From a bacterium (lineage in GTDB: Bacteria > Acidobacteriota > Blastocatellia > HR10): 64,000 bases of DNA. Made by a program: the position numbers and the translations under genes. Below, in pieces: positions 1 through 64,000 of the stretch. The stretch's first letter is position 1. Each line of letters starts with the position of its first letter. The stretch spans positions 146,909 to 210,908 of the forward strand of contig JBEPZV010000002.1 in assembly GCA_041640655.1 (NCBI GenBank). The letters are read 5' to 3'. The notes below the pieces were generated by a model. The model saw only the letters and a list, made by a program, of their open reading frames with translations. It searched no databases and was not told where the DNA came from.

Positions 1-1
1 G

Positions 2-1039
2 AAAAGGAGGCCTGTCCTTAAATCGCCCCTCGGACTCCTCGACGAGTCCTTCAAACAGATTCGGAAAAGAATCTCCGCCTTCGTTCTCGGCGTCACCTGC
101 GCTTTTCGGCTTCGCTTTCTTTCCCTTGTCTTGGATTGGAAATTCCTCTTGTGGCACGACCTTATCCTTCGTGCGCTCGCGCCATTCCCAGAGGAAGTGG
201 ACGAAGGAACCTTCGATCTCCGCCGCATCAGGCTCCAGCTCGGGCACAAGATAAGTAGGTGTGCCGGCAACTTGCGTGCGCAGGTTCTCTTCAAGGTAGC
301 TCTCAGCTACATAGAGCCATTTCGCGCATTCCTCACAAACGGGAGCGTATTTCCAAAGGTTCACTTCGCGGCCCATCGGACTGAAGCCGAGCTTTTCTAC
401 AGTGAAGAAGCGGAAGGGAATAGTTGAGCATACCTCGCCCTTCTTGCCACAGACAGCACAACGACCCTTACCTTTAGCTTGAGCCCTGCGCTCACCGAAG
501 ATTTTTCTCTTAATGAACCTCTCACAGAGTTTTTCTTGATCCCCTGGCATTTTTCCATTCCACATAACGCTCAGCAAGACGGAAGTTTCATCCCTCGTCG
601 CCTCATCGAGCTTCTCTGATAAACCACTCTCGCTCCATTCTTTCAACTTCTGAGCGATATCATTGGGTAGCGAGGCGCTTATTTCTCTGAGTCCCGTTTG
701 AATGATTTCCTGGCGGGTTTTCTTTGGTTTCGCACTGCTGCGCCCCTTGGAGCTTCGGTCTTCACGGAAGACCAAGAGCCATGATGGGCCTATGGCGTGC
801 TTGCCCGTGGACAAAGCATAGAGATACTTATACCGCTCATCGTCCTTGTAATCTTCGAGGCGCACCTCTTGATTTGTTACATCAACCACGGCCACCTTGG
901 GGATGATTTTATCTTTGCCTTTTGTTCTGATGGCGCTCTCGCACAGGCGATGAAGGATAACTTGTTCCAGAGTCCAGCCGCGCTTTTTGCTTTCATAGCG
1001 GGCCATCTCTCGGGCGACTTGAACCAGTGTTGCGATCAT
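2..1039 (-). CDS. cas8b: CRISPR-associated large subunit Cas8b (TM1802/Csh1 family, type I-B), 5' part; runs off the left window edge
   Basis: Hand-translated from ATG at 1039, open to the window edge: MIATLVQVAREMARYE...GKGRCAVCGKKGEVCSTIPFRFFTVEKLGFSPMGREVNLWKYAPVCEECAKWL. The CxxC..FxFFTx(D/E)KxGF..CxxC pattern is typical of TM1802-family Cas8b. Starts 3 nt after the cas6 stop. Missing from the ORF track because no stop lies in the window. Confidence 0.8.
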   Translation of the reverse strand, partial: MIATLVQVAREMARYESKKRGWTLEQVILHRLCESAIRTKGKDKIIPKVAVVDVTNQEVRLEDYKDDERYKYLYALSTGKHAIGPSWLLVFREDRSSKGRSSAKPKKTRQEIIQTGLREISASLPNDIAQKLKEWSESGLSEKLDEATRDETSVLLSVMWNGKMPGDQEKLCERFIKRKIFGERRAQAKGKGRCAVCGKKGEVCSTIPFRFFTVEKLGFSPMGREVNLWKYAPVCEECAKWLYVAESYLEENLRTQVAGTPTYLVPELEPDAAEIEGSFVHFLWEWRERTKDKVVPQEEFPIQDKGKKAKPKSAGDAENEGGDSFPNLFEGLVEESEGRFKDRPPF

Positions 1040-1042
1040 GGC

Positions 1043-1777
1043 TTACCCTCCGGGCTCTATCATACCAAAGCCCTGGCTATTTTTAATTCCAAGCCCAACG
1101 TCGTAAGCGAAGCGGATCAGTCCTTCATCCCCCCACATCTGAAGGTTCAGGTACCATGCTCGCACGGCCGTATCAAAGACGCGAACCAGTTTTTGCTTGG
1201 GATTCCAAACACGAATACTGAGCTCCCCTCCGTGCCATTCCCGCCCATGAAAAGCTTGCCACTTGTTGATGAGATTACGCTGAAGCGCTTCGACGAACTC
1301 AGGCTGATCGGGACGGAGGTAAATAGGATGTCGCGAGCAATTCGGATCTCCTATCGAAGCGGCGATAGGAGAAGCTGTCCGAAAAACCAAGCCACTTCCA
1401 AGTTCGGGGGGTTCGATGCGAACTATGTCCACAACCTCGATAAGAGTGCCAAAGATATGGAGCTTTCCTGCTTGCCGCTCTATGCCTTTTATGAAGGTAT
1501 CCGTGAATTGCTGGTCTGGACTACTGATCTGCCACGTCATCCACTGAACATCAGTCAGACCGTGCGAGGACAGACTCCAGCGCGTGGGGGTTAAATCTGA
1601 GTAGACAAAGAGACGGTATATGCGATTCTTCCAGGAAAAACCCTGATCATGGAGCTTGGTGCCGTAATCTGAATCGGCGGTATTCAAGGTCATGTAAACC
1701 ACCTTAGTCAGGGCAGCGCGGTAATCCCAAGGGATAGTGATAGGTTTATGAGCTTCAAGTAACAATCGCAATCTCAT
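1043..1777 (-). CDS. cas6: CRISPR-associated endoribonuclease Cas6 (copy 1, AT-richer)
   Basis: RAMP-type protein with LHDQG and the C-terminal Gly-rich loop YDVGLGIKNSQGFGMI. ATG at 1777 preceded by GGTGAGG. Confidence 0.95.
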   Translation of the reverse strand: MRLRLLLEAHKPITIPWDYRAALTKVVYMTLNTADSDYGTKLHDQGFSWKNRIYRLFVYSDLTPTRWSLSSHGLTDVQWMTWQISSPDQQFTDTFIKGIERQAGKLHIFGTLIEVVDIVRIEPPELGSGLVFRTASPIAASIGDPNCSRHPIYLRPDQPEFVEALQRNLINKWQAFHGREWHGGELSIRVWNPKQKLVRVFDTAVRAWYLNLQMWGDEGLIRFAYDVGLGIKNSQGFGMIEPGG

Positions 1778-1801
1778 CCCGATCACCTCACCACTTGTAC
1801 T

Positions 1802-2032
1802 TTAGTCCTCCTTACTACATTTTCTGCGGGAGCCGGCTTCTGGAGTTACGCATCTTATGCCCACCTTAAACGGTTCCAGCAAGACCGCCCGTCTTGTGTC
1901 CACCCAGAAGTTGCTGGTGGGGCGGTTGGGGTGGAGTTGAATTACAGGTGATGGCGATGTGACCAGGCTCGGTCTGGGTTCGACTGGCCCGAGCCACCAG
2001 TGGAGTCGGATTACGGGTGATGGCGATCTCAC
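1802..2032 (-). CDS. Putative 76-aa small protein with an internal 11-aa repeat (VRSPSPVIRLH / VTSPSPVIQLH); may instead be non-coding
   Basis: GAGGAGG (2045-2039) lies 6 nt before GTG at 2032; open frame to TAA at 1802; no recognisable family. Confidence 0.35.
   Translation of the reverse strand: MRSPSPVIRLHWWLGPVEPRPSLVTSPSPVIQLHPNRPTSNFWVDTRRAVLLEPFKVGIRCVTPEAGSRRKCSKED
1931..2032. repeat. Two 33-bp imperfect direct repeats separated by 36 bp (mini-CRISPR-like geometry)
   Basis: 1931-1963 GTGGAGTTGAATTACAGGTGATGGCGATGTGAC and 2000-2032 GTGGAGTCGGATTACGGGTGATGGCGATCTCAC, 28/33 identical; intervening sequence 1964-1999. Confidence 0.8.
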
Positions 2033-2059
2033 TTTTGTCCTCCTCGTTCGTGTGCTGAT

Positions 2060-2089
2060 ATTTTCCCCACGCATGCGTCTCGGTGTCAA
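2060..2089 (-). promoter_or_regulatory. Putative sigma-70 promoter upstream of the repeat element and cas6-cas8b
   Basis: TTGACA (2089-2084) - 18 nt - GAAAAT (2065-2060). Confidence 0.5.
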
Positions 2090-2740
2090 GCGGTTTCTTC
2101 ACCGAACTCGCCTGCGCCCGCACGTCGTCTCGGCACGGAGCTCCGAGCGGCGCCTTCGTCACCCCCTCATCCCTATCCTCGCTCTGGATCGGGGGAGGGG
2201 CCTGAATCTCCAGGTGCTCCCCGTCACGAACCTTTCCACGAATCGCAGAGTGATCGTCGCTCGACCCGAAGGGCTCTTTGCGCACGCAAGACAATATGCC
2301 GTCATGTCGTCTGCCCTCACCCGTTCAGATGAAGGAGCATGCTCAACGCATCGCCTCCTCTGCTCTCTCGGCGCCACTCCCGGTGTTCCGGAGGTACGCG
2401 GTCGCACTACGGCGCATCCGGTGATGAGGGCGCGGCGGTGAGCGCCGGTTGAACTCATCGCTCCGCGCGAGAGATTCTCGGCAGCGGCCGTGTCCGCCAG
2501 GCGAAGGCGTTGTGCCAGGGAGAGTGCGCTCATGCGCCGGAATGCTGCGTGAGCAGAAGTACAGAGAGGAGTCCGAGCGCTTCGGCCGCTGCCCAGCGGC
2601 CGAGGGCCATGATGAATCGTTGGACGAAGGTGCAAGGATGCCCTCGCGCGAGAGCGATCAATGGATGGGGACGCGTGCTCTCTGCCCATTTCGGGTCCTC
2701 CCTTGACCAGAAGCGGCGCGCGCCGCATGTCCGCCTCCGC

Positions 2741-3508
2741 TCATGCCCTTTGCCGCAAAGAGGTCGGGTGCTCGTGCGGCAGGCACACCATGCCGAAGCC
2801 CTGCGCGTTGCGCTCGCCGAATCCGGCGTCATATCCGAGTCGGATGAGGTCGAGCGATCCACTCACGCGAAACGACATCAGCCATCCGCGCACATCGGTC
2901 TCGTTCACCCGCATCAGTTTCGATCTCGGCTCGCTCAGCCACTCGAACTGAAGCTCGCCCTCGGGCGCCTCGCCGTAGATCGCCAGAGCCTTCCGCTTCA
3001 AGTTCTCGACGAGCACGCGCGCGAAGTCGGGCTCCGCGGGCGAGAGGAATCGTTTGCGAAACCTCCCTTCAGCGTCACGGGAGCCCGTGGAGGCGAAGAT
3101 GGGCGACAGGGTCACGAGCGTCATCGTCTCGGCGAACGTCGGGGGCAGAAGGACGCCGATCTGTCCCACGTGGAGCACACTGGCGCCGAGCCGGATTTCC
3201 GGTCGCATGAGCAAGCCAAGCGCCAGGGCTTCGATGAGTGACTCCAACGGCGAGGAGACCCACCACCGGAGGCGACCGCGCGCGCGCAACCCTCCGGGAG
3301 TTCGCTCATACTGTTCCGGGTACAAGAGCGAGAAGGTCGCGAGCTTATAACGTTTGCCGCCGCCGGAGAACCCCTCGTCGTGCACGTCCCGCGCCAACTT
3401 CGGCCGGCCTTGTTCCATCGCCCGGTAGAAGATCCCGCGCAGCCAATCGAGATAATCCCACGGCAGGAAGATCTCGTCCGGGGCGAAGAATTCAACGCTG
3501 ATTCGCAT
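2741..3508 (-). CDS. cas6: CRISPR-associated endoribonuclease Cas6 (copy 2, host-like GC)
   Basis: VHDEG, YKLATFS and the C-terminal loop YDAGFGERNAQGFGMV; colinear with the other Cas6. Confidence 0.95.
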   Translation of the reverse strand: MRISVEFFAPDEIFLPWDYLDWLRGIFYRAMEQGRPKLARDVHDEGFSGGGKRYKLATFSLLYPEQYERTPGGLRARGRLRWWVSSPLESLIEALALGLLMRPEIRLGASVLHVGQIGVLLPPTFAETMTLVTLSPIFASTGSRDAEGRFRKRFLSPAEPDFARVLVENLKRKALAIYGEAPEGELQFEWLSEPRSKLMRVNETDVRGWLMSFRVSGSLDLIRLGYDAGFGERNAQGFGMVCLPHEHPTSLRQRA

Positions 3509-3631
3509 GGCGTGCTCTCCCGCGGAAGATCTCCTGGCCGGAGCGCATGGACCTCATATCGCCCTCGCCCTTCACTCCTGCTCCTCGCGCGACGCCGACG
3601 GAAGGTCCCCCATCCGGCGCGATCCGCGGGC

Positions 3632-3660
3632 AGGATAGCACACGAGGCCCCGCGCTTCAA
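3632..3660 (-). promoter_or_regulatory. Putative promoter for cas6 copy 2
   Basis: TTGAAG - 17 nt - TATCCT with extended -10 (TGcTATCCT). Confidence 0.5.
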
Positions 3661-3772
3661 AGAGAGCCTTCGCCTTCGATCCCTCCGGAGCGCATCCGCG
3701 AAATCGCTCAAGGGGTGACCGAGACTTCAGCCCGATTCGCACTCGTGTGACGATCAGGCGACGAACCATTCA

Positions 3773-4711
3773 TCAAAAGACGATCCCCAAGCCCGTGGTG
3801 AATGTCACTTCGTTCTTGCGCACGCCCGGCTGCGGGCGGTTGTCATACGCGTCGCTGACCCCGAATCGGATGGTGAACAACTCGCTCACCCGAAAGCGCA
3901 GCGCGCTCTCCAGACGGAATTTGAAGCGCGTGGCCTCGCGCAGATCCTGCAGGAAATGGAACTGCTGCTCCAGTTGACTCTGCGGCGAGAGCTTCTGTCG
4001 GAACTCCTGGCGGAAGACGCCGGAGAGAAATTCCCGACGCGCGCCATCGCGGAAGCTCTCGCGAGTGTAACCGCTGCCCCCGCTGATCGAGAGCGCGCGC
4101 GATTCGGAGACGAGGAGATCGGCGCCGAAGCCCACAGCGTAGATGCTTCGCAGATTCACGCGCTCGACCTCATCGAACTCGAAATCGCCGGAGGCGAAGA
4201 CGAAGAGGCGTGGCGAGAAGAACCGATCCAGGCGTCCTCCCCCAAGCCATTCGTTCCCGGCGAGGGAGCGATCCTTGAGCGCGCGGAAATACCGAGAACG
4301 CAGTCGGAGGCGCCAGGGCTCGCGCTGCCGTTCGGCGCGCACGTCCAGGACGAGGCTATCCGAATCGGTCGTGCCGCGATGTCCGGCGTAGCTCACATCG
4401 AAGGCCCCGCGCCAGGATCGCTCATCCGATCTCGCTGTCGCGGGCGAGGAATCAGGGGGCGAAGCCTGCTTCTCTGTGGGGAGCCGGGCTCCCATCGCCG
4501 CGATACTGTTCGGCCCCAAGCTCAACCGAAGGACGTCACTCGGAGCGACTTCGCGCATCGTCCCGTCCGCTGTGCGAAAGACGATCTGCTCTCGACTCCA
4601 CGAGACGAGTGTTCCCACGAACCGCGTGCCATCGGACAGTATGATCTCGTCCGTCGCAGCGACTTCCTGTGAGGCGAAGATGAGCATAAGACACAAAACG
4701 CCGATCCCCAT
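3773..4711 (-). CDS. DUF481/YdiY-family outer-membrane beta-barrel protein
   Basis: Signal peptide, alternating beta-strand pattern, YDNRP motif near the C-terminus, terminal Phe. Confidence 0.75.
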   Translation of the reverse strand: MGIGVLCLMLIFASQEVAATDEIILSDGTRFVGTLVSWSREQIVFRTADGTMREVAPSDVLRLSLGPNSIAAMGARLPTEKQASPPDSSPATARSDERSWRGAFDVSYAGHRGTTDSDSLVLDVRAERQREPWRLRLRSRYFRALKDRSLAGNEWLGGGRLDRFFSPRLFVFASGDFEFDEVERVNLRSIYAVGFGADLLVSESRALSISGGSGYTRESFRDGARREFLSGVFRQEFRQKLSPQSQLEQQFHFLQDLREATRFKFRLESALRFRVSELFTIRFGVSDAYDNRPQPGVRKNEVTFTTGLGIVF

Positions 4712-4815
4712 GCTGCCACCGCCTCCTCGCGCGAGAGATTCGAGAACCCGTTGTGATTATGGAGGCGCGTCGAATGGAGGGCAAGCGGAGACGACGTCAC
4801 ACACCGCTTGTCCGC

Positions 4816-5700
4816 TCACATTCTCCTCGCTGCTGCCAGCAGGACGTCACTCAGGCGCAGTGTGAGCGTTCGCTCTTCCCACCCCAAGCGGGCGAGGCCG
4901 CGCATGAAGAACCGTCCTAAGGGAGCGTGCCATCGTCGGAGGCGATCGGCCAGGAGCCTCAGGCTCACGGTGCGCCGCGGATGCGTGAGCGCGAGCACGC
5001 GAAATCCGTTCTCCTCCAAGAGTCGGGTCAAGGTCGCGGGCGAGAAGAAATAGTAGTGATCGGGGATGAATTGCCGCCAGCGCCGGCCGAAGAGGCGGAA
5101 CCAGACCGAAGCGATGTTCGGCGTTTCAAGGACGACGACGCCTCCGGGTCGGAGCACGCGATGGATCTCCTGAAGCGCGCGTCGCGGCGAATCCAGATGC
5201 TCCAGGACGTGGAAGAGGACGACGACGTCGAACGACGCGGCCGGATATTGGGCGTCGGCGAGCGTGCCGGGGAAGACGTGGATCCCGGTGTGCTGCTGAG
5301 CCCGCGCGCTCGTCGTCGGATCGGGCTCAACTCCATGCGCATGGAATCCCGCGCGAGCGGCCAGGGCGAGAAACGCGCCATCGGCGCATCCGATCTCCAG
5401 CAGCCGTCCCGAGGCGACGAAGCGCCGCACCCACTGCAGGCGCTCCTGCATCACGCGCTCGCGAATCGGGGCTTCGCGCGCTTCGACCTCCTCGTCCACC
5501 AGTGCGAGCGCCCGCACGCGTTCGGCCAAGCGGCGCGAGCGCTCGGGATCGAACCGCGAGAACGTGAAATCCTCGCGACGCGCGCCCACATAGACGAGGC
5601 CGCACCGTCGGCATTGCACGAGTGGTCCGTCCAACCGCTCGCATGTCATCAGGAATCGCGCGTCGGTTCCGCCGCAGAGATCGCAGGGCAGATAGGTCAT
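4816..5700 (-). CDS. Class I SAM-dependent methyltransferase with N-terminal CxxC...CxxC
   Basis: LLEIGCADG, FDVVVLFHVLEH and LRPGG motifs; CDLC/CRRC; start at the second ATG is assumed. Confidence 0.85.
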   Translation of the reverse strand: MTYLPCDLCGGTDARFLMTCERLDGPLVQCRRCGLVYVGARREDFTFSRFDPERSRRLAERVRALALVDEEVEAREAPIRERVMQERLQWVRRFVASGRLLEIGCADGAFLALAARAGFHAHGVEPDPTTSARAQQHTGIHVFPGTLADAQYPAASFDVVVLFHVLEHLDSPRRALQEIHRVLRPGGVVVLETPNIASVWFRLFGRRWRQFIPDHYYFFSPATLTRLLEENGFRVLALTHPRRTVSLRLLADRLRRWHAPLGRFFMRGLARLGWEERTLTLRLSDVLLAAARRM

Positions 5701-5736
5701 GCTGGGACCCCGCGCGCAAGCGGCGATCATCCGCCC

Positions 5737-6702
5737 TCACGCGAGCGCGCGCTCGGAGACCGGCACGGCGCTCCCCGCGAATCCCACCAGCCGTCGTTCG
5801 CGGATGAAGAGGTCCAGACGTCCGAGGACGATGCCGCCGAATCCAACTTGAAAGATGAGCGTCGCGCCCCCGCTCGGACGGCGGATGAGTTCCGGTTCCT
5901 TCATGAACGTATGCGTATGTCCGCCGATGATGACATCAATGCCCTCGACGGCGTGCGCCAGCTCGCGATCACCGATCGGAGGTGGGGTCACCTTCATCCG
6001 CTCGGATTCGTCGTAGAGTCCCAAGTGCGAGAGGCAGACGACAAGCAACGCGTCCTCTCGCTCTCGCAAGGTTCGGACCATCGCGCGCGCCGTCGCGATG
6101 GGATCGCGATAGCGTACCCCCGCACGATAGCGCTCGGGGACCAATCCCTCCAGCGCGATCCCGAGCCCGAAGATGCCGATGCGGATGCCGGCCAGCTCCC
6201 GCACGACGTAGGGCTTGATGCGATCCCGAAGCAACGTCTCCTGGAAATCGTAGTTCGCCGAGACGACGTCGAACGTGGCGAAGTTGAGGGCGCGCGCGAG
6301 CGCCTCCAATCCGCTGTCGAACTCGTGATTCCCCAAGGTCACGACATCGTAGCCGATGGCCGACATTACCCGATAATCGGCCTCGCCGCGATACACGTTG
6401 TAGTAGGGCGTCCCCTGAAAGGCATCGCCCGCGTCCAGAAGCAGCGTGTTCGGATTCTCCCGGCGAAGGCGCTTGACGAGCGCAGCGCGTCGCGCGGCTC
6501 CGCCCAATCCCGCGTATCGCGGATCATCGTCGGGGAACGGCTCCAGCCGCGAATGCACGTCATTCGTATGCAGGAGCGTGATCCGCGTCTCCGCTTCGCC
6601 GGCGGCGAGGCCACGCACAAGCTCCGGGGCGCTGGCGCCCAGGAGCACGGCTGCCCCGGCTCGAAGACCACTCGTGAGAAAGCCTCGGCGTGAGAGATTC
6701 AT
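5737..6702 (-). CDS. Tat-exported 5'-nucleotidase-type metallophosphoesterase (N-terminal domain only)
   Basis: SRRGFL twin-arginine signal; HTNDVH, DAGD, GNHEFD, SHLG and GGHTH motifs. Confidence 0.85.
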
Positions 6703-7994
6703 ACGTCCCCCTCGCGCTCCGCCACCAAGGCGCGGATGGCGTCATTCACAGCCTCCGGGAAGCAGAGCCGATCAATATGGAATCGGCGCAACCGGCGGAT
6801 GGCCGGAGAGACTTCGGTGATCTCGCGCAGCGTGCGGCTTCCTCCGTCCACCTCGACGTAGATGCGACTCTCCGGACCCGATGTCTCCGGAGAATAGGGG
6901 CCGAGATAGGGGATGTCGCTCGCGCGATCTTCGATCAGGTAATAGCGCGGGTCGAAACCCGCCGCTTCGACGATCTGGCGCGCGCGCTCGATGAGTTGGC
7001 GCCGGCGCTCGGCATTGACCTGCAGGTCCACGGCTTTGAAGAGGCGGCGATGGAGGAACCCACTGGCCAGATCGCGCAGGATCGGATCCGGGGCCTTCGT
7101 CCACCACTTGATGTGGAACATGACATCGTGATCGTCAAGGGCCAGATATTCCTCGGTCGAGAGCGGTTCGCGCCGCAATACCTTCACCATCACGGAATCG
7201 GGGACGACGAGTGACAACTGCCCGCTCGCCATGAGATCAATCGCGCGACGGAAGATGGAGCGGAGCATCACCTCGGCCGTCCGCAAGTTGCGATGGAAGT
7301 AGACCTGGCGGAACATGTAGTAACGCGCCTGCAGGTACTCCTCGACGGCGTAAAGCCCTTTGGCCGCGACGTAGAGGCATTCCTCATCGGGAGCGATCTC
7401 CAACGTGTGCAGGATCCACTCCAGATCGTAGAAGCCGTATTTGGCGCCGGTCATCAAGCTGTCGCGCAGGAGATAATCGAAGCGGTCCACGTCCATCTGG
7501 CTGGAGATGAGCTGCGAGATGAATCGCGGCCGATAGGCGTGCTGCAAGACGGCGACGACTCGCGTCGGGAGATCGCGATCCCTCTGGACGAGGATCCGAT
7601 GGACCGTCGTCTCCTCATCGAGAATGATGCGCGCTCCCCACGCTTCGTGCCGATACCCGAGAACGGCCTCCACGACGTGAGAGAATGGCCCGTGCCCGAT
7701 GTCGTGAAGCAGCGCGGCGCAGGTGGCCGTCAGGCGCGTCTCGCGAGCGATCGGGTACCGTCGCCCCAAATGGGCGAGGACGCGCCGCATCAGATGCATC
7801 ACGCCGAGCGAATGCGAGAAGCGGCTGTGTTCGGCTCCCTGATAGGTGAAGAGCGCCAAGCCCAATTGCTTGATCCGGCGCAGGCGCTGGAACTCGGGGG
7901 TATCAATCAACCGGATGAGCACCCGATCATCCGGGTCGGCTTCGTCAAGCGAGATGATGTTGTGCACCGGATCGCGATAGATGCGCTCGGCCAT
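6699..7994 (-). CDS. HD-domain phosphohydrolase (dNTPase-like, YwfO type)
   Basis: [45 protein letters not shown]. Confidence 0.9.
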
Positions 7995-7998
7995 GACC

Positions 7999-9066
7999 TC
8001 ACCCTCTCCCGCGAGGCGCGTGGCGGCCCGATCGCGCGTCCACCTGATGCAAGCGCAGGCCGGGCTCGGCCGTCAACTCCCATCCCGAGCGTTCGCCGCG
8101 CTGCAGCTTCGGATACGCGGCCGCCGCGATCATGGCAGCGTTATCGGTCGTGAGCGGCGGGCTGGGGACATAGACGGGGAGGCTCGCCTCTCGCCCCAGG
8201 CGAAACGCTTCTTCGCGCAACCGGCTGTTGCAGGCGACCCCCCCCGTCAGAATGAGCGTGTGTGCCTCGTACTCCTCCAGGGCGCGCGACAGGCGCTGAA
8301 TGAGCGTGCGCACGACCGTGTCCTGAAAGCTCGCGAGGAGATCGAGAATGATGTTCGGCACTTCCTCCCCCTCGCGCACGGGGCGAATGCCCCGCTCGCG
8401 CACGTAGCGGGCGACGGCCGTCTTGAGCCCGCTGAAGCTGAAATCGAAATCGTTCTCACTCATCCTCGGGATCGTGAAGCGAACGGCGCGAGGATTCCCG
8501 CGCTTCGCCAACCGATCAATCACGGGGCCACCCGGATACCCGAGCCCCAGCAGTTTCGCCACCTTATCGAAGGCCTCGCCCGCGGCATCGTCGCGCGTGT
8601 GCCCGAGCAGGTGATACCGCTCCGGCTCCGGCATCCAGAAGAGGCTCGTATCGCCTCCGGAGACGACGAGCGCGAGCGCGGGGTATCGAACGGGGGGATT
8701 CTCGAAGACGACGGAGAAGATGTGCCCCTCGTGATGATTCACGCCAAGCAGCGGGCGCGAGAGCGCATACGCGACCGATTTCGCATAGCAGATGCCCACC
8801 AGCAGTGAGCCGATCAATCCCGGCCCGCGGGTCACCGCGACGGCATCAATCTCTCTGAAGGTGACGCCGGCTTCGTGGAGCGCCTCCCGGACGACGGGGA
8901 CGATGTTCCGCAGATGCTCGCGCGAGGCCAATTCGGGCACGATCCCCCCATAGGGCCGATGGATCGCATACTGCGTGGCCACGATGTTCGACCGAATGAG
9001 CCGCCCATCTTCAACGACGGCGGCCGCCGTCTCATCGCACGAGGTCTCGATTCCCAGGATCAACAT
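7999..9066 (-). CDS. tsaD: tRNA N6-threonylcarbamoyltransferase TsaD
   Basis: [33 protein letters not shown]. Confidence 0.97.
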
Positions 9067-9080
9067 CGCCGTTCTCCTGG

Positions 9081-10196
9081 TCAGGAGCGCTCCGGGGACG
9101 ATGCGCCCTCGGCGCGTATCCCTTCGTCGGCGGGACTGTGCGCGACATCCGGCTGCGCGGCGAGCGCGCTCAAGCTCTCCCGATAGGGCGGATGTGCGAT
9201 CCCCCGCTCGGTCACAATCGCCGTCACGTAACGATGGGGGGTGATGTCGAAGGCCGGATTGGCGACGGCAATACCCTCGGGGGCGATGGGCTGTCCGTTG
9301 ATGTGCGTGACTTCGTGAGCCGGGCGTTCCTCGATGGGGATGTGTTCGCCGGATTCGATGGAGAGATCGAGCGTCGAAATGGGCGCGACGACGTAGAAGG
9401 GGATGCCGTGCTCCTTCGCCAAGACGGCGAGCGTATAGGTGCCGATCTTATTGGCGACATCACCGTTGGCGGCGATGCGGTCCGCACCGACGAGCACGCA
9501 ATCCACCAATCCGCGATACATCAGGTATCCGGCCATATTGTCCGTGATGAGCGTGGCCGGGATCTGCTCCTTGAGCAACTCCCACGCCGTCAATCGCGCG
9601 CCTTGGAGGAAGGGACGCGTCTCGTCCACGTACACGTGCACGCGCTTGCCCATGAGCACGGCCGCGCGCACAACGCCGAGCGCCGTCCCCATGCCGCCGG
9701 CCGTCGCCAGCGCCCCCGTGTTGCAGTGTGTGAGGACGCGGGCGGGATCGGGGAGCAAGGCCGCCCCATTTCGCGCCATGCGCCAATTCGTCTCGATGTC
9801 CTCCCGATAGATGTTCTGCGCTTCTTGAATGAGCCACTCGCGGACGAGCGGCAGCGGCAAGTTCCGCCGACGGGCTTCGGCCAGCGCGCGACGCATGCGC
9901 TCGATGGCCCAGAAGAGGTTCACCGCCGTCGGCCGCGCGCGCGCCATCAGGCGACACCAGGCCTCGAACTCCGCCTCCAATTCCTCCACCGTGCGCGCGC
10001 TCGATCGCTTCACCCCGAGCGCCAGACCGAACGCCGCTGTCACGCCGATGGCCGGCGCGCCGCGCACGACCATCTGGCGAATAGCCTCGGTCACCTCTTC
10101 CGGCGTGCGCAAGAGCGAATAGACCTCCTCATGGGGCAGCTTTCGCTGATCAATCACGCGAACGCCTTCGTCTGTCCATTCGACCGTCTTGATCAT
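9081..10196 (-). CDS. mtnA: S-methyl-5-thioribose-1-phosphate isomerase
   Basis: [36 protein letters not shown]. Confidence 0.95.
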
Positions 10197-10355
10197 GGGC
10201 CGGACCTCGCTCGACAACGGGAAATCTTATCCGAAGGTCGACGAGCGGCGCAACCGCACCGCTTCGCGATGTCACATGAGGCGGATCGCTTCCTGCCCCC
10301 TCAAGGAAGGCGTCGCTGCCTTCCGACCGCGCCCTCCCCCTTCGCTTGCGCTCGA

Positions 10356-11087
10356 TCACAAATCTCCCCAGAGGAATTGGACCATGCTGAGCACGACGAG
10401 CCCAGCCGTCTCCGTGCGGAGGACGCGCGGCCCGAGAGAGAGCAGTGCCGCTCCAGCGCGTCGAGCGGCCTCGATCTCCTCATCCGCCCATCCCCCCTCC
10501 GGACCGATGAAGATCGTGAGCTGACGCGGAAGGACATCTCCCCATTGCCGCGCGATCTCGCGTAGCGGCAGCCCTCCGCGTTCCGAGCAAAAGAGCGCGG
10601 GCGCGCGCAGGTCCTCGAGCAGAGCCTGCACCGGCTGAGGCTCCTCGACCTCCACCAGACGCGTCCGATGCGATTGCTTCACAGCTTCCAGGGCGATGCG
10701 GCGCCACCGCTGCAACCGATGGGGCGAATACCGTTCGACCACCGCGCGACGCGTCAGCACAGGGATGATGCGCGCGACGCCCAGCTCGGTCGCCTTCTGC
10801 ACGACGAGATCGAACTTCTCGCCCTTGATGAGGGCCTGCGCGAGCGTGAGCGCCAGGGGCGACTCGACCGACGGCACGGTCCGCGCCTGAATGCGTACCG
10901 CCACACGTCGCTCGCGTGTCTCCAGCACGATCCCCTCATACTCGATCCCCGTTCCGTCGAAGACGGCGACGAGGGCGCCCGGCTTCAACCGCAGCACGTG
11001 TCGCAAATGATGCGACTCCCGTTCATCGAGCCGGATCACCCCTTCCTGCAGGGCCTCCGGAGGAGCGTAAAACCGATGTCGGCTCAT
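10356..11087 (-). CDS. rsmE: 16S rRNA m3U1498 methyltransferase RsmE
   Basis: HLRHVLRL, KATELGV, IGPEGG, LGPRVLRTETA; start at MSRHRF. Confidence 0.95.
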   Translation of the reverse strand: MSRHRFYAPPEALQEGVIRLDERESHHLRHVLRLKPGALVAVFDGTGIEYEGIVLETRERRVAVRIQARTVPSVESPLALTLAQALIKGEKFDLVVQKATELGVARIIPVLTRRAVVERYSPHRLQRWRRIALEAVKQSHRTRLVEVEEPQPVQALLEDLRAPALFCSERGGLPLREIARQWGDVLPRQLTIFIGPEGGWADEEIEAARRAGAALLSLGPRVLRTETAGLVVLSMVQFLWGDL

Positions 11088-11943
11088 ATCGCGCGATGAT
11101 TGTCTGCCATTCGCCTCCCGGCTTGATCTCGATGAGGCGAAAGGCCCTCGCCGCGAGCGCCTCCCGGAATACTTCGTCCTCTCCCTTGAGGAGACCGGAG
11201 AGGACGAGTGTCCCGCCCGACTCAAGCCGATGGGGGAACAGCGGCAGCATGCTCAGGAGCACATCGGCGGTGAGGTTGGCTATTACCATCTCGAAGTGCT
11301 CCTCGGGGGCGTCCTCGAGCGTCCCGCAAATCACCGTGACGCGCTCGCGAACGCCATTGCGCGCCAGATTCTCCAGGGCGACGGCGCACGCTTCCGGATC
11401 AATGTCGAGCGCGACGATACGAGCCTCCGGGCTCATGCGGGCGGCCGCGATGGCGAGAATACCCGTCCCGGTCCCCACATCGAGCAGGGAGCGTCCGCCC
11501 CAATATTCCTCAAGCGCGAGCAAGCACTGCTGCGTCGTCTCATGCGTGCCCGTGCCGAAGGCCATCCCCGGATCAATCACCAAAAGGAGGCGCTCGCCAG
11601 CATCCGGCGGCTGCGCCCACGAGGGCGTGATGAGGAATCGCCGCCCGACGGGAAAGGGAGTGTACCCTTCCTTCCACCGGCTCGCCCAATCCTTGGCCGG
11701 GACGACTCGCACGCGCACCTCGATCACGCGATGCGCGGGAAATCCAGCCTCGCGCACGGCGCGCCGCACCTCCTGCGCCCACCACGTGGCGTCTTGCGGC
11801 TCATCGAAATAGGCGAGGAGCTCAAGGCCGCTCTCTTCTTCCGCGAACGCGAGTCCGCGCGTCCCCGCGCGCGAGAAGAGGGGGAAGAGGATCTCGCTCA
11901 GGTCCTCCCGAAGCCGAACGCCGACCTCCCAAAATGTCCGCAT
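11023..11943 (-). CDS. prmA: Ribosomal protein L11 methyltransferase PrmA
   Basis: IDPGMAFGTGTHETT, LDVGTGTGILAIAA, ANL. Confidence 0.93.
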   Translation of the reverse strand: MRTFWEVGVRLREDLSEILFPLFSRAGTRGLAFAEEESGLELLAYFDEPQDATWWAQEVRRAVREAGFPAHRVIEVRVRVVPAKDWASRWKEGYTPFPVGRRFLITPSWAQPPDAGERLLLVIDPGMAFGTGTHETTQQCLLALEEYWGGRSLLDVGTGTGILAIAAARMSPEARIVALDIDPEACAVALENLARNGVRERVTVICGTLEDAPEEHFEMVIANLTADVLLSMLPLFPHRLESGGTLVLSGLLKGEDEVFREALAARAFRLIEIKPGGEWQTIIARYEPTSVLRSSGGPAGRGDPAR

Positions 11944-11971
11944 AGCGCGTGCGAGGGCGACCGATGCGGTG

Positions 11972-13105
11972 TCATCCCATCAGCAGCCGGCGCAATTCGG
12001 GCTCGCGCTCTCGCGTGACCAGAGCGACCACCATATCGCCCACTTCCAGGCGCGTCTCTCCACGAGGGATGAGCGTCGTGCCCGCGCGTTCGATGGCCAC
12101 GATATTGCAGTCGGGCGGAAAGGCGATGTCGCGCAAGGCCTTTCCAGCCACCGGACAGGTCTCGCCGAGCACGTACTCGATGATCTGGGCTCGCTCCCCG
12201 TGCAGATTCAGGAGCGTGCGAATAGGAATCGTCGGCAGTTCGCGCTCGATGACCTGCTCGATGATAGCCGTCGAGCTGACGGTGGCATCCACGCCGAGCC
12301 GACGCATCACGGGCTCGTTCTTCGGATTGCTCACGCGCGCGATCGTCTTGGGCACATGGAACACGCGCTTGGCGAGCTGACAGGCGATCAGATTGTTCTC
12401 ATCGTTGCCGGTGACGGCGACGAAGACGCGCGCGCGCCGGGCGCCGGCCTCTTCGAGGACGGGCCCCAACGTCCCGTCACCGATGATGACCGGGCAGTCC
12501 AGCTCCGTCCGCAGCCGCGCGGCGTAAGCGACGTCGCGCTCGACGAGCGCCACCTCATGCCCGCTGCCGAGCAGCGAACGAACGAGATTGATCCCCACCT
12601 TCCCCGCGCCCACCACGAGGATGAACTTCGATTCATCAGCGCGCGGGCGCGTCGGACGCGGCTCCCGCACCGGCAGCACCTCCGGCCGCGTCATGGGATG
12701 CGCCGCCCATTCATCCACGCGCTGCATGATGGCATCAACCGTATAGAGCGTGGGACAGACGGTGATCAACTGTCCATCGTCGGTGACGTCCCGATGGCTC
12801 GGCTCATAGACGCGGGCGATGGCGCGCGGCACTTGGAAGATCAGGCGCGCGACCTGCGCCGCCATCAGATTCACGTTGTCCTCGCGCGTGAGCGCCAGAA
12901 AGAGATCGGCATGCTCCACGCCCGCCTGCCGTTGCACGTCCACATCGGTGCCATCTCCCTGCACCAACTTCACATTGGGGAAGTCCACGGCGCCGCGCAA
13001 CCGAACGGCCTCTTTGTCAATCAACGTCACTTCATGACCGCGCTCCAGCAATTGCGCGATCGCGCGACGACCCACGCGTCCATATCCGACGACGACGACT
13101 CGCAT
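11972..13105 (-). CDS. TrkA-family potassium-uptake regulatory protein (RCK_N + RCK_N + RCK_C)
   Basis: Two Rossmann motifs (VVGYGRVG, VVGAGKVG), GDG, DNVN/DENN, and a C-terminal RCK_C (IPRGETRLEVGD). Confidence 0.9.
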   Translation of the reverse strand: MRVVVVGYGRVGRRAIAQLLERGHEVTLIDKEAVRLRGAVDFPNVKLVQGDGTDVDVQRQAGVEHADLFLALTREDNVNLMAAQVARLIFQVPRAIARVYEPSHRDVTDDGQLITVCPTLYTVDAIMQRVDEWAAHPMTRPEVLPVREPRPTRPRADESKFILVVGAGKVGINLVRSLLGSGHEVALVERDVAYAARLRTELDCPVIIGDGTLGPVLEEAGARRARVFVAVTGNDENNLIACQLAKRVFHVPKTIARVSNPKNEPVMRRLGVDATVSSTAIIEQVIERELPTIPIRTLLNLHGERAQIIEYVLGETCPVAGKALRDIAFPPDCNIVAIERAGTTLIPRGETRLEVGDMVVALVTREREPELRRLLMG

Positions 13106-13134
13106 CGCCTCCCCTCCCCATTCGAGATGCCCAC

Positions 13135-13710
13135 TCAGCTCACCCTTTCGGGCACCATGTCAATGATCACTTCGACGCCTGCCCGGCGCAGGATCGTCTC
13201 GATCCCGCGACCGATGGAATCCCCGGCCGCGACGCGTCGAGGATTGAGCCCGATCACGACCAGATCCACATCGTAATCGGTGACGACGCTCACGATCCCC
13301 CGGCCGACCTCGCGATCGCGTCGGACGACCGGAACCGGCGTGAGGTGATGTAGCCGCACCAACTCGACGGCGCGCTCCAACGCCTCGCGCGCCCGCTGCT
13401 CCTCTTGATCGAGGGGGGTATTCAAGGGGAGCGACAGCGGGACCTCGATCACATATGCCAGGATCACTTCGGCCTGCTGCTCCTGCCCGAGGCGACACGC
13501 CAGCTCCACGGCCCGATCGCTATACCCCGTCCCCTTCACGGGGACGAGGATGCGCTTGAGGGCGCTCACCCCGCGATAGGCGCGCGCGACCGCCGGCCCA
13601 ATGGGCGCCGGTGGATGCAGCATCCACCAGAGCATCCCCCCCAAGGAGGCCGCGAAGATCACGGCCAGGATCACGCCCACTAGGGAGACGTGAACGTCAC
13701 CCCCTGACAT
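13135..13710 (-). CDS. Universal stress protein with N-terminal transmembrane helix
   Basis: KRILVPVKG, DLVVIG, SIGRG; hydrophobic N-terminus. Confidence 0.85.
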   Translation of the reverse strand: MSGGDVHVSLVGVILAVIFAASLGGMLWWMLHPPAPIGPAVARAYRGVSALKRILVPVKGTGYSDRAVELACRLGQEQQAEVILAYVIEVPLSLPLNTPLDQEEQRAREALERAVELVRLHHLTPVPVVRRDREVGRGIVSVVTDYDVDLVVIGLNPRRVAAGDSIGRGIETILRRAGVEVIIDMVPERVS

Positions 13711-13927
13711 CCGAACGCTCCTCCCTCTTCCGAGCGAAATAATAGCCGAGGACGAAACGCACTCGGTAGACGCCCAGGAGTACGAAGCCCCCGCCCACGC
13801 CGAGCCCCACCGGACTCCCCCCCAGGCGGATCACCCGATAGAGGATGATCAGGCCGAGGAGCACAAAGAGGACCCCGTAAACGATCAGCACCACGTCCCG
13901 AAGCGAGACGCCACGTGGTTCATTCAC
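13697..13927 (-). CDS. Small two-TM membrane protein
   Basis: Hydrophobic 3' part of ORF 13697..14161; GTG start overlaps the permease end and the stop overlaps the USP start. Confidence 0.55.
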   Translation of the reverse strand: MNEPRGVSLRDVVLIVYGVLFVLLGLIILYRVIRLGGSPVGLGVGGGFVLLGVYRVRFVLGYYFARKREERSDVRG

Positions 13928-15500
13928 GGGTGAGCTCGGCCTCATGGGTCCGCCTCCTCCATCGGTCGCGTTCGGCCAGGGCGATCCGGTATTGTTCCAA
14001 GAGGTCGTATTCCTCAGCCGCTTCGAGCACCTCCATCTGCTCCCGCTCCCAATCTCGCGGCACGCTCCGGAAGATCGGGAGCCCCCGCCGCCGGCGATAC
14101 CAGGCATAGTAGCCGAAACAGAGGAGCACCCACGATGGTCCCGCCACAGCCGCGATCTCATGCGTGAAGAGCACGATCACGAGGACCGTCGTGATCCCCA
14201 CAAGTCCGATGATCCCCAGCACGGGGACGTGAATCGTCGCGCCCGGCCGTCTCATCGGAATATTGAACGGCACGCGATAGGGACGAGGCGTGTACGGATC
14301 AGTGAACCGCAATCGAATGAGTGAGAGCATGACGAGGGTGTATCCGAGCGTGGCGCCGAAAGCATACATGTTGGCCAGTGTGTCTATAGCGCTCTCGGTC
14401 AGGGAGGCCAGGACGACCTGCAGCGCCGCGATGGACGAGAAGACGATGATCGTGCGCGCCGGCGTGCGATAGCGCGGATGGACGTGCTCGAACCACGAGG
14501 AGATCGCCTCATATCGGCTCATCGAGAACGCCACGCGGGAGACGCTCATCACCCCGGAATTGGACGAGAGCATGAGGACGAGCACGGCCAGCGCCGCCGT
14601 CACATCCTCGGCCGCGCGCCCGATCCAGGGCAGATGTCCCGCCACAAGAGCGACTGAGCGCCCCACATTGCGCTCCTCCAGAAAGACCTCCCAGCGCACC
14701 GTACCGAGCGTCAGCACCGAGAGCGAGACGGCGAAGAGGAAGACCGTGAAGACCAACGCGATCGAAGTCCGCGGGACGATCGTGGCCGGACGCCGCGTCT
14801 CCTGCGCCGCTTGCGAGATGGACTCCAAGCCCACAAAGGAGATGATCGCCAACGACGCCCCGTAGAGGAACTGACGCGGATGGAAATTCGCGAACGTCTC
14901 GCTCCACTGAGCCGCGAGCAGCTCCGGCCGCCAGGCGAAGATCAAGCCCATGGCGATGATGAGCGTCTCCACCAGAATGATCAGGACGCCGATCAGCTCG
15001 TTGAGCAGACTGGCCTGCCGCATCCCCCGCACATTCAACCACGCCAGAAAGGCGATGAGCAGAAGCGTGGCCAGGGCCAGGCCGATCCGCACGTGCGCGA
15101 ACGGTCCGAGAGCGATCGTGGCTTCGGCCAATTCCGGGACGAAATGCGAGAAATAGGTCGTGGCGAAATAGGCGAAGAGCGCCGTGCAGAGCGTGTAATC
15201 GAGCACGAGCGCGCTGCCGGCGATCAGGCTCCAGAAGTCTCCCAGGCCGCGCAAGGCGAAATACTGTCCCCCTCCGGCGACCGGATACGCCGAGGCCAAT
15301 TCCGTGTAGGCCAACCCCACCAAGATGTAGACCGTCCCGGCCAGCAAGAAGGCCAACGGCGCGGCTCCCTCCGAGAACGCGAAGACCAAGCCGAGCGCGA
15401 CGAATGTGTCGGCCCCAACATCGGCGAAGCCCCACATGTACGATCCCCAGACGGTCACATCCCGTCGCAACTCGGCGACCGCCGTTCGTCCCTCCGCCAT
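13920..15500 (-). CDS. APC-family permease
   Basis: About 12 TM segments; YTELASAYPVAGG, FVGLES, HPRYRTP, RPYRVP. Confidence 0.9.
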   Translation of the reverse strand: MAEGRTAVAELRRDVTVWGSYMWGFADVGADTFVALGLVFAFSEGAAPLAFLLAGTVYILVGLAYTELASAYPVAGGGQYFALRGLGDFWSLIAGSALVLDYTLCTALFAYFATTYFSHFVPELAEATIALGPFAHVRIGLALATLLLIAFLAWLNVRGMRQASLLNELIGVLIILVETLIIAMGLIFAWRPELLAAQWSETFANFHPRQFLYGASLAIISFVGLESISQAAQETRRPATIVPRTSIALVFTVFLFAVSLSVLTLGTVRWEVFLEERNVGRSVALVAGHLPWIGRAAEDVTAALAVLVLMLSSNSGVMSVSRVAFSMSRYEAISSWFEHVHPRYRTPARTIIVFSSIAALQVVLASLTESAIDTLANMYAFGATLGYTLVMLSLIRLRFTDPYTPRPYRVPFNIPMRRPGATIHVPVLGIIGLVGITTVLVIVLFTHEIAAVAGPSWVLLCFGYYAWYRRRRGLPIFRSVPRDWEREQMEVLEAAEEYDLLEQYRIALAERDRWRRRTHEAELTRE

Positions 15501-15578
15501 CGCGTCTCTGTTCCTCCCCAAGGCATCACCTTCCTCAGCTCAGAAGGGGGATCTCAACGGAGTCATCTTGCGGGCGAA

Positions 15579-17240
15579 TCACGGCTTGCGCGAGGACATC
15601 GCCAGCTCTTGCGCCAACTCGCGCGCCTCCGCATCGTTCGGATCCAGGGCTAATGCCCGTTCTACGCTCAAGCGCGCGCGCTCGCGTTCGCCGACGGCCA
15701 AGTAAACACGGGCCAGTAACAGATGGGCCGAGATCAATCGAGGATTCCAAAAGGCCGCCGCCTGCGCCGCATCGGCCGCCTCGCGCCAGCTCCCGCGCCG
15801 AAAATAGAGGCGCGCCTTCAGCAGATGCGCATCGGCCTGATCCGGAGCCGTTCGCAGTACGCTCTCCACGAGTCCCAGGGCCTCCTCCTCCCGACCGGCC
15901 TCCAGCAGCGCCTCCGCCTGACGCACGGCTTCGGTGGGCGACATCGCCAGAGCGCGCGAAGCCAGACCGATCGCGCCGCGAGCTTGAGGACGCGCGATCT
16001 GCAGCTTGAGCCGAGGAGCGATAGGCGGGTCGGCCATGTTCTCCCACTCGGCGAACGCGGGCAAAGAGCGCCGAGCGATCGTCAATGCCCCCTGTGCTTC
16101 CTCGACTCGCCCCAACCGTTGCAAGCTCTTCCCTAGGAGATAATGCGCCTCGACATCGGCCGTGCGCTGCCGCACGACTTGTCGAAACTGTCCCGCGGCA
16201 CTCTCAAACTCCCCGAGTTTCCACAGCGCGTAGCCGTAATTGAAACGGATGTCGGGATCGGGACCAGAACGCTCAAGCGCCTGCGAGAAATCAGCGGCGG
16301 CTGCCGCTGTTTGCCCCAACCGCAGTTCGGCGACAGCCAGGTTGTTATATACCTCCGCCAATGGCCACACGCGCGCGAGCGCCCGATAGATGTTCACAGC
16401 GCGCGACCAGTCTCCGTGCTGGAGGGCACACACCCCCAGATAAAACTGCGCTTCTTTGTCGACGGACGCGTCCGACGTGAGCCGATGCAAGTACGGGAGC
16501 GCATCGGCACACTGCCCCTGCCGGACATAGGCGCGCCCCAACTCCAGAAGCAGGGGGGCATATTCGGCCGCCCTTCGCCCCGCCGCGCGTTCAGCGCGAC
16601 GCAGCAAGGGAATCGCCACCTGCGGATCGGCCGCCATCCACGCTTTCGTGTAATACTCCAGCGCACTTGTGGGCAAAGCCGTCGCCATTTGTGCCACCGC
16701 CTGACGCGCTGATGGAGAGAGCCGATCTCCGAGCACCTCCCCGACCAGCGTCGCCAGCAATGCGGGCAAGTCTCGCAGCGGAGCGCCCAACGTCAGTTCG
16801 TTCGTCAACATCCGCGCCTCCGCCACGTGAATCACCCGAGCCGTGATGGCGACGCGCTCTTGTCCTCTCGGACCGGTCACCTGATACGTTCCCACCAGCA
16901 GTCGCTCGGCTCCCAAACGCTCGGCGACGACGAGTGCCGAAGCCCGCGTCACCACCAAGCCCTTGGGCAACCGAAGCTGCTCGTAGAGCGCCCGCCGATC
17001 ATCCGGGGAGACGACCGACTCTCCCGCCCGCGCCAAGAGCTCCGACAGAAGCAGCGCGCATGCCTCCCCCACCCAATGGTAATCGGCCTGCCGCGTCTTA
17101 TTCTCGAAGGGCAGCGCCAGCCAGGACGCTCCGCGCGCCGAAGCGCGCGCGCCGAACAAAAGGAGCGCAGCGGTTATACCCAGACTCAACCGCAGAGCCC
17201 GCTGCGCCCTTCTCACGCTCGATCTCGCTGCATCGGCCAT
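15579..17240 (-). CDS. Exported TPR protein with N-terminal TolB/FlgO-like domain
   Basis: Signal-like N-terminus, LALPFEN, multiple TPRs (YNNLAVA, FNYGYAL, AHYLLG, ALALDPND). Confidence 0.85.
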   Translation of the reverse strand: MADAARSSVRRAQRALRLSLGITAALLLFGARASARGASWLALPFENKTRQADYHWVGEACALLLSELLARAGESVVSPDDRRALYEQLRLPKGLVVTRASALVVAERLGAERLLVGTYQVTGPRGQERVAITARVIHVAEARMLTNELTLGAPLRDLPALLATLVGEVLGDRLSPSARQAVAQMATALPTSALEYYTKAWMAADPQVAIPLLRRAERAAGRRAAEYAPLLLELGRAYVRQGQCADALPYLHRLTSDASVDKEAQFYLGVCALQHGDWSRAVNIYRALARVWPLAEVYNNLAVAELRLGQTAAAAADFSQALERSGPDPDIRFNYGYALWKLGEFESAAGQFRQVVRQRTADVEAHYLLGKSLQRLGRVEEAQGALTIARRSLPAFAEWENMADPPIAPRLKLQIARPQARGAIGLASRALAMSPTEAVRQAEALLEAGREEEALGLVESVLRTAPDQADAHLLKARLYFRRGSWREAADAAQAAAFWNPRLISAHLLLARVYLAVGERERARLSVERALALDPNDAEARELAQELAMSSRKP

Positions 17241-17249
17241 AAAAACAGA

Positions 17250-17325
17250 TGGTGAGCCGTGCAGGAATCGAACCTGCGACCCTCGGGTTAAAAGCCCGAT
17301 GCTCTACCGACTGAGCTAACGGCCC
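17250..17325 (-). tRNA. tRNA-Lys (TTT)
   Basis: Reverse complement GGGCCGTTAGCTCAGTCGGTAGAGCATCGGGCTTTTAACCCGAGGGTCGCAGGTTCGATTCCTGCACGGCTCACCA: 76-nt cloverleaf, TTT anticodon, encoded CCA. Confidence 0.97.
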
Positions 17326-17350
17326 ACACCGTGATGCTCACGCACGTGAG

Positions 17351-17380
17351 ATGATAGCGCGTCCCTCGCCTCCTTGTCCA
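17351..17380 (-). promoter_or_regulatory. Putative promoter for tRNA-Lys
   Basis: TGGACA - 18 nt - TATCAT. Confidence 0.45.
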
Positions 17381-17542
17381 GCAGTGGATCGAGAACGCGC
17401 TCGTGATCGTGGGAGAGCCGCTCGCCCTCGCGCCTCCGAGGAGAGCGATTCACCGTCAGCGCCTCTCACCGATGTGGCACACGCCCCTCCGAAGGGGCAT
17501 CCGTTGGGCTCTTCCCATCGCCCAGAAGTCCCTGATGCTCGA

Positions 17543-19244
<1,702 letters not shown>

Positions 19245-19294
19245 AGCGCGCGCCATCTCCGTGAGCGGCTCGCCCAGCACAGCGCGTTCTCCCC

Positions 19295-21130
19295 TCATCG
19301 GTGGAAAAGCCGCTCGATCTCCCGGAGCGTGAACCGCACCACCACGGGGCGTCCGTGCGGGCAGCTCGCCAGGAAGGAGGCGCGGAATAACTCCTCGACG
19401 AGCCATCGCATCATCGGTTCGGTCAACGGGGTATTGATCTTCACGGCAGCGCGGCACGCGAGGCTGGCCGCTAAGCGATCGCGGAGGCGTTCCGGCGATG
19501 CCGTGCGCCGCTCCTGCTCGGCGATCTCCAAAAGCTCCAGGATGAGGAGGCGTGCTTCGGAGACAGGCACGTCGGCCGGCAACGCCGTGACCACAAGCGC
19601 ACGCCCGGAAAACTCCCCGACTTCGATCCCCAGCCGCCCCAGCTCCTCGCGCACGCTCTCGAAGATGGCGTGTTGAGCCGGCGTCAGCTCGATGACCTCC
19701 GGCACCAGAAGGGGCTGTCTGGGTAATGCCTCGCGCGCCAGATGCTCCCGAAAGCGCTCGAAGAGGATGCGCTCATGCGCGGCATGTTGATCGATGAGGA
19801 GCAGCTCCCGCTCCGTCGCCGCCAGGATGAAGCTCCGGCGGAATTGACCGATGACGCGAATTCGTTCGGCCTCCTCCCCCTCGATCGTCGCTTCCAGCGA
19901 AGGACGCGCCAGGCACTGCGGGCTGATCGACGGGCGATCCGGCGATACTTCAAGATGGGGTCGCGCGGCCTCGGGCGCAGATTTTGGCGAGAAGGTGAGC
20001 GCCAGCGGCGATTGGCGTGGTGTCGGTGGGGTGAGCGGCGCCTGCAGGCGAAAGGCCTCGCGATGGAACGCGCGCTCGGAACTCACCGCTGAGGCGCGCT
20101 CCCGCGCGAAGGGGACGGCGCGCCCGACCTCCACGACAGGCCGCGCGCGCTCGAGCGCTCGTCGCACGGCCTCGATGATCGCCGCCTGAACCTGAAGAGG
20201 GCGCCGAAATCGCACCTCGATCTTCGCCGGATGCACATTCACATCCACTTCCGACGGCGGCAGCTCGACGAAGAGGATCGCCGCCGGATGCGTGCCCGAG
20301 GGCAGGAGCGTGCGATAGCTCTCGCCGAGCGCCTGCGCCAACACGCGATCGCGCACATAGCGACCGTTCACGAAGAAATACTGGGCCTCGCGCGTGGTCC
20401 GTCCCCAATTCGGCTTGGAGGCGAACCCGTGGATGCGAATCCCCCCCTGCGCGTGCTCCAGCTCGACCACGTGGGCGAGGAAGTCCGCGCCAAAGATCTG
20501 ATATGCGCGGTCGCGCACCGCCTCGACCGGAGGCACGTCCAAGAGCGTCCTCTCTCCATGCTGCAGGCGGAAGGCCACCTGCGGATAGCAGAGCGCGTAA
20601 TGCGTCACGAGATTCGTGATGTGGAACAATTCGGTGGCCTCGCTCTTGAGGAATTTGCGCCGAGCCGGGACATTGAAGAAGAGATCGCGCACGCACACCT
20701 CCGTCCCTCCGGCCCAGGCGCAGTCGCGCACCTCCTTGATCTTCCCCCCCTCGATCTCGACCTCCGTCCCGACCAGCTCGACCGCCGCCTTCGTCCGCAC
20801 GAGGACGCGCGCGACCGCCGCGATCGAGGGGAGCGCCTCGCCGCGAAATCCGAGCGTCGCGATCCGTTCCAGGTCTTCGAGCGCGGCGATCTTGCTCGTG
20901 GCATGTCGCTCGAAGGCCAAAAGGGCATCATCGCGCGTCATCCCCTCGCCATCATCGGTGACGCGCACGAGCCTTTTCCCCCCGAGCTCCACCTCGATCT
21001 GGATCCGTCGGCTCCCGGCATCCAGAGCATTCTCGACCAGCTCCTTGACGACCGACGCCGGGCGCTCGACCACCTCGCCCGCGGCGATCTTGCTCGCCAG
21101 AAGGTCCGGGAGAATGCGAATCTTCCCCAT
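19295..21130 (-). CDS. mutL: DNA mismatch repair protein MutL
   Basis: IAAGEVVERP, GFRGEAL, and endonuclease motifs DQHAAHE and CPHGRP. Confidence 0.97.
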   Translation of the reverse strand: MGKIRILPDLLASKIAAGEVVERPASVVKELVENALDAGSRRIQIEVELGGKRLVRVTDDGEGMTRDDALLAFERHATSKIAALEDLERIATLGFRGEALPSIAAVARVLVRTKAAVELVGTEVEIEGGKIKEVRDCAWAGGTEVCVRDLFFNVPARRKFLKSEATELFHITNLVTHYALCYPQVAFRLQHGERTLLDVPPVEAVRDRAYQIFGADFLAHVVELEHAQGGIRIHGFASKPNWGRTTREAQYFFVNGRYVRDRVLAQALGESYRTLLPSGTHPAAILFVELPPSEVDVNVHPAKIEVRFRRPLQVQAAIIEAVRRALERARPVVEVGRAVPFARERASAVSSERAFHREAFRLQAPLTPPTPRQSPLALTFSPKSAPEAARPHLEVSPDRPSISPQCLARPSLEATIEGEEAERIRVIGQFRRSFILAATERELLLIDQHAAHERILFERFREHLAREALPRQPLLVPEVIELTPAQHAIFESVREELGRLGIEVGEFSGRALVVTALPADVPVSEARLLILELLEIAEQERRTASPERLRDRLAASLACRAAVKINTPLTEPMMRWLVEELFRASFLASCPHGRPVVVRFTLREIERLFHR

Positions 21131-21169
21131 CGCCTCGCCTCGGTGAATGCGGCGCAGCGCGCGGCGTCC

Positions 21170-23032
21170 TCACTCGCTGCGCTTCGAGATGATGGCCAAG
21201 CCCAATTCCTCCAATTGCGCGGGCGAGACCTCACTCGGAGAATCGAGCATGAGATCGGTGGCGCTAGCCGTCTTCGGGAAAGCGATCACCTCGCGAATGG
21301 ACGTCTCCCCCGCCAGCAGCATGATCAAGCGATCAAAGCCGAGAGCGATCCCCCCATGTGGGGGCGCTCCATATTCGAAGGCGTCCAGCAAGAAGCCGAA
21401 TTTCCGTCGCGCCTCTTCCTCCCCGAGTCCGATCACACGGAAGACACGCTGCTGCACGTCTCGCCGGTGGATCCGAATGGATCCTCCACCAATCTCCACG
21501 CCGTTCAGCACCAGATCATACGCCTTGGCGCGCACCGACGCCGGGTCCGTCTCCAACCGATCCACATCCTCATCGCGCGGAGAGGTGAAGGGATGGTGCA
21601 CGGCGCTCCATCGCTGCTCCGACGCCTCCCATTCGAACATGGGGAAATCAGTGATCCAGACGAATCGGAACTGCCCGCCATCGGCCAAGCCCTCGCGTCG
21701 CGCGATCTCCACCCGCAACAGCCCGAGCGTCTGGTTCACCACGGTACGGGGGCCGGCGGCGATGAGCACGAGATCGCCGCGCTCCGCCCCGACAGCGCGC
21801 GCGAGTGCTTCCAGGCGCGCCGGTCTGAGCGCGGGCGCAGAGGCGATCTCCCCCTCGCCCAGCTTCACCCACGTCAGGCCGGAGAGTCCCGCGCGTCGCG
21901 CGAGGTCCGCTAACTCCTCCAACCGCTTTCGCGAATATTTCGCCCCCCCTCGCACGGCGATCCCCTTGATCACCCCCCCACCGTCGAGCGCCCGCCGATA
22001 GGGCGCGAACTCGACGTCCTGAAGCCAGGGGCTCACATCCACCAACTCCATTCCGAAGCGGAGATCCGGCTTATCCGTCCCATAGCGCTCGATCGCCTCC
22101 GCGAAGGGGAGGCGGGGAAAGGGTCGGACGATCTCTCGCCCCACCAAGAGACACAGCTCCTCGATGAGCGGCTCAATGAGCGCGAAGATCATCTCGGGTG
22201 TGGCGAACGACATCTCCACATCAATCTGCGTGAACTCCGGCTGGCGATCCGCGCGCAGATCCTCGTCGCGAAAGCAGCGCACGATCTGGAAGTACCGATC
22301 GAATCCCGCCACCATCAGGAGCTGTTTGAAGAGCTGCGGTGACTGCGGCAGGGCGTAAAATTTCCCCGGATGCAACCGGCTCGGGACGATGAAGTCGCGC
22401 GCTCCCTCGGGCGTGGACTTGATGAGCATCGGCGTCTCGATCTCCAGAAAGCCATGCCGATCGAAGTACTGGCGCACCGCGAGCGCCGCGCGATGGCGCA
22501 GCAGGAGATTCCGCTGCAAGCGCGGCCGGCGCAGGTCGAGATAACGATACTTCAAGCGCACCTCTTCGGACGGCGGACTTCCCCGCTCGTCCTCAATGGG
22601 GAAGGGCGGCGTCTTCGCCGGGTTGAGGACGATCACCCGCTCGGCGACGACTTCGACTTCCCCGGTCGCGATCTTCGGGTTGACCGTCTCCGGCGCTCGG
22701 CACACGACCGTCCCGATGACGGCGATGACGTACTCGTTGCGCACCTGCTTGGCCACGGCATGCGCCTCCGGCGCCCGCTGCTCATCGCAGACGATCTGCG
22801 TGATCCCGTAGCGATCGCGCAGATCCAGAAACGTCAGCGGGCCGAGATCGCGCCGCCGATGCACCCACCCCATGAGGATGACGCGCGCGCCGGCATGCTC
22901 CGGACGCAATTCGCCACAGGTGTGCGTGCGCACAAGCTCCTGGTCACACTCGCTCGCCCTCATGCCTCGCTCATCCGATCGCGCGACATCCATCAGAGGC
23001 TCATCCCCCTCGTTTGACGTTCCCGCAGTCAA
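21170..23032 (-). CDS. aspS: Aspartyl-tRNA synthetase (start uncertain, possibly 22993)
   Basis: RTHTCGEL, YALPQSPQLFKQ, FRDEDLRADRQPEFTQ, GAPPHGG. Confidence 0.97.
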   Translation of the reverse strand: MTAGTSNEGDEPLMDVARSDERGMRASECDQELVRTHTCGELRPEHAGARVILMGWVHRRRDLGPLTFLDLRDRYGITQIVCDEQRAPEAHAVAKQVRNEYVIAVIGTVVCRAPETVNPKIATGEVEVVAERVIVLNPAKTPPFPIEDERGSPPSEEVRLKYRYLDLRRPRLQRNLLLRHRAALAVRQYFDRHGFLEIETPMLIKSTPEGARDFIVPSRLHPGKFYALPQSPQLFKQLLMVAGFDRYFQIVRCFRDEDLRADRQPEFTQIDVEMSFATPEMIFALIEPLIEELCLLVGREIVRPFPRLPFAEAIERYGTDKPDLRFGMELVDVSPWLQDVEFAPYRRALDGGGVIKGIAVRGGAKYSRKRLEELADLARRAGLSGLTWVKLGEGEIASAPALRPARLEALARAVGAERGDLVLIAAGPRTVVNQTLGLLRVEIARREGLADGGQFRFVWITDFPMFEWEASEQRWSAVHHPFTSPRDEDVDRLETDPASVRAKAYDLVLNGVEIGGGSIRIHRRDVQQRVFRVIGLGEEEARRKFGFLLDAFEYGAPPHGGIALGFDRLIMLLAGETSIREVIAFPKTASATDLMLDSPSEVSPAQLEELGLAIISKRSE

Positions 23033-24306
23033 CGGGACGCGCTCGCCGATGATGCGCGCGAGGCCACGAGCTTCTGCACGAGCGCGTCCTCCGAGAGCGC
23101 TTCCTGTGCGCCGGTCCGCATATCGCGAAGCGTATAGCGCCCGGCCGCCAACTCATCCTCGCCGATCAGCACCGCGTACCGCGCCCGCACGCGATCGGCT
23201 TGCGCCATGAGTCGCCGCAGCCTCCGCTCCTCAAAATCGTAGAGCACGATGAGACCCTCGCGGCGCAGCCGCCGGGCCAAGCGAAAGGCGTGTTGGCGCG
23301 CCGCCTCCCCCAGATAAGCGATGTAAAGGTCCGGCGCCTCATCGGCGACCGCCGCCTCCTCGGGCAGAGCCAGCAGAAGTCGCTCCACACCCAGCGCGAA
23401 TCCGATCCCCTTAGCCGGCGGTCCGCCGAGCAATTCCGAGAGCCCATCGTAGCGCCCGCCACCAGCGATGGCATTCTGCGCCCCCAGTCGCGCGCCGGTG
23501 ATCTCGAACGCCGTGCGCGTGTAGTAATCAAGCCCGCGCACAAGTCGGGGCGAGATCCGATAGGCGATCCCCCGAGCGTCCAGATGCCGCCGCAAGGTCT
23601 CGAAATGCGCCGCACACGCCGAGCACAGGTGATCCACCAACGCTGGCGCCCGCTCGATGAACGGTTGATCGCCCTCCACCTTGCAATCCAGAATCCGCAG
23701 CGGGTTCGTCTCATACCGCCGCCGGCAGTTCTCGCACATGCGCGGGATCGCATCGGCCAGCGCCGCCTTCAAGCGTCGCACATATGCCGGACGACACTGC
23801 GTGCATCCGACGGAATTCAAGAAGAGCGCGCGCTCTCGAACCCCCAGGCGTTCCAGATACTCCTCGACCATCTCGATCAGCTCGGCATCAATGGCCGGAT
23901 CATCCGTTTGCCCGATGGCCTCCGCGCCGATCTGATGAAACTGCCGGAAGCGCCCCTTCTGCGGCCGCTCATATCGAAAGTGCGGCCCGATATAGAAGAG
24001 CTTCACCACGCTCCCCCACGTCCACATCTTGTGCTGAATGTAGGCGCGGACGACCGAGGCCGTGCTCTCCGGGCGCAGGCTCAAACTCTCGCCGCTGCGA
24101 TCCGTGAATGTGTACATCTCCTTGGCGACGATGTCCGTCTCCTCACCCACACTGCGGGCGAACAGCTCCGTGCGCTCGAAGATCGGGGTTCGAATCTCAC
24201 GATACCCATAGCACCGGAAGACAGCGCGCGCCGTCTCCTCCACCAACCGCCAGCGCGGCAGCTCATCGGGCAAGATGTCGAAAGTCCCCCGTACCGTTTG
24301 GATCAT
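23029..24306 (-). CDS. hisS: Histidyl-tRNA synthetase
   Basis: LRPESTA, FRYERPQKGRFRQF, LVRGLDYY, GGGRYDGL. Confidence 0.97.
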   Translation of the reverse strand: MIQTVRGTFDILPDELPRWRLVEETARAVFRCYGYREIRTPIFERTELFARSVGEETDIVAKEMYTFTDRSGESLSLRPESTASVVRAYIQHKMWTWGSVVKLFYIGPHFRYERPQKGRFRQFHQIGAEAIGQTDDPAIDAELIEMVEEYLERLGVRERALFLNSVGCTQCRPAYVRRLKAALADAIPRMCENCRRRYETNPLRILDCKVEGDQPFIERAPALVDHLCSACAAHFETLRRHLDARGIAYRISPRLVRGLDYYTRTAFEITGARLGAQNAIAGGGRYDGLSELLGGPPAKGIGFALGVERLLLALPEEAAVADEAPDLYIAYLGEAARQHAFRLARRLRREGLIVLYDFEERRLRRLMAQADRVRARYAVLIGEDELAAGRYTLRDMRTGAQEALSEDALVQKLVASRASSASASR

Positions 24307-24830
24307 CGCCCCGATCGCATCCGCTCCGCGAGATAGTGGTCCTTCAGCTCACAATAGCCTCGCCACCCTCCCTCGATCCGACGCCATTCCTCCTCGGTCA
24401 GCGCGCGCACGACGCGCGCCGGAACGCCCGCCACAAGCGATCCCGGAGGCACCACCGTCCCCTCGCGAACCACGGCACCGGCAGCGATGAGCGATCGTTC
24501 GCCGATGACGACGCCGTCCAAGAGAATGGCCCCCATCCCGATCAGACATTCATTCCCCACCGTGCATCCATGCACGATCGCGCGATGCCCGACCGTGACG
24601 CGATCGCCGATGAGCGCGGGAAACCGACCACCGGTCACATGCACCACGGCTCCATCCTGGATGTTCGTATAGCTCCCAATGCGGATGAAGTGCACGTCCC
24701 CCCGCACCACCGCGTGAAACCAGATCGAAGAATGCTCCCCGATCTCCACATCCCCGATGACCGCCGCGCTCTCTTCCACAAAGGCCGTCTCGGCGATCTT
24801 GGGCCACGTCCCGCGAAACGGTAGAATCAT
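24303..24830 (-). CDS. Gamma carbonic anhydrase family protein (hexapeptide repeats)
   Basis: VRGDV, NIQDGAVVH, VTVGHRAIVHGC. Confidence 0.92.
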   Translation of the reverse strand: MILPFRGTWPKIAETAFVEESAAVIGDVEIGEHSSIWFHAVVRGDVHFIRIGSYTNIQDGAVVHVTGGRFPALIGDRVTVGHRAIVHGCTVGNECLIGMGAILLDGVVIGERSLIAAGAVVREGTVVPPGSLVAGVPARVVRALTEEEWRRIEGGWRGYCELKDHYLAERMRSGR

Positions 24831-24961
24831 CGTCCACCCCTCATGCGATGCCTCACTTCATCCTGGAACCCGTAAGGCTACCACATGACTTCTTCACCTG
24901 GCAAGAAATGGCGAAGACAGGGGACCTTCCGCCGATCACCACATGGTCGAAGAGTCACCCC

Positions 24962-25453
24962 TTATCGCCGTCCAAAGGTGAAGACGATGCCGACTGAGAG
25001 TCGCGCGTTATTTTGCGTCTCGCCGCCGAAGCGTGTGAAGAGATAGTCGGCCTGCAGCAGTCGAAGCGTGAAGCGCTCATTCAATGGCACATCCACACCG
25101 CCGCCAAAGACCATCCCGAAGGCGGAGAGCGCTCCGCCATCCCCCAACCGCGCTCCGCCGAACAGAAAATGCGTGAAGGCCGTGACCGTATTGCGCGCGG
25201 CGAATCGAGGCCCCACCGTGTACGCATGGAGGGAGAGGCCCGACCGATAATGACCGCTCACATCGGCGGCAATCCCCAACCAGGAATTCACGTTCCCCAC
25301 AATCGAGACATTCCATCCGTGGGAATTGATGGCGTCCGCCAGCCGAGCGTACGAATAGCCAGCGAAGACCTCAACACGAGGGACCTCCTGAGCACCCCCC
25401 TGCTTCACTCCGCACAGGATGAGGCCGAGAACGATACCCAACCTTCTCCGCAT
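24962..25453 (-). CDS. Outer-membrane beta-barrel protein (about 8 strands)
   Basis: Signal peptide, EVFAGYSY, GGGVD, RLSVGIVF; SD GAGGAGG before ATG 25453. Confidence 0.75.
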   Translation of the reverse strand: MRRRLGIVLGLILCGVKQGGAQEVPRVEVFAGYSYARLADAINSHGWNVSIVGNVNSWLGIAADVSGHYRSGLSLHAYTVGPRFAARNTVTAFTHFLFGGARLGDGGALSAFGMVFGGGVDVPLNERFTLRLLQADYLFTRFGGETQNNARLSVGIVFTFGRR

Positions 25454-25470
25454 GTCTCCCCTCCTCGCCT

Positions 25471-26193
25471 CTATCGAAGGGTCCCCTCGCCCATCATCAG
25501 GCGCCATTCGCTCGATGAGACGGCGCCGCGGAGGGCGCCGTCGGCTGCGCCAACGCCTTTTGGTGAGAGGCTCTCGCCTGACCGACTGCACGCTCGAACG
25601 TCCGCGTCCACGCTGCGAGATGTCGCCGCAGCCTCCGCGTCACGGCGCGCGTAAAAACTCAAGACATTCTCCCCCTGTCGAAGCTGCCGCACGCGCTCGA
25701 ACTCACCGTAATGCGTTGCTAAGGCGCGCTTGGCATGATGCATGACGATGAGTATGCCCTCTGGCGCAAGCACCGAGGGCGTGCGCGCCAGACGCTCCAA
25801 CACGGCCTCGTAGAGCTCCGAGGCATACGGGGGATCGAAGAAGATCACGTCAAACGCCTCCCCCCGTCTCCCAAGCTGCTCCAAGGCGCGAGCCGCATCT
25901 TGCTGGAGGATCTCGATGCCCTCGCGAATCCCACAGGCGGCGAGATTTTGCCGAAGCTGTGCGATGACGATCCGCGAGCGCTCAACGAAGGTGACATGTC
26001 GAGCCCCACGGCTGAGCGCTTCAATCCCCACGGCTCCCGTTCCAGCACAGAGATCCAGAACGCGCGCCCCGATCAATCGCGGTCGCAAGACGTTGAAGAG
26101 CGCTTCCTTCAAACGATCGGGAATCGGACGGACCGCTCGCCCCGAGAGCCCCTTCAACCGCCGCCCCCTGTATATCCCCGCGATCACACGCAC
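25471..26193 (-). CDS. rsmD: 16S rRNA m2G966 methyltransferase RsmD
   Basis: MRVIAG..RGRRL, LDLCAGTG, EALSRGA, FFDPPY. Confidence 0.93.
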   Translation of the reverse strand: MRVIAGIYRGRRLKGLSGRAVRPIPDRLKEALFNVLRPRLIGARVLDLCAGTGAVGIEALSRGARHVTFVERSRIVIAQLRQNLAACGIREGIEILQQDAARALEQLGRRGEAFDVIFFDPPYASELYEAVLERLARTPSVLAPEGILIVMHHAKRALATHYGEFERVRQLRQGENVLSFYARRDAEAAATSRSVDADVRACSRSGESLSPKGVGAADGALRGAVSSSEWRLMMGEGTLR

Positions 26194-26242
26194 GGAATCA
26201 TCTTAATCGTGTCGCCCCGGAGGAGGCAATCAGCGATTGGTG

Positions 26243-26287
26243 AAAAAGAAAACCCCACCTCCCTCCGCAGGAGGGACCGGTGGGGAT
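26243..26287 (-). terminator. Rho-independent terminator of the micropeptide unit
   Basis: Minus strand CCCCACC-ggt-CCCTCC-tgc-GGAGGG-a-GGTGGGG followed by TTTTCTTTTT. Confidence 0.8.
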
Positions 26288-26318
26288 TCGGAATACAGAA
26301 GGCTCCTCCAGCTGCTCG

Positions 26319-26426
26319 CTACGGCCCCGAGGACACGCCAAGCAGCAGGAACACAAAGAGGAACAGCACCAAAAAGATCACAAGCACCAACAGGGTCGTC
26401 GTATCCATCTGACCTCTCTCGCGCAT
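26319..26426 (-). CDS. 35-aa hydrophobic micropeptide B with class III signal-like N-terminus: MRERGQMDTTTLLVLVIFLVLFLFVFLLLGVSSGP
   Basis: Hand translation; SD GGGAGGAG before ATG 26426; TAG at 26321-26319; paralog of the upstream peptide. Confidence 0.8.
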   Translation of the reverse strand: MRERGQMDTTTLLVLVIFLVLFLFVFLLLGVSSGP

Positions 26427-26513
26427 CGTCTACTCCTCCCAATAAGATGAGGCCGATACATCCCCTGCGTCTCGCTAGCGCGATGCCACAGGGGATCTCT
26501 GCTCAGAAGGCGC

Positions 26514-26624
26514 TTAGCCTCCGCCGCCGCCTCCTCCAAGCAGCAGGAACAGGAACAGGAACAAGATCACAAACGCCATCACGAGCACGAGCGTGAGCGT
26601 ATCGAGTTGTCCTCTTTCGCGCAT
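26514..26624 (-). CDS. 36-aa hydrophobic micropeptide A with class III signal-like N-terminus: MRERGQLDTLTLVLVMAFVILFLFLFLLLGGGGGGG
   Basis: Hand translation; SD AAAGGAGAGG before ATG 26624; TAA at 26516-26514. Confidence 0.8.
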   Translation of the reverse strand: MRERGQLDTLTLVLVMAFVILFLFLFLLLGGGGGGG

Positions 26625-26666
26625 ATCGCCTCTCCTTTGCAAGATCGAGATTCAACATCGGTCCGG

Positions 26667-26695
26667 AGTATACAGAGAGTCCCTGGCATTGTCAA
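26667..26695 (-). promoter_or_regulatory. Near-consensus sigma-70 promoter of the micropeptide unit
   Basis: TTGACA (26695-26690) - 17 nt - TATACT (26672-26667). Confidence 0.8.
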
Positions 26696-26783
26696 GGAAA
26701 AAATCGTATGCGCTTTTTCTCGTCGGAGAAGATGGGGCAGCTCGTGGGCTCCCACACGACCTTTGGGGCTCCACCGCAATGGT

Positions 26784-26792
26784 TGCTATAAT
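26784..26792 (+). promoter_or_regulatory. Extended -10 element for rlmN
   Basis: TGcTATAAT ending 8 nt before the GTG start at 26801. Confidence 0.55.
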
Positions 26793-26800
26793 GCGGTGAT

Positions 26801-27898
26801 GTGAGGGAGACGCTTCTTGGACGAACGCGAGGCGAGCTGAAAGAGCTCCTCAAGGCGCGCGATCCGAAGCCGTACCGGGCGCACCAGCTCTTCGAGGCGC
26901 TCTATCGGCGGCGCATCACGGAGCTGCAGGCGGCGACTGATCTGCCCGCATCGCTTCGGGCGGCGCTCAGCGAGGCATTCGTCATCACCGACGTCGAGAT
27001 CGCCGACGTCTTTCGCGCGAGCGATGGGACGCGACGCTACGTGCTGCGCCTGCGGGATGGGGTGCTCGTCGAGTCGGTGTGGCTTCCCGAACCCTATGCC
27101 GATACGATCTGCCTCTCGACGCAGGCTGGCTGCCCCTTGGCCTGTGCCTTCTGCATGACGGCTCGGCTGGGCTTGAGGCGAAATCTGGAAGCTGGAGAGA
27201 TCGTGGCTCAAGTGTGGCTCATCCTCAACGACATCTACGGTCCGGGGGTGAGGCCGGAGCGGGGTGTCAATCTCGTCCTCATGGGGATGGGCGAGCCGCT
27301 CCTGAATTACGAGAACGTTTTGAAAGCGATCCGACTCTTCTGCGAACCTCGAGGGATGAACATCTCCCAACGGCGGATCACCCTCTCGACGGCGGGCGTC
27401 GTCCCGGGGATTCGGCGCCTCGCGCACGAACCCATCCGCCCGGAACTGGCCATCTCGCTCTCGGCCACGACGAACGCGCTGCGCGATCGGCTCATGCCGA
27501 TCAATCGGCGATGGCCGCTCGAAGAGCTCCAGGCCGCATGTCGCGAGTATCCGCTCCGACGGAACGAATGGATCTCCTTCGAATACGTGATGCTCGACGA
27601 CGTCAACGATCGTGAGGAGGATGCCCGGCGGCTCGTTCGCTGGCTCCGCGGGATTCGCGCGAAGGTGAATCTGATCCCGCACAATCCGGCTCCCGAGCTG
27701 CCCTTCGCCGCCTCGCCAGAGGAGCGCATACTGCGGTTCCAACACATCCTGCGCGCTGCCGGGATCCCGACATTCATCCGTCACCCTCGAGGCCGCGAGA
27801 TCGCCGCCGCGTGTGGACAGCTCGCCGCCCGGCGACGAGAGGACCTCATGATGCTTCTCGCGTCGTCGCCCCCTCGCGATGTCGCAGCTCGCGAATGA
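26801..27898 (+). CDS. rlmN: Dual-specificity RNA methyltransferase RlmN (radical SAM)
   Basis: CLSTQAGCPLACAFC, MGMGEP, NLIPHN, AACGQL. Confidence 0.95.
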   Translation: MRETLLGRTRGELKELLKARDPKPYRAHQLFEALYRRRITELQAATDLPASLRAALSEAFVITDVEIADVFRASDGTRRYVLRLRDGVLVESVWLPEPYADTICLSTQAGCPLACAFCMTARLGLRRNLEAGEIVAQVWLILNDIYGPGVRPERGVNLVLMGMGEPLLNYENVLKAIRLFCEPRGMNISQRRITLSTAGVVPGIRRLAHEPIRPELAISLSATTNALRDRLMPINRRWPLEELQAACREYPLRRNEWISFEYVMLDDVNDREEDARRLVRWLRGIRAKVNLIPHNPAPELPFAASPEERILRFQHILRAAGIPTFIRHPRGREIAAACGQLAARRREDLMMLLASSPPRDVAARE

Positions 27899-29276
27899 GC
27901 TTCTCGTGAATCCCTCCGAAATCTCCATTGGAGAAGACGACGACGACATCCCCAGAGGTGAGTCGCGAACTGAGGTGCCGGACGATCTCCTCAACGGAGG
28001 AGAAGGCGTGAGCCGAACGCCCCCGCTCTCGAAGCGCGCGCGCCAGCTCCGGCGGAGAGAGCCGCGCGTCTTCCGGGACCACTTCGGGGCGAAACACCGG
28101 GCCGATGAGGGCGACATCGGCCAAGAGCAAGGCGTCCTCAAAGGCTCGTTGCATGATCCGAAGGCGCGAGGTCCGCGATCGCGGCTCGAAGACGGCGATG
28201 AGCCGCCGATCGGGATATCGCTGCCGAAGCGCCTCCAGCGTGACGCGCACGGCCGTCGGATGATGCGCGAAGTCGTCAATGAGGGTGATCCCGGCGACCT
28301 CCGCCTTCACCTCCATGCGACGTCGGACGCTGCGGAAGCTGGCCAGAGCGCGAGCGAGCGCTTCGCGTTCGACGCCGAGCAACGTGGCCGCCGCGATGAC
28401 GGCCAGACAATTGCGCACATTGAATATGCCGATCAGCGGCGTGACGAATTCGCCCAGCGAGCGATCGCCATGCCGCACCTCGAACCGGGTGCCGCGCTCA
28501 TCCTGGCGGATGCCCACGGCGCGCCATTCGGCCTCCGGCGTCGTGCCAAACGAATGGACCGGACACCAGGCGCCAGCCACGACCTCGCGCACGACCGGGG
28601 AATCGAAATCGGCGATCACGCGCCCGCGCCGCGGGATGATGTTGATCAATCGCCGAAAGGCCGTCTTCACCGCCTCCAGATCCGCATAGATGTCCGCGTG
28701 ATCGAACTCGATGGCGTTCAGGATCACGGTATCCGGCAAATAATGCAGGAACTTCGGTCCTTTGTCGAAGAACGCCGTATCGTACTCGTCCCCCTCGATG
28801 ACGAAGTGAGCGCTCTCGGTCCAGCGGAAATTCGTCTCGAAATTCTCGGCGATGCCGCCGATGAGGAAACTCGGGCGCAACCCGCCCTGTTCGAGCGCCC
28901 ACGCCATGAGCGAAGTCGTCGTCGTCTTGCCATGCGTTCCGGCGATCACCACCGAATGCCGACCGCGAATGAACTCCTCCTTGAGGACCTCAGGCAGAGA
29001 GACATAGTGCAACTTCGCATCGAGCACATATTCGATCTCCGGATTCCCGCGTGAGAGGGCATTGCCAATGACGACGCGATCCGGATGGGGCTGCAGATGC
29101 TCCGGCCGGTATCCCCGGAAGACGGGGATCTCCAAGCGCTCGAGCAACTCCGACATCGGCGGGTAGATGTCCTGATCTGATCCCGTGACCCGATATCCCT
29201 TGGCCAGCAGGAGTCCGGCCAAGCCCGCCATCGCCGTCCCGCCAATCCCGATCAGGTGATAGTGGCGCGCGCGCAT
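27846..29276 (-). CDS. mpl: Murein peptide ligase Mpl (MurC-like)
   Basis: GIGGTAM, IGNALSRGNP, AGTHGKTTT, EGDEYDTAFFDK, DDFAHHPTA, FEPRS. Confidence 0.9.
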   Translation of the reverse strand: MRARHYHLIGIGGTAMAGLAGLLLAKGYRVTGSDQDIYPPMSELLERLEIPVFRGYRPEHLQPHPDRVVIGNALSRGNPEIEYVLDAKLHYVSLPEVLKEEFIRGRHSVVIAGTHGKTTTTSLMAWALEQGGLRPSFLIGGIAENFETNFRWTESAHFVIEGDEYDTAFFDKGPKFLHYLPDTVILNAIEFDHADIYADLEAVKTAFRRLINIIPRRGRVIADFDSPVVREVVAGAWCPVHSFGTTPEAEWRAVGIRQDERGTRFEVRHGDRSLGEFVTPLIGIFNVRNCLAVIAAATLLGVEREALARALASFRSVRRRMEVKAEVAGITLIDDFAHHPTAVRVTLEALRQRYPDRRLIAVFEPRSRTSRLRIMQRAFEDALLLADVALIGPVFRPEVVPEDARLSPPELARALRERGRSAHAFSSVEEIVRHLSSRLTSGDVVVVFSNGDFGGIHEKLIRELRHREGATTREAS

Positions 29277-29332
29277 AGGGCCTCAATGCTACTGTCCGCC
29301 CGCCGATCCGTCAACGGATGACGCGATCCCCC

Positions 29333-29764
29333 TCACTCCGGCTCCACGCAGAGGAAGGCTTCGAGCGTCTTCAGCTTTCGCGCGCCCACGCCGCGCAGGA
29401 CCAGCAGCTCCTCCACGCGATGGAACGGGCCGTGTCGTTCTCGATAGCGCACGATCTCCTGCGCCAGGACAGGGCCGATGCCCCGAATGGCCTGCAGCTC
29501 CGCCAGCGTCGCCCGATTCAGGTTCACCCTCCCGGGCGAACACACCCACTCGACGGATGGTCGCTGCTCACGGATCGCGCGCTCTTCCCTCCACCGGCGA
29601 AAGCGCGCGAGCGCGAACACAAGCACGGCGAGGAGCACCACCGCGCTGGCGCCTCTGAGGCCGCGCGCGAGCGATTCGCGCCACTCGGTCTCCCTGATCT
29701 TCCGGCGCGCACGTCGAGCGACAGCGGCGATGATGCCCCACGCATTCCCGATAGAGCGCCTCAT
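29333..29764 (-). CDS. comEA: ComEA-family helix-hairpin-helix DNA-binding protein
   Basis: TM helix followed by VNLNRATLAELQAIRGIGPVLAQEIVRYRERHGPF..VRGVG-like HhH pair; start uncertain. Confidence 0.85.
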   Translation of the reverse strand: MRRSIGNAWGIIAAVARRARRKIRETEWRESLARGLRGASAVVLLAVLVFALARFRRWREERAIREQRPSVEWVCSPGRVNLNRATLAELQAIRGIGPVLAQEIVRYRERHGPFHRVEELLVLRGVGARKLKTLEAFLCVEPE

Positions 29765-30036
29765 AATGCGCGCGCCCTTCCCGCGAAGGGGTTCACCGAG
29801 TCGGAAGTCCGCCGAAGCTGTCGCCGGACATCGGGACGCTCGACGATCCGGCGGAGCGGAGCCGTGATATCGCGCACGCCCCCGCGCTCGAAGAGCTCCT
29901 TGTTGTGACCGAGCTTGAGGCGTTCCATCCGCCCCCCGCACGCGCAGACGACCGAGCATTTGGCCGCGAGGGCCAGAGTCTCGATCCCGCCGATCCCTTC
30001 GAGGGAGAAGCGATGAACGACTACTGCGATCCTCAC
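29761..30036 (-). pseudogene. Internally deleted GT4 glycosyltransferase remnant (91 codons)
   Basis: The N-terminus MRIAVVVHRFSLEGIGGIE resembles a GT4 start and is joined directly to ALAAKCSVVCACGGRMERLKLGHNKELFERGG, which resembles a GT4 C-terminal segment. Confidence 0.5.
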
Positions 30037-30089
30037 GCCTCCTCATGTTAGCACACGCACGCGGCGCACGATGAGGCGAAGACCATGCT

Positions 30090-30119
30090 TTGACAAGCAC
30101 ACGCCTCCCCCGTTAAACT
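30090..30119 (+). promoter_or_regulatory. Putative promoter for the C26 hydrolase-MFS genes
   Basis: TTGACA - 18 nt - TAAACT. Confidence 0.55.
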
Positions 30120-30161
30120 GAAGGACTTTCGCGCGAGCGCCCTTTCAGTGGAGAGGGGGAT

Positions 30162-30884
30162 ATGAGGCGGCCGCTGATCGCCATCTCGATGCGAAGCCAT
30201 CCGAGGCGGGCGCATTTTTACCTGGAGCGCTCATATGCGGAGGCGGTGCGCGCAGCCGGCGGTGTTCCGATCCTCGTCCCCGTGCTGCCGGACCGCGCCC
30301 TCCTCTTCAATCTGGTGGAGCGATGTGACGGGGTGCTCCTCAGCGGGAGTCATAACGACGTGGATCCCCGCCGCTATGGGCATCCTCCGCACGCGCGTTT
30401 GAGGTCGGTGCTGCCGGAGCGTGACCAGACCGATTGGTTGCTTCTTGAGGCTGCGGAAGTCTATCGCCGACCTGTACTCGCCATCTGTTACGGGATGCAC
30501 GTGCTCAACGTCTTTCGGGGCGGCACGCTCTATCAGGATATCGCCTCGGAGCGAGAGAGGGCCGTGCGGCATGAACCGGACACGCCCGGGGAGCATCCCA
30601 CCCATCGTATCCGGATCGCGGCGGGGACGCTTCTCGCCCATCTGGCCGGCGGGACGACAGCCGACGTCAACAGCTTCCACCATCAGGCTGTGAGAGACGT
30701 GGGGCGCGATCTGAAGCCGATCGCGTGGAGCGAGGACGGGATCATCGAGGCCGTGCTCGACGCGCGACCTGATGTGTTCATCCTCGGCGTCCAATGGCAC
30801 CCGGAGCTGACGTTCGCCTCGGACGCCTTCTCACGGGCGATCTTCGCGCACTTCCTGCATGAGGCGGCCAGACGAGCATCATGA
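30162..30884 (+). CDS. Gamma-glutamyl-gamma-aminobutyrate hydrolase family (peptidase C26)
   Basis: AICYGM nucleophile elbow, VNSFHHQAV, GVQWHPE. Confidence 0.9.
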   Translation: MRRPLIAISMRSHPRRAHFYLERSYAEAVRAAGGVPILVPVLPDRALLFNLVERCDGVLLSGSHNDVDPRRYGHPPHARLRSVLPERDQTDWLLLEAAEVYRRPVLAICYGMHVLNVFRGGTLYQDIASERERAVRHEPDTPGEHPTHRIRIAAGTLLAHLAGGTTADVNSFHHQAVRDVGRDLKPIAWSEDGIIEAVLDARPDVFILGVQWHPELTFASDAFSRAIFAHFLHEAARRAS

Positions 30885-30897
30885 CGCGGAGGCACAC

Positions 30898-32097
30898 ATG
30901 TCGCGAGAAGGACGGCGAGCGCTCCTGGTTCTCGGATTCGGCCATTTCGTGAACGACTTGCATACGAGCACGCTCTATCCGCTGCTGCCGCTGATCGCGC
31001 GGAAGTTGCATCTGAGCGAAGCGGAGGTCTTCTGGCTCGCGCCGCTCTTGAATTTCACCTCCTCGCTCATGCAGCCCGTGTATGGATTTCTCGCTGATCG
31101 GTACTCGCGCCGCGCGTTCGCCATCGCGGGGCCGGCGATCGCCGGATCGTTCCTCTCGCTCATCGGCACAGCGACGTCCTATGGGATGCTCTTGCTCTTC
31201 CTCGTCTTGGGGGGGATCGGCAACGGGGCGTTCCATCCGCAGGGCGCGGCTCTGGCCGCTCGAACCCATGAGCATCGGCGCCGGCTCGCGCTCTCGACGT
31301 TCTCGTCCTCGGGGACGCTCGGTTTCGCCCTCGGTCCTCTGATTATCACGGCGATCGTAGCGGCCACGGACCTGACGCGAACCTATTTGCTGATGCCGCT
31401 CGGATGGCTGGCGGCTCTCTTTCTTTATCGCTATGCCCCCCGCGACGATTGGCGCGAACAGCCCTCGAACAGGTCGCGCGCCCTCGCCGAATTGGCGGGG
31501 ACGCTGCGTCGCGTCTGGCGCCCGATGCTCTCCCTCTACGTCATCACCGTCTCCCGCTCGGCCATGTATGTGATGACCAACAGCTACATGCCCTTCATTC
31601 TGACCCAGCGGGGATATGGCTTGCGCGAGACGGGTGGGCTTTTGACGGCATATCTGCTGGCCGGGGCCTGCGGGAGCTTTCTCGGAGGAGCCTTCGCCGA
31701 ACGCTTCGGCGGCCGATGGCTCACGTTCGGGACAGGCGTGCTCATCCCGCTCTTGTTCGCCATGGCGGCGCTCGGACGCGGTCCGCTGAGCGTGGCCGCC
31801 CTCATCGCCGGAGGGTTCACCCTTATGTCCGTCTTCCCCGTGAACGTCGCCACGGCTCAGGAGCTGGCTCCACGGGAGACCTCGACCGTCTCCGCGCTGA
31901 TGATGGGATTCGCGTGGGGAGTCGGCTCGATGGCTCCGGCACTCTGTGAACCCCTCACCCGAACGTTCGGATTTGAGGGCGTGCTCGCCGTGATGGCGAC
32001 TTTTCCCTTCGCGACGTCTCTCCTCGCCCTCTGGATCCCCGAGGATCGCGCTCTCGCCCTCTCCTCCCGCGCGACCTCCCCACATCCGGCCCGATGA
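30898..32097 (+). CDS. MFS transporter (Fsr-like)
   Basis: GHFVND, QPVYGFLADR, FHPQG; about 12 TM segments. Confidence 0.88.
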   Translation: MSREGRRALLVLGFGHFVNDLHTSTLYPLLPLIARKLHLSEAEVFWLAPLLNFTSSLMQPVYGFLADRYSRRAFAIAGPAIAGSFLSLIGTATSYGMLLLFLVLGGIGNGAFHPQGAALAARTHEHRRRLALSTFSSSGTLGFALGPLIITAIVAATDLTRTYLLMPLGWLAALFLYRYAPRDDWREQPSNRSRALAELAGTLRRVWRPMLSLYVITVSRSAMYVMTNSYMPFILTQRGYGLRETGGLLTAYLLAGACGSFLGGAFAERFGGRWLTFGTGVLIPLLFAMAALGRGPLSVAALIAGGFTLMSVFPVNVATAQELAPRETSTVSALMMGFAWGVGSMAPALCEPLTRTFGFEGVLAVMATFPFATSLLALWIPEDRALALSSRATSPHPAR

Positions 32098-32100
32098 GGC

Positions 32101-33645
32101 TCACATCCAATACGCGCGATCAAGACTGCGATACTGAATCGCCTCGGAGATGTGATGCGGTCGAATGACGTCACTCTCTTCGAGATCGGCGATCGTGCGG
32201 CTCACCTTCAGGATGCGATCGTAGGCGCGAGCAGATAGCCCCAACCGCGAGACGGCGTGTTCCAGGAGGCGCTCGGCCGATTCGTCCAGCCGACAGTATG
32301 TGCGGATCAACCGGGGCGTCATCTGCGCATTGCAGTAAATCCCATCGGCCACATAACGGCGCACCTGCCGCTCGCGAGCACGAACCACGCGCTCTCGAAC
32401 GGTCTGAGAGGTTTCACCCGCGGCACTATCGGCGAGCTCTCGAAATCGCACCGCCGGGACCTCGATGTGAATGTCTATGCGGTCCAGAAGCGGCCCGGAG
32501 ATCTTCGAGACGTAACGCTGGATCATGGCCGGCGTGCACGTGCACTGTCGCACGCGCGATCCCCAATACCCGCACGGGCAGGGATTCATCGCCGCCACCA
32601 GCATGAACCGCGCGGGGAACGTCAAGGACATCGCCGCGCGGGAGATCGTCACGCGCCCGTCCTCCAGCGGCTGCCGCAAGACTTCGAGCACATTTCGATC
32701 GAACTCCGGCAGCTCATCCAAGAAGAGGACGCCATGATGGGCGAGGCTGACCTCCCCCGGTCGGGGAATAGCACCGCCGCCGATAAGCCCCGCATCACTG
32801 ATCGTGTGATGCGGGGCGCGAAACGGTCGGGTCACCACAAGACCGCGCTCTTCGGTCAATCCCGCGACACTGTGAATCTTGGTGACCTCGATGGCCTCCT
32901 CGAAGGTGAGCGGCGGCAGGATCGTCGGGATCCGCTTGGCGAGCATCGTCTTGCCGCTTCCCGGCGGACCGATCATCAAGATGTTGTGCCCCCCAGCGCA
33001 CGCGACCTCGATGGCCCGCTTGGCCGCCAGTTGCCCCTTCACCTCGCTGAAATCAACAGGATACCGGTTGATCTCCCTCAAGAACTCGCCGGGAGAGATC
33101 TTCAGGGGAGCGGTCGAGATCTGCCCGATGAGCATCCGAACGAGGTCCGGGAGCGTCCGCACCGGGTACACGTCAATCCCCTCGACGACGGCCGCCTCGC
33201 GCGCATTCTCCTCCGGCACGAACAGGCGTCGAATACGGCGCGCTCGCGCGGCCACGGCGATGGGCAAGGCGCCGCGAATCGGTCGGAGGCGACCATCCAG
33301 GGAGAGCTCTCCCACAAAGAGCGCATCCTCGAGGCTCACCCCCTCCAGATATCCGTTCGCGCCGAGAATGCCTACGGCGATCGGCAGATCAAAGCTCGAC
33401 CCCTCTTTCTTGATGTCCGCCGGAGCGAGATTCACCGTGACGCGATGAATGGGGAAGAAGAACCCACAATTTTGAATCGCCGCGCGAATGCGCTCGCGAC
33501 TCTCCCGAACGGCGGCATCCGGCAAACCCACCATGATGAAGGCCGATCCGGCTTGATCCCCCGCCCGAGGAGAGAGATCCACCTCGACCTCCACCAGATA
33601 GGCATCAATGCCGAGCGTCGCCGCGCTCACGACCTTGAAGAGCAC
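32101..33645 (-). CDS. comM: YifB/ComM-family Mg-chelatase-like AAA+ ATPase
   Basis: [53 protein letters not shown] start at 33645 with GGAGG upstream. Confidence 0.93.
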
Positions 33646-33666
33646 GGGGCATCGCCTCCACCTGGC

Positions 33667-33759
33667 GAGGCCCCCACGGAGGGCCTCAAAAAATAAACAC
33701 AGGACGACTCTCGTCGGGCATCGGATCCCCTCCGGATCACCTCCCGACGAGAGTCGTCC
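33667..33759 (-). terminator. Tandem hairpins between the secreted-protein gene and comM; probable terminator
   Basis: Perfect 17-bp inverted repeat (33702-33718 / 33743-33759) followed on the minus strand by TGTGTTTATTTTTT, then a second hairpin GAGGCCC/GGGCCTC (33667-33687). Confidence 0.65.
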
Positions 33760-33774
33760 CATCAACGAAGATCC

Positions 33775-34149
33775 TCACGGTGTCCGAGCGGCCGCTCGGG
33801 CCACCTGGACGCGGATGGACTTGAGCAAGCACTTGCCGCCGGATTCATCGCAGCGCGTGGTCACGCGATCGCCCGGCTTCACATCACTCAAAGTGATCGT
33901 CTGACGCGCCCTCGTGATCCGAGCGTCCGGGGCGACCTCCAGCGTCATCTCCTTGCCCGTCCGCTGCTTGATCACGATCTGGTTCTTCACCGTGTCGACG
34001 GAGACGACCTCACCGGAATGAGTCTTGAGCGCCGGACGCGCCGCCGCTTTCGGCGCCGGTGCTTGCCCGGTTTTTTGCTCCTGAGCCCACAGGCTGACAA
34101 ATGGGACGATCAGGGAAAGCGCGACGCTGTATGTGATCATTCGCCTCAT
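33775..34149 (-). CDS. Small secreted protein, OB-fold/DUF5666-like
   Basis: Signal peptide, GEVVSVD, LSDVKPGDRV; SD GAGGAGG. Confidence 0.7.
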   Translation of the reverse strand: MRRMITYSVALSLIVPFVSLWAQEQKTGQAPAPKAAARPALKTHSGEVVSVDTVKNQIVIKQRTGKEMTLEVAPDARITRARQTITLSDVKPGDRVTTRCDESGGKCLLKSIRVQVARAAARTP

Positions 34150-34188
34150 GGCTCCATCCCTCCTCGCTGTCGGAATTGAGCGACTGTC

Positions 34189-34218
34189 ATTTTATGGGGT
34201 TAAGGGGCACGACGTCAA
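34189..34218 (-). promoter_or_regulatory. Putative promoter for the small secreted protein
   Basis: TTGACG - 18 nt - TAAAAT. Confidence 0.55.
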
Positions 34219-34299
34219 GAGCGCCGGTTGGGGAAAGCCCCCCTTCGCGTGATCCCGGGGATCACGCCCTCACAGAGGGCAGAGAGGGCGCGCCGAATC

Positions 34300-35508
34300 T
34301 CAGCGTCGCGACGAGGCGGCTCGCTCCGATTCGACTTGAAGCGAATTCAGGAATTCCGCGTTCGTCTTCGTCTTCGCCAGGCGCTCCAGCATGAGCTGCA
34401 TGGCCTCGACCGGCGAGAGCGTGGCCAGAACGCGACGCAGGACGATGATGCGATTCAAATCCTGAGGCGGAATGAGCAATTCCTCCCGCCGCGTCCCCGA
34501 CCGATGGATGTCAATGGCCGGGAAGACGCGCTTGTCCGCCAACGCACGGTCCAGGTGAATCTCCATGTTGCCCGTTCCCTTGAACTCCTCGAAGATGACC
34601 TGGTCCATGCGCGATCCCGTATCAATGAGCGCCGTGGCGATGATGGTGAGACTGCCCGCATCCTCCAGATTGCGCGCGGCGCCGAAGAAGCGCTTCGGCT
34701 TCTCCATGGCGCTGGCATCAATCCCCCCGGTCAGCGTCCGACCGCTCCGCTCCACGATGGAGTTGTGCGCGCGCGCCAAGCGGGTGATGGAATCCAACAG
34801 GATCACCACATCGTTCCCATACTCGACCAGCCGCTTGGCCTTCTCCAGGACGATCTCCGCCACGCGCGCATGCCGCTCCGCTGGCTGATCGAAGGTGGAG
34901 GCGACGATCTCCCCGTGCACCTTGCGCTCCCAATCGGTGACCTCCTCCGGACGCTCGTCAATCAGGAGAACGATCAGCTTCACCTCCGGATGATTGCGGG
35001 TGATCGAATTGGCGATCGTCTGAAGGAGCATCGTCTTCCCCGTGCGCGGCGGAGCCACGATCAGACCGCGCTGCCCCTTCCCGATCGGGGTCAACAGATC
35101 CATCACCCGCGCCGAGAGGTTGTCCGGCGTCGTCTCCAGGCGAAATCGCTCCTCCGGGAACAGCGGGACCAGCGTCTCAAAAGGCGGCGTCTCGCGCCGC
35201 TTGTCCGGAGGTTCCCCATTGATCGTCTCCACCCGCACCAGAGCGAAATACCGCTCATCATCGTGGGGCGGGCGACAGAGCCCACACACGACATCGCCCG
35301 TGCGCATCTTGAACCGACGAATCTGCGATTGCGCGACGTAGATGTCGTCCGGGCTGGGAATGTAGCCATTCTCGGGCGAGAGCAGAAAGCCATGCCCTTC
35401 GGGCAGGACCTCCAACACGCCCTCGATCAGGATGAGATCATTTTTCGTCATAGTCGAATGGGATGAAGTCTCATGTCCGGTCTGGAACTCCTCCATCCGC
35501 TCTCCCAT
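34300..35508 (-). CDS. rho: Transcription termination factor Rho (short N-terminus)
   Basis: [65 protein letters not shown]. Confidence 0.95.
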
Positions 35509-35513
35509 AGCCC

Positions 35514-37256
35514 TCAACCCAGGAAGGACTTGAGCTTGGAACTGATCGCCGGATGTCGCAGTTTCGCCAAGGCCCGAGCCTCGATCTGACGGACGCGCTC
35601 GCGCGTGACGCCCAAATGCTTGCCGATCTCCTCCAGCGTGTATTCCTCTCCCTGCGGATTGAGGCCGAACCGCATGCGGATGATCGTCTGCTCGCGTGGC
35701 GTGAGGACTTTCAGCGATTCCTCCGTCACGCGCTTGAGGTTGTTCTGAATCGCCAGCTCAATGGGATTGTTGGAGCTCTTATCCGGGATGAGATGACCGA
35801 GCCGGACCTCTTCGTTCTCAAACATGGGCGTCTCCAAGGAGACGGGTCCCTGCGCGGCCTCCATCAGTTGTCGCAACTTCTCGGTCGTGATCCCCACCTT
35901 CCGCGCGATCTCGGCCGGCGTCGGCTCCCGTCCCAGCTTCTCGCTCAGCTCCCGCGTCACTTGCCGGACGCGCTCCAACGTATCGGTCACGTGCACGGGG
36001 AGGCGAATCGTCCGCGCCTTGTCCGAGATCGCTCGCCGAATCGCCTGTCGAATCCACCACACGGCATACGTCGAGAACTTGTACCCCCGCCGATAGTCGA
36101 ACTTCTCGACCGCCTTCATGAGCCCGATGTTCCCCTCCTGAATGAGATCGAGCAACGGCAGCCCCAAATGCGCGTATCGCTTGGCGAAGGCGATCACCAA
36201 ACGCAAGTTCGCTTCCGTCAACTCGCGCTTCGCCTGCTCCGACTGCTGCTCGCCGCGCGTGATCCGCTCCAACGTTCGAGCCGGGTCTTGAAGCGCTACC
36301 CCGTACTGCTCCTCCAACTCCCGCACCCGCCGTCGGGCCGCACGCAGGCGCGCGCGCGTCTCAGCCGACTTCCGCCGGCTCCGCCCGGCGGTGGCCTCGG
36401 CTTGCGCTAACTCCTCGCGAGCCCGCCGCAGCTCCTCGACCGCCTGCCGAATCTTCGCGATGAGTTTCTCGCGAACCGAGGGCGTCAGGTCCAATTCCCG
36501 AATCTTGCGCGAGAGCTGAACCCGCGTCTTCTGAAATTGGCGCAGCAGCCGACGCCGACGCGCCCCATCCTTACGCAGCGTCCGCAGCCGCTCCGCTTGC
36601 GCGCGACAGCGCCGATAGAGCTTCTTCACCTCGTCCAGAATGTGCAACACCTGCGCCCTCAACTGACGCGCCCGCTCCTCGGACGAGGCCTCAGTTTCCG
36701 TATCCACGAACTCCTCCAGCTCGATCTCCCCCTTCCGAAGCCGCTCGCCCAGCGCCAGAAGCTCCATGACGGCGATCGGCGAACGAGAGAGGGCCTTCCG
36801 CACCATGCGCTGCCCGCGCTCAATGCGCTTGGCCAGCATGACCTCCCCTTCCTGCGTCAATAGGGGCGTCGAGGCGATCTCCCGAAAATACGTCCGAATC
36901 GCATCAACCGCCTCAACCTCCTCGATCTCTCCCTCTCCCGCGATCTCCTCCTCCAACGCCTCGCCCTCAGAGAGGCCCTCCAATCCCTCCTCAAACTCCT
37001 CCTCGGGATAGGCGAAATCCAAGAGGTCCTCACGGGAGAAGCCCTCCTCCAGAGAGGACGGGTCTTCCTCCATCAGGAGCTCGTCATCAATGGATTCCAG
37101 TAAGGTCTCCATACGCGTTCTCGTCTTCCTCAGAGTCTGCCCCACGCTTACTGGATGTCGGGTCGTCTTCGCACGTTGCTCTTCCGACGAAGCGACCGAA
37201 GTCTGGTCCCGCACAGAAGGCTCCACTTCCTCCCCGGCGGCACGTCTTGCCCCCAC
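35514..37256 (-). CDS. RpoD-like sigma-70 factor, divergent (start uncertain)
   Basis: [63 protein letters not shown]; acidic N-terminus. Confidence 0.92.
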
Positions 37257-37317
37257 ACGCGCTCTCCGACAGCCCGCCGGGTGCCTAAGATTCCCACCCT
37301 CTCTACAGAACCATCTG

Positions 37318-37347
37318 AGTATATGGAGAAGAGGTCCCTTTTGTCAA
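37318..37347 (-). promoter_or_regulatory. Promoter for the sigma-rho genes
   Basis: TTGACA - 18 nt - TATACT. Confidence 0.65.
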
Positions 37348-37351
37348 GCAC

Positions 37352-37390
37352 GAAAAACAAAAATCCCCCTCCCCGCTCAGGAGGGGGATG
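37352..37390 (-). terminator. Rho-independent terminator after hsp20
   Basis: Minus strand ATCCCCCTCC-tgagcgg-GGAGGGGGAT followed by TTTTGTTTTT. Confidence 0.8.
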
Positions 37391-37397
37391 ACAACCC

Positions 37398-37910
37398 TCA
37401 CTTGGCCGCCGCCTCGGCCGCCCGGGGAGCTTCTAACACCTTCACCTGAACCTTCTTCACCTCTAGCGCCGCCGGAGCTGGCATCACCAACTCCAGGACG
37501 CCATTCCGATAGGTCGCCTCAATCTGGTCCGTATTGACACCCTCAGGCAGCGGGATCACCCGCTCGAAGCTCCCATAGGCGATCTCCCGACGGATGAAGT
37601 TGGCCTCCTCGACTTTCCGATCAAAGGTCTTACGACCGCGAATCGCGAGCTGGTTGCCCGTGACACTGATGTCCAGGTCCTTCGGATCCACACCCGGCAC
37701 CTCCACCCGCAGATGCAGCTTCCCCTGATCCACGAACGCTTCGACCGGAATCCACGAGCTGGACAGCCGAGGAAGCCCCTCCTCCTCGGACCGAGGCGCG
37801 AACCACTCTTCAAGATCCCGGGTCAGATCATAGAAGACCCGGCGAAACATATTGTCAATGTCCCGATAGAGATTGAAGAACTCATCAAACGGCCGCCATC
37901 TCGCCAGCAT
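37398..37910 (-). CDS. Hsp20/alpha-crystallin small heat-shock protein
   Basis: EVPGVDPKDLDI, RREIAYGSFERVIPLP, ATYRNGVLE; SD GGGAGGTG. Confidence 0.93.
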   Translation of the reverse strand: MLARWRPFDEFFNLYRDIDNMFRRVFYDLTRDLEEWFAPRSEEEGLPRLSSSWIPVEAFVDQGKLHLRVEVPGVDPKDLDISVTGNQLAIRGRKTFDRKVEEANFIRREIAYGSFERVIPLPEGVNTDQIEATYRNGVLELVMPAPAALEVKKVQVKVLEAPRAAEAAAK

Positions 37911-37961
37911 AGCCCTCACCTCCCAAAAGTTTCGTTTCGTTTGCTCAACTTTCCTGACACT

Positions 37962-37990
37962 AATATAGTGAGATTTTCTGACTTTGTCAA
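37962..37990 (-). promoter_or_regulatory. Promoter for hsp20
   Basis: TTGACA - 17 nt - TATATT in an AT-rich patch. Confidence 0.65.
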
Positions 37991-38040
37991 GAGCATATAT
38001 TGATCTCGCCCCACCTTCTCCGGGCTTCGTTAAGCCCAAG

Positions 38041-39699
38041 CTATTTCAGCACTTTGAGCCTCACAATGCAGTATTCGCCATCTGACCCGACCAGCTCAAC
38101 GTCGAACTCAGGGGAGCTGCGAAGCTCGCGCACGTGGCGCTGTTGGGTTACAACGAGCACGGAGCCGAGATCGCGCGCGATTTCCCATAACTCTCTCTGG
38201 GAGAAGATGATGCGGACCCTCCCGTGCTCATCATAGATCGAGCGCGCATTGGTGTAAAAGGTCAACGTATGGTGGAACCAACCGTATCCGACGAGTCTCT
38301 CCCCGGGCTGGAAATTTCTCAGAGCGATCTCGGCCACGGTTCGATAGGACTCTTTCCTCTCAATCGCGGGCTGGAAGATCGTGAGCAATATGGGCACACC
38401 GGCGACGCACATCGAGAGGATGAGGAGAATGAGGGCCCTCTGTCGAGCGGCGAGCGCCAGTCCGATTCCGACCAAAGCTCCTCCTCTGATTCCCCACAGC
38501 AGGAGGGGCTTCATGGAGTTGACGTCCCCGAGCTCTCGTCGGGCATAAAGAAGCGCCGCCTCAGCAATGGCGAAGAAGAAGATCGGGAGTGAAATCGCCT
38601 GCAGCTTCATTGCGCGAGCCGGAGGCGCCCCCCATATGCGGAGCAGTTCGGCAGCGGCCAAGAGCGCTGCAGCCGGGATGACGGGCAACAGATAGCCCGG
38701 GAGCTTGGACTGAGAGAAAGAGAAGAAGAGGAAGGGCCAGGCGATCCACAGGGCCGCGAACACCCTGAGGCGTGCAAGGGGGTGGTTCTCGGAATCCCCG
38801 CTCGAGGCGATTCCGCGTCGCTCTCCGAGAAGCCGCGCGAGGGCCAGAAGGAGCAGAGGCGTCCACGGGAACATGCCGACGAGCAGAACGGGGAGATAGT
38901 AGTAAACAGGGCCGGGATGTTGGAATCGGTCGGTCGTGTAACGCTGGATGTGGTGCTCGATGAAGAACTCATTGATGAATCGCCATCCGTGTCGCGCGAG
39001 CATGGGACCATACCAGCTGGCACACGCCAGCAGGAATGCGAGGCTGCTCCAGGCGAGCTCTTTCCCCCGCGGGAATAGCCTCAGCGACCGGCGAAGGAAG
39101 AACGAGCTTCCCATGATCAGGATTGGGAAGAGCACCCCGATGAGCCCCTTCGCGAGGACAGCGAGGCCGAGGCAGAAGCCGGCCGCGATGAAAAGCCGGG
39201 ATCGTCTTCGGGGCGCAGTCGCCTCCGAGGCGAGGAAGAGGAGGCAAAGGCCGGCTGTGAGTGTGGCCGAGAACGGCATATCGGTCGTCGCGCCGCGCGC
39301 GAAGCCGAAGGCCATTGGAGTCACAATAAAACAGCACGCGGCGAAGAATCCGTAGAGGGGAGAGTGAGCCCGCCGTCCTACGCCGTAGAGGACAAAGGCC
39401 ACGGCTGTCGCCAGCAGCGCCGAGGGCAATCGAGCGGCGAGCTCACTGACGCCCAGGGCCCGCATGCTGAGGGCCATCAGCCAGTAGGTGAGGGCGGGTT
39501 TCTCCAGCCAGGGCTGTCCGCCGATTGTCGGGGTGATGGGATCTCGGCGGGCCAGCATCTCTCGAGCGACCTGGGCATAGCGCGGTTCATCGGGGCCGAT
39601 GAGGGCCATCGCGCCCAGGCGGTAAAAGAAGAAGAGTCCGCACAGTCCCGCCAGCAGGAGCGGCCATAGCGTCTCCCTCTGCAGCCGGCGTGCGAGCAC
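38041..39699 (-). CDS. ArnT/PMT-family (GT83) membrane glycosyltransferase (start approximate)
   Basis: DEPRYAQVAREM, WLEKPAL, ARLPSAL, LAKG, SKLPGYLLP; multi-TM. The N-terminal 376 codons of the listed ORF are antisense to the neighbouring gene. Confidence 0.88.
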   Translation of the reverse strand: MLARRLQRETLWPLLLAGLCGLFFFYRLGAMALIGPDEPRYAQVAREMLARRDPITPTIGGQPWLEKPALTYWLMALSMRALGVSELAARLPSALLATAVAFVLYGVGRRAHSPLYGFFAACCFIVTPMAFGFARGATTDMPFSATLTAGLCLLFLASEATAPRRRSRLFIAAGFCLGLAVLAKGLIGVLFPILIMGSSFFLRRSLRLFPRGKELAWSSLAFLLACASWYGPMLARHGWRFINEFFIEHHIQRYTTDRFQHPGPVYYYLPVLLVGMFPWTPLLLLALARLLGERRGIASSGDSENHPLARLRVFAALWIAWPFLFFSFSQSKLPGYLLPVIPAAALLAAAELLRIWGAPPARAMKLQAISLPIFFFAIAEAALLYARRELGDVNSMKPLLLWGIRGGALVGIGLALAARQRALILLILSMCVAGVPILLTIFQPAIERKESYRTVAEIALRNFQPGERLVGYGWFHHTLTFYTNARSIYDEHGRVRIIFSQRELWEIARDLGSVLVVTQQRHVRELRSSPEFDVELVGSDGEYCIVRLKVLK

Positions 39700-39828
39700 C
39701 GAACGAAGATTATGGGGGGTCCTTATTGGGCGGGCAAGCTCGATGCGGCATGCGGGTGACGGAGCGCGGTGCTTACAGCGGCGCATGGCTTGCCCTTCCG
39801 CATCGGGCTTCATTACACTTGACACGCG

Positions 39829-40782
39829 ATGACGCGCGTGGCAGTCATCGGCGCGGGGCGAATTGGGAAAGAGCACGTGCGGATCTACACCTCGCTCCCG
39901 GAGGCTACGCTCGTTGGCGTGTGCGACACGGATCGGACGCGAGGCGAGCAGATCGCCGCGCAATACGCCGTTCGGTATTACGCCGATTATCATGAGCTTC
40001 TCGGCCGGGTGGATGCGGTGAGCATTGCCGTCCCGACCGAGAGCCACTGCGAGATCGCCTGCGAATTCCTGAAACATGGCGTGGCGGTCCTCGTGGAGAA
40101 GCCGATGGCGCGCACATTGGATGAGGCTGAGCGCATGATCTGGTGGGCGCGGCAGACGGGAGCGCTCCTGCAGGTCGGGCATCTGGAACGCTTCAACCCG
40201 GCCGTGCGAGCGCTGACAGCGCTCATCGTCGAACCCAAGTTCTTCGAGGTCCATCGCCTGGGCGAGTTCACCGAGCGCAGTTTGGACATTGACGTCGTCC
40301 TCGACCTGATGATTCACGATTTGGATATTTTGCTCTCTCTGGTCCAGGCCGACATTCAGGCGATTTACGCTGTGGGTGTCCCCATCCTGACCGATCGCGT
40401 GGACATCGCCAATGCGCGGCTGGAGTTCGCTAATGGCTGCGTCGCCAACGTGACGGCGAGCCGCATCTCGCGGGAGAAGGTGCGAAAGCTCCGGGTTTTT
40501 CAACCGAACGCGTATCTCTCCCTGGACTACACCCGCCAGGAGCTGGAGGTCTATCGCCTCGTGACCCCCTCCGATCTCGGCCAGCGCCCGCGCATCGTCG
40601 CCGAGCGCGTTCCGGTGGCGAAAGACGAGCCGCTGCGCGCGCAGCTTCAGTCTTTTCTGAGGTGCGTGCGCGAAGGAACGCCTCCTCTTGTGAGCGGCGA
40701 GGATGGGCGCAAGGCGCTGGCGTTGGCGTTGCGCATTCTCGCGGCGATCGAAGACCACGGGCATCGCGTGAGGATCGGTTGA
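39829..40782 (+). CDS. Gfo/Idh/MocA-family oxidoreductase
   Basis: VIGAGRIG, VLVEKPMA, VGHLERFNPA, DLMIHDLD. Confidence 0.92.
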   Translation: MTRVAVIGAGRIGKEHVRIYTSLPEATLVGVCDTDRTRGEQIAAQYAVRYYADYHELLGRVDAVSIAVPTESHCEIACEFLKHGVAVLVEKPMARTLDEAERMIWWARQTGALLQVGHLERFNPAVRALTALIVEPKFFEVHRLGEFTERSLDIDVVLDLMIHDLDILLSLVQADIQAIYAVGVPILTDRVDIANARLEFANGCVANVTASRISREKVRKLRVFQPNAYLSLDYTRQELEVYRLVTPSDLGQRPRIVAERVPVAKDEPLRAQLQSFLRCVREGTPPLVSGEDGRKALALALRILAAIEDHGHRVRIG

Positions 40783-40927
40783 TTCGGCGGCCAGCTCCGG
40801 GCTATCATTGTGAGTGTTTCGGGTCACGAGGCAGCGTTCAGTGAGAAGAAGCCGTCGGCGAAATTGCGCCGCGCGCGTCGTGCGAGGTTGCTCCGCGCAC
40901 GCTCGGCTGGGATGAAAGGATGGGCAG

Positions 40928-41884
40928 ATGGAGCGCCTCTCCTTCCAGACGGCCCTCGCCCTGAACGAGACGTTCCGTCTGACGCGGGAAGCGCGCGTCG
41001 GAGCGGTGATCTCGCTGCTGCTTCATCTGGCCCTTGCTCTCGTGATCTCGCTTTGGGGAGCTTCTCCGCCGCCACCTGCTTCGGCGGAAGAGGAGGGGGG
41101 GATCACGGTCGGATACCCTCGCGCGCAGATCATCGAGCTGGATAGGCCCTTCTATGCGCCCCCGCCGGAGGTGATTCGGCAGCTCGGAGGGGTGGAAGCT
41201 GTGCGTCCGCCGCGACATCCCGAATTTCTCTCCGAACGCACGACGATCGCGCGTGGAGAGCCGAACCCAAATCCCACGGGCTCTTCCTCGTTGCCGAAGG
41301 TGAGTGGCCGAGGTCGCACGCTGCCGGAGCTGATTGAGGACAAGCCACCAGCCTCTCGCCCCCTGGCCGGTTCGTCTGCTCAGGAAGCGCGGGCGGACCC
41401 GCGCCTGGCCCCAACTCTTCCGGCCCCGGGATCTCACAGAGAAGCGCTCGATCGTCGTCGCGACTCCATTCCGGAATCCATCCTCGCCGCGCTTCGTGGC
41501 AGCAGTGCTCCGGCTTCGGTGGAATCGTTCAGCAATCCCCAATCGGGCGTGACGTTGGAGGGCCCGCCGTCGGTGAATGCGCAAGCCGTCGCCGCCATGG
41601 AAGAGTATCGCGCGTATTTGGAGCGCGCGATCCAGCAACGCTGGTTCATCCCCCCGGAGGCGAACCTGCTGCAGGCCCCGACGACGGTGATTGTCGTCTT
41701 CGAAGTCGCGCGGGATGGACGACTCCTGCAATTGCGGCTGCGACAATCCTCGGGCATCCCGGCGCTGGATCGGGCGGCCATCAATGCGGTCCGTCTGGCT
41801 GCGCCGTTTCGTCCGCTGCCGAGCGTGTACGCCTTCGAGAGTCAGTGGTTCACGGACAAGTTCATCTATTATCCGCCTCGATGA
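40928..41884 (+). CDS. TonB/TolA C-terminal domain protein
   Basis: N-terminal TM with SLLLH, Pro-rich linker, SSGIPALDRAAINAV..AAPFRPLP. Confidence 0.85.
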   Translation: MERLSFQTALALNETFRLTREARVGAVISLLLHLALALVISLWGASPPPPASAEEEGGITVGYPRAQIIELDRPFYAPPPEVIRQLGGVEAVRPPRHPEFLSERTTIARGEPNPNPTGSSSLPKVSGRGRTLPELIEDKPPASRPLAGSSAQEARADPRLAPTLPAPGSHREALDRRRDSIPESILAALRGSSAPASVESFSNPQSGVTLEGPPSVNAQAVAAMEEYRAYLERAIQQRWFIPPEANLLQAPTTVIVVFEVARDGRLLQLRLRQSSGIPALDRAAINAVRLAAPFRPLPSVYAFESQWFTDKFIYYPPR

Positions 41885-42080
41885 ACGGACGGCCGTGAGC
41901 GTGGGTGTTGGTCGCGCGCGTGAGATCCGCAGAGCGCGCGCTCAGACATGCAAACCAGAGGTGACCGCACGGACCGGAAGATCGGGATAGGAGATCGCTC
42001 ATGACGCGGGGGCAACGGTGGGGGGCATGGGTGCTCTTGACCGCGCTGCTGCTGCTCGGCCTTCTGCGCGGATTCTGGCC

Positions 42081-43058
42081 ATGACCGCAGAGCGTCCGAT
42101 CTTGGCCGTCGTGGGGCCGACGGCGTCAGGAAAGAGCGAGCTGGGGATCGCCCTGGCCGAAGCTTTCGACGGTGAGATCATCAACTGCGATTCCGTGCAG
42201 CTCTACCGAGGGCTGTACGTGGGCACGGCGAAGGTCCCGCCGGAGAAGCGGCGCGGCATCCCGCACCATCTCATTGACGTTCTGGATCCCACGGAGCATT
42301 TCACGGCGGGCGAATACGCGCGTCGCGCGCTCTCGGTCATCGAGGAGATCGAGGCGCGGGGTAAGCTCGCCATCCTCGTCGGCGGGACGGGCTTCTATAT
42401 CCGGGCGCTGCGTCAACCGCTCTTCCCCTCCCCGCCGACGGACCTCGTCTTACGAGAGCGATTGAAGCGCATCCTGCAGCGGCGCGGGCCACCGCATCTG
42501 CATCGGATGCTCGCGCGCGTGGATCCGGAGGCAGCCGCGCGCATCTCCCCACGAGATTGGGCGCGCACGACGCGCGCGCTGGAGTATTTCTTCCAGACCG
42601 GGCGGCGCATCTCCGAAGCGCAGCGCGAGCGTCCCGCTCCCCCATCGCTGGCGCATCGGCTGCACCTGATCGCCTTGAATCCGCCGCGCGAGGAGCTGTA
42701 CCGCCGTATCAATCGGCGCGCGGAGGAGATGTTCGCGCGCGGATGGGTCGAGGAGGTGCAGGCGCTGCTGCGATCGGGGGTCCCGGAGACGGCCAAGGCG
42801 CTTCAGGCCCACGGGTATCGGCGGATCGTGCAGTACCTGCGCGGGGAGATCTCGCTCGCACAAGCGCTTGAGCTGACGCAGCGCGACGTGCGCCATTACG
42901 CGAAACGACAGCTCACCTGGTTTCGTCGCGAACCCAACGTCATCTGGTTTCACGGATTCGGCGATGATCCTCATCTTCAGCGCGAGGTGATGCGCGTGAT
43001 CCGTGCGCGGTGGGGTGAGCTCTTGACCGATGTTGAAAACCGGGCCGCGAGGTGTTAG
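42081..43058 (+). CDS. miaA: tRNA dimethylallyltransferase MiaA
   Basis: GPTASGKS, DSVQLY, GTAK, VGGTGFY, YAKRQLTWF. Confidence 0.96.
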   Translation: MTAERPILAVVGPTASGKSELGIALAEAFDGEIINCDSVQLYRGLYVGTAKVPPEKRRGIPHHLIDVLDPTEHFTAGEYARRALSVIEEIEARGKLAILVGGTGFYIRALRQPLFPSPPTDLVLRERLKRILQRRGPPHLHRMLARVDPEAAARISPRDWARTTRALEYFFQTGRRISEAQRERPAPPSLAHRLHLIALNPPREELYRRINRRAEEMFARGWVEEVQALLRSGVPETAKALQAHGYRRIVQYLRGEISLAQALELTQRDVRHYAKRQLTWFRREPNVIWFHGFGDDPHLQREVMRVIRARWGELLTDVENRAARC

Positions 43059-43074
43059 GGTTAGGGGTGGTCCC

Positions 43075-43683
43075 ATGCGAGGGGTATTCATCACGTTCGA
43101 GGGGATTGATGGGAGCGGCAAGACGACGATGCTCGAACGCGTCGCGCTGAAGTTGCAGTCTCTGGGTTTTCGTGTTGTGGTGACGCGCGAGCCGGGAGGG
43201 ACTGAGTTGGGTCGCGCTGTTCGCGATCTCGTGCTCACGCGTGAGATGTCACCGATGGCGGAGCTCTTCCTCTACGCGGCGGATCGCGCCGAGCATGTCG
43301 CGCGCGTCATTCGACCGGCCCTGGAGGCGGGGCTCATCGTCCTCTCCGATCGGTATGCGGATGCGACGCTCGCTTATCAAGGCTACGGGCGGGGGCTGCC
43401 TCTTGAGATGGTTCGCGAGGTGAACCGGTGGGCGACCGATGGGGTGATGCCAGAGCTCACGATCGTGCTCGATTGCGAGATCGCCGAAGCGCGGCGCCGC
43501 AAGGGGTGGCTCACGGATCGGTTCGAGCGCGGTGGCGAAGACTTCCTGGCCCGCGTGCGGCAGGGGTATTTGGAGGTTGCGCTGGAGGAGCCCGAGCGCG
43601 TTCGCGTCATCTCCTCCTCGGGGCCGAAGGATGTGACGGCCGAGCTGGTCTGGACAACGGTGGCGTCCGCGCTCAATCTGTGA
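43075..43683 (+). CDS. tmk: Thymidylate kinase
   Basis: FITFEGIDGSGKTT, TREPGG, DRY, AYQGYGR. Confidence 0.96.
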   Translation: MRGVFITFEGIDGSGKTTMLERVALKLQSLGFRVVVTREPGGTELGRAVRDLVLTREMSPMAELFLYAADRAEHVARVIRPALEAGLIVLSDRYADATLAYQGYGRGLPLEMVREVNRWATDGVMPELTIVLDCEIAEARRRKGWLTDRFERGGEDFLARVRQGYLEVALEEPERVRVISSSGPKDVTAELVWTTVASALNL

Positions 43684-43757
43684 CCGATCACCTGTTTCAC
43701 CCCGCGGGCGAGGTGGTGGACGCTCACCGAAACGACGGCTTGCGACCATCCTTGACG

Positions 43758-44756
43758 ATGGCCTTTCGCGATCTCATCGGAAACGAACCGGTGAAGCGAG
43801 CGCTTCAGGTGGCCGCGCGCGAGGGGCGTCTCGGTCACTCGCTGCTGTTCTCCGGGCCGGAGGGCGTCGGCAAACGCCAATTCGCGCTCGCGCTGGCGAA
43901 GACGATCAACTGCCCGAATGCGCAGAGAGATCCCCTCCCCGACAGTTGCGACGCATGCCCGAGCTGCCGGAAGTTCGACCGAGGTGAGCACATGGATTTC
44001 TCCCTCATCCGCCCGGAGACGACGTTCCTCAAGATCGAACAGATTCGCGTGCTTCGCGAGCACGCGTATCGGAAACCATTCGAGGCGCGCCGGCGCATCT
44101 TCCTCATTGATGGCGCTGAGGCGATGACCGAGCAGGCGGCCAATGCGTTGCTGAAGACGCTGGAGGAACCGCCGGTTGAATCTCTGCTCATCCTCGTGAC
44201 CGACCAACCGACCCGCCTCCTGCCCACGATTCGCTCGCGATGCCAGATCTACCATTTCGCTCCACTGAGGACGGCTGAGATCGAGCGTTTCCTCCGGGAG
44301 CACTTCACGCGCCCGGAGGAGGAGATCCGCCTGCTGGCCCGCTTGGCCTCGGGCCGAATCGGAAAGGCGCTCTCGATTGATCTCTCGGTCTATCGGGAGA
44401 TGCGCCACGAGATCCTGGAGCTCCTGGCGGTGCTCGCAACCGGAGACCGCGTGCGACTCATCAAGGCGGCGGAATACTTGGGACGGCGCCTCGATCGGGA
44501 GGACTTCGAGCGTCGGCTGGAGGTCCTCGAGCAGGTACTTGGCGATCTGCTCCGTCTGCATCTGGGCGTGGAGGAAGTGGTGAACGCGGATGTCGCTTCG
44601 CGTCTGACCGCGCTCGCGCCCTTCTTCCCGCCGCCGCGGCTGATGCGGCTCGCGGAGAAGCTCGCCGCCTTGCGGCGAGACCTCTGGCGGAATCTCAATC
44701 GACAATTGGCCCTGGAGGCTCTGCTGCTGGCCGAATCCGAAGCCGCCTCGCCCTAG
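43758..44756 (+). CDS. holB: DNA polymerase III delta' subunit
   Basis: [36 protein letters not shown]; follows tmk. Confidence 0.93.
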
Positions 44757-44817
44757 GCAAATCGCCGCCGCTCGCGTAAAATATCCTGACTCGCTGTGGA
44801 AGGCGAAGGGGGGATAT

Positions 44818-46548
44818 ATGCGGTGGTCGAGAGCGTTCATTCCGACCCTGCGCGAGACGCCGGCGGATGCCGAAGTCGTCAGCCATCAACTGCTGCTGCG
44901 CGCCGGGATGATTCGGCAGCTCGCTTCGGGCATCTACAGCTTCCTGCCGCTGGCCTGGCGCGTCATGCAGAAGATCATCGCCATCATCCGTGAGGAGATG
45001 GATCGCATCGGGGGACAGGAATTCCACCTGCCCGCATTGCATCCGGCGGAGATCTGGAAGGAGTCGGGGCGCTGGGAGCTCATGGGAGAGAACATGTTCC
45101 GCCTGCGCGACCGACGCGGGAGCGATCTCTGCCTGGGTATGACGCACGAGGAGGTCTTCACCGCGATCGCGCGCCATGAGCTGCGATCCTACAAGCAGTT
45201 GCCTCAGGTGTGGTATCAGATCCAGACGAAGTTCCGCGATGAGCCGCGTCCGCGCTCGGGCGTCTTGCGCGTTCGCGAATTCATCATGAAGGATGCCTAC
45301 ACGTTCGATCTCGACGAGGAGGGGCTCGATCGCGCGTATCGAGATCAGTACCAGGCCTATTGTCGCATCTTCGACCGCTGCGGGTTGAAATACCTCGTCG
45401 TGCAGGCCTCCTCCGGCGCCATGGGAGGGCAGGAATCGGCCGAGTTCATGGTCCTCACCGACGCCGGAGAGGATCACATCGCGCTCTGCCCCTCGTGCGG
45501 CTATGCGGCCAACACGGAGAAGGCGACCTCCCGCGTGCCGGAGATCGGAGACGCCGATGGGCTTCCGGCGCCGGAGATGTTCCCGACTCCGGGCGTGCGC
45601 ACGATCAAGGACCTTGAGGAATTCCCCGGCGGCGCGCCAGCCGAGCGACAGATCAAGACGCTCGCCTACTTCCTGGACGATCAGTTCACGCTCCTTCTGC
45701 TCCGCGGCGATCACGAACTGAATGAAGCGAAACTGGCCGATGCCACTGGCGCCGCGCACATCCGTCCGGCGCAGCCGGAGGAGATCAAGGCGGCGCTTGG
45801 CGCGTACCCGGGGAGCATCGGCGCTGTGGGCGTCACGACCTATCCGATCCTCGCCGACCTCGCTCTGCGCGGGCGGCGCAACATGGTCACCGGGGCCAAC
45901 CGCGACGATTTCCACCTGCGCGGGGTGGACGTCGAGCGAGATATCCGCGTGACGCGGTGGGCCGATCTGCGTCTGGTGAAGACGGGCGAGGGTTGCCCCC
46001 AGTGCGAGGGCACGCTCGTCGTCCGGAAGGGGCTGGAGATCGGCCACATCTTCAAGCTCGGCACGCGATACAGCGAGTCCATGGGGGCCTATGTGCTCAA
46101 TCAGGAGGGGAAAGCCGTGCCGCTGGTCATGGGCAGCTATGGCATCGGCGTCGAGCGCGTCATGGCCGCAGCCGTCGAGCTCTACCACGATGAAGACGGC
46201 ATCATCTGGCCGATCACGATCGCTCCGTTTCAGGTCGTCCTCGTCCCCGTGAACATGGCCGATGACGCGCAGCGCGCGGCGGCCGAACGCCTCTATGCTG
46301 AGCTGACGGCGGCCCATGTCGAGGTCCTCTACGACGATCGCGAGGAACGCGCCGGCGTGAAATTCAAAGATGCGGATCTCATCGGCATTCCCCTTCGTGT
46401 GACCATCGGACCGCACAAACTCGCGCGCGGTCAAGTGGAGATCCTCCGCCGCCGCACGCGAGCGATCGAGGACGTGGCGCTCGAAGCCGCCGTCTCGCGC
46501 ATCCGCGAGATCATCGAAGAAGAGACCCGCGAGGTGCTCCGACGATGA
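44818..46548 (+). CDS. proS: Prolyl-tRNA synthetase (with insertion editing domain)
   Basis: [51 protein letters not shown]. Confidence 0.97.
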
Positions 46549-47525
46549 ATCTGATCCTGACCAACGCCGGAAGCTATCCACGCATTGGCGATTCGCCCGA
46601 GTTGCAGGTCCTGCGCCAGACGCTGGCGCGCTTCGATCGCGGGGAAGCGGCCGAAGCCGATATTCGGCGCGCCGAGGATGAGATGGTGCGTCGCGCCATC
46701 GCCGAGCAGATCGAAGCCGGGCTGGACGTGGTGACCGACGGGCAGATCCGTTGGTATGATCCGATCTCTCATCTGGCGGGGAAGCTGCAGGGGACGAAGA
46801 TCAACGGTCTGCTCCGATACTTCGATACGAATTTCTACTTCCGCCAACCGGTCATCGTGGGTCGCCTCGTTCGCGAGCGGCCGATCCTTCTCGAGGAATA
46901 TCGGTACGCGCGCTCGGTCTCCTCGCGACCGGTGAAGCCCGTGCTGACGGGTCCCTATACGCTGGCTGTCTTCTCGCTGGTCGAGCGAGGAGAATATCGC
47001 GATCTGGAACGGCGCGTCGAGGACTATGCTACGGCCCTGGCTGCGGAAGTCGCTGAGTTGGCCGCCGAGGGCGCCGAGCTCATCCAAGTGGATGAGCCGG
47101 CGATCGTGCTCGAGGACGCGGCGTTCGATCTCTTCGCCGCTGGGATTCGCGCGCTCGTCGAGGCCAAAGGCGCCGCTCGCCTGGCCCTCTATATCTCCTT
47201 CGGCGACGTCTCGACGCTCTATGCGCGGCTCCAAGAGCTTCCTGTGGATGTCCTGGGACTGGATTTCACCTACAGCCCACAGCTTGTGGAGCGCATCGCC
47301 GTCGAGGGGTCGGCCAAGGCCCTTGGTCTCGGTCTCATTGATGGACGCAATACGAAACTGGAGCCCGAAGCCGAAGTCGCCGCGGCGCTCGAACGGTTGC
47401 TTCCGGCCATTCGCGGCGATGTCGCTTATCTGAATCCTTCTACAGGACTCGAATTCTTGCCGCGCGATCGCGCGTTTCGGAAGTTGCGGCATCTGGTCAC
47501 CATCGGCATGAGGTTCAAGTCATGA
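46545..47525 (+). CDS. Split cobalamin-independent methionine synthase, N-terminal (folate-binding-like) subunit
   Basis: [37 protein letters not shown]; no Zn ligands. Confidence 0.82.
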
Positions 47526-48523
47526 GTCGAGAGAAATTGCGCGCTTTAGGCATCGAACTCCCCCTGCTGCCGACGACCTCCGTCGGGAGCTTCCCCAAAC
47601 CCGAGGAGCTGCAACGGGCGCGCGCGCAGTGGGCGCGTGGCCTCATCTCGCGCGAAGAGCTGGAGCGGCTCGAACGCCGCGCGACCGAATTCTGGATCCG
47701 CACGCAGGAGGAGCTGGGGATTGATGTCCTCGTGGACGGCGAACAGTATCGCGGGGACATGGTCACCTACTTCGCCGAGAACATGCGCGGGTTCGAGATC
47801 GGCGGCCTCGTTCGCTCCTACGGGAACCGGTACTACCGAAAGCCGATCATCGTCTCCGAAGTGCGATGGGAGCGACCGATCACCGTCTCCTGGTGGCGCT
47901 TCGCTCAAGGCCTCACGACGAGACCGGTCAAAGGCATGCTCACCGGCCCGTATACGGTCATGGACTGGTCTTTCAACGAATATTACCCGGATCGCCGTGC
48001 CACCTGCTTGGCGCTGGCGCGCGAGATCCGAAAAGAGGTCGAAGCGCTGATCGAGGCTGGCGCGCGCATCATCCAAATTGACGAACCCGCGCTCTCGGTC
48101 CGCCCCTCCGAATTGGGGCTCGCGCGCGAGGCGATGCAGATCGTGACCGAGGGACTCCCCGCCTACTTCATCAGCCATGCGTGCTACGGCGCGTTCGAGA
48201 AGATCTACCCGGACATGCTCGCGCTGCCGGTGGACAACTTCGACCTGGAGATGTCCAACAGCAACCTCGATCTTCTCGAGCATTTCAAGCGCTTCCCCTT
48301 CACGAAGGATTTGAGCTTCGGCGTCGTAGATGTGCACTCTCATGTGCTCGAGGACGTGGAGACGGTCGTGGCGCGCATTCGGCAGGGTCTGGAAGTGGTC
48401 CCGACCGAAGCCCTGTGGATTGATCCCGACTGCGGATTGAAGACGCGTACGGTCGAGGAAGCGATCGCGAAACTGCGCGTCATCGTGGAGGCCGTCACGC
48501 GGATCCGCGCGGCCCTGGCTTGA
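47522..48523 (+). CDS. metE: Split cobalamin-independent methionine synthase, catalytic Zn-binding subunit
   Basis: PTTSVGSFP, DGEQYRGDMV, KGMLTGP, IQIDEPA, HAC..E..PDCGLKTR. Confidence 0.88.
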   Translation: MSREKLRALGIELPLLPTTSVGSFPKPEELQRARAQWARGLISREELERLERRATEFWIRTQEELGIDVLVDGEQYRGDMVTYFAENMRGFEIGGLVRSYGNRYYRKPIIVSEVRWERPITVSWWRFAQGLTTRPVKGMLTGPYTVMDWSFNEYYPDRRATCLALAREIRKEVEALIEAGARIIQIDEPALSVRPSELGLAREAMQIVTEGLPAYFISHACYGAFEKIYPDMLALPVDNFDLEMSNSNLDLLEHFKRFPFTKDLSFGVVDVHSHVLEDVETVVARIRQGLEVVPTEALWIDPDCGLKTRTVEEAIAKLRVIVEAVTRIRAALA

Positions 48524-48528
48524 GCTGA

Positions 48529-49485
48529 TCAGGTCTGCTCCTCCGCGGTCGGGAGCACGCCGCGAATCTCCCGAACCACTCGCTGCACCGCCTCAGCATC
48601 GGCGAATGCGATCAGGAAGAACCGGACGCCGTTGTGCACGCAGATGAGTCCGTTGGAGAAGAGCCAGAGGCGATTCAGAATCGGATTGCCCCCGAGGATC
48701 AGCTCGATGGGCGCTCCGGTGAGGCGCGCTGGCGAGAGGCTCTCGGCGATGAGCGTTCCGCCCAAGGTGACGCTGAAGACGCCGAGCAACGGCGCGCCCA
48801 CATACCGCGCGATCACCTGTTGGAATGCGATCCGAGCTCGCTCAGCTTCGTCCAGGCGTCCCTCGGCCAGCAGACGCTCCTGCTCGCGAAGATACGCCAT
48901 GTAGCGCTCGGTCAGACGGCGCAATCCGTACGGAGCGAGCGCGCTGTGAAAGAACCAGTGATTCGCGCCGCCACCGCCCAGCAAGACCGCGCCTAACTGA
49001 GGGAAAGCACTCCCGGCGCGCACCCCCGCGATGAAGGAGAAGGTGAGGGCCGCCGTTTTCCCCGGATTCCGCTCGATCCACGCACGCACGTCCCCCCATG
49101 CCGAGCGCAGACGCTCCTCGGCGCCCGCTGCACGCTCGAACGCGTGGCCGAGCCTCTCCGCCTGCCGATATTCGGTCTCGATCCGGCGCGCGAAGGCTTC
49201 GGCCTTCTCGCGCGCCGCGTGCGCGGCGGATTCGACGCCCTGCCGGATCTCCTCCACCGTTCGCTTCACCTCCTCCCGAACATCGGCGCTCTCGGCGGAG
49301 GTCTCGATACGGTGACGGGCCGCTTCGAGCCCATCCGCGAGAAGGTCCGCCCCCTTTTGCGCGGCCGAGGACACAGCGGCCGTCACCTCCGCGATCGTCT
49401 CTCGCACGTGATAGCGCTCATCCCACTCGCGGACCTTTCGCCAGAGGGCTCGCTTCATCGCCTCGATCCCTTGCGCTCGCTTCAT
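48529..49485 (-). CDS. Hypothetical membrane protein with N-terminal amphipathic/coiled region
   Basis: SD GAGGAGG before ATG 49485; fills the gap between metE and coxB; Ala/Glu-rich helices followed by hydrophobic segments. Confidence 0.65.
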   Translation of the reverse strand: MKRAQGIEAMKRALWRKVREWDERYHVRETIAEVTAAVSSAAQKGADLLADGLEAARHRIETSAESADVREEVKRTVEEIRQGVESAAHAAREKAEAFARRIETEYRQAERLGHAFERAAGAEERLRSAWGDVRAWIERNPGKTAALTFSFIAGVRAGSAFPQLGAVLLGGGGANHWFFHSALAPYGLRRLTERYMAYLREQERLLAEGRLDEAERARIAFQQVIARYVGAPLLGVFSVTLGGTLIAESLSPARLTGAPIELILGGNPILNRLWLFSNGLICVHNGVRFFLIAFADAEAVQRVVREIRGVLPTAEEQT

Positions 49486-49598
49486 ACGCCCGGCCTCCTC
49501 GACAGGATACGCCTCCTCCCTGCTCTTCGTTCCCAAGTCTATCACAGGAAGTCCGAAGGACCCCCGCCCCCATCGCCATCGAGTCGCGTCCCCCCAGG

Positions 49599-49628
49599 TT
49601 GACAAGGCGATCCGGCCCGTGCTATATA
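49599..49628 (+). promoter_or_regulatory. Promoter for the cox operon
   Basis: TTGACA - 18 nt - TATATA with extended TG. Confidence 0.6.
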
Positions 49629-49672
49629 GGGAGCCTTCCGCAAGGTGAGAACGGGCACGGCGAGGTCGAACG

Positions 49673-50464
49673 ATGGGATTTGCCTTAGCGTTGATCATCT
49701 GGGCGATCACCCTTGCCACAGTCGTTTTGTTCGCCGGACGATTCTGGTGGTTTCCTGAGGCGATCTCCGAACACGGCCCGAGCATTGATCGGCAGTTCAT
49801 GCTCACGCTCACGATCATTGGGATCGCCTTCGTCTTGGCTCAAGCGACGCTCGGATTCTTCATCATTCGGTATCGGCGTCGGGGAGAAGAGCGAGCGAGC
49901 TACTGGCACGAGAGCCGCCGATTGGAGATTCTCTGGACGACGGTCACGGGCGTCGTGTTCCTCTCGCTCGCCGTTCTCGGGCAACGGGTCTGGGCCAAGC
50001 TGCACCTGAACGCCCCGCCTCCGGGAGCGCTCCAGGTCGAAGTCACAGCTCAGCAGTTCGTGTGGAATATCCGATACCCCGGTCCGGACGGGAAGTTCGG
50101 CCGCACGCGAACGGAGCTCATCAACGACGTGGATAATCCCGTCGGGCTGGACTTCACCGATCCGGCGGCGCGCGATGACATCGTGACGGTGAATCAGATG
50201 GCCATCCCCGTCAATCGCGATATTCATGTGATCTTACGCTCGAAGGATGTGATCCACAGCTTCTGGGTTCCGCCTCTGCGCATGAAGCAGGATGCCGTTC
50301 CTGGTCTGGCCATCAACATTCACTTTAAGGCGGTGAAGACCGGTCAGTTCGAGATCGCCTGCGCGGAGCTGTGCGGGCTCAGTCATCATCGAATGCGCGG
50401 GTTCCTGTCGGTGCTCCCCGAGCCGGAATTCGAAGCATGGTTGAGACAGCGGGCGAGTCAGTGA
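49673..50464 (+). CDS. coxB: Cytochrome c oxidase subunit II
   Basis: LEILWT, DVIHSFW, CuA motif CAELCGLSHHRM. Confidence 0.95.
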   Translation: MGFALALIIWAITLATVVLFAGRFWWFPEAISEHGPSIDRQFMLTLTIIGIAFVLAQATLGFFIIRYRRRGEERASYWHESRRLEILWTTVTGVVFLSLAVLGQRVWAKLHLNAPPPGALQVEVTAQQFVWNIRYPGPDGKFGRTRTELINDVDNPVGLDFTDPAARDDIVTVNQMAIPVNRDIHVILRSKDVIHSFWVPPLRMKQDAVPGLAINIHFKAVKTGQFEIACAELCGLSHHRMRGFLSVLPEPEFEAWLRQRASQ

Positions 50465-50539
50465 GGCGTTGATCCACCCTCGCGCTTTTCGAGATATGAG
50501 CCGTGAGAGGACACAGAAACAGAATGAGGAGGGAAGGCG

Positions 50540-52303
50540 ATGACACAGGCTGTCGCGACTCACGAAGCCCCGAAGAGTTTCATCCGACGCTATATCTTCA
50601 GCACCGATCATAAGGTGATCGGCCTGCAATATCTCTTCCTCGCTATGGCGGCCGTCACGATTGGCATCGTCCTCTCCCTCTACATGCGCCTGCGGCTGGC
50701 GTGGCCGACCGAACGGTGGCCGCTTCTGGCGAAGCTCTTTCCACAGGCGATGGCCGGAGGGACGATCAGCCCCGAATTCTACCTCTCGCTGGTGACGATG
50801 CACGGGACGATCATGGTCTTCTTCGTGCTGACGACAGCGCCACTGGGTGGCTTCGGCAACTACTTCCTGCCGATTCAAGTCGGGGCGCACGACATGGCCT
50901 TCCCGGTCTTGAACATGCTCTCGTTCTGGGTCACACTGGCCGGATTCCTGGTGTTGCTGGCGGCCTTCTTCGTCTCTGGGGGAGCGCCGATCTCCGGATG
51001 GACGGCCTATGCGCCGCTGAGCGCCGTTGGGGAGATCGCCGGCCCCGGACTCGGCATGGGGCAGAATCTGTGGATCGTCAGCATCGCTCTCTTTTGCATC
51101 GCCTCGCTGCTGGGCGCGCTGAACTTCATCACGACGACGCTCAACCTGCGCACCAAGGGCATGTCCATGACGCGGCTGCCGTTGACGGTCTGGGCGTGGT
51201 TCACGACGGCCGTGCTCGCGCTTTTGGCCTTCCCCGTCCTGCTGGCCGGCGGTATTCTCCTGCTGTTGGATCGCGTGGCGGGGACGAGCTTCTTCGTCCC
51301 CGAAGGGCTCATCGTCAGCGACAAGATTCTGCCACACAAGGGCGGTTCGCCCTTGCTCTGGCAGCACCTCTTCTGGTTCTTCGGACATCCCGAGGTCTAC
51401 ATCGCCATTCTCCCCGGCATGGGGATCACCTCGCATGTGCTCTCGACCTTCGCCCGCAAGCCGATCTTCGGCTATCGCGCGATGGTCGCGGCGATCTTCG
51501 CCATCGGCCTGCTCGGCTTCCTCGTGTGGGGACACCACATGTTCGTGAGCGGCATGAGCCCGTACTCGGCGATCGCCTTCTCGCTTCTGACGCTCTCGAT
51601 CGGCGTTCCCTCAGCCATCAAGACGTTCAATTGGCTGGCGACGCTCTACAAAGCGCAGATCCGCTTCACCGTCCCCATGCTCTTCGCCCTCGGCTTCGTC
51701 TCCATCTTCGTCACGGGCGGACTCTCGGGCATCATCTTGGGACAGACCTCGCTCGACATTCCGATGCATGACACCTACTTCGTCGTCGCCCACTTCCATT
51801 TGATCATGGGCGTGGCGGCCATCTTCGGCATCTTCGCTGGGACGTACTACTGGTTCCCCAAGATGTTCGGGCGGATGATGAACGACGCGTTGGGGAAGCT
51901 CCATTTCTGGCTCACGTTCATCGGCATCTATGCCATCTTCATCCCGATGCATATTCTGGGCATCGCCGGGCACCCGCGGCGGTATGCGGAGACGGCAGGC
52001 TTCGACTTCCTCGCTCCGCTGCAACCCCTCCATATCTTCATCACGATCGCGGCGCTCGTCACGGCGGCGGCGCAAGTGCTCTTCTTCTTCAACTTCTTCT
52101 GGTCCATCTGGAGGGGCCGACGGGCGGAGATCAATCCCTGGCGGGCGACGACGCTGGAGTGGACGATTCCCTCTCCACCCCCACATGACAACTTCGGGCC
52201 GCAGGCTCCGGTCGTCCATCGCGGCCCGTATGAGTACAGCGTGCCGGGAGCGGCTGAGGATTACATCCTGCAAACGGCTCCGCCAACGGCGGTGAAGCCC
52301 TGA
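50540..52303 (+). CDS. coxA: Cytochrome c oxidase subunit I (A1 type)
   Basis: STDHKVIG, HGTIM, WFFGHPEVY, WGHHMF, HDTYFVVAHFH. Confidence 0.97.
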   Translation: MTQAVATHEAPKSFIRRYIFSTDHKVIGLQYLFLAMAAVTIGIVLSLYMRLRLAWPTERWPLLAKLFPQAMAGGTISPEFYLSLVTMHGTIMVFFVLTTAPLGGFGNYFLPIQVGAHDMAFPVLNMLSFWVTLAGFLVLLAAFFVSGGAPISGWTAYAPLSAVGEIAGPGLGMGQNLWIVSIALFCIASLLGALNFITTTLNLRTKGMSMTRLPLTVWAWFTTAVLALLAFPVLLAGGILLLLDRVAGTSFFVPEGLIVSDKILPHKGGSPLLWQHLFWFFGHPEVYIAILPGMGITSHVLSTFARKPIFGYRAMVAAIFAIGLLGFLVWGHHMFVSGMSPYSAIAFSLLTLSIGVPSAIKTFNWLATLYKAQIRFTVPMLFALGFVSIFVTGGLSGIILGQTSLDIPMHDTYFVVAHFHLIMGVAAIFGIFAGTYYWFPKMFGRMMNDALGKLHFWLTFIGIYAIFIPMHILGIAGHPRRYAETAGFDFLAPLQPLHIFITIAALVTAAAQVLFFFNFFWSIWRGRRAEINPWRATTLEWTIPSPPPHDNFGPQAPVVHRGPYEYSVPGAAEDYILQTAPPTAVKP

Positions 52304-52311
52304 GGAGAGCG

Positions 52312-52989
52312 ATGGCCAAGACGATCCCCTCGCTCGCCGACATCGAGACGATCACCATCGGCTCGCGCCCTCCAGGTCGCCCGGACGATGGGGGACGAGG
52401 CGGCGGGGAGAGGCCGCCGAGCCTTCCGGAGGGGAGCTACCGCCTGGCCATGCTCTTCGCCCTCGCCTCGATCGGCATGCTGTTTCTGGGCTTCACGAGC
52501 GCATACATCGTCCGGCAAGGGCTCGGGGAGGATTGGCATCCGTTCAGCCCTCCCTCGATTCTGTGGGCGAATACGGCGCTGCTGCTCATGAGCAGCGCCA
52601 CTCTACATCGCGCCCGCTCCCTCTTGCGGCGCGAAGCGATCCGAGAATCGCTGCGATGGCTCTCCCTGACAACGCTCTTGGGCCTGCTCTTCCTCGCGGG
52701 TCAATCTGAGGCGTGGCGGCAATTGACCGCTCAAGGCATTTATCTGAGCACAAATCCGCACAGCTCGTTCTTCTACCTGCTAACGGCGGTGCACGGCGCC
52801 CATCTGCTCGGAGGTCTTCTCGCGCTCGGATATCTCACATGGCGCGGATGGCGCCAGCGATTGCTCCTGATGGGGACGCCGAACCACCTGAAGCGATATG
52901 GCGCCCTCGTGGGAGCGGCGGCTCTGTATTGGCATTTCATGGACGGGCTGTGGGTGTATCTCTTCATCCTGCTCTTCCTCTGGAGGTGA
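52312..52989 (+). CDS. Cytochrome c oxidase subunit III (copy 1)
   Basis: NTALLLMSS, FFYLLTAVHGAH, YWHFMDGLW. Confidence 0.9.
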   Translation: MAKTIPSLADIETITIGSRPPGRPDDGGRGGGERPPSLPEGSYRLAMLFALASIGMLFLGFTSAYIVRQGLGEDWHPFSPPSILWANTALLLMSSATLHRARSLLRREAIRESLRWLSLTTLLGLLFLAGQSEAWRQLTAQGIYLSTNPHSSFFYLLTAVHGAHLLGGLLALGYLTWRGWRQRLLLMGTPNHLKRYGALVGAAALYWHFMDGLWVYLFILLFLWR

Positions 52990-53624
52990 TGCCGATGGCC
53001 GAGCACATCGAACGACTCCGATTCGCCGAATGGGAGGGCGGTGTCTCCCCCTTCGCCGTGGGCTCGAAGAAGCTCGGCATGTGGCTCTTCATCGTCTCGG
53101 ACTCGCTGACCTTCTCCGGGCTCTTGGTGGGCTACAGCTACGTGCGGATCGCGAGCGAGCGCTGGCCGATGCCCTTCGAGTTCTGGCCCACGATCGTCAT
53201 GGCGACGCTGATGACCTTCTGCTTGCTCTCCAGTAGTCTGACGATGGCGCTGGCCGTGCGCGCGTCGAGTCTCGGTGATCGCTCCCGCACCGTTCGGTTC
53301 ATCCTTCTGACGATGCTCGGAGGGATCCTCTTCATCCTCCTGCACGCCAAGGAATGGGCCGGGCTCATCGCCGAGGGTGTCCGAATGTGGGAGAACCCCT
53401 GGGGCGTGCCGCTGTTCGGGGCTTCGTTCTTCACGCTCACGGGCTTGCACATGCTGCATGTCGCGAGTGGCGTGATCTATCTGGGCGTCATCGCGCTCGG
53501 CGTCTCCCGCGGGCGCTTCACGCACGAGGACGTTGAGATCAGCGGCCTCTACTGGCATTTCGTGGATCTCGTCTGGATGTTCATCTTTCCGCTCGTCTAT
53601 CTGCTCTCGGTGAAGATGCCGTGA
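52989..53624 (+). CDS. Cytochrome c oxidase subunit III (copy 2)
   Basis: KLGMWLFIVSD, FFTLTGLHMLHV, GLYWHFVDLVW; ATG overlaps the upstream TGA. Confidence 0.9.
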   Translation: MPMAEHIERLRFAEWEGGVSPFAVGSKKLGMWLFIVSDSLTFSGLLVGYSYVRIASERWPMPFEFWPTIVMATLMTFCLLSSSLTMALAVRASSLGDRSRTVRFILLTMLGGILFILLHAKEWAGLIAEGVRMWENPWGVPLFGASFFTLTGLHMLHVASGVIYLGVIALGVSRGRFTHEDVEISGLYWHFVDLVWMFIFPLVYLLSVKMP

Positions 53625-53638
53625 GGAAGGAGGGCGCT

Positions 53639-53950
53639 ATGGAGACGACGCATGCCGGACACGCGGAGACGGGACCAAAGCTCTACTACCTGACGTGGGT
53701 GTGGCTGCTCACCCTCACCGCCATCGAGGTCACGTTGGCGTACTTTCACCTGCCGGTCGGATTGATGCTCTTTCTGTTGATGGGGCTCTCCATCGTCAAA
53801 GCCGCCCTCATCATGGCGCACTTCATGCATCTGCGGTTTGAGCGCTTGAGTCTCGTCGTCACGCTCATCCCGGCGATGGTGCTCTGCATCGCGTTGCTCG
53901 CTGTCTTCTTCCCGGACGGCGTGCGCGCATTCCGATTGGCCGTTCGATAA
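53639..53950 (+). CDS. Cytochrome c oxidase subunit IV (CtaF/CyoD family)
   Basis: LLTLTAIEV, KAALIMAHFMHLRFE. Confidence 0.88.
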   Translation: METTHAGHAETGPKLYYLTWVWLLTLTAIEVTLAYFHLPVGLMLFLLMGLSIVKAALIMAHFMHLRFERLSLVVTLIPAMVLCIALLAVFFPDGVRAFRLAVR

Positions 53951-53955
53951 ACGAG

Positions 53956-54237
53956 ATGATGAGGCGACTCGGCATAGGTGCGTTGCTGGGGCTCGCCCTC
54001 GGACTCATGGGGGAGCTCTGTCCTCTCCTCGCTCAGTGCGCTATGTGTCGAACGGCCATCGCCGGATCATCGCGCCTGGACGAGATCGCGAGGGTCTTGA
54101 ATACGGCCATCCTCGCACTGCTGATCCCTCCGGTCGCGATCCTCGGCCTCGTCTTCTGGCTCGCCGTCACGGTATGGAATCGCGCGGAGGACGACCGCTC
54201 AGGGGAGAGCCGGGAGATCGAAGCACATGAGACCTAA
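53956..54237 (+). CDS. Small membrane protein with AQCAMC motif at the end of the cox operon
   Basis: Signal-like segment, AQCAMC, second TM; starts 5 nt after subunit IV. Confidence 0.65.
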   Translation: MMRRLGIGALLGLALGLMGELCPLLAQCAMCRTAIAGSSRLDEIARVLNTAILALLIPPVAILGLVFWLAVTVWNRAEDDRSGESREIEAHET

Positions 54238-55122
54238 CAGCAGAGGCAGGTAAACGATCGAAGCCTTGAGGACCTGATGGGCATGCCTCCGCGCGCGCGT
54301 GCGGGCGGCGCGAAGGCTTTGCCCAAGGAAATATCCCCCCAGAAGGATCGCCCCGATCAGATACACCGGCCCTGAGAGTTTGAGCCACGGAGGAAGAAGG
54401 CTGACCCCCACGAGCAAGAGCGTATAGAGCACGATCTGCCGCCCCGTTCGCCGACCGTCGGGATCCACAACGGGCAGCATTCGAATCCCTCCGCGCGCGT
54501 AGTCCTCGCGATACATCCACGCGATGGCGAAGAAGTGCGGGAATTGCCAGAGGAAGAGGATCGCGAACAACACCCACCCCTCCACCGTGATCTCGCCGCG
54601 CGCGGCCGTCCACCCCATCAGGGCAGGCATCGCCCCCGGAATGGCGCCGATCGCCGTGCAGAGCGTCGTCCGCGTCTTCAGGGGGGTATAGATGAAGAGG
54701 TAGCTCCCGAAGGCCAAAGCCCCCAAGAGCGCCGTCAACGGATTGAGGAAGAAGAAGAGATGCACTTCGGCGAGGATCGAAAGTCCCAGACCGAAGATCA
54801 ACGCCTGATGCGGTCGCAGCCGACCGCTCGGCAGAGGGCGTCGGCTCGTCCGACGCATCCGTCCATCCCGCTCTCGCTCCAGATAGTGATTCATCGCCGC
54901 GATGCCCGCCGAGAGCGCCGTGACCCCCACGAGCACATGTCGCAAGCCGAGACGATCCACCGGATGACCTGATCCGAGCCAGAAGGCGGCCGCCGCGGTG
55001 ATGACGACAAGCAGCGTGATGTCGGGCTTGGTCAGCTCGACATACGCCCAGGCTGTGGCCAGCCCGCGATGTCGTCCCAACGTTTCGCGAATGCTCCAAA
55101 GCTGGATCCCGCGCGCGCGCAT
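54199..55122 (-). CDS. ctaB: Protoheme IX farnesyltransferase (heme O synthase)
   Basis: ELTKP, NHYLERERDGRMRRTSRRPLPSG, YTPLK, WQFPHF, DYARGG. Confidence 0.95.
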   Translation of the reverse strand: MRARGIQLWSIRETLGRHRGLATAWAYVELTKPDITLLVVITAAAAFWLGSGHPVDRLGLRHVLVGVTALSAGIAAMNHYLERERDGRMRRTSRRPLPSGRLRPHQALIFGLGLSILAEVHLFFFLNPLTALLGALAFGSYLFIYTPLKTRTTLCTAIGAIPGAMPALMGWTAARGEITVEGWVLFAILFLWQFPHFFAIAWMYREDYARGGIRMLPVVDPDGRRTGRQIVLYTLLLVGVSLLPPWLKLSGPVYLIGAILLGGYFLGQSLRAARTRARRHAHQVLKASIVYLPLLLGLMCFDLPALP

Positions 55123-56057
55123 CAGAGAACTCTCTCCGCCGGTCGAGGCGCGACCTCCGCGCGCGCCCGTTCGCTCAGCCCAAATGTCCACCACGTGAGG
55201 ATGAGGGCGACAGCCAGAAGCGCGGCCCCACCCGCCACGTGCGCGACAGTGAGCGAGATCATCGGCTCAAGCGGTTGCGGATCGAACCGCGAAGCGCGAC
55301 GCGCGAAATAGGCCGCGATCCCCAGAGCGATTTGCGCGATGAGAAGGCCCGCGGCCCAGAGCGCCCGACGGGCGAGTGCTCGAACCTCACTCGGGGCTTC
55401 GGGGGCGCGCACCGCCCTCCGCACGGCCCAGACGACGCCAAGGACTGCACCACTCACCACGATGGCTCCGAGGATGTGCGGGAGGATCCCCAACCCGCGA
55501 TGACGAAATCCCGCCCCCAGAAGGAGTTGAACGAACAACCCGACGACCGCCGCGCCGCACAGCTTCGGGAGAGAAGCCGGCAGATAGACCGTTCTCGCAT
55601 GAGCTTCCCATCGCCGCCATCCCGGCGAGGTGACCACCGCCACGCTCACCGTGAGGCCGAAGAAGAACTGCGCCATGAAGGCATGCATTAAGGCCAGCGC
55701 GAACCGATGCTCCAGAAAGAGGACGCGCGCACCGCCGAGCAACGCCTGTCCGAGAACGGCCAATAGCGCCATGAGTCCCAGCCCGCGAACCCATGACCGC
55801 TCTTCCCTGCGCCACAGCATCACGTTCAGCCAGAGCGTCATCAGCGCCACCGTCGCCGCCACGACGCGATGCGTGTATTCATAGACGACGTTCCCGACGA
55901 TGTGATCCAGCGGCAGCCAGCGTCCGAAAGCCGTCGGCCAATCCGGCACGGAATCACCTGCCTCGTTGCTTGTCACCAGAGCTCCGAGGACGATGAGGAG
56001 AAACGTCGCCCCCACCGTCACCAGAGCGAGCCGATGAACCACATGTTCTCCCCTCAT
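55122..56057 (-). CDS. ctaA: Heme A synthase (COX15/CtaA)
   Basis: LGALVTS..AG, PDWP, EYTHR, QALLGG, conserved His residues. Confidence 0.9.
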   Translation of the reverse strand: MRGEHVVHRLALVTVGATFLLIVLGALVTSNEAGDSVPDWPTAFGRWLPLDHIVGNVVYEYTHRVVAATVALMTLWLNVMLWRREERSWVRGLGLMALLAVLGQALLGGARVLFLEHRFALALMHAFMAQFFFGLTVSVAVVTSPGWRRWEAHARTVYLPASLPKLCGAAVVGLFVQLLLGAGFRHRGLGILPHILGAIVVSGAVLGVVWAVRRAVRAPEAPSEVRALARRALWAAGLLIAQIALGIAAYFARRASRFDPQPLEPMISLTVAHVAGGAALLAVALILTWWTFGLSERARAEVAPRPAERVL

Positions 56058-56150
56058 GAGGCGATCCTCAGCAAAAGAAAAAACATCTCGCGGGAGGGCG
56101 CGCTCAACCCTCCCGCTTGGCGGGATCGAAACTCTTCCTCGCCTTTCTCC

Positions 56151-57017
56151 TCACCGCTTCGAGATGCTCGCGTGCCCCATCCCTTTCTCACAGCAGGGCA
56201 ACACGAGCGCCGGCATCAGGCGCAGCGATCCCGGACGATAGGCTTGCCCCGCCGCGTAAGTGAACTCAATCTGTTTCGTCTCTTTCGCTCCCACGGTTAC
56301 CTTCGCCACTTGCGCTCCATATCGCTCGTGCCAGGCTTCGATCTCGTATTCGCCCGGCGGCAAGCCCTTGATCTCGAAGCTCCCATCCTCCTTGCTCACG
56401 GCATGGAACGGATGGCGCAGGACGCCGATGTAGGCCCGCATCCACGGATGCTGATTGCACTTGACCGGGATCATCACCTCCGGGCGCGGGAAGGAGCGAA
56501 TGATCGGATCCGATCCCGGTGGCTGGTTCACATTCCACTCGGGATTGTTCTTCGGCGTCGGATGGATATTGTGATTGGTCGGATCGCTCGTGATGATCTT
56601 CACATTCTGATTGGCCATGACGCCCAGCACGTGCGGACGATACATGCACCCGTTCTGGTCGAGCACGACTTCCTCCGCAGGCACGGGGAAGGAGTACTTC
56701 TCCAATCCGCTCTTGACGTAGACGAAGACGTTCTGCAACTTCCCGTTATTGACGATGACCTCCTCCGAGAGCGCATTGGGATTCTTCTGCGCGCAAACCG
56801 GATCGGCATCCATTTGGATGCGGCGTCGCTGAGGTGGCTGTCCCGTGAAGTTCACGACGCCGACGATCGCTCCCTCGTCGCCGGTCGGCTGATAGGTCGT
56901 CGTGGGCGCCGCTTCTTCTTTGGGCGCTTCGCTCACTTCTTCCTTCTTCCCGCACTGCAGGCTCAGTGCGGCGAGAGCAAGGATCAAAGCGAGAGCTGAG
57001 AGTCTCCAGGTCTTCAT
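56151..57017 (-). CDS. Lipoprotein with cupredoxin-like domain and carboxypeptidase-regulatory-like beta-sandwich
   Basis: Lipobox-like LSLQC; DQNGCMYRPHV, HNIH, KCNQHPWM; DGSFEIKGLPPGEY. Confidence 0.75.
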   Translation of the reverse strand: MKTWRLSALALILALAALSLQCGKKEEVSEAPKEEAAPTTTYQPTGDEGAIVGVVNFTGQPPQRRRIQMDADPVCAQKNPNALSEEVIVNNGKLQNVFVYVKSGLEKYSFPVPAEEVVLDQNGCMYRPHVLGVMANQNVKIITSDPTNHNIHPTPKNNPEWNVNQPPGSDPIIRSFPRPEVMIPVKCNQHPWMRAYIGVLRHPFHAVSKEDGSFEIKGLPPGEYEIEAWHERYGAQVAKVTVGAKETKQIEFTYAAGQAYRPGSLRLMPALVLPCCEKGMGHASISKR

Positions 57018-57044
57018 CGCACTCCCCTCCTGTCATGAGATCAC

Positions 57045-60000
57045 TCACGTTCCCCCCTTTCGGCCTCGCGAGCGGTCGGAGGCCATGCTCACAGTCGGTG
57101 GACGAGCGCGCACCGTCAGCCGCGTGGCCGCCAGCAGGCGCCGTTGTTCCTCAGCCGTCAGCTGAAACATGTAGCGCACCAGCAGATCCACGTGATCCCC
57201 CGGATAGGTCCGGAACGCTTCCGGCAAGGGCCCGGCGAAGACCCAGCGATCCCCCTCGCGACGGAAGAGTCCCGAGGGCATGGCTGTGCCTGGACTGATG
57301 GCTTGAGGATCGATCATCCAGCGCGCCGTCCACCCGGGCTTCAAGCGCTCGCGCGCGATCAGGAAATTCGGCGCCGTCGCCCGCTGATCGTGCGCGGGAT
57401 CTCCGGTCATGTGGCAGCGCAAGCATGGAGCCGCGGGCGAGGTGAAGAGCTGCCGCGCCAGAGCGCGCTCGGTCTCCGTGATCGGCTCGAGCTTCGGCTC
57501 GATATACGGCTGCGCCTGCGCCGACAGCGCCTCGAAGAACCGCACGAGGATCCGAATCTCGTTGGGCGAGAAGAAGAAGGTCGGCATCCGAACCTTCAGG
57601 TACTCGCGCACGCCGTTGCGTTCCAGATTCGTCTCGCTGAGCGCCGGATTCTCCAGGAATCGCGCCAACCAATCGGGGCGCACCCGCGCTCCCTCGCCGA
57701 TCAAGCTCGGCGGCAACTGGTCCTTCCAATCCGGATCCTGATACCGAGGGAGCTGGCTCAAGACCGAGCGCTGTCCCGGCAGGATCGTATGGCAGCCCAT
57801 GCAGTTGTACTTCTTGATGATCCACCAGCCCTCCTGAATATCCTTCCGCTGATCATCGGGCGTGTAGTAGTAACTCGGCGGCAGTGTGGCGTTGACGCTC
57901 CCGAGCAAGAAGGTCGTCAGCGCTCGAATCTCCTCCTCGGTGAGATTCGGATTCGGCATACGGAGCCGATCCTCAGGGGCCTTCAGCTTGCCGCGATCGT
58001 AGAGGTCAGGCTGCCGCAGCTTATTCTCGATGAAGCCCTTGTGGTTGTACCACCCCTGACGCTTCGCCTCGCGAGCCAGAAGCCCGAAGTCGAGTTGCTC
58101 CAGCGGCTTGCTCCCTTCGCGCGTCAGCTCCGTCCCGATCTTCGGCTCCTCCTCGAACCCGCTGATCTCGTGACATCCGGCGCATCCATAGCGGCGGATG
58201 AGCTGCGCCCCGCGCGCCTTCAGCTTCGGATCATCCATGAAGGGGGCCGGCGGATAGGAGACACCCGGACGCCGCTGCGTCATCAGGAAGCTGGCGATAT
58301 CGCGCGCCTCCTGCCAGGACAGGCGCAGGCTCGGCATGACGGTCATCTGCTGCACCTGCATCTCGGAGCCGCAACTGGGACACTTCGAGTGATTGAGATC
58401 GAAGCGGAAGGGCAAGCCCTTCTTCGCGTAATCCTCCGGCCCGATGTCCCGACGCTCGTTCGGGCAGTAGGGACGCGCGCGCTCGCGCGGATTATGAATC
58501 CAGCGCACGAGGTAATCGTAGTTGACCTTCTCCCCGACGCGCGAGAGATTCGCGGCGAATGTCCCGCCAATGGCTTGCGCCCCTTCACCGATCGCATGAC
58601 AGGCCAAGCATCCGCGCGTCTCGAACAACTCGCGGCCTCGAACCGGATCGCCCGGAGGTTGCGCGGGCACGGGATCGCGCAAGGCCGTCTGCCAGAGATA
58701 GGCCGAGATCGCCTGGACCTCCTCCTTCGTCAATCGGAATCGCGGCATCTTCGTCGTCGGGCGGAAGGCGTGCGGATTCTCGATCCAGACGGGGATCCAC
58801 TCCTTGCGCACCTTCAGGCGGATCTCCTTCAGATTCGGCCCGACCTTCTTCTGATCCTGCATGAGATACTTGGCCTGCAGCTCCAACTGCTCCAACCGAT
58901 CGGCGATCTGACTATTTTTGACGCGCAGGCTCTCGGCCAGGGCATAGAGCCGGCGCGCCTCGCGATCATCGGTCGCCTGATCGGCCGCGCGCAGCGTGCG
59001 CCGAATCTCGCGCTCGTTCTCCGCGCGCTCCAAGTTCAACTGCCGGATCGTCTTTCGAACCTCGGCCAAGGCATCGGTCTCCCGATCATAGCCCTCGTAG
59101 CGGTGGCAGCCGACGCATCCCTTCAACTCGTAGAGATCGCGCCCGAGATTGAAGATCTCCGCCCCCTCCAGGACGCGATCTCGGAAATGGCACTGCACGC
59201 AACCGGCCTCGTAATTCTCCGGCCGATAGAGCGGCCAGAGCCAATGCTTGTTCAACCCATGCGCCTTGACGACGCTCGTGGTGGCGCGCCCATTCCCGCC
59301 GTGACAGGGCGAGCAGCCGAACCGCTCGGGATTGTGAATCCGCAACAGCCGGGGATTCGGATGGCTGACGAAGGCCTTCCGCCCCATGATCTGTTCCGTC
59401 AGCGGCAGCGGCTCCAGGATCCCCACGTGGCACGAGATGCAGCGATCCACGAGATCCCCATCCGGGACATGGATCTGCTTCAACTCGATCCTGAAGGTCT
59501 CCATCTTGCGGATCAGGCCATCAATTTGCTTCTGGTCGAGGCCGACGAGGTGGTCCTGCAGATACTGATTCATCTTCCGCTCGATCTCCACAACGGGTTC
59601 CAGCAACCGCGCCCGCTCGGAGACGAGCTGCGCCTTGCGCTCCTGCAGCCCCAGGAATCGGCGTTGCAACTCGTCGAAGGTCAAGCGCCATTCCGCATTC
59701 CTCCCCTCCCCATCGGCGGCGATCAGTCGCACGCGGAACGGCCCCCGCTTCGCCTCTTCGATCTCGCGCATCTTGCGCGCCTTGGCGCGCTCGCTCGTCG
59801 CCACCTCCCATTCGTAGGTCAAGGCTCCGATCTTGGCGCGCGCATCCTGGAAGACCGGTCGAATGGCCTCCAACTGCCGTTCGATCTCCGCCAATTCCCG
59901 ATCGATCTCCTGCACGCGCGGGGCGACGGCCTGTCGGGCAGCCACCAATTCCTGCTCGAGCTTCTTGTACTCGGGCGATTGCTTGAGCGCCGCCTCAGTC

Positions 60001-60233
60001 GCCGCCTGCCGCGGTCTGATCCGCTTCAAATAGGCCGTATATCGCTCCACGAACTCCCGCTGCATCGCCTTCCACGGGCGCCGCCCGTACACCTCATCGT
60101 AGAGCGCCCAGATGAGCGTACCGATGAGCACCAGCGAGGCGATCAACAGGGGACCGCTCATCGAGCGGCTCGTGATCGGATCAGGCTCCTCGACGCCCAT
60201 CTGATTCTCCACCTCGACGACCTCCCTCTCCAT
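57045..60233 (-). CDS. Membrane-anchored multiheme (8 CxxCH) cytochrome c of the Rieske/cytochrome b complex
   Basis: CISCH, CSPCH, CVQCH, CVGCH, CLACH, CAGCH, CMGCH, CLRCH; N-terminal TM and coiled coil. Confidence 0.9.
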   Translation of the reverse strand: MEREVVEVENQMGVEEPDPITSRSMSGPLLIASLVLIGTLIWALYDEVYGRRPWKAMQREFVERYTAYLKRIRPRQAATEAALKQSPEYKKLEQELVAARQAVAPRVQEIDRELAEIERQLEAIRPVFQDARAKIGALTYEWEVATSERAKARKMREIEEAKRGPFRVRLIAADGEGRNAEWRLTFDELQRRFLGLQERKAQLVSERARLLEPVVEIERKMNQYLQDHLVGLDQKQIDGLIRKMETFRIELKQIHVPDGDLVDRCISCHVGILEPLPLTEQIMGRKAFVSHPNPRLLRIHNPERFGCSPCHGGNGRATTSVVKAHGLNKHWLWPLYRPENYEAGCVQCHFRDRVLEGAEIFNLGRDLYELKGCVGCHRYEGYDRETDALAEVRKTIRQLNLERAENEREIRRTLRAADQATDDREARRLYALAESLRVKNSQIADRLEQLELQAKYLMQDQKKVGPNLKEIRLKVRKEWIPVWIENPHAFRPTTKMPRFRLTKEEVQAISAYLWQTALRDPVPAQPPGDPVRGRELFETRGCLACHAIGEGAQAIGGTFAANLSRVGEKVNYDYLVRWIHNPRERARPYCPNERRDIGPEDYAKKGLPFRFDLNHSKCPSCGSEMQVQQMTVMPSLRLSWQEARDIASFLMTQRRPGVSYPPAPFMDDPKLKARGAQLIRRYGCAGCHEISGFEEEPKIGTELTREGSKPLEQLDFGLLAREAKRQGWYNHKGFIENKLRQPDLYDRGKLKAPEDRLRMPNPNLTEEEIRALTTFLLGSVNATLPPSYYYTPDDQRKDIQEGWWIIKKYNCMGCHTILPGQRSVLSQLPRYQDPDWKDQLPPSLIGEGARVRPDWLARFLENPALSETNLERNGVREYLKVRMPTFFFSPNEIRILVRFFEALSAQAQPYIEPKLEPITETERALARQLFTSPAAPCLRCHMTGDPAHDQRATAPNFLIARERLKPGWTARWMIDPQAISPGTAMPSGLFRREGDRWVFAGPLPEAFRTYPGDHVDLLVRYMFQLTAEEQRRLLAATRLTVRARPPTVSMASDRSRGRKGGT

Positions 60234-60248
60234 GACGCCCCTTCCCCC

Positions 60249-61184
60249 TCAGATGTTGAACCACGGCGTGATCCACACATACTTGATCCGGAACAGAAGT
60301 CGCAGCAGGATCTTCGCCGGAAGGCCGACCAGAATCGTGATGGCGAAGAATTGGAAGACCAGGTACTGAATGAGGCTCGTCCGCTCATAGATCTTGCGAT
60401 TGAGCGGCGAGCGCGTCACCAATTTGTGAATGCCGAAACCGGAGACCAGATAAAAGAGCAAGACGGCGAAGAGGCCGAAAATCCCCTTCCCCCAATCGCT
60501 CGTGATCCCGAAGATGTCCGGCAGATTCCGATTCACCTCGTAGACCAAGCGCGTGTGATCCCACGTCTGTCCCGGCCAGAAGAGCATCCATCCCGGCCCT
60601 CGCATCAACGTGCCCACGATGATCAACGCGATCCAGAGGTAAAAGCCGATGAGGAACGCGCCGATGGCGACCGTCCGCTGCCGCCACGTATAGTAGCCGT
60701 TGCCCAAGGGGTTCTCATCCACATAGGGGAAGGCCATCAGCCCGAGGATGATGAGCGTCGGCAAGACGACGCCGGCGAACCACGGATCGAAATAGACGAG
60801 CATCTCCTGCAAGCCGACGAAGTACCACGGGGCTTTCGAGGGATTCGGCGTGAGATTGGGATTGGCCGGCTCCTCCAGCGGCGCATCCAGCGTGAGCGAC
60901 CAGACCATCAGCAACGCCGTCACGATGATCGCCGCCAGAAACTCGATGCGCAGCAGATACGGCCAGACATGCACCTCCGTCGGCCACCCAGGCTTATACG
61001 GGAACGTCTTGCGATGATGCGTCTTGGCCAGCTCGGGATTGGCCTCCAGCTCCTGAATGAGCCGATCGTTCGCCCGCGCCTGTCGCAGTCCATACCACGT
61101 ATAGAACGGGACGATGACGAGCAGCCCCACGATCGGGACGTTGTCCGGCGCGGAGATGATCTGCCACAGTTGATACCAATCCAT
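60249..61184 (-). CDS. Cytochrome b C-terminal subunit (subunit IV-like)
   Basis: VWP, APLEEPANP..TPNPSKAPWYF, multiple TMs. Confidence 0.88.
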   Translation of the reverse strand: MDWYQLWQIISAPDNVPIVGLLVIVPFYTWYGLRQARANDRLIQELEANPELAKTHHRKTFPYKPGWPTEVHVWPYLLRIEFLAAIIVTALLMVWSLTLDAPLEEPANPNLTPNPSKAPWYFVGLQEMLVYFDPWFAGVVLPTLIILGLMAFPYVDENPLGNGYYTWRQRTVAIGAFLIGFYLWIALIIVGTLMRGPGWMLFWPGQTWDHTRLVYEVNRNLPDIFGITSDWGKGIFGLFAVLLFYLVSGFGIHKLVTRSPLNRKIYERTSLIQYLVFQFFAITILVGLPAKILLRLLFRIKYVWITPWFNI

Positions 61185-61202
61185 AGCGCCCTCCCATCGG
61201 CG

Positions 61203-62111
61203 TCAAACCTTGCGCACCGGCCGCATCTCCGATTCGAGCATCACCGGAGCGGGACCGGAGATCCCTCCGTCCTTGCGCACGCGCCAGAAGTGCACGCCCA
61301 TGAAGATGGCCGCCAGAAGCGGCAGCGCGATGCAATGCCAGATATAGGCCCGCAAGAGCGCATTCGAGTCCACGATCGAGCCGCCCAGCAGCGCGAAGCG
61401 CACATCATTATACGGCGTCATCCCTAATTGGGGACCGAACGGTCCCTCATGGCCGATGAGCGGCGTCGCGCGCGCCATGTTCGTCCCCACCGTCACCGCC
61501 CAGAACCCCAATTGATCGTCCGGCAAGAGATACCCCGTGAAGCTCAAGAGCAAGGTCAGCACGAGCAGGATCACGCCCACGCACCAATTGAACTCGCGCG
61601 GCCGCTTATACGAGCCCGTGAGCACGACGCGGAACATGTGGAGCCAGACCGTGATGACCATCAGATGCGCCGCCCACCGATGCATATTGCGCAGCAGCCG
61701 CCCAAACGGCACATCGTGCTCCAAATAGAGGATGTCGCGAAACGCTTGAACCTTCGTCGGGTGATAGTAGAACATGAGCAGGACCCCGGTGAAGGTGAGC
61801 ACGATGAAGAGATAGAAAGAGATCCCCCCCATACCCCAGGTGTAGCTGTAGCGGACGGCATCGCGATTGATCCGCGCCGGATGCAGATGCAGGAAGACGT
61901 TGGCCAGGACGGCGATGGCGCGATTGCGCGGCGTCGTGCGCTCGTGCGGGACGCGAAAGATGGACTTCCACAATTGCGTCCGCTGCGGCTCTCGGAGATC
62001 CTGCTTCAGCTCCTCCAGCTCCTCCCGGACCCGCACCCTCAGATGCTGCGCCTCCTCCCGGACTCGTTCCAGGACCCCGACGCCTCCACGATTCCCTTTC
62101 TCGCGCTCCAT
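61203..62111 (-). CDS. Cytochrome b N-terminal subunit (b6-like)
   Basis: TGVLLMFYY, RNMHRWAAH, HMFRV, PREFNW, TGYLLP, YIWHC..HFW. Confidence 0.92.
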   Translation of the reverse strand: MEREKGNRGGVGVLERVREEAQHLRVRVREELEELKQDLREPQRTQLWKSIFRVPHERTTPRNRAIAVLANVFLHLHPARINRDAVRYSYTWGMGGISFYLFIVLTFTGVLLMFYYHPTKVQAFRDILYLEHDVPFGRLLRNMHRWAAHLMVITVWLHMFRVVLTGSYKRPREFNWCVGVILLVLTLLLSFTGYLLPDDQLGFWAVTVGTNMARATPLIGHEGPFGPQLGMTPYNDVRFALLGGSIVDSNALLRAYIWHCIALPLLAAIFMGVHFWRVRKDGGISGPAPVMLESEMRPVRKV

Positions 62112-62142
62112 ACTCTCCTCCCCTGGTCAGGCGATCGCGCGT

Positions 62143-62688
62143 TCACACCGGGATGTACGCGCCCGGCTCGTTGAACTCCTTATAGGTGTAGAGCCGGCTC
62201 ACATCCACGACGATCTGCCCTTCGGCATCCAATTCGACTTTCGCGCGATCCATCGGGCGCGGCGCCGGCCCCTCGAAGTTGATCCCCTCCATGTCGTACC
62301 CGCTCCCGTGGCAGGGGCACTTGAACTTATTCTCGCTCGGGCTCCACATGGGCGTGCACCCGAGGTGCGTGCAGCGGGCGTAGATCACAAAGAGCCGATC
62401 CGTCGTGCGCACCACCCAGATGCGATATTGATCCTGAAATCGCGTATCCACGCCCAGGCTGAAATCCGAAGGATAGCCGATCCGAAAGACGGGGCTCGGT
62501 TCAAAGAGCGCCCGGGGGAAGAAGAAGCGCAGGAACATGAGGAAATTGGTGGCCAGGAAGCCCCACACGGAGGTCCAGACCAGACGACGCCGCATCTTAT
62601 TGACCATCTCCGTGAGCGGCGTGGAGTCGGCACCTTTCTCGACAGCCGGCGCCTCCCGCTCGACGGTCGAAGGCGGCGATGTCTTCAT
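62143..62688 (-). CDS. Rieske [2Fe-2S] subunit
   Basis: CTHLGC and CPCHGS boxes, GPAPRP, RR before the TM. Confidence 0.95.
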
Positions 62689-63010
62689 AATCCACCCCCC
62701 GAATTGAAGAGTCGGTCACCGAATCCTCTCAGACGACCGCCGTGATGACTGCACGGGATCACAACCGAGAGCCTTTTGAACTCACGGGAAACAAGGAGCA
62801 CTTCGCCCGTGAAACAGCCGTTCGCTCGCCCCCATGCACACGGACCCCGGCGAATCTGCTCACCACGTTGGCACATGATGGAATGAGTGCCCCACGGTGA
62901 ATCTCATCTCACTGCCAGATGAAACCTCTCTCTTGAGAACGGCACGCACGCACCTTTCCACCATCTCAACGCTCGCCACGCCTTGCCCTCTGGGCAACTG
63001 TAGAAGCTCT

Positions 63011-63039
63011 CTTATAATACGCCCGTCTTGGGATGTCAA
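63011..63039 (-). promoter_or_regulatory. Putative promoter for the Rieske/cytochrome b operon
   Basis: TTGACA (63039-63034) - 17 nt - TATAAG (63016-63011). Confidence 0.6.
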
Positions 63040-63126
63040 TATCCGCGCGGCGTGCCTGGAGGCGCGCTTGCTAATGAGCGCACAGGTGTGCTACTTCTCC
63101 GACGACATTCATCGGGAGGGAGAGGG

Positions 63127-64000
63127 ATGAGAGACGTGAGATCTCTTCTGCTGCTTCCGCTCGTGATCTTCTCGACCGTCGCGAATGGGGGCGCGCCGTC
63201 GGCACCAGCGCCCGGTCCCGCATTCCTTGTCCTCAAGGCCGGCGCGCTCTTGGATGTCCGACAAGGACGCCTGCTCCCGAATCACGCGCTCCTCATCGAG
63301 GGGGATCGCATTAAGGAAGTGGGCCCGACTGAGGTCGTGCTCGCGCATGCTCCCCGTGGGACGCCCGTGCTGGATCTCGACCGCCTGACGGTGCTGCCCG
63401 GGCTCATTGATATGCACGTGCATCTGACGGCGAATCCTGAGCATGCGGGGTATCGGGCCTTGAGCGTCTCCGTGCCTCGCGAGGCGCTTCACGGTGCCGC
63501 CAACGCGTGGCGGACGCTTCAAGCGGGATTCACGACCGTGCGCAACCTGGGGGCTTCCGGCTACGCAGATGTCGCCCTTCGCGATGCGATCGTCGAGGGC
63601 GATGTGCCCGGCCCACGCATGCTCGTCTCCGGCCCGGCCCTGGGCATCACCGGCGGGCATTGCGACAACAATCTGCTCGCCCCCGAATTCAAACATAAAG
63701 CCGAAGCGGTCGCCGATGGTCCCTGGGCCGCCCGCGCCAAGGTGCGCGAGGTCGTCAAGTACGGAGCCGATCTCATCAAGGTGTGCGCCACCGGCGGCGT
63801 CCTCTCCAAAGGCGATCATCCGGGGACTCAGCAGTACACATTCGAGGAGCTTCAGGCGATCGTCGAAGAAGCGCACAAGCTGGGTCGAAAAGTCGCCGCC
63901 CACGCGCATGGCGCTGAGGGCATCAAGGCCGCGATCCGCGCCGGGGTGGATTCCATCGAACACGCGAGCCTCATTGACGAAGAAGGCCTTCGATTGGCGA
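63127..64000 (+). CDS. Secreted amidohydrolase-family protein (Xaa-Pro dipeptidase-like), 5' part; runs off the right edge
   Basis: Hand translation from ATG 63127: MRDVRSLLLLPLV...LPGLIDMHVH...AGFTTVRNLG...GGHCD...KVAAHAHG...SIEHAS. Missing from the ORF track because no stop lies in the window. Confidence 0.9.
   Translation, partial: MRDVRSLLLLPLVIFSTVANGGAPSAPAPGPAFLVLKAGALLDVRQGRLLPNHALLIEGDRIKEVGPTEVVLAHAPRGTPVLDLDRLTVLPGLIDMHVHLTANPEHAGYRALSVSVPREALHGAANAWRTLQAGFTTVRNLGASGYADVALRDAIVEGDVPGPRMLVSGPALGITGGHCDNNLLAPEFKHKAEAVADGPWAARAKVREVVKYGADLIKVCATGGVLSKGDHPGTQQYTFEELQAIVEEAHKLGRKVAAHAHGAEGIKAAIRAGVDSIEHASLIDEEGLRLA

Follow-up and report, generated by a model that had tools for sequence, protein, structure and literature searches.

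The window, a 64,000-nt stretch of a 3.13-Mb genome (G000; 63.7% GC) from a genus of hot-spring Acidobacteria, contains an autonomous, strongly promoted operon of two small genes on the minus strand (26695..26243). The promoter scan places the -35 hexamer TTGACA at 26690..26695 and the -10 hexamer TATACT at 26667..26672, separated by a 17-nt spacer; the site (26695..26667) matches the consensus at 11 of 12 positions, has a T-rich tract on the 5' side of the -35 hexamer (about 26696..26706) and predicts a transcription start near 26660. A purine-rich ribosome-binding site, AAGGAGAGG (26629..26637), which was read from the sequence and is kept in the genus alignment, precedes ORF1 (26514..26624), encoding 36 amino acids followed by a stop codon. 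On the 3' side of ORF1 lies a conserved GC-rich hairpin (26462..26494) without a T-run in this window; in the genomes G001 and G003 and in the metagenome locus L141 a T-run follows the hairpin, which is therefore read as a terminator there. A second ribosome-binding site, GGGAGGAG (26433..26440), likewise read from the sequence, precedes ORF2 (26319..26426), a paralogue of ORF1 of 35 amino acids plus stop. The operon is closed by an intrinsic terminator, supported by scan, eye and fold, with a long GC stem (26285..26253) and a T-run (26252..26243), of which the scan gave the core stem 26272..26253 and the T-run, the extension to 26285 being made by eye. The rsmD gene starts on the same strand at 26193, 50 nt after the terminator.

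All of these elements, i.e. promoter, two Shine-Dalgarno sequences, two ORFs and terminator, had been listed in an earlier, sequence-only reading of this DNA that left the strand unstated; they are present, on the minus strand, and the peptide translations quoted there match ORF1 and ORF2 exactly. Scanning 25900..27100 gave a single promoter-like site, on the minus strand (shuffles average 0.2), and a single terminator-like site, also on the minus strand. Given that a perfect -35 hexamer combined with at most one mismatch in the -10 hexamer occurs at only 54 sites in the whole genome, the peptide promoter is more than chance. According to our reading of the downstream sequence, several of the 54 sites precede tRNA, L21-like and GroES-like genes. 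Similarly, a scan of the whole genome for hydrophobic ORFs of 24-50 amino acids preceded by a Shine-Dalgarno sequence returned only four candidates, two of which are ORF2 and its internal start, while ORF1 was missed because it falls just under the 0.6 hydrophobicity cut. At the gathering score, Rfam models match the window only once, at a tRNA (17253..17325), and not at the peptide locus.

RNA-library data are compatible with this architecture. A 443-nt contig, which at ~96% identity comes from a close relative, covers 26206..26627 and in this way both ORFs, the hairpin and the terminator. In run X20, rsmD lies on a contig separate from the peptide contig and no contig falls on 26638..27100, the rlmN side, where missing cover, like contig depth, carries no weight; this layout fits transcription that begins close to the predicted promoter and stops short of rsmD. 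A second RNA-library contig, from a relative, spans the ORF1 region into rsmD. The strong promoter proposed previously is in agreement with the consensus match and the conservation described below, and both ORFs are covered by an RNA-library contig.

Conservation, coding and distribution

The locus was found in all six other genomes of the genus and in six of six metagenome loci, the latter identified via the promoter DNA pattern; it always lies between rlmN and rsmD, with one locus per genome, and the -35 hexamer is conserved in 7/7 genus genomes and the six metagenome loci. ORF1 is the most conserved copy and is present in all seven genomes. ORF2 is more variable: it is missing in G006, keeps the helix and loses most Phe residues in G001 and G003, and is leaderless in G004, in which it has its own ribosome-binding site and starts one residue after the putative cleavage site discussed below.

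Both ORFs are real coding genes under purifying selection at the protein level. In the 12 leader-bearing copies, variable sites at codon positions 1, 2 and 3 number 2, 0 and 7 in codons 1-8 and 21, 7 and 19 in codons 9-29, the latter pattern indicating that the second position (T, hydrophobic) is kept. Moreover, every change in tail length is in frame. Codons 3, 5 and 6 do differ synonymously between the copies; selection on the protein had originally been proposed from these differences, and the codon-position pattern backs this proposal.

The ORF1 product has a charged N-terminus, the residues Gly5, Gln6 and Asp8, a helix of ~22 residues rich in Leu and Phe, and finally a tail rich in Gly; the ORF2 product has the same first six residues followed by Met7 and Asp8. 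Both share a near-invariant N-terminus of Met, RERG, Gln, one variable residue and an acidic residue. If positions are counted from the Gly5|Gln6 junction, Gly at -1 is found in 12 of the 13 aligned copies, the exception being the leaderless G004 copy, and in all 12 ORFs of the six metagenome loci; the acidic residue at +3 is Asp in 13/13 aligned copies. In the ORF2 of one metagenome species, R at -2 is replaced by K and D at +3 by E; both changes are conservative and leave -2 basic and +3 acidic, and Gly at -1 and Gln at +1 are unchanged. Glu is nowhere found at +5 in the alignment, the residue there being Leu, Thr, Val or Met. In the family alignment, residues 6-29 are hydrophobic save for Gln6, Asp8 and one to three Thr, and the total length is 30-37 amino acids. 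These features suggest that the peptides are single-pass inner-membrane proteins with the charged N-terminus in the cytoplasm and an uncharged Gly/Pro-rich tail outside, the charge distribution being read from the family alignment.

Convincing matches to the peptides are limited to the genus. Among 300 other genomes of the class there were two marginal, partial matches only, and a profile search of 1.84 billion protein representatives gave only four members; P0003, a 334-aa repeat protein from this search that matches 11 residues repeatedly, is not a member. In the sister genus (G007) the peptides are without a match at E<=0.01, and the rlmN neighbourhoods of G007, G009, G010 and G011 contain no small hydrophobic ORF. 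Leaderless peptides of ~29 amino acids in G041 and G049, which belong to other families of the class, were considered as ancestors and rejected as unproven (non-significant E of 0.03 per genome, opposite charge placement, no synteny). These peptides resemble DUF3309 (PF11752), scoring 17.9-18.4 bits at a cut-off of 22.3; their first six residues are those of ORF2 from Met7, and a hydrophobic helix and then a run of Gly come next, whereas their positive charges at the C-terminal end imply a topology opposite to that of the window peptides. Neither window peptide matches PF11752 at E<=10. A peptide in G009, from the same order, whose leader is basic with a terminal Gly and whose +3 residue is Asp, may be a distant relative; it was not counted as such (E = 0.35, no synteny), and its leader differs from that of the G009 PilA. 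No fitting family for either peptide was found in Pfam or NCBIfam, Flp and N_methyl included: the weak Pfam matches of ORF2 (ATP-synt_8 at 15.1 bits and others) are far below the cut-offs and, like the NCBIfam matches of the peptides, represent hydrophobic noise. The best scores in the ESM Atlas, 0.78-0.79 to unnamed clusters, are leads only.

The N-terminus and the pilin leader of the genus

The new observation made here is that the N-terminus of the peptides (M-RERG) equals the leader of the major type IVa pilin of the genus. This PilA-like protein is encoded on contig C21 of G000 (164 aa; 38.2 bits on PF07963). Its leader reads M-(x)-RERG|F in five of the seven genus genomes, is exactly the first five residues of the peptides in G001 and G003, and varies elsewhere, with H for R in G002 and an RQQG ending in G005; in the sister genus the PilA leader differs from that of the peptide genus. 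Because Arg4 is encoded by CGA/CGG in pilA and by AGA/AGG in the peptide genes, the identity does not reflect a recent DNA copy. Putative Gly|Gln junctions are present in the Flp protein of the genome (EKG|Q) and in two TadE-like proteins (RARG|Q and SERG|Q). Of 610 six-frame occurrences of RERG genome-wide, five are followed by a hydrophobic 22-mer: those of both peptides and of PilA, that of a Sec-like signal, and one in a frame that has no start codon. From this count we estimate a chance of about 1 in 1000 for RERG identity at the same spacing, i.e. the same distances to start codon and helix as in PilA, together with Gln at +1.

A prepilin peptidase is available in these organisms. The six genus genomes searched (G005 left out) each have a single locus for an A24 peptidase, which carries the PilD-type N-domain PF06750; in G000 the enzyme has 413 aa and is encoded on contig C83. 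The prepilin peptidase and the Tad and type IV pilus parts to which the sequence-only reading had pointed are accordingly represented in the genome by this PilD-type enzyme, PilA, Flp and the TadE-like proteins, and together with the RERG leader of the genus's own pilin and the Gly|Gln junctions they strengthen the class III-like reading of the N-terminus. A complex prediction from peptidase and peptide alignments, run without controls, had a score of 0.01 and a mark of 0.32 and gives no evidence either way.

Class III-like features do not make the peptides members of a pilin family. At E<=10, neither peptide matches N_methyl (PF07963) or Flp (PF04964), on which the Flp of the genome scores 40.4 bits; an hhalign comparison of the peptide alignment with the genus Flp alignment gave a probability of 0.86% over four columns, and Glu at +5 is lacking. 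The affinity to Flp or type IV pilins considered originally is therefore not upheld at the family level. In the neighbourhood, 22 proteins scanned between 11 and 43 kb include no pilus genes, and all those with Pfam matches belong to housekeeping-type families. Likewise, a pattern built for the PilA leader of the sister genus matched only pilA and an unrelated ORF there, i.e. no mimic.

A proposed PilD-dependent trimming and its alternatives

Established here are the structure of the genes and their conservation, selection on the protein, the identity of the leader and the existence of peptidase and pilus systems, whereas topology, cleavage and intramembrane role are inferred. We favor, at a probability of roughly 40%, a model in which both products are membrane micropeptides with cytoplasmic N-termini that PilD cuts after Gly5, leaving a headless stem of ~30 residues that acts within the membrane. 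In this model, (i) the single PilD-type A24 peptidase would recognize both peptides and cut after Gly5, (ii) the product, a hydrophobic helix of ~30 residues or "headless pilin stem", would stay in the inner membrane, and (iii) the stem, unable to build an exposed filament, would act there as a mimic or competitor of pilin stems. It might do so by keeping PilD or the assembly platform engaged or, alternatively, by signaling to a membrane sensor as the PilA stem does in Caulobacter.

The class III features on which this model builds are Gly at -1 and ~21 mainly hydrophobic residues directly after it. The excerpted text of the review PMC4471445 describes prepilin leaders as hydrophilic and 6-26 residues long, with shortening possible in some systems, and the putative peptide leader, which is hydrophilic or neutral, is with its five residues one below this range; in the same excerpt Gly at -1 is critical for prepilin cleavage and Glu5 is dispensable. 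The G004 copy that starts just past the proposed cut fits a removable leader. If PilD cuts the peptides, prepilin peptidases would have micropeptides, and not only filament subunits, among their substrates, and the genus would possess a gene-encoded mimic of the membrane pool of pilin stems. The system offers a clean test case, with a single peptidase in each genome and a leader of five residues whose loss would shift the mass by an amount that is easy to measure.

Nearly as likely as trimming by PilD is that the peptides remain uncleaved, the N-terminal motif being a cytoplasmic functional element of regulators or accessory subunits of some membrane protein and the likeness to a pilin leader being chance or a relic. 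Several observations argue in this direction, against cleavage or both. The N-terminus of the peptides is fixed while the PilA leader varies, so that the two do not covary, and the constraint exceeds what a disposable leader would require. Glu at +5 is lacking, as are a pilin HMM match, a pilus gene nearby and a mimic of the PilA leader in the sister genus, and the leader has only five residues. The N-terminal RERG is also found in an ordinary Sec-like signal of the genome, so that the chance of coincidence is small and not nil, and the purine-rich R-E-R-G codons could be the relic of a ribosome-binding site before Met7. The strong, constitutive-looking promoter would suit an abundant structural peptide. 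Against this stand the RERG identity at the same spacing with Gln at +1, expected by chance at the low frequency estimated above, and the otherwise intact leaderless copy of G004, which would hardly be expected if the N-terminal motif were essential. If uncut, the peptides would still be a well-supported case of two membrane micropeptides that are specific to one genus and have a near-consensus promoter, and they would illustrate that sharing a short motif with pilins can be misleading.

The remaining explanations are far less probable. Tandem paralogues of this size and hydrophobicity resemble known type I toxin loci such as Ldr, Ibs, Zor and AapA, in which an antisense or overlapping RNA serves as antitoxin and translation of the toxin mRNA is restrained, and the predicted transcript shows more structure than shuffled versions do (z = -3.66); we regard a pair of membrane-damaging peptides checked by such an RNA as improbable, however, because a near-consensus promoter and exposed, strong ribosome-binding sites would give an unrestrained toxin. 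In the centroid fold the ORF1 ribosome-binding site is not strongly sequestered and no 5' sequestering structure is present, and the promoter scan of 25900..27100, which misses non-consensus promoters, detected no candidate promoter on the opposite strand. In addition, every genus genome has one locus at a fixed chromosomal position, and the peptide tail is uncharged whereas many type I toxins have charged tails. An RNA-level role, with the ORFs as Leu/Phe-rich attenuator leader peptides before rsmD or as incidental ORFs in an sRNA, is very improbable. The position of rsmD, the relative's RNA-library contig that runs from the ORF1 region into rsmD, and the fraction of identical residues that keep their codon between distant genus pairs (0.59-0.88 in ORF1 vs 0.39-0.62 in rsmD and rlmN) would be in keeping with it, but selection on the protein is evident from the pattern of variable codon positions and from the conservative nature of the hydrophobic replacements, ORF2 of G001 and G003 loses most Phe while retaining the helix, the fold offers no alternative antiterminator structure, the locus lacks an Rfam family, and an rRNA methyltransferase would be an odd target for attenuation by Leu and Phe. 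Least credible is a true minimal pilin, in which the cleaved peptides form an extracellular fibre or join type IV or Tad pili, as had been entertained in the sequence-only reading. A class III-like junction is present and pilins without Glu5 can co-assemble with wild-type subunits according to the excerpted text of PMC4471445, yet a mature part of ~24 hydrophobic and 3-8 Gly/Pro/Ser/Ala residues would have no exposed domain and nothing facing water, which makes a fibre physically unlikely. Moreover, the shortest prepilin named in that excerpt has 44 residues, and Glu5, Flp homology and linkage to pilus genes are all lacking.

Comparison with known systems

The PilD-trimmed micropeptide that we favor shares with class III prepilins, including the PilA of the genus, a short hydrophilic leader ending in Gly and followed by more than 20 hydrophobic residues. 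The peptides differ from PilA in that the leader has five residues, +1 is Gln instead of Phe and an acidic +3 is found in place of Glu5, and also in that they have no globular domain and no pilus genes nearby. With Flp and the TadE-like proteins they have in common the Gly|Gln junction and, for Flp, a very small size (mature Flp 39 aa vs about 30). The processing motif of the Flp/Fap type is G|XXXXEY; the peptides lack the E-Y of Flp at +5/+6 as well as its amphipathic C-terminal part, and the leader of Flp has about 15 residues compared to their five.

MgrB, AcrZ and MgtS are small inner-membrane regulators that act by binding larger membrane proteins. Like these, the peptides have fewer than 50 residues, form a predicted single helix and are encoded by stand-alone genes, but they are unrelated to them in sequence, and we know of no protein of this type with a prepilin-type junction. 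Among the titles and abstracts listed for prepilin peptidases in combination with small proteins or sORFs, none describes such a protein.

The closest functional analogy is offered by Caulobacter crescentus. As described in the excerpted text of PMC7196804, the PilA leader with 17 mature residues suffices to signal to the kinase PleC in the membrane; this construct, CIP, consists of the pilin leader and a bare stem, acts as a signal within the inner membrane, is detected by the transmembrane helix of the kinase and lowers pilus function. CIP was made experimentally from part of a full pilin gene whereas the peptides have genes of their own, and there is no sequence likeness, so that the analogy is one of function only. 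To date, mimicry of the pilin-stem pool is backed only by such engineered fragments from Caulobacter (PMC7196804). By extension, the two peptides could represent a new kind of prepilin-peptidase substrate, i.e. gene-encoded stems of ~30 residues that imitate the pool of unassembled pilin and would in this way tune PilD, the type IV or Tad assembly platforms or a pilin-sensing kinase. We consider this extension doubtful; if it is true, the peptides would represent in nature what CIP is as a synthetic peptide in Caulobacter, and no smaller protein with a class III signal would be known.

Organization and distribution of the cassette

ORF1 (26624..26514, 36 aa) and ORF2 (26426..26319, 35 aa) lie on the minus strand, and their translations are identical to the two peptide sequences quoted in the sequence-only reading. 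The promoter, the two pairs of Shine-Dalgarno sequence and ORF and the terminator that it had described are likewise all present on this strand, as judged from a scan of 25900..27100 and from reading of the sequence: (i) the promoter (TTGACA, 17 nt, TATACT; 26695..26667) has 11/12 matches and is the one promoter-like site in this interval, versus 0.2 expected in shuffles, (ii) ORF1 is preceded by a purine-rich ribosome-binding site and ORF2 by a second ribosome-binding site, with a GC-rich hairpin (26494..26462) read between the ORFs, and (iii) the single terminator-like site consists of a stem (26272..26253, by eye extending to 26285) and a T-run. Upstream, on the other strand, is rlmN (26801..27898; PF04055 and PF21016), and directly downstream, on the minus strand, is rsmD (26193..25471; PF03602). 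A Pfam scan of 22 neighbouring proteins at 11-43 kb, drawn from the 52 ORFs listed for the window and two additional ORFs, detected no pilus genes; the neighbours with a match are of housekeeping type (PrmA, chaperonin, MutL, AspRS, HisRS, Mur ligase, ComEA-like, ComM-like, RpoD, Hsp20 and MiaA). The rsmD ORF encodes 240 aa, of which PF03602 spans residues 1-181 only, and its tail overlaps a 209-aa ORF (24962..25591, minus strand) that has no Pfam family and contains a signal-peptide-like stretch.

Neither peptide matches a Pfam family above cut-off, the NCBIfam matches were noise only, and Rfam has nothing at the cassette. A kinship with Flp or type IV pilins finds no backing, with no match to Flp_Fap, N_methyl or TadE at E<=10 and with a profile-profile comparison against the Flp alignment of the genus that aligned four columns at a probability of 0.86%. 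Searches of the literature, at the level of titles and abstracts, turned up no described micropeptide with a prepilin-type junction.

ORF1 and ORF2 are the only copies in their own genome (an assembly of 3.13 Mb in 128 contigs with 89.8% completeness), and the cassette is present in all six other genomes of the genus (G001-G006). Some match at E<=1 was obtained in 20 of 61 relatives, the window's own genome counted, and all matches better than 1e-4 fall within the genus. A profile built from 13 peptide copies recovered, at E<=0.01, 9 of 301 genomes of the class, i.e. the seven of the genus and two marginal partial matches; the sister genus, represented by one genome, gave no match. A search of 1.84 billion protein representatives with this profile gave five proteins at E<=0.001: four members, 32-41 aa long, and one repeat protein that was rejected as unrelated. 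Gene callers have thus found some members, and an exact copy of ORF1 is present in the ESM Atlas. In species-representative genomes, 21 loci matched a degenerate DNA pattern covering codons 1-8; 16 are unrelated frames, and the five genuine cassettes come from assemblies titled Bacterium HR10, Bacterium HR08, uncultured Blastocatellia, Acidobacteriota JZ-3 and, in one case, Clostridia. This last record (L057, 'uncultured Clostridia bacterium') has the same ORF1 as G006 and is therefore probably an acidobacterial assembly under a wrong title. A promoter-pattern search of metagenomes added six loci, all with both ORFs.

The order promoter, ORF1, hairpin is kept in every case. ORF2 is more variable: G002 and G005 have a window-like version, G001 and G003 a diverged one and G006 none, and in G004 (L008 1501..1712) a leaderless ORF1 duplicate with its own ribosome-binding site takes its place. 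ORF1 of G004 has a GTG start codon and no longer encodes the Gly tail; the duplicate, 35 nt after ORF1, preserves this tail together with the conserved hairpin. In total, the cassette is a genus-restricted, well-supported micropeptide gene pair without a family.

Selection and expression

Among the 12 leader-bearing copies, variable sites at codon positions 1, 2 and 3 number 2, 0 and 7 in codons 1-8 and 21, 7 and 19 in codons 9-29; therefore, the N-terminus is kept for amino-acid identity and the helix for hydrophobicity. Between distant genus pairs, identical residues use the same codon at a frequency of 0.59-0.88 in ORF1 versus 0.39-0.62 in rsmD and rlmN, and this excess of synonymous conservation fits either strong codon bias (high expression) or an RNA-level constraint as candidates. 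The promoter class of the cassette has only 54 sites in the genome, and from reading of the printed sequences, tRNA genes, an L21-like gene and a GroES-like gene lie downstream of several of them. A 443-nt contig from metatranscriptome run X20 spans 26206..26627 at ~96% identity and includes both ORFs, the hairpin and the terminator, and a second RNA-library contig from a more distant relative contains the ORF1 region continuing into rsmD; these contigs document presence in the library and say nothing on strand, ends or level.

Pilus machinery and the pilin leader of the genus

The sequence-only reading supposed processing by a prepilin peptidase, and a genome search for such an enzyme and for Tad/T4P machinery returned a PilD-type peptidase, an Flp pilin, N_methyl proteins and ATPase loci. 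The sole A24 peptidase (contig C83, L030 70..1308, plus strand) is PilD-type because PF06750 accompanies PF01478, and one A24 locus per genome was found in the five other genus genomes searched. At 413 aa from the conserved start it is unusually long; ~130 residues, partly low-complexity and Pro/Ala/Glu-rich, divide the PF01478 halves, and this insert is found, but variable, in 6/6 aligned genus copies. Flp (PF04964, 40.4 bits) is followed by two TadE-like ORFs; among the genus genomes, an Flp match at E<=0.01 is missing only in G004. The genome also encodes three N_methyl proteins and three T2SSE-type ATPase loci. From order and sizes alone, we read the ORFs of contig C39 as a Tad-like row, cpaB-cpaC-cpaE-cpaF-tadB-tadC. 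Just 3' of the presumed tadC, a 46-aa ORF (~7149..7289, plus strand) with a good ribosome-binding site encodes an acidic leader with E-R-G at its end, a single hydrophobic helix and a strongly basic C-terminus, a charge placement that suggests a topology opposite to that of the window peptides.

The best of the N_methyl proteins, a PilA-like pilin of 164 aa, is nearly identical throughout the genus and has the leader MNRERG in the window's genome, MRERG in G001 and G003, MVRERG in G004, MARERG in G006, MNHERG in G002, MNRQQG in G005 and MKRRQQG in the sister genus; the usual F-S-L-I-E follows it in the window's genome, G001, G003, G004 and G006. The first five residues of the peptides thus equal the PilA leader of two genus members, and RERG is common to five of seven. 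Given that the Arg4 codon families differ between pilA and the peptide genes, this identity does not reflect recent copying at the DNA level. As in the peptides, Gln directly follows Gly in Flp (EKG|Q) and the two TadE-like proteins (RARG|Q, SERG|Q). The ORF2 of one metagenome species shows Lys at -2 and Glu at +3, exactly the exchanges permitted if -2 need only be basic and +3 acidic. Among 610 six-frame occurrences of RERG in the genome, five precede a hydrophobic 22-mer: the two peptides, PilA, one Sec-like signal and one frame without a start. The Sec-like case, on contig C3 (77151, plus strand), begins M-L-RERG, has an apparently ordinary Sec signal peptide ending A-S-A|Q-Q and is the only other N-terminal RERG ahead of a hydrophobic stretch. 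By our own rough estimate, which is not a test, the chance of such a leader match is roughly one in a thousand.

According to Berry and Pelicic (PMC4471445), a class III signal comprises a hydrophilic leader of 6-26 residues with Gly at its end, followed by 21 mainly hydrophobic residues with Glu5. The peptides have the Gly and the hydrophobic stretch and lack Glu5, and their leader is one residue under this range. The class III-like reading of the N-terminus is strengthened by the identity of RERG with the PilA leader of the genus. This likeness is specific enough for PilD processing to be posed as a hypothesis that can be tested. A conserved ~300-aa protein (L099-L102, in G006, G004, G001 and G003) with a weak N_methyl match (15.9-18.6 bits, below cut-off) has the junction [AE]RG|Y-A-L-L-A-L, without Glu5; it may be a GspK/PilX-like minor pilin, in which case the genus has class III substrates that lack Glu5.

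Cleavage by PilD and its alternatives

Combining these data, we suggest, with a probability of about 0.4, that the peptides are cleaved by PilD. Positive charges lie at the N-terminal end and the tails are uncharged save one Arg in ORF2 of G001 and G003, so that an N-in topology is likely; Gly5 would then lie on the cytoplasmic side, at which PilD cleaves. In this model, cleavage would leave a hydrophobic helix containing a small number of Gly or Pro residues, likely acting in the membrane itself. According to the same review, Gly is critical for class III cleavage and Glu5 is dispensable, though needed for homopolymer assembly, and the shortest prepilin named there has 44 residues. The minimal pilin or fibre previously proposed is rejected because the mature helix would have nothing to face water, and we regard a true fibre as scarcely conceivable.

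Alternatively, the peptides may be uncleaved membrane micropeptides, a reading that we consider almost as probable as cleavage. Several observations speak against cleavage. The PilA leader drifts in the genus while the N-terminus of the peptides stays, without covariation, and the constraint therefore exceeds the need of a disposable leader; moreover, the locus is unlinked to pilus genes. The R-E-R-G codons are purine-rich and resemble a ribosome-binding site ahead of Met7 of ORF2, and the motif could be left over from a 5' extension of a peptide that formerly had no leader. Two readings of the leaderless copy in G004 are possible: a mimic of the mature form or a decaying copy. A type I toxin is improbable, given the strong promoter, the open ribosome-binding sites and the absence of an antisense promoter in the scan of 25900..27100. 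Still less probable, in our view, is that the cassette serves as an attenuator or acts as RNA.

For the reading in which PilD releases a membrane stem, the closest functional precedent is the CIP peptide of Caulobacter: as described in PMC7196804, the leader and the first 17 residues of mature PilA suffice to signal to the kinase PleC through a transmembrane helix, and the synthetic CIP peptide reduces pilus function.
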